10,784 nucleotides of DNA, taken from the NCBI GenBank assembly GCA_037137395.1, contig JBAXKK010000080.1, positions 1 through 10,784 of the forward strand, written 5' to 3'. Positions 1-10,784 of this stretch are shown here, piece after piece. Source of the DNA: Elusimicrobiota bacterium. GTDB taxonomy: Bacteria > Elusimicrobiota > Elusimicrobia > Elusimicrobiales > UBA9959. The notes under the pieces were generated by a model. The model was not told where the DNA came from and made no database searches. It saw only the letters and a list, made by a program, of their open reading frames with translations. Position 1 is the first letter of the stretch. The number at the start of each line of letters is the position of its first letter. Position numbers and translations under genes: made by a program.

Positions 1-129
1 TGGCTTTGAGGTCGCCTCATTGATCGCATCCGCGTGTTTGAGGGTTTTTGCATACATCCCGGAGCACCCGGACAGAAAAAGAAATGCAGCCAATGCGATG
101 GAAAAGTCAAAAAATTGTCGTGTTTTCAT
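1..129 (-). CDS. Lipoprotein, 5' part only (runs off the left edge); probable paralog of 353..1255
   Basis: Not in the ORF track. Manual translation from ATG at 129: MKTRQFFDFSIALAAFLFLSGCSGMYAKTLKHADAINEATSKP, open to the window edge. It has a signal peptide with lipobox LSGC, and KHADAINE resembles KHDMDAINN in the neighbouring lipoprotein. Confidence 0.8.
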   Translation of the reverse strand, partial: MKTRQFFDFSIALAAFLFLSGCSGMYAKTLKHADAINEATSKP

Positions 130-352
130 AAACATCCGCTCTGATTTCAAGCCGGAGGTATAAGTAATACCCCCGGTTTCAATATTGTCGCTGGTTACTA
201 TAGGTGGCGCTATAGCGCCGGAGTGCTAAAAATAAAGCCCTGCGCCCCTTTCCGCGTGAAGATAGGGGGCAGCGCGTCTCCTGGTTCCAAGAAAGCGGCC
301 ATGGGGAATGTTAGCGATGGTTGCAGGGGCCGTAAAATCGGGAGCCATCTGG

Positions 353-1255
353 TTACTCTGATTTTGTTTTGATGCCTATTGCTGCCAGCCCCTTGCGGAT
401 CTCATTTTTTGCGTATTCCCCGCCACCGTCGTTGTCCCAGCCGCTGAATTCGTCCAGTATTTTCCCGTCTTTAATGAAGTAAAAAGTTGGAGATATCCTC
501 AAGAGGGTGAAGCCGGGAAAGTCGCTTGATTTTCGCGCCATATATACCGCATCGAAATTGGAGTGTTTTTTTACGGTCTCAATGCCCGCGGGATCGAACG
601 CCCTGGTCAGCATAAATCCTTTAGCGCGAAAAACAGGTCCGAGTTCCGAATCTGCAAATATCCCGTCCGCGGCCATTTCAGCGAACTCACATCCGGGACG
701 CATAACCATTACGATCGCCTGACCGCTCTTCGGAAGCAGCTGCAGGTTAACTTTTTTCCCTTGTTTTGAAACCTTATATACCCACCACCCTTCAGGCTTG
801 GCGGTATCCGCCGGAACGATTTCAGGGACTTCCGGCAAAGACTTGTCGGGGAGCTCCAGCCGTAGCGCAGCAGCTTTGCTGAATAGCCCTGACATAATGA
901 AAGCATTATACATGCGCTCGGTATCATCCCCCGTGGTTTTTCCCCTTCGGCCCTTTTCTTTGAATGCGCTCTCCATCCTTAACGTGTAATTCTCTTCGTC
1001 AGGCAAGTAAAGAGAGATTTTCATTAACGCGTGAAACAGTGAGTCTACAGCTTTATCCGAATATTTTTTCATGCGCGTCGGAGACAGATCTTCCGCTGTA
1101 ATTGAGGATGACAGGTTATTGATGGCATCCATATCATGCTTTCTCCCGGCAGCGGAAACTTCTTCGGATACCTTCGCAAGTCTAATTTCCGGACCGGTAC
1201 ACCCTGCCACCAATAGCGTAGCCGATAGAGCCATAATAATGTTTATGTTTTTCAT
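353..1255 (-). CDS. Lipoprotein with C-terminal thioredoxin-like fold (single-Cys CxxA site)
   Basis: 300 aa with lipobox VAGC at residue 19 and RBS-like GGAG upstream. VMVMRPGCEFA occupies the CxxC position, and SPTFYFIKDGKILDEFSGW matches the thioredoxin cis-Pro/beta-hairpin pattern (PT-hydrophobic-KDGK). Confidence 0.75.
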   Translation of the reverse strand: MKNINIIMALSATLLVAGCTGPEIRLAKVSEEVSAAGRKHDMDAINNLSSSITAEDLSPTRMKKYSDKAVDSLFHALMKISLYLPDEENYTLRMESAFKEKGRRGKTTGDDTERMYNAFIMSGLFSKAAALRLELPDKSLPEVPEIVPADTAKPEGWWVYKVSKQGKKVNLQLLPKSGQAIVMVMRPGCEFAEMAADGIFADSELGPVFRAKGFMLTRAFDPAGIETVKKHSNFDAVYMARKSSDFPGFTLLRISPTFYFIKDGKILDEFSGWDNDGGGEYAKNEIRKGLAAIGIKTKSE

Positions 1256-1268
1256 AATCCCGTCTCCA

Positions 1269-1295
1269 GTGGGGGCAGAACTGCTCTGCCCCCAC
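1269..1295. repeat. Perfect 11-bp intergenic hairpin
   Basis: GTGGGGGCAGA-actgc-TCTGCCCCCAC lies between two co-oriented genes. With no U-tract it is more likely an mRNA stability/processing element than a terminator. Confidence 0.7.
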
Positions 1296-1306
1296 CAGCA
1301 ATATCA

Positions 1307-2050
1307 TTACTTGCAAGTTGTCGTATTACACTTGTATCCATCCTCAAAGTCGCAGCCGCGGAGAACAACGTTACCTTTCGCCCCAGTAGAGGCGTTGCAG
1401 GCATAATCGGTAAGAATATGCCGTGATTCTGGCCCAGGTGCTGGCGGCATAATTATACTGAGTATCTCTTCGAATCTTTCAGGAGTAATTGCCTTTTCCA
1501 GTGCATCGGTTTTAATAGAAACCATGGCGCCATTTAAAAGCTTCATATTATCCAACAAATCCTCCTTGGTCTTTTCTGGAACACCCTGCAGGAGCTCCCC
1601 TATTTGTGCCATAGGGTGTTCAACAATGGGGATGTGTGAATCCATGTTTTCTTCCCGGAATTCAAAGGCCAGCAGAATTTCCTCTATTCTTGCGAGGGAT
1701 AGTCTATTCCGCTCTAGAACCGTATAATCCCGGGCGGCCACTCTCCCATTTGTTAATTTTATGCTGGACATAAACTCCACCCGGTCTTTGGCGGAAAGAT
1801 CTTTTAGCAGATCTTTTACGACAATAATGCGATCTTTGTACGGATTTGCAGTATCCTCCGCGGCGGATTGGCTCACAGCCTGAGGTGTGGGAACTTTTTG
1901 CGTTTCATTATTCTCATTCACCTTAGCTATTACATACGGGTTCATGCTTTTATTTTCAGAACCGTCAAATGATACGGCCACATTCTCCGCATTGGTGAAA
2001 CCAATCCCTAAACATATTATACCGATTACTGCCATCATTGTTTTCTTCAT
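1307..2050 (-). CDS. Secreted hypothetical protein (247 aa) with two internal ~50-aa repeats and a 4-Cys C-terminal tail
   Basis: Start moved from 2101 to ATG at 2050: GGAGG lies 5 nt upstream, the signal peptide reads MKKTMMAVIGIICLGIGFTNA, and the longer start falls inside the terminator. The repeats share xLL...KLxNG...LE...RxEEIL. The tail is YACNASTGAKGNVVLRGCDFEDGYKCNTTTCK. Confidence 0.85.
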   Translation of the reverse strand: MKKTMMAVIGIICLGIGFTNAENVAVSFDGSENKSMNPYVIAKVNENNETQKVPTPQAVSQSAAEDTANPYKDRIIVVKDLLKDLSAKDRVEFMSSIKLTNGRVAARDYTVLERNRLSLARIEEILLAFEFREENMDSHIPIVEHPMAQIGELLQGVPEKTKEDLLDNMKLLNGAMVSIKTDALEKAITPERFEEILSIIMPPAPGPESRHILTDYACNASTGAKGNVVLRGCDFEDGYKCNTTTCK

Positions 2051-2080
2051 TTTAGCCTCCCCTTTTTTCTGTTGTTTCTG

Positions 2081-2120
2081 CAAACAAAAAAGGGAAAGCA
2101 AATTTTAATTTGCTTTCCCT
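2081..2120 (-). terminator. Intrinsic terminator in the 5' leader (riboswitch expression platform)
   Basis: Perfect 14-bp inverted repeat, 2091-2104/2107-2120 (AGGGAAAGCAAATT/AATTTGCTTTCCCT), followed on the minus strand by TTTTTGTTTG, about 30 nt before the start codon. Confidence 0.85.
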
Positions 2121-2181
2121 GGATACACCGGATTACGGTCCGGTCGTGGATACTCCGGGGCCAACCCCCCGAATTACAAGG
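2117..2181 (-). ncRNA. Purine-riboswitch-family aptamer, variant core resembling the 2'-deoxyguanosine-sensing classes
   Basis: Minus-strand RNA: CCUUG-UAA-UUCGGGG-GGUUGG-CCCCGGA-GUAUCCAC-G-ACCGGA-CCGUAA-UCCGGU-GUAUC-CAGGG. This gives a three-stem junction P1/P2/P3, L2 ending in UGG and L3 CCGUAA (the kissing-loop pair), J1/2 UAA, and J2/3 GUAUCCAC versus canonical GUUUCUAC. It sits between a promoter and a terminator. Confidence 0.8.
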
Positions 2182-2200
2182 TATTTCTTACTACGGTAAT

Positions 2201-2229
2201 AGCATACTCGGTAAGACTATGCGCGACAA
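2201..2229 (-). promoter_or_regulatory. Putative sigma70 promoter for the riboswitch leader
   Basis: TTGTCG (2229-2224), a 17-nt spacer, then TATGCT (2206-2201). The predicted start near 2195 is just upstream of the aptamer. Confidence 0.6.
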
Positions 2230-2293
2230 GGGCACTAAGGGTCGTGCTTGTATAGGTCTAAGGGCCTATCCCCGTTCCCTAATAAAGTGCTAA

Positions 2294-2343
2294 TAAAGTG
2301 ACACACAACTTAATTGTTGCCAATTAAGTTGTGTGTCACTTTA
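2294..2343. repeat. Perfect 23-bp inverted repeat with 4-nt loop
   Basis: TAAAGTGACACACAACTTAATTG-ttgc-CAATTAAGTTGTGTGTCACTTTA. TAATAAAGTG is tandemly duplicated at 2280-2289/2291-2300, the second copy overlapping the left arm. Confidence 0.9.
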
Positions 2344-2355
2344 ATTAAGAATTTT

Positions 2356-2811
2356 TTATAGGTAAGCGGCGTTTTCCTTGTCGGATTCTATAAGCGAGGA
2401 ATCGATGTCTATAGTTGCGGTCTTAAGCCGCTTAAGCGCGAAGGCCGCCGGCACAAGTGCGGCCCGGGCTAATGCGGCTATTGTCCTGTGGGAAAAGCGT
2501 TTCAGAAAAACCCCGGCAGTGTTTGCGGCTGGAATGGAAACGATACTCAACGCGGAGACAACCGCGTCATTTTTAATCAGACGGTTGTCGTCCAGGCGTT
2601 CGCCGCGGGCGATAAGGGTGAGCGCGAGGCTCATTATATGGTCGGCGGTTGAATAATCGCGTCGGCGTTTCCATAATCCATCTATGGCATTAAGCTGTTT
2701 AATGAGGCCGCAGGAATGAGCTAAATCGGAGATAATCGGAAGGCCGGCGAACGATGTAAGAGAAGAATCCGATTTTTCCACTTTAAAACTGCCTGGTTTT
2801 TGTCGTATCAT
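2356..2811 (-). pseudogene. Truncated IS1380-family transposase (N-terminal third)
   Basis: Motifs LTSFAGL, GERLDDNRLIKND and TIDIDSS (first catalytic Asp) are typical of IS1380 (DDE_Tnp_1_4) N-termini. The ORF stops at 151 aa and lacks the rest of the DDE domain. Confidence 0.8.
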
Positions 2812-2818
2812 AATACTT

Positions 2819-2873
2819 GAGTGCCTCCTGTATCTATTAGACGTGGACTATAGGAGGCATTCTGTTTTTTTAT
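2819..2873 (+). terminator. Hairpin plus U-tract antisense to the transposase leader
   Basis: GAGTGCCTCCTGTA...TATAGGAGGCATTC forms 14 bp with two G-U pairs on the plus strand, followed by TGTTTTTTTAT. Confidence 0.6.
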
Positions 2874-3006
2874 GAGCGGTTTGTGGGCGGTTTTTGGGGG
2901 TAACCCGGTGCAGAAATACTGTAAAGCGCGGCTTCACCCATCGGGTGAAATCTTTTCCACTATGGGGGAACGCTCTTAGCGGAGGATTAGCGTATTGAAC
3001 TCCTAG

Positions 3007-3035
3007 TTGCAACACTCCCTTCTATACGGTAGAAT
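3007..3035 (+). promoter_or_regulatory. Putative sigma70 promoter of the plus-strand operon
   Basis: TTGCAA (3007-3012), a 17-nt spacer, then TAGAAT (3030-3035). Confidence 0.55.
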
Positions 3036-3081
3036 GCTTTAGGGGATAATGACTTCCATATCTCGTCTTGGAGGCGGAATG

Positions 3082-4452
3082 ATGCTTAAAATATTGCTAG
3101 CCTGTCTTGCTGTATTTTTTACGATTCGGCCATTCGTATCCGCAACAGATGTGCCAGTTGATTTTGATGGAAAATATTCAAAATCTTCCAACCGAGCCTT
3201 GCAACTATCAGGCATACAAAGACCAACGGCAAAAATAAATGTCAGCCTTCGTTTAGACGACGGAACCATAATACCCATCGAACCCGCAATCGATAAATCC
3301 GGAACCAAGCATTATTCGTTTGTGCCGGGGCGCAATCACGCCAGGATTAACTATACATGCAGCGGCCCTACAGGTCAAACATATACATGGTATCTTCAAG
3401 TAGCGCCCACTTTTAACTTTCCGCAGGATGCCGGGCATAGGCATTCATTGCCGAATATTCTCAACAGTGGCGATTGCAAAAAACACACACAACGCCCATG
3501 TACTCCGGTCCCGCCTGCTTCAGTTGCATATCTTATCAACGGCACTCCCTGGCAACCTGGAGGTTCTATATCGGGAATGATTACGTCCCCGCCACTAAAT
3601 CAAAACTCTGTTTTTACTGTTTACATGGATGATCCCAAGTATGCGACGCAATTAATTACACAAGTGGCATTTAATGGTGCATGCACGATGGCGGAAACCG
3701 CCTCTATGGATATATTAGTGCCAAGCCTGCAGGAATTACCGTTAGATCCCTCTTATGTGCTTGGCGGCAACAATCAATTGCATCCATTCAATCACTATGC
3801 CACCATCAATACCGTAGCGGCAATCTCGGCCTTAGGCAAGCAATGGCGGAAAACGCACGCAAGCGCGAACAAGCTAGTGTTTAATGACATGAGTCTGAAG
3901 TGGGGCGGGCTTTTTGATGTGTTTGGGAACTGGACTGGTTCACACTCAAATCATAGCTTCGGAACAGCGTTAGATTTAAGTAAGAGATGCGTTAAAAAAT
4001 CCAATCGTGCTGCTTTGATAAGACTAATGGACGACCTAGGGTTTACCGTTCAATCCGAAGGAAATACACTTGATGAGCAGAATCATTACCACATACAGTA
4101 TGCCAAGGAGATAACCCGTCTCAGGGGTATTCAGGGCTTTCCCATAACCGCTGATGGGAGAATGGTTGGGATTTCAGAATATGCGGACGAGAGTTACGAG
4201 TCCGATGGCGGAAGTATTGGCCCGGTAACACCTCCCCCACCGATAAAATCGGTTTCTAGTTGTGGCTTAGCCATTAAGGCCTATCCAAATCCTACGTTTA
4301 ACTGTGACACTGGCGTCGATATCAATGGGGTGCCTCTTGCTGGCACAGCTAATACCTACTGCCAATGTATCAACCTTTACGTAAAAAACATGGAGGGGGA
4401 AATTGCCGTTTTAAGGGAACCGGGCGATTCCGAGCCGGCCAATTGCTATTAG
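3082..4452 (+). CDS. Secreted protein with MepA-like (LAS superfamily, M74-like) zinc peptidoglycan endopeptidase domain
   Basis: Signal peptide MLKILLACLAVFFTIRPFVSA. GGAGG at 3070-3074 favours ATG 3082 (or 3079) over 3049. Motifs: NDMSLKWGG, HSNHSFGTALD (Hx6D) and HYH (HxH). The flanks are Cys- and Pro-rich. Confidence 0.75.
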   Translation: MLKILLACLAVFFTIRPFVSATDVPVDFDGKYSKSSNRALQLSGIQRPTAKINVSLRLDDGTIIPIEPAIDKSGTKHYSFVPGRNHARINYTCSGPTGQTYTWYLQVAPTFNFPQDAGHRHSLPNILNSGDCKKHTQRPCTPVPPASVAYLINGTPWQPGGSISGMITSPPLNQNSVFTVYMDDPKYATQLITQVAFNGACTMAETASMDILVPSLQELPLDPSYVLGGNNQLHPFNHYATINTVAAISALGKQWRKTHASANKLVFNDMSLKWGGLFDVFGNWTGSHSNHSFGTALDLSKRCVKKSNRAALIRLMDDLGFTVQSEGNTLDEQNHYHIQYAKEITRLRGIQGFPITADGRMVGISEYADESYESDGGSIGPVTPPPPIKSVSSCGLAIKAYPNPTFNCDTGVDINGVPLAGTANTYCQCINLYVKNMEGEIAVLREPGDSEPANCY

Positions 4453-4471
4453 CGAGATTCCGACAAATACT

Positions 4472-5863
4472 ATGCGAATAATTTCTGCAAAAATATCGAC
4501 CTCTGTGCTGACACTCCTTCTGGTGTCAACTGTTTGTTCTTCGGGACAAAATATCGCCACTAGTTCCGCTTCGGGCGTACACGAAGGAATGATTCCTCAT
4601 GCGTCCGTGGTTGTTTCATCTTCGATTAATCAGCCGCATTTTGAAGCACGAGGCGTTGGAGGTGGAGACGACAGGCCTGAACCGCCGGCATACGAACTTA
4701 AACATGAATACCAGGAAGCTTTGCGCTTAACCAGGGAACAAGAAATGGCGTTGCATGGTTATTTGCCTGATTTTAGAATGTGGGCTATAACGGATTATCC
4801 GGCTGGAATCAAGCACTATCACTTTACAAATAAGCAGCTGCCGTATATCATCAAGGGCGATTTTGATGGAAACGGAAAAGAGGATGTAGCTGTCGCCGGA
4901 CAAACAACGGACCGGAACATGATCTTGGTAATCATGTCCGATACAACAGGCTATTCTATTCTGCCGCTGTGGTCTTATGAAAAATCTGACTTGCAATACG
5001 TTGATATACTTCATTTGTTAAGAAAGGGGACAAAATTCTCTCTTGATGGTGAGGAAATGCCCGGTGAAGAAGAATTGATACAAAATGACGGCATCCTTTA
5101 CTCACAAGATTTTGCCGGTTCAAAGTCTCCTTATGGGTACGATCTTACGGACGCGCACACTATTTTTAGATATCACGAAGGACTTGCCGGCGTGGTCCCC
5201 GTGGAAGTCGGTTCTATAGCTTCGGCTGCCTTCAAGCCTGAATACATAGAGAAGCTGGCTTTAAGCCCTGCTATGTCAAAAGCTGTTCATGCGTACGATA
5301 AGGATTTTGAACCATGGACAGTGCAGGATTATCCGGCTGACATCACTTCGGCGTATCACTATTCCGAAAAATCTCTGCCATACGCTGTGAGAGGGGATTT
5401 TAACGGCGACAAAATCGAAGATATGGTAATTGCCGGATATAATAATGACGGCAACCGGCTTCTTGTAGTCCTATCAAGCGCCACGGACTATACTGTCATT
5501 GAAAGGCGCGACTCAGGGAGTAGACACTGCTACTCGCAAGCCCGAAAACTGGGCAAAAAAATCTCGCACATCCCATCTGATGTTGTAAGGCTATATGCAA
5601 AAGGTCTCCAAATTAATAACACGCCAGGCGTTCCGGGCAGAATGCTGGATACTGAGAGCTTCAGTATTCAAACCATAAAGGGTTGCACAACAGATGTTTA
5701 TGTTCCCGATAAAAATGCTGGGCACTTCAACACCATTTTTGGTGAGTGGCAAATAGTTAAGAGCTCTCAGCCTGGCTTTATTGGATATGACAGGGGCTTT
5801 GAGAAAAAAGATTATTTCAATTTAAGATTGATTAAGCCATATCCAGCGCGAGAGCTACGATAG
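4472..5863 (+). CDS. Secreted protein with two homologous domains, each with an FG-GAP/VCBS-like GDFxGxxxxD motif
   Basis: 463 aa with a signal peptide. Repeats: WAITDYPA...LPYIIKGDFDGNGKEDVAVAG and WTVQDYPA...LPYAVRGDFNGDKIEDMVIAG. Confidence 0.75.
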   Translation: MRIISAKISTSVLTLLLVSTVCSSGQNIATSSASGVHEGMIPHASVVVSSSINQPHFEARGVGGGDDRPEPPAYELKHEYQEALRLTREQEMALHGYLPDFRMWAITDYPAGIKHYHFTNKQLPYIIKGDFDGNGKEDVAVAGQTTDRNMILVIMSDTTGYSILPLWSYEKSDLQYVDILHLLRKGTKFSLDGEEMPGEEELIQNDGILYSQDFAGSKSPYGYDLTDAHTIFRYHEGLAGVVPVEVGSIASAAFKPEYIEKLALSPAMSKAVHAYDKDFEPWTVQDYPADITSAYHYSEKSLPYAVRGDFNGDKIEDMVIAGYNNDGNRLLVVLSSATDYTVIERRDSGSRHCYSQARKLGKKISHIPSDVVRLYAKGLQINNTPGVPGRMLDTESFSIQTIKGCTTDVYVPDKNAGHFNTIFGEWQIVKSSQPGFIGYDRGFEKKDYFNLRLIKPYPARELR

Positions 5864-5869
5864 GTTGCA

Positions 5870-6487
5870 GTGCGTTCTGTAGTATTTGGCGTTTCTATGT
5901 TTTTACACGGCCTGATTATAACGGTTCCATTAATCTTGTATCCGCATTATGCGAATGCGTCCGCGCTGGACATTGAGTCCATGAACAGCCGCGGTTTCGA
6001 TATAAATCCACATGGGTCGGAAAAAACAGTAACCGCCTCCCATGCCTACACCAACCACTACGAAACTAGTGCGACAGTATCCGCTCTTGAAGCACTGGCG
6101 GCTGAATGGAAAAGCGTCGCGCCGGGAGCAGGCCTGCTTAAAATAGGGGACATAAGTCTTCCTTGGGGCGGAACTATGGACCGGAAAGACGATTGGAAAG
6201 CGCAGGGGATGTCGCACGGGTTCGGAATAGAGGCCGACATCGGTAAACCTGGACAGAAACAAACGGAAAACGCCGAACTGATACGGTTAATGTGCGGAGG
6301 CGGGTTCATTGTTCGCAAAGAAATTAACGAGGGGGGAGAACCGCATTCCCATATCATTTATGAAAAAGAGCTGAAGCGTGTGAAAACGCTGAAATGGCCG
6401 GTCGTCGCCTTGGCCGGGGCAAAAGGTGAGATGAATTGCTGCACGGCTCAATCCATCTCTAGGGAATATCAAATCTGCGTAGAATAA
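5870..6487 (+). CDS. Second MepA-like LAS peptidase, paralog of the catalytic domain of 3082..4452
   Basis: N-terminal hydrophobic/signal segment. NHY, GDISLPWGG, SHGFGIEAD (Hx6D) and HSH align with the larger protein. Confidence 0.7.
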   Translation: MRSVVFGVSMFLHGLIITVPLILYPHYANASALDIESMNSRGFDINPHGSEKTVTASHAYTNHYETSATVSALEALAAEWKSVAPGAGLLKIGDISLPWGGTMDRKDDWKAQGMSHGFGIEADIGKPGQKQTENAELIRLMCGGGFIVRKEINEGGEPHSHIIYEKELKRVKTLKWPVVALAGAKGEMNCCTAQSISREYQICVE

Positions 6488-6496
6488 GAGGTAGCT

Positions 6497-6790
6497 ATGG
6501 ATAAGGAATACGTTATAAAGTCTTTAAACATGATCGGTGAAGCCGTCCTTACGCTTGAAAAAGCGAAGGATCGCATTGAGTTTGAAGCGTTACCGATGAT
6601 TGCTCTTGGCTGTAACAATGTGTATTGCCCCAAAGAGACTTGCGGAGCATCAGTTATTGTGGTCCCACCAGGTTGCCAGGGTAAAATTCCAGAGGTTCCA
6701 CCGCCGACCTGCGCATCGGGATATCATCCCCAGCCGACGCCACCAACACCGCCATCACCAGTCCCAGGTGGAGGGGACGGTGGTGATTGA
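6497..6790 (+). CDS. Candidate RiPP precursor peptide (Cys-rich core, Pro-rich tail)
   Basis: 97 aa with GAGG RBS and no signal peptide. A ~38-aa Cys-free leader is followed by Cys at 39, 44, 49, 60 and 72, and 16 Pro in total. It lies two genes upstream of a SPASM radical SAM gene. Confidence 0.6.
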   Translation: MDKEYVIKSLNMIGEAVLTLEKAKDRIEFEALPMIALGCNNVYCPKETCGASVIVVPPGCQGKIPEVPPPTCASGYHPQPTPPTPPSPVPGGGDGGD

Positions 6791-6821
6791 TATACTAAAT
6801 ATCGCACATATGGAGAAAATA

Positions 6822-7577
6822 ATGAAAAAATATCATATTATGCCCTTACTTATATTTGGCACACTACTCGCGCTGAACCCCGGAAATGCGCGATGCAATG
6901 ATCTCCAAGATGCCAAATTAGCAGTTGACGATGACGGTGCCGATTTTGACAAGCAGATAGCTGACACCAGCGAGAAAGTAAAGGAGGCTATGCGTTTGCT
7001 GCGATATAGCAAGTTTTATAAAGACTTGTATGCTTCTATTGACAATGGGCAAATTAAAGAGGCTGAACAGCTTCTGAGCGAGGAATTGAAGAGATCTCCT
7101 GATGCTGAACGCCAAGCGTCATATCTTGCTGCAAAAAGCAAAATTGCTTTTGGGAAAGGAGATTACGCATCAGCCTATGCGGAGGCTGACAAAATTGTAA
7201 TTGGTATGGAGAAATTCTTTGCGCCAAAAAAGCCCTACGAGATTAAGTTTAAGACTCCAAATACCAGAGATGGGGTGCATGGGGCGTATATACTTCGGTA
7301 TCAGGCATCCGCGTATCAACATCATTATGCCGAAGCCTTGGCTGATATCGAACACGCGCTGCAAATTCAATCATCAGCTGATGGGCTTATTGCAAAAATG
7401 GGAGCATTGATGGGACTGAATCGATATGCGGAAGCGGCCAGGGCATGTGAAAAATCCTGCAAGATAGATAAGAGTTTTTTCCTCTCAAGCCCCAATAAAG
7501 CTTATTATCTCCAGGTTTTTAGCGAGCATGGCTATTCCTTAAAGGCCTGCTTGCAAAATAAGTCGGTAAAAAAATGA
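6822..7577 (+). CDS. Secreted tetratricopeptide-repeat-like protein (251 aa)
   Basis: Start moved from 6600 to ATG at 6822: GGAG at 6812-6815, signal peptide MKKYHIMPLLIFGTLLALNPGNA, and no overlap with the precursor. TPR-like helices: GDYASAYAEADKI, HHYAEALADIEHALQI, NRYAEAARACEKSCKID. Confidence 0.75.
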   Translation: MKKYHIMPLLIFGTLLALNPGNARCNDLQDAKLAVDDDGADFDKQIADTSEKVKEAMRLLRYSKFYKDLYASIDNGQIKEAEQLLSEELKRSPDAERQASYLAAKSKIAFGKGDYASAYAEADKIVIGMEKFFAPKKPYEIKFKTPNTRDGVHGAYILRYQASAYQHHYAEALADIEHALQIQSSADGLIAKMGALMGLNRYAEAARACEKSCKIDKSFFLSSPNKAYYLQVFSEHGYSLKACLQNKSVKK

Positions 7578-7601
7578 TTCTGTTCAGAATGAAGCTGCGA
7601 A

Positions 7602-9007
7602 ATGACTGAAAAACACTATGTCAGCCGGTATCTGAACATTATCGACCTCGACGATCCCAAAATAAGTCTATTATTCAATGGGGTGAATGGTTGCATGGAT
7701 GAGATTCCCCGTGAGCTGGGCGATATACTCTCATCACGCGACCATTCGCGCATCGCCAGGCTTTCTCCGGCCAATAGGAAGTTTCTCGCTCAACGCGGGC
7801 ATATTACGACATTCACTCCAGAAGCAGAGATGGCGCGATTTAAAGAGTTCGTCGCCTGCCTACACAATAAAAAAAGCACCAGCTCACCGCCGGTGGAATT
7901 ATTCTGCTTGTAAGCTATAACTGTAATCTTGCCTGTAAATACTGTTATCAGCAGGCTCATCGGCCCGGAAAATCCCATTCTGTAATGAGCGCGAAACTGG
8001 TAGACGACATTTTTGAAAAGTATTTAACCACTTTGTTGCCTACGATCTCTAATCCATGCTTATCCTTGTACGGCGGCGAGCCTTTTTTACCGGGTAATGA
8101 GGCTATAATACGCCGAATGTTGGAACATTCCGGAAGACGCACGGGAATGGCGGTTACCGCCGTTACAAATGGCATCACGGTGGACGCAATGCCGAATGTT
8201 TTTGGTCCTGGTCCGGGCAAGATTGGTAAAGTCCAGATATCTCTTGATGGCGGACGACGTTTTCATGATGGCTCAAGAACAACGACTTCCGGGGATGCCA
8301 CCTTTGACAGGATACTAAAAAACATCCAGCTATTGATTAAGCAGGAAACCTATGTTGATGTCCGCATTAATGTTGACAAGTCAAAGGTGGATAGCCTCCC
8401 GCAATTACTGGAGGAATTAAGGGCAAAGCGCATATTAGATAATAAGTTTGTGCATGTTTACGCATACCCACTGCACGATGGAATAGCAACAGTGGATTCA
8501 ACGGGCTTTATCACTATAGGTGCACTCTCTCGCAAGTTGCGCGAACTCGGCCTTGATGTTCACTGTCCTATCAGTCTGCATGCTAATGATTTCCGGTATC
8601 TTTTCGATCTAAAAGGTGGTGTCGGTCTAATGCGTACCGCATACTGCATGCAGACATACCAACAGTATCTTGTGGTCGATCCTGTCGGCGATCTGTACGC
8701 CTGCTCAGAGGAAGCCGGATACCCTGAATGGCGTGTTGGACATATAGGAGAAGCTGGCGTGGAATTTTTTCCATTGCGTGATTCCTATAAGGCTCGGCAC
8801 TTGGCCAATCTTCCGTCTTGCCTCGCATGCGCGGTTGCGCTTGCCTGCGGAGGACAATGCGGTATGCGGTGTCGTGTCAAGACGGGGGATATGTTTAAAC
8901 CTTATTGCGATGATATAAAAGACGCGATACTTTCGGGTATTAAGCTGGCTTATGAAAACCATAGAGCTATCGGGAAGATGCCTCCAATACCTGCTGCTAA
9001 TGCGTAA
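7602..9007 (+). pseudogene. Radical SAM/SPASM peptide maturase, frameshifted at the A7 run 7869-7875 (468 aa if restored)
   Basis: ORFs 7602..7913 and 7985..9007 join if one A is added: ...LHNKKKHQLTAGGIILLVSYNCNLACKYCYQ... The CxxxCxxC motif at 7922-7945 is in frame with YGGEP, VTNG, QISLDG and the SPASM cysteines (YC...GDLYAC...CLACAVALACGGQC...C...YC). The N-terminal ~90 aa resemble the RRE-like extension of peptide-modifying rSAMs. Confidence 0.85.
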
Positions 9008-9052
9008 GTCGTAACCGCCAATCAATTGAATAAAGTATAACCCTGCGAAACA

Positions 9053-10153
9053 ATGCCCGATAATGTTTACGAGAACCATCTTAAAGGTGAATACGGGATC
9101 GAAAATGGCGAAGAAGCCCTTATTGTTACCCCCGAGTCCTGCTACTATCTGAGCACAGAGACCCGGTGGTTGATCGATAATTTACCAGCGGCGGGTAATA
9201 AGGGGGACTACCTGTCATCACTCACCTCCCTTGGCGTAGAACAGGCCGGGGGAATATTCGACCGACTTATAAATATTAATGTTTTGCGGATCAAGACCAC
9301 AGAAAAATTAATAAGAAAACTAATCGGTCATGTCCTGAAGCCCAAAATAAGACTTATATCTGCAAAATGGCAGGAAAATGTTTTCAGGCCAGTCCAGACC
9401 AAACTATCACAGGTGGCATCTGAAAATATTTTGCCGCTAATTCTCTGCCTTGCCGCCATAGGTTTGGCGTTCGGCCTGTTTATTCCACTAAAGTTTCACG
9501 GCGGACTTGTGCAGCTTTCCGAAGGGCGCTCTCAAGCACTTCTGATATTTGGCCTGGTCCTACTGGGTAGCTTGATACATGAACTGGGGCATTCATTCAC
9601 GGCGGCTATGAGTGGCATAGGATTCCGGCCTATCGGCATATCGATTTATCTATTTTATCCGGTCTTTTATACGAATGTGGCAGGCATTGAAAAGGTATCT
9701 TTCTGGCGTAAAATAGCCATAGACTGTGGTGGATTTGTTTTTCAGACGGCGTTCTTGTGGATTCTTATGGCAACTTGGTTTATAACCAGAAATATTTCTC
9801 TTCTGGAATCCGTACGATGGATGGCGCTAATCATGGCATTCAATCTGAACCCGTTATTGCGCACCGACGCGTACTGGCTGTATCAGGATGTCCGTGCGAC
9901 GGTAGGCAACAAACGGTTGATGGATTTTCTGCATTACGTCTACTCGGCGGCATTTATTATTTTTACATGCTATATTTTTATTTGTATCTGGCACGAATTT
10001 AACTCGATAATAGCCTCTGCTTTGATAATTTGGGCACATCCGCATCGGCTACCGCATGACGGTTACAAAATTATCATAGGGTGCTATCTTGTGCTCATGG
10101 CTTGCATTGGTGGAATTGCTCGGATGAAAGAAGGGCACAAAGAACTATTCTGA
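9053..10153 (+). CDS. M50 (site-2 protease family) membrane zinc metallopeptidase with soluble N-terminal domain
   Basis: HELGH (HExxH) lies within a TM segment, and FNLNPLLRTDAYW is an NxxPxxxxD(G/A) third-ligand motif. There are several TM helices and a ~90-aa soluble N-terminus that may be RRE-like. Confidence 0.8.
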   Translation: MPDNVYENHLKGEYGIENGEEALIVTPESCYYLSTETRWLIDNLPAAGNKGDYLSSLTSLGVEQAGGIFDRLININVLRIKTTEKLIRKLIGHVLKPKIRLISAKWQENVFRPVQTKLSQVASENILPLILCLAAIGLAFGLFIPLKFHGGLVQLSEGRSQALLIFGLVLLGSLIHELGHSFTAAMSGIGFRPIGISIYLFYPVFYTNVAGIEKVSFWRKIAIDCGGFVFQTAFLWILMATWFITRNISLLESVRWMALIMAFNLNPLLRTDAYWLYQDVRATVGNKRLMDFLHYVYSAAFIIFTCYIFICIWHEFNSIIASALIIWAHPHRLPHDGYKIIIGCYLVLMACIGGIARMKEGHKELF

Positions 10154-10262
10154 AATCGCGTTCGTCTCCGTTGTATGGAGAACTTGCCCAATAAATTTGT
10201 CATAATATGACATATAGGAAAGTAATATGGGAGGAAGCACTAATAGAATTTTAAAATTATTC

Positions 10263-10519
10263 GTTGGCTAGATTTGCCAACAATTTGACTTCAACCGGGA
10301 CCTTGCATAAGAGCAGGGAGAGCTTCCAAGTGAAAACTTGGGGCATATATCAGACCGTGTTCGGGGTCGCCAATGTAATCCAGCGCAAGCTGGGTGAAAA
10401 GGCGGCTGTCGTTCCGGGTTACTGATATAGCTCGGGGCTGATTGCCGCCCCATTTTTTGGTGGCAGACTGAATTTGCAGCCCTCTATGGTGAAGTTACGC
10501 CATAAGGGGCTTTTGTTTT
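10263..10519 (+). ncRNA. Unidentified highly structured RNA candidate
   Basis: Dense array of stems, two GNRA tetraloops (GAAA 10332-10335, GCAA 10385-10388), many plus-strand G-U pairs and a terminal terminator. It is a GC-richer island within an AT-rich intergenic region. Confidence 0.55.
10478..10519 (+). terminator. Intrinsic terminator
   Basis: AGCCCTCTATGGTG...CGCCATAAGGGGCT stem followed by TTTGTTTT. Confidence 0.7.
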
Positions 10520-10613
10520 ATAAGGAAGTATGCATTGAACAGGTATGGGTAATGCGAGAGTGAATTTTTAACCAGCACATATATTGATAACAATGGGGTA
10601 ATAACATAACACT

Positions 10614-10751
10614 ATGGCTACAATACAATTTAAAGGTAAAGAAATTGTTCGCAATCATCATCTCACGGTGCCGTATCACGAACTGCTGCCGGACGAAAAG
10701 AAAAGCTTAACCAAGAAAATCAGCTTAACTGTGTTAACGCCAGTCTTGTAA
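10614..10751 (+). pseudogene. 5' fragment of a type III restriction-modification DNA methyltransferase (Mod), interrupted by an insertion
   Basis: MATIQFKGKEIVRNHHLTVPYHELLPDEKKSLTKKISLT resembles the conserved Mod N-terminus (FKGK...HHLxVP) that normally continues into DNLIIHGDNL. Here the frame runs into unrelated sequence at 10732 and stops at 10751. Confidence 0.7.
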
Positions 10752-10784
10752 TGTACCGGTTTAGTCGGTGTTAAGTGTACCAGC
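10732..10784. mobile_element. Terminal sequence of an IS21-family-like element (continues beyond the window)
   Basis: Begins TGTTAACGCC (5'-TGT end) and has internal repeats ending TGTACC at 10752-10757 and 10776-10781, 24 nt apart. This is the multi-repeat end architecture of IS21 elements, and it starts exactly where Mod similarity ends. No transposase is visible in the window. Confidence 0.6.

Follow-up and report, generated by a model that had tools for sequence, protein, structure and literature searches.

What does a short Cys- and Pro-rich peptide gene make when it is followed by genes for a TPR protein, a radical SAM/SPASM enzyme and an M50-type protease, and how would its product leave the cell? 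The question is raised by a stretch of 10,784 nucleotides (hereafter the window) from an Elusimicrobiota bacterium of the Elusimicrobiales (contig JBAXKK010000080.1, assembly GCA_037137395.1). An initial annotation, made from the sequence alone, had proposed a new family of RiPPs, crosslinked by thioethers and cleaved at the membrane, and had linked these four genes to it. All four lie on the plus strand in the order given (Table 1), and the locus is a RiPP-type cluster whose family has no name in Pfam or NCBIfam. The four genes were thus correctly recognized; it had overlooked the predicted RRE-type domain of the protease, the genes for secreted peptidases further upstream (within 3049-6487) and the reuse of leader and protease alongside different tailoring enzymes. 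As the annotation had remarked, no transporter gene is present in the window according to its open reading frames and a Pfam search. An IS1380 remnant was recognized by NCBIfam at 2356-2811, a promoter scan stayed at chance level (13 vs 14.9), Rfam gave no match at 10150-10784 and no RNA data set was listed as containing this DNA.

Table 1. Features of the peptide cluster and of the secreted-protein genes upstream of it (window coordinates)
Feature	Position	Strand	Evidence
Secreted MepA/M15-like (LAS-motif) peptidase 1	3049..4452	+	Hx6D at 302, HxH at 346; Pfam; order as in locus L083
Secreted protein with two FG-GAP-like repeats	4472..5863	+	Pfam FG-GAP_3 below cut-off, alignment
Secreted MepA-like peptidase 2, 205 aa	5870..6487	+	Hx6D at 116, HxH at 159; M74 and PRK09429 below cut-off
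Precursor peptide, 97 aa	6497..6790	+	ORF, GAGG ribosome site, leader and subfamily alignments
TPR protein, 251 aa	6822..7577	+	Pfam TPR_2 below cut-off, alignment, hydropathy
Radical SAM/SPASM gene, two frames	7602..9007	+	
Radical SAM 5' part: predicted RRE-type domain, ending at the frame break	7602..7878	+	47-69% identity to N-terminus of intact relatives; model of relative L016
One-base deletion shifting the radical SAM frame	7878..7879	+	Extra C after 7878 in other lake runs
Radical SAM 3' part: CxxxCxxC, seven-Cys SPASM, extra linker Cys	7879..9007	+	Pfam, NCBIfam, alignment
Putative RRE-fused site-2 (M50) intramembrane metalloprotease, 366 aa	9053..10153	+	Motifs, predicted model, homologs with PF02163

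The precursor opens with a conserved leader (residues 1-32, nt 6497-6592) that ends in RIEFEAL and is directly followed by a short hydrophobic stretch (residues 33-38). Cys residues then occur at 39, 44, 49, 60 and 72 (spacing 4, 4, 10 and 11), 16 Pro fall within the last 65 residues, the Pro-rich tail ends in Gly/Asp and the core carries a net charge of -2. The peptide belongs to no Pfam or NCBIfam family; NCBIfam peptide models matched none of 14 precursors (13 relatives and the window's own), in agreement with the annotation, which had seen no likeness to SCIFF, subtilosin or YydF. Used alone as a query in a single-sequence search, it recovered only itself among four candidates; a leader profile was needed. 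Clustered at 50% identity, the proteins that this profile retrieved form 59 groups, and 57 of these consist of short proteins with the leader at their N-terminus, a finding that exceeds chance. It matched 15 of 401 genomes of the phylum and none of 118 in a sister family; leader matches were found in 21 of 80 genomes of the host's own family, with five of the six genomes of the same genus lacking one. One cluster member of 2926 aa (P0061), in which no leader is seen, was excluded.

Behind the conserved leader the cores vary freely, with up to five precursors per locus. Every one of 56 cores contains Cys, which makes up 11.8% of core residues, at 1-12 per core (median 5); the count is odd in 34 and even in 22, without bias to pairs, and no fixed spacing between Cys and a possible acceptor was found. 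The strongest biases around core Cys are Tyr at +3 (3.3-fold), Lys at +3 (2.9-fold) and Asp at -1 (1.9-fold). Trp, Tyr, Phe or His is present in 55 of the cores, and no aromatic residue is conserved across the leader and subfamily alignments. The CX4CX4CX10CX11C pattern described by the annotation is real in the window but does not define the family, whose signature, as read from these alignments, is the leader. A cluster look-up of ten precursors returned a single name, 'hypothetical protein'. The quinohemoprotein amine dehydrogenase gamma subunit was the best ESM Atlas match to the precursor (0.78, below 0.9), with no structural match, and was kept as a lead only. No description of the family was found in the openly searchable literature, and the searchable supplement files of PMC10036551 contain neither 'Elusimicrobi' nor 'EFEAL'; ranthipeptide and radical-SAM RiPP atlases held behind subscription may list these loci.

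The gene set recurs. The annotation had suggested looking for small peptides beside homologous radical SAM genes, and a leader match indeed occurs at 32 of 41 distinct related loci. Of the other nine, four are truncated by the end of their contig less than 230 bases away, two have a divergent leader, one carries an IS3-type element in the precursor and two have none. These counts follow a merge at 97%, in which L024, with precursor and TPR genes, is counted behind L033, which has neither. The M50 gene is found at all 38 loci having more than 400 bases downstream, and the TPR gene is an optional member, present at 22 of the 41 loci and absent from 19. In L013, L114 and L121 the leader and protease accompany different tailoring enzymes (YcaO, epimerase-like and further radical SAM proteins), and the cores are Cys-free or divergent. 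The window itself falls in a clade of eight members, read from a quick tree, with Pro-rich cores and the TPR gene at all eight loci.

The radical SAM enzyme carries its CxxxCxxC motif at nt 7922 (Pfam Radical_SAM, E 5.7e-10), and the seven SPASM Cys are invariant in 17 of 17 aligned rows. Window and relatives conform to the arrangement CxxxCxxC followed by CX9-15GX4C-gap-CX2CX5CX3C-gap-C, the latter as given in PMC6231123, with CX13GX4C in the window. In the predicted model of an intact relative (L016), the N-terminus adopts an RRE-type fold, as the annotation had supposed; of the grounds for refutation that it had named, neither of the two open to computation applied. CteB was the best Foldseek match of this model (E 1.6e-15), and VIA aligned 374 residues to it from residue 11 onwards (Z 23.7, rmsd 3.5). 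The enzyme anSME ties CteB in Z without covering the N-terminal domain; the next match over the full length is TigE (Z 22.5), which forms cyclopropanes, ahead of SuiB (Z 18.1) and EpeE (Z 14.8). CteB, to which the identity is only 17-19%, also comes first in a sequence search of solved enzymes. The best NCBIfam models are maturases of Cys-rich peptides (CefB, PapB, TIGR04463 and geopeptide). Two intact relatives reach at most 126 bits against curated cut-offs of 340-600 (SCIFF TIGR03974, PapB NF047865, CefB NF038107, TIGR04463 and geopeptide TIGR04280), and the window's part at best 106.7 bits against 525. Thioether chemistry from Cys to an unactivated carbon is plausible by analogy with CteB, the closest solved enzyme. 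PapB and Tte1186 bind the substrate Cys at an open Aux I site, which the seven invariant Cys would allow here. In the linker, 27 residues ahead of the SPASM domain's first Cys, however, the 39 distinct enzymes showing the motif have His (32) or Cys (7). Cys stands there in the window (nt 8564-8566) and in L016, His in L025 and in L083, whose precursor has the Cys spacing of the window. To judge from the alignment this linker residue may fill the open iron site on which thioether formers rely. In SuiB and TigE the fourth position of Aux I is taken by a Cys or Tyr of the linker (PMC6231123, PMC10878394).

In the assembly, the gene is split over two frames by one missing base at 7878, so that this copy would make no full-length enzyme. 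Contigs of sequencing runs X2 and X4, from two lake studies, carry one extra C after 7878 (depth 6.3 and 5.8), run X1, a possible source, does not, and coverage of run X3 does not reach the site. The intact allele is found in both independent lake runs covering the site and is present in the same lake-type population. Only four base changes and this one-base difference separate the stretch compared from the lake runs, and record L082 shows no difference from the window over 4512 bases. Seven consecutive A (7869-7875) and a hairpin (7877-7896) flank the break. Programmed frameshifting as a design was rejected because two other runs carry the in-frame allele; leaky rescue of the broken frame may occur.

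By motif and predicted fold, the last gene encodes a site-2 (M50) protease, which bears out the intramembrane peptidase of the annotation. It has HELGH at 176, NLNP..D at 264 and five hydrophobic segments; HExxH and NLNPxxxxD are invariant or nearly so in 17 aligned rows, the third-ligand motif reading NLNP...DA in the window and ...DG in most relatives. PF02163 is recognized by Pfam on 18 of 71 homologs and not on the window protein. The membrane part of the predicted model matches SpoIVFB (Z 8.8), RseP (Z 8.1) and S2P. Its N-terminus is modelled as three strands and three helices (residues 6-80); residues 5-81 align to McbB 12-89 (a middling Z of 6.5, rmsd 3.5, 74 aligned), and this part would correspond to an RRE-type domain fused to the protease. 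A co-model of leader and protease RRE scored 0.50 against 0.02 for the best control, with runs agreeing in at least 86% of contacts and a partner pLDDT of at least 64. This weakly supports binding: of 157 solved pairs 116 attain the mark, as do 2 of 215 mismatched ones, but at scores of 0.60 or less only 18 of the 157 do so, along with both mismatches, and since RRE-leader complexes have already been solved, likeness to them may explain the score. Cleavage at the membrane is suggested by analogy: the leader of daptides is removed by an RRE-site-2 protease (Ren et al. 2023, 10.1101/2023.03.08.531785), and both cleavage and export have been proposed for EpeP (PMC10885120).

The remaining proteins point outside the cytoplasm. 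The TPR protein begins with a signal-peptide-like N-terminus (hydrophobic residues 4-20) and matches Pfam TPR_2 just under cut-off (E 7.7e-6), one relative passing the TPR_1 and TPR_2 cut-offs. Upstream, peptidase 1 probably starts at 3079 rather than 3049; it matches Pfam M15_4 at E 0.017 only, and M74 is detected in three of nine family members (best E 4.5e-4, under cut-off). Peptidase 2, which ends nine bases before the precursor, is shorter than its relatives (337-376 aa) and matches M74 and PRK09429, both at E 0.002 and under cut-off. The zinc ligands of MepA (M74) and M15 peptidases are Hx6D and HxH, a pattern to which both genes conform; the family has no solved relative by sequence. 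The FG-GAP-like protein between them (FG-GAP_3 E 2.6e-4) matches unnamed secreted clusters in the ESM Atlas at 0.92-0.93. A match to PliI at 0.83 was treated as a lead only. Since MepA-like genes adjoin seven of the eight clade loci and none of the 33 outside the clade, the operon probably starts near 3049 and probably includes all three upstream genes.

Known systems resemble this cluster in part. Ranthipeptide pathways (CteB/CteA of the thermocellin SCIFF, PapB/PapA of freyrasin, Tte1186) share the RRE, radical SAM and seven-Cys SPASM build and a Cys-rich core behind a leader. Scores nevertheless stay at 77-124 bits against their cut-offs of 340-425, the 56 cores show neither a SCIFF-like conserved core nor a CX3D repeat, and the extra linker His/Cys and the pairing with an RRE-fused site-2 protease set the cluster apart. 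Among profiles, CefB (NF038107), TIGR04463 and geopeptide (TIGR04280) score best and cover most of the enzyme, its N-terminus included, but at 105-126 bits against cut-offs of 400-600, and the precursors match none of their models. SuiB (streptide) and TigE (cyclopropylglycine synthase) have the same three-domain build and a linker residue ligating Aux I, as His/Cys might here; the alignment lacks the GYW motif, and Lys-Trp and TIGSVS substrate motifs are absent. Epipeptide loci of Bacillus subtilis also combine a radical SAM enzyme with an M50 membrane protease (EpeE/YydG, EpeP/YydH), yet the fold match is far weaker than that of CteB, NF058609 scores 35-44 bits against a cut-off of 225, the core here is acidic and rich in Cys and Pro, and the window has no ABC immunity transporter. 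In daptide loci (MpaA/MpaP; 10.1101/2023.03.08.531785) an intramembrane site-2 protease likewise has an RRE at its N-terminus, each locus encodes several short precursors, and an acidic leader motif near the cut loosely resembles the one here (ELExMEAP vs RxEFEAL). They differ in their invariant C-terminal Thr, found in two of 56 cores here, and in the DapB/C/D/M enzymes: the window contains no decarboxylase, aminotransferase or methyltransferase gene, and NF041824 scores 25 against a cut-off of 300.

What the locus makes can then be proposed. The reading to which we give about an even chance is that the cluster produces a crosslinked RiPP, with thioethers, a leader-guided cut and transporter-free release at the membrane. 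The radical SAM enzyme would grip the conserved leader through its predicted RRE-type domain and likely join core Cys to unactivated carbons in ranthipeptide-like thioethers. The membrane protease, predicted to grip the same leader, would cut in or near the hydrophobic stretch that follows and likely release the product without a dedicated transporter. The TPR protein probably binds the product outside the cytoplasm, as immunity factor or carrier, and in this clade the peptide is probably deployed with the secreted wall-type peptidases.

A possible but rather less likely alternative keeps the RiPP logic and changes the chemistry: the linker His/Cys would fill the fourth Aux I site, the enzyme would form C-C bonds or another non-sulfur modification (e.g. 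on Tyr, Pro, Lys or Gly), and the Cys would pair as disulfides after export. A metal ligand would be expected to show the strict restriction to His or Cys that the linker position has in all 39 enzymes, linker ligands occur in SuiB and TigE, and aromatic residues or His are nearly universal in the cores, Tyr being enriched near Cys. The secreted neighbours have paired Cys, which indicates that a disulfide-forming compartment is in use. Against this stand the closeness to CteB by both fold and sequence, the absence of a bias to even Cys counts and the lack of a conserved aromatic; the L016 model, poor at the linker (pLDDT below 50 at 326-329), offers no linker geometry. The decay of an island whose peptide is not a substrate of these enzymes is very improbable: the frameshift, the IS1380 remnant, broken copies at L017, L037 and L111 and the scarcity of the leader in the genus would fit, but the intact allele recurs in independent lake runs with few base changes, the catalytic motifs are all kept and the leader persists across 57 clusters.

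The secreted neighbours invite another reading, which we judge improbable, namely that the crosslinked product stays in the periplasm and serves the co-encoded peptidases or TPR protein as a subunit or inhibitor, comparable to QhpC of quinohemoprotein amine dehydrogenase. At each of the eight clade loci a gene for a secreted peptidase is next to the cluster (MepA-like at seven, trypsin-like at L117, both at L077 and L106), and the MepA-like gene may precede the precursor, follow it or do both depending on the locus, which suggests selection rather than inertia. The long Pro-rich tails and the negative charge of the window core also fit; cationic antimicrobials differ from it in charge. However, 33 of the 41 loci lack a MepA-like gene, and because kin share neighbours the seven clade cases amount to one or a few events. 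An FG-GAP-like homolog adjoins 21 of 30 MepA-like loci, a partnership far commoner than that with the cassette, and MepA-like genes occur in 15 of the 80 family genomes without a leader match, so this module also lives alone. Competition or signalling would better account for cores that are hypervariable and present in several copies.

Hardly any natural-product chemistry is known from this phylum, to which the cluster adds a peptide family that is common within the host's family. It makes dozens of natural substrates available for one enzyme type, and the natural His/Cys pair at the linker, with intact enzymes of both kinds, lets the role of the fourth Aux I ligand in thioether versus other radical chemistry be probed. 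A bolder proposal, which we put forward tentatively and consider unlikely, is that in the Elusimicrobiales one leader and one RRE-site-2 protease form a transporter-free chassis for swapped tailoring enzymes. In the window's clade the linker residue, a candidate Aux I ligand, would have changed from His to Cys, the enzyme would have lost its C-terminal His tail and the cores would have become Pro-rich, so that the crosslink would be of a type not yet described; the product would act jointly with secreted peptidases of peptidoglycan, against other bacteria or in remodelling the wall. A protease that processes unrelated cores as long as they share one leader, from a cassette lacking a transporter, would bear on whether site-2 proteases can both cut and release RiPPs, and could be a useful engineering part.

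The four-gene set proposed in the initial annotation (precursor, TPR protein, radical SAM/SPASM enzyme and M50 protease) is borne out at its coordinates and very probably constitutes a RiPP pathway. The leader, comprising the first 32 residues of the precursor, is conserved (SLN, LTLEKA, RxEFEAL) and the remaining core is variable. A leader profile, with the divergent locus L013 as one seed, was searched against 1.84 billion proteins and returned 59 clusters, 57 of which are proteins of 55–144 aa with the leader at their start; the other two, long repeat proteins, were left out. Cys and Pro account for 11.8% and 13.5% of the residues of 56 cores, which carry 1–12 Cys apiece without fixed spacing. 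No Pfam or NCBIfam model matched the window precursor, and none of 13 relatives matched any NCBIfam model. Profile tests failed for SCIFF, PapB, CefB, TIGR04463, geopeptide, daptide and epipeptide. Listings of the open literature and the daptide supplements yielded no description of this peptide family.

The 61 loci encoding a near-full enzyme were reduced to 41 distinct ones at 97%. The small Cys-rich reading frames sought beside enzyme homologues are present there, with a leader match in 32 of the 41 and one to five precursors in each. Among the nine others, four are cut by a contig end less than 230 bases upstream, two (L114 and L119) carry a leader that has diverged, L111 is interrupted within its precursor and L017 and L033 show none. 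The protease gene was found in all 38 loci having more than 400 bases of downstream DNA and the TPR gene in 22 of the 41. Locus ORF listings, inspected by eye without a profile, revealed no transporter as a regular neighbour.

Close enzyme relatives (51–66% identity) occur at 22 genome loci, 17 labelled Elusimicrobia and one each Spirochaetota, Oligoflexia and Hydrogenedentota; the Hydrogenedentota locus does not differ from one in Elusimicrobiaceae. The leader profile matched 15 of 401 phylum genomes, 13 of the 47 from the family to which the window belongs and none of 118 from a sister family; once the entire family was searched, 21 of 80 genomes matched. The runs containing this stretch are freshwater or lake metagenomes. 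The window is the full contig C80 of a 2.70-Mb assembly in 174 contigs, and the region is an accessory island, with a low GC content (0.42–0.51 across 3001–10750 versus 0.524 genome-wide) and an IS1380-family remnant beside it. Further upstream, the 2dG-II riboswitch has five matches in the genome, four over the cut-off, each preceding a gene with a signal-peptide-like start. The secreted and lipoprotein-like pair recurs with the riboswitch on contig C159, and its second gene also on C1.

Features of the window and of related loci (L, loci in public records; G000, genome of the window; C, its contigs)
Feature	Position	Strand	Remarks
Lipoprotein-like gene	353-1255	-	No Pfam family
Secreted protein, Cys-rich C-terminus	1307-2050	-	No Pfam family
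2dG-II purine riboswitch	2114-2184	-	79.6 bits, cut-off 60; 63 bases upstream of secreted 247-aa gene
IS1380-family transposase remnant	2356-2811	-	151 aa; palindromic stretch ~2280-2345
V(D/S)FDG motif	3079-3170, 1960-2050		Just past signal peptide; common to several secreted proteins and relatives
MepA-like protein 2	5870-6487	+	
Precursor	6497-6790	+	
TPR protein	6822-7577	+	
Radical SAM/SPASM	7602-9007	+	
Seven-A run and hairpin	7869-7896		Flank one-base deletion; leaky slippage possible
M50 protease	9053-10153	+	
Hairpins, terminator-like site	10261-10460		Downstream of protease gene; no Rfam match
Second MepA-like gene, FG-GAP-like partner	G000:C22:29799-31574		Contig end; no cassette gene seen
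Secreted DUF4097 gene	L010:6659-7351, L084:1401-2237, L090:4723-5526		Adjoins many non-clade cassettes
Related leader and protease with YcaO, epimerase-like, other radical SAM genes	L013:6689-12298, L121:254-8104, L114:1394-9846, L119:2769-9825		Precursors end VRG
Orphan precursors	L076:8992-9363, L079:4874-5155		No enzyme gene near; cassette elsewhere in genome
Precursor-like leader and core	L031:471-1640		C-terminus of 389-aa open frame; possible fusion
Broken copy	L111:3295-4679		IS3-type element in precursor
Broken copy	L017:4935-6143		Enzyme without N-terminal domain
Broken copy	L037:4704-5294		Enzyme in pieces

A quick tree placed the window in a clade of eight (SH-aLRT 99) with L083, L074 (the same as L016), L109, L080, L117, L077 and L106. 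Clade cores contain 24–36% Pro and have in common Cys at window positions 49 and 60 as well as Pro65; L083 displays the identical 4,4,10,11 Cys spacing and seven-gene order. The TPR gene is found in all eight loci and a MepA-like peptidase gene in seven, versus none of 33 outside the clade, while a trypsin-like gene lies immediately upstream of the precursor in L117, L077, L106 and the cut locus L078. The side of the cassette occupied by the MepA-like gene varies. MepA-like genes occur in 25 of the 80 family genomes, and 15 of those 25 show no leader match; at 21 of 30 loci the MepA-like gene has an FG-GAP-like partner. The leader-less genomes, this pairing and the neighbours common to kin argue against a strict link between MepA-like genes and the cassette. 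In the window, MepA-like protein 2 is devoid of the middle domain of its 337–376 aa relatives, no trace of which was detected in other reading frames. Because the genes between 3049 and 10153 all share one strand, with gaps of 6–45 bases, they likely form a single operon. The TPR protein, which has a signal-peptide-like start, is an optional member of the family and DUF4097 genes are found downstream of several other loci (three of four tested exceed the Pfam cut-off), so the accessory secreted binders would differ between loci. Immunity or a carrier function are guesses as to the role of the TPR protein.

The radical SAM gene starts at 7602 and its reading continues in a different frame from about 7879. 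Four metagenome runs were aligned over 6300–10400. X2 and X4, from two studies (depth 6.3 and 5.8), carry one extra C following 7878, and an intact gene therefore exists in near-identical organisms; X1, flagged as a possible source, is without it and X3 does not cover the site. Besides the extra C, four base differences were listed. Public record L082 is identical to the window and likewise without the C. The frame break is thus an allele or an artefact of a single data set.

A structure was predicted for L016, an intact relative of the enzyme that shares 63% identity with the 3' part of the window gene (pLDDT 79). The RRE-like N-terminus first suspected from sequence is recovered as a predicted fold of three strands and three helices, with CteB aligned from residue 11 (Z 23.7, rmsd 3.5, 374 aligned); anSME reaches an equal Z but without the N-terminal domain, and TigE comes next (Z 22.5). 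The seven Cys of the SPASM domain do not vary in any of the 17 rows and match the published motif; against NCBIfam models the enzyme scores far under all cut-offs. The protease carries HExxH and NLNP..D motifs, and its model (pLDDT 81) combines a membrane part similar to SpoIVFB, RseP and archaeal S2P with an RRE-type N-terminus whose match to McbB 12–89 is middling (Z 6.5). Of its 71 homologues, 14 are named, all 'hypothetical', seven of them labelled Elusimicrobia. Co-folding of the leader with the protease RRE weakly supports binding, with a score of 0.50 versus 0.02 for the best control; passing scores as low as this were reached by 18 of 157 solved pairs and by both of the mismatches, among 215, that passed, and complexes of a similar kind are already solved.

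In the most economical reading, the two RREs would bind the leader, the core would then be crosslinked and the peptide finally cut at the membrane. By analogy, the cut likely falls in the hydrophobic residues 33–38 that follow the leader motif. Beyond sequence and models, these steps are inferred from passages on CteB and PapB for crosslinking (PMC6231123, PMC10177961) and on daptide MpaP (10.1101/2023.03.08.531785) and EpeP (PMC10885120) for proteolysis. Thioethers are slightly favoured as the links, the doubt arising because a linker His or Cys could fill the site of the auxiliary cluster Aux I. Thioether formers leave an iron of Aux I open and bind the Cys of the substrate there, whereas SuiB and TigE have this site filled from the linker. 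At the linker position 27 residues ahead of the first SPASM Cys, 32 of the 39 distinct enzymes that show the motif carry His and 7 carry Cys. All seven Cys enzymes belong to the window's clade, where L083 retains His; the linker stretch of the L016 model has pLDDT <50. A C-terminal Ser-x-His tail, present in most others, is missing from all eight clade enzymes and from L070 and L092.

The working plan is similar to that of ranthipeptide clusters and is combined with a daptide-type protease. L013 and L121 possess a related leader (27–30% identical in L013) and a 31–33% identical protease, and their cores contain no Cys. Their neighbours are NAD-dependent epimerase-like genes and another radical SAM gene, with YcaO also in L121; L114 joins YcaO to a 32% identical SPASM enzyme. 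Leader and protease thus serve other chemistry as well. What is new in this family is a clade of Pro-rich cores accompanied by secreted peptidases, the linker His/Cys switch and a natural broken allele.

Follow-up and report, generated by a model that had tools for sequence, protein, structure and literature searches.

The RNA lying at positions 10263-10519 of the window, by which we mean the whole stretch of 10,784 nucleotides analysed here (contig JBAXKK010000080.1 of an Elusimicrobiota genome, assembly GCA_037137395.1), is, to judge from its homologs, one copy of a multicopy family of leader RNAs of Elusimicrobia. The leader is very probably a transcription attenuator of the anti-antiterminator/antiterminator/terminator type, reused before many accessory genes. 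Covariation across the aligned homologs demonstrates both of its folds as well as a variable 8-bp "code" helix that anchors one of them; the order of events, and the assignment of code pairing to the ON state, are what we infer from equilibrium folding.

A Structured RNA Absent from Rfam

A preliminary description, made from the letters of the window, had proposed an unrecognised multi-stem RNA on the plus strand, and this much stands: region 10263-10519 is a real, uncatalogued, plus-strand structured RNA. Its minimum free energy (MFE) fold reaches -111.9 kcal/mol (z -5.48), as good as in none of 200 shuffles, against z -3.58 for the minus strand. No Rfam family comes at or near its gathering threshold: over the whole window, no match overlaps 10263-10519 at E<=5; Rfam 15 run on 361 nt alone returned two sub-threshold matches only (E 4.1 and 5.8); and among the 13 matches obtained from 20 homolog loci, the sole one above threshold is a neighbouring tRNA. 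Likenesses to c-di-GMP-I/II, c-di-AMP and group I/II intron RNAs or to RNase P, HDV-like and omega-RNA motifs are not backed by Rfam, and the stretch of DNA contains no tRNA or tmRNA. A literature search, confined to freely available main texts, retrieved no description of the motif, and Elusimicrobia go unmentioned in the main text of PMC11109978. Two ORFs covering the core, of 53 codons (plus strand) and 61 codons (minus strand), were rejected as coding on account of frame-breaking indels in the homologs.

Copies and Distribution

The source genome has one copy. Among 60 relatives, BLAST detected further copies in 4, and the sequences on either side of them are unrelated. A pattern of the conserved flanks, in which the long-range pairing was not encoded, was then run on species-representative genomes; its 29 matches comprise 16 labelled Elusimicrobia, 1 labelled Acidobacteriaceae, and 12 that a profile search classed as non-homologs. 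All six bases examined for complementarity are complementary in 15 of the 16 Elusimicrobia matches and in 0 of the 12 chance matches. Metagenomes yielded 27 homologs among 28 pattern matches, and viral contigs 1 homolog among 34 loose pattern matches, with 0 matches to two stricter viral patterns; phage and plasmid collections gave no real match. The leader was found in 0 of 60 further genomes from the class of the Acidobacteriaceae-labelled carrier and in 0 of 121 genomes from the phylum of a Bacillus genome.

Covariance model R1 detects the leader in 48 of 151 genomes of the phylum, with 37 of 45 in the family that we call f2 and 5 of 60 other genomes in the window's own family; a single genome gives up to 11-15 matches. 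To judge from genome size and pilin genes, f2 is presumably the gut family. As R1 was built from 43 sequences, mostly non-f2, the f2 copy numbers are lower bounds: the leader occupies at least 5-15 places in each of five f2 genomes, which were chosen for their many matches. The conserved core corresponds to 10287-10458. Within f2, a divergent subfamily (L171, L188, and L194) keeps a complementary code pair, but the bases flanking this pair are different. One copy of the leader, on a viral contig (L113, 1460-1643), has an integrase-like ORF and a Rap1a immunity gene in its vicinity.

Two Mutually Exclusive Folds

Covariation in the 71 homologs supports two exclusive folds, whereas the preliminary description had drawn a single nested fold, which combines parts of both and misses the main long-range helix. 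The features of the leader, all on the plus strand, are as follows:

10263-10281, plus strand: small 5' hairpin, in a subfamily only
10287-10368, plus strand: 5' domain, a three-way junction made of a closing helix (10287-92/10363-68), a helix 10296-98/10355-57, P2, and P3
10346-10353, plus strand: 8-nt code strand in the junction, which together with 10342-44 anchors the read-through fold
10366-10406, plus strand: antiterminator helix 10366-71/10401-06 around a GCAA hairpin (10379-94)
10401-10458, plus strand: terminator T1, with hairpin 10401-10449, apical stem 10414-21/10428-35, target loop 10422-29, and U-run 10453-58
10443-10465, plus strand: hairpin that could mask the U-run after T1 has opened, found chiefly among non-f2 members
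10479-10519, plus strand: second terminator T2 (z -3.55), in a subfamily

In the fold that would stop transcription, the closing helix is paired in 96.0% of cases, helix 10296-98/10355-57 in 97.2%, P2 (10301-18) in 98.8%, and P3 (10322-44) in 90.2%. Both hairpins had been noticed from the start: stem 10301-06/10313-18 is compensatory in 6 of 6 pairs, and stem 10326-41 is real and extends to 10322-44. An alternative pairing of 10295-99 with 10431-35 or 10412-17 lost out to 10296-98/10355-57. The 5' domain alone folds at z -3.0, and its closing helix, which is the anti-antiterminator in this scheme, belongs to the MFE structure of 67 of the 71 homologs when the transcript ends at 10372. T1 (-32.2 kcal/mol, z -4.5) is paired at 94.1% in its base and at 96.9% in its apex, with at least 6 U in 8 nt at the U-run in 67 of 71 homologs; the originally proposed stem 10414-21/10428-35 is real and is the top of this longer hairpin. 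The terminator fold as a whole, loop contact included, is paired in 94.4% of 3258 cells with double changes in 41 of 48 pairs, a level reached by 0 of 500 shuffles and to be compared with 35-45% for slid partners, bearing in mind that the model used to fit alignments A4 and A5 already contained the 5' domain and the apical hairpin.

The read-through fold is paired at 92.7% and shows double changes in 29 of 34 pairs over the same 71 homologs. It consists of a zipper, 10346-53/10422-29 flanked by 10342-44/10430-32 and 10356-57/10415-16, built around the antiterminator, and RNAalifold predicts this zipper unaided from a 43-sequence MAFFT alignment. Stem 10365-71/10401-07 of the preliminary description is real in the register 10366-71/10401-06 (93.4% paired) and acts as the antiterminator rather than as a stem within a nested domain; double changes occur in 4 of its 6 pairs, few of them independent. 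The hairpin that it encloses, CCAGC-GCAA-GCUGG, is present as described (77.6% paired, length variable). By contrast, helix 10349-56/10436-42, which was supposed to close the nested domain, is not conserved (221 of 447 cells paired, or 49%), the conserved partner of 10346-53 being 10422-29.

The antiterminator shares strands with both the closing helix (10366-68) and the base of the terminator (10401-06), and 12 of the 30 positions conserved at 90% or more have two alternative partners each. The two folds are close in energy, with a median difference of 4.6 kcal/mol and the terminator favoured in 49 of 71 homologs. In truncated transcripts, the code helix is part of the MFE of 68 of 71 homologs when the end lies at 10431-37, and the terminator base of 37-43 of 71 at 10450, figures that describe equilibrium MFE and not kinetics. 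Because MFE folding does not score kissing pseudoknots, the loop may also kiss alongside the terminator; dimer folding of leader fragments on nascent RNA scores no kissing either and is uninformative.

We picture the following sequence of events. In the nascent RNA, the 5' three-way junction would close first, exposing the 8-nt code strand; as 10401-06 and then 10422-32 emerge, the RNA would zip into the nested read-through fold. The code strand would pair with what would otherwise be the terminator loop, GGC at 10342-44 would capture GCU at 10430-32 of the terminator apex, and 10366-71 would hold the 5' arm of the terminator. Should the zipper not form, or be undone, hairpin 10401-10449 would fold before the U-run and transcription would stop. 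We read code pairing as antitermination, by parallel with the guanidine-IV riboswitch and the pLS20 zipper attenuator described in the papers cited below.

Other parts of the region are restricted to some members. Stem 10443-49/10459-65 forms in 31 of 46 non-f2 members, as first proposed, but in only 2 of 23 f2-type ones; hairpin 10263-81 and terminator 10479-10519 are present, as had been seen in the window, and are confined to a subfamily. The 5' arm and loop of T2 (10488-96) are complementary to 10287-96, the strand freed in the read-through fold, so in the window subfamily this freed strand could also pair with T2. Tested against shuffles, the corresponding duplex does better in 10 of 69 members, and T2 or a remnant of it is present in 9 of these 10; that of the window copy, with one wobble, did not pass the shuffle test.

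A Strictly Paired Helix with a Fast-Changing Sequence

Helix 10346-53/10422-29 is the best-kept feature of the leader: it is paired at 98.6% in the 71 homologs, with 8 of 8 pairs compensatory, and its extension 10342-44/10430-32 is paired in 199 of 204 cells. When held-out homologs were collected with a model devoid of this helix, 7-8 of the 8 code pairs proved to be Watson-Crick in 28 of 28. G-U accounts for only 3 of 560 code pairs; the helix extends to 9 bp in some f2 copies (as judged by eye) and is broken in at least two copies, L040 and L072. The only conserved complement of the code lies inside the leader.

What is conserved is the pairing, not the letters, as 58 different code 6-mers are found among 89 copies. 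In 19 disjoint pairs of close relatives, the code helix shows 56 double changes over 152 pairs and 0 single-sided ones, against 20 of 714 in the other helices, a contrast that is biased because these pairs were selected for their identity in the rest of the leader. In a tree from which the compared columns were left out, sisters have different letters at 44% of the variable code sites, with 15% for sites in stems and 42-45% for sites in flanks or loops; a strictly paired helix is, therefore, changing at about the unconstrained rate. Two readings fit this fast paired change, namely selection for new addresses and block exchange. Code avoidance within genomes is not significant, with identical 6-mers in 1 of 87 comparisons within genomes vs. 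55 of 3829 across them, a low-power count that leaves out 18 of 107 sequences that the pattern could not parse.

For one low-depth contig from a public DNA run (X7, depth 2.4), no difference from the window is listed in 10002-10347; 13 differences follow in 10348-10427, three compensatory code pairs among them, and its tail is different. This looks like recombination inside the leader, with the reservation that it is one contig and might be a chimera. An identical 6-nt code also recurs across subfamilies (L044, L079, L082, and L093), in three cases with the same variant of the terminator apex (L044, L079, and L093), the sequence between the strands being different in L093; either convergence or patchwise exchange would account for this.

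The Window Locus

In the window, the RNA is preceded by a membrane metalloprotease gene, whose stop codon is at 10153, and followed by the start of a methyltransferase gene at 10614. Its surroundings include:

10198-10206, plus strand: candidate extended -10 promoter TG-n-CATAAT, kept in the closest homologs
10230-10234, plus strand: Shine-Dalgarno-like GGAGG with no start codon after it, a possible ribosome-loading or RNA-stabilising site
10614-10729, plus strand: opening 39 codons of a DNA methyltransferase gene, mod, of type III-like character (57.9% identity, E 2e-7)
10730-10784, no strand assigned: end of a repeated IS-like element, which interrupts mod and closes the contig

The sequence common to the closest homologs starts at about 10187, and the extended -10 of these closer relatives lies farther upstream than the -10-like TAGAAT/TAAAAT hexamers (~10244-10257) singled out in the preliminary description. 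The putative promoter was not picked up by a consensus promoter scan; transcription would start near 10213. A GGAGG stands 25-75 nt ahead of the core in 23 of 46 non-f2 members and in 1 of 24 f2-type ones, compared to 18 of 720 background windows. A leader peptide after GGAGG was ruled out, as no start or ORF is conserved among the homologs, and so was a CsrA site, the source genome having no CsrA.

The remainder of mod, along with a res-like helicase, is found on contig C135 of the source genome. Since a second terminator and 95 nt precede this broken gene, the window copy may control nothing now. Identical or related IS-like ends terminate at least 9 contigs of the source genome; the one in the window also recurs in other flanks in public runs, and contigs from two of these (X3 and X4) span the mod/IS-like junction by 31 and 16 letters.

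Other parts of the window deserve mention. The minus strand carries, at 2114-2184, a purine riboswitch of the 2'-dG-II family (RF03165), which passes its threshold with 79.6 bits and lies upstream of a secreted-looking protein without an NCBIfam match. At 2290-2811, on the same strand, a long perfect-looking inverted repeat (2290-2348) adjoins a 151-codon fragment of an IS1380-family transposase. Three secreted-looking ORFs follow at 3049-6487 (plus strand), two of which (3049-4452 and 5870-6487) have similar peptidase-like C-terminal parts; their sole match is a weak one, to a murein endopeptidase. Region 6497-10153 (plus strand) is a RiPP-like cassette including a Cys/Pro-rich 97-aa ORF, a repeat-like 325-aa ORF, a radical SAM/SPASM maturase that is apparently split (7602-7913 and 7985-9007), and an HExxH membrane metalloprotease.

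Genes behind the Leader

In 45 of 71 homologs, an ORF on the same strand begins no more than 60 nt from the end of the motif, and in 65 of 71 no more than 400 nt from it; the count was made on same-strand ORFs only, and a few of the starts are probably miscalled. Among the options first considered, this proximity speaks against a standalone sRNA, while the terminator with its U-run, the conserved alternative fold, and the co-oriented genes bear out the attenuator. The suggested link to type III methyltransferases is incidental, since the gene that follows varies among copies: the 64 downstream proteins comprise 6 pilin-like proteins, 11 glycosyltransferases, 30 without a Pfam family, and a mixed remainder, with ankyrin, receiver, ECF sigma, lipoprotein, methyltransferase, nuclease, and restriction-modification genes. 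Many are surface-related, and no common metabolic theme is apparent.

Wider neighbours were scanned as well, 72 in all (70 of 116 listed ORFs, chosen mainly so as to pass over genes scanned before and probable shadow ORFs, with two rescans in addition). Genes for integrases, primases, toxin-antitoxin systems, HEPN proteins, and restriction enzymes are among them, and no partner gene or transposase recurs among the 72. The idea that the RNA derives from a mobile element, thus, holds as far as the patchy copies in such company are concerned, but no transposase or partner gene travels with them. In L035 (also L089), two tandem leader copies with different codes (2050-2912) flank a 101-aa ORF, which we take to be KaiB-like from its looks and which has no Pfam match; these tandem leaders precede a PilZ-methyltransferase-hydrolase fusion.

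Comparison with Known Regulatory RNAs

Terminator, antiterminator, and anti-antiterminator are the classical elements of known attenuators and riboswitch expression platforms, such as those of the trp and pyr/PyrR types. The logic of our folds is of this already known kind: leader strand 10366-68 belongs to both the closing helix and the antiterminator, strand 10401-06 to both the antiterminator and the terminator, and a U-run is followed directly by a gene. Unlike these systems, the leader has no leader peptide, known aptamer, or protein site; its anchor helix makes use of the terminator loop and is copy-specific, and its genes have no apparent functional theme.

A second comparison is with cATT of plasmid pLS20 (PMC13401043). 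There, an upstream stem-loop is complementary to both the stem and the loop of the terminator and lengthens a long stem, which becomes an antiterminator; the energies of its two folds are similar. In our leader, likewise, upstream sequence complementary to the terminator stem and loop extends a long stem, and the folds are similar in energy. However, cATT occurs as one leader only, that of a conjugation operon, and is located before conAn1 on Gram-positive plasmids, whereas the Elusimicrobia leader has a three-way junction and a variable 8-nt code and is multicopy on chromosomes; it gave no match in the plasmid collection and no conjugation operon or conAn1 context. A trans pairing of RNA as the mode of action of the pLS20 EGeRS elements finds no support in PMC8708921, which gives their mechanism as not known. 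With guanidine-IV, the leader shares an upstream loop that pairs with the terminator loop and opposes the terminator (PMC11611296, in the text available); it differs by its lack of an Rfam match, twice the size, a contact sequence that varies, and the absence of guanidine-exporter (mepA/MATE) genes downstream.

The available text of PMC5320573, PMC4825925, and PMC2864571 describes C4 RNA of phages P1 and P7 (RF01695) as cut by RNase P, with variable loops setting its specificity, and that of PMC4825925 the CI RNA of P4 as processed from its own leader, which it terminates in trans by pairing. We folded P1 C4 RNA from the annotated P1 record for comparison. Both it and our 5' domain are leader-embedded three-way junctions of ~80 nt, built of a closing stem and two hairpins plus a junction strand on the 3' side; this strand is variable and complementary to a hairpin-loop target within the same leader. 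Possible hints of C4-like processing are that the closing helix begins with a G in most members and that GCCA comes after it in 23 of 71, the window copy included. There is no sequence or model match between the leader and C4, isrK, or sRNA-Xcc1, and on the P1 c4 region model R1 reaches no more than 7.3 bits. Unlike C4, the leader has one code instead of two, a target located in an intrinsic terminator loop, and no icd/ant/kil genes; the P2 and P3 loops have no complement above chance in the 71 homologs, and no upstream target of the C4 kind was found, a second target copy being present in 2 of 71. In design, the leader for certain resembles an attenuator; by analogy, it may also work like C4 and CI.

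What Could Set the Switch

The trigger could be a fixed kinetic throttle or coupling to ribosomes, which we consider possible, if short of probable.

It is about as likely, as a tentative proposal by analogy, that the locus regulates itself: leader RNA, freed by termination or by processing, would build up and pair in trans, via the 8-nt code, with new transcripts of its own locus. In a negative version, the released terminator loop would block the nascent code strand, giving a burst of expression after transfer and then silence; in a positive one, the released 5' domain would open the nascent terminator, giving a heritable on/off state for each gene. Such feedback would make sense of a 5' domain laid out like P1 C4 RNA, of a code that is strictly Watson-Crick, changes by double changes only, diverges at the unconstrained rate, and exists in so many versions (58 6-mers in 89 copies), and of downstream genes without an apparent metabolic theme. 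The P4 CI RNA, cut from its own leader and terminating it, offers a precedent in the available text of PMC4825925. Against it, copies in the same genome avoid each other's code no more than chance would have it (at low power), the second code loop and the upstream decoy target of C4 are missing, and a CCA-type end follows the 5' domain in just 23 of 71 homologs; recombination between copies can equally yield fast paired change, and a biased choice of close pairs lies behind the code contrast.

That a host RNA-binding or elongation factor, acting on the 5' domain, sets all the copies at once strikes us as rather unlikely. PyrR-type attenuators are a precedent for such gating, and a scaffold fixed across the phylum with few conserved junction and loop bases would suit a protein. 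However, no partner gene recurs in the 72 neighbours scanned, the source genome has no CsrA, and a shared protein leaves the code differences between copies unexplained.

A riboswitch, in which a metabolite or second messenger would stabilise the pairing of the junction with the terminator loop in the manner of guanidine-IV, is improbable. The topology is indeed that of guanidine-IV, where a kissing loop blocks the terminator (available text of PMC11611296); G10311 in the P2 loop is invariant; and c-di-GMP would suit pilin and glycosyltransferase genes, many downstream genes being surface-related. All 5 genomes surveyed for GGDEF genes, carriers without exception, have them; a c-di-AMP cyclase is found in only 1 of 5 carriers. 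Outside the U-run, the conserved bases that never pair in any fold come down to A10300, G10311, and A10345; so low a number, 3 of 30, speaks against a metabolite aptamer, bearing in mind that paired bases could have tertiary roles. This scarcity, together with the mixed genes, weighs against a metabolite, and the contact sequence is free to vary, with no Rfam riboswitch match.

Lastly, it is very improbable that the RNA is a standalone sRNA gene or a selfish repeat, equipped with a promoter and a terminator of its own and lying in front of genes only by accident: the window subfamily does share its sequence from promoter to T2 between unrelated flanks, and the copies are patchy and numerous, but two exclusive folds are both conserved, same-strand genes follow closely, and the code's only conserved complement is within the leader.

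Significance

The leader adds a phylum-wide regulatory RNA family, absent from Rfam, to a barely cultured phylum, and it precedes the most variable genes, those for pili, surface sugars, and phage defence. Its design is unusual, with almost no conserved pocket and yet a fast-changing, strictly paired address. A leader of ~170 nt lends itself to a test with RNA polymerase alone, locus by locus, of whether the attenuator is gated by its own released RNA, and its many natural codes would provide a ready set of orthogonal transcription switches. We would venture, as a speculation that probably will not hold as it stands, that each copy is an RNA-only, self-addressed switch whose released leader finds the new transcripts of its own locus by a private 8-nt code and decides whether they terminate. 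If so, newly acquired defence genes would be expressed transiently without any protein regulator, many pilin and surface genes would hold independent, heritable on/off states in each cell, and code and gene would be exchanged between loci by recombination inside the leader.
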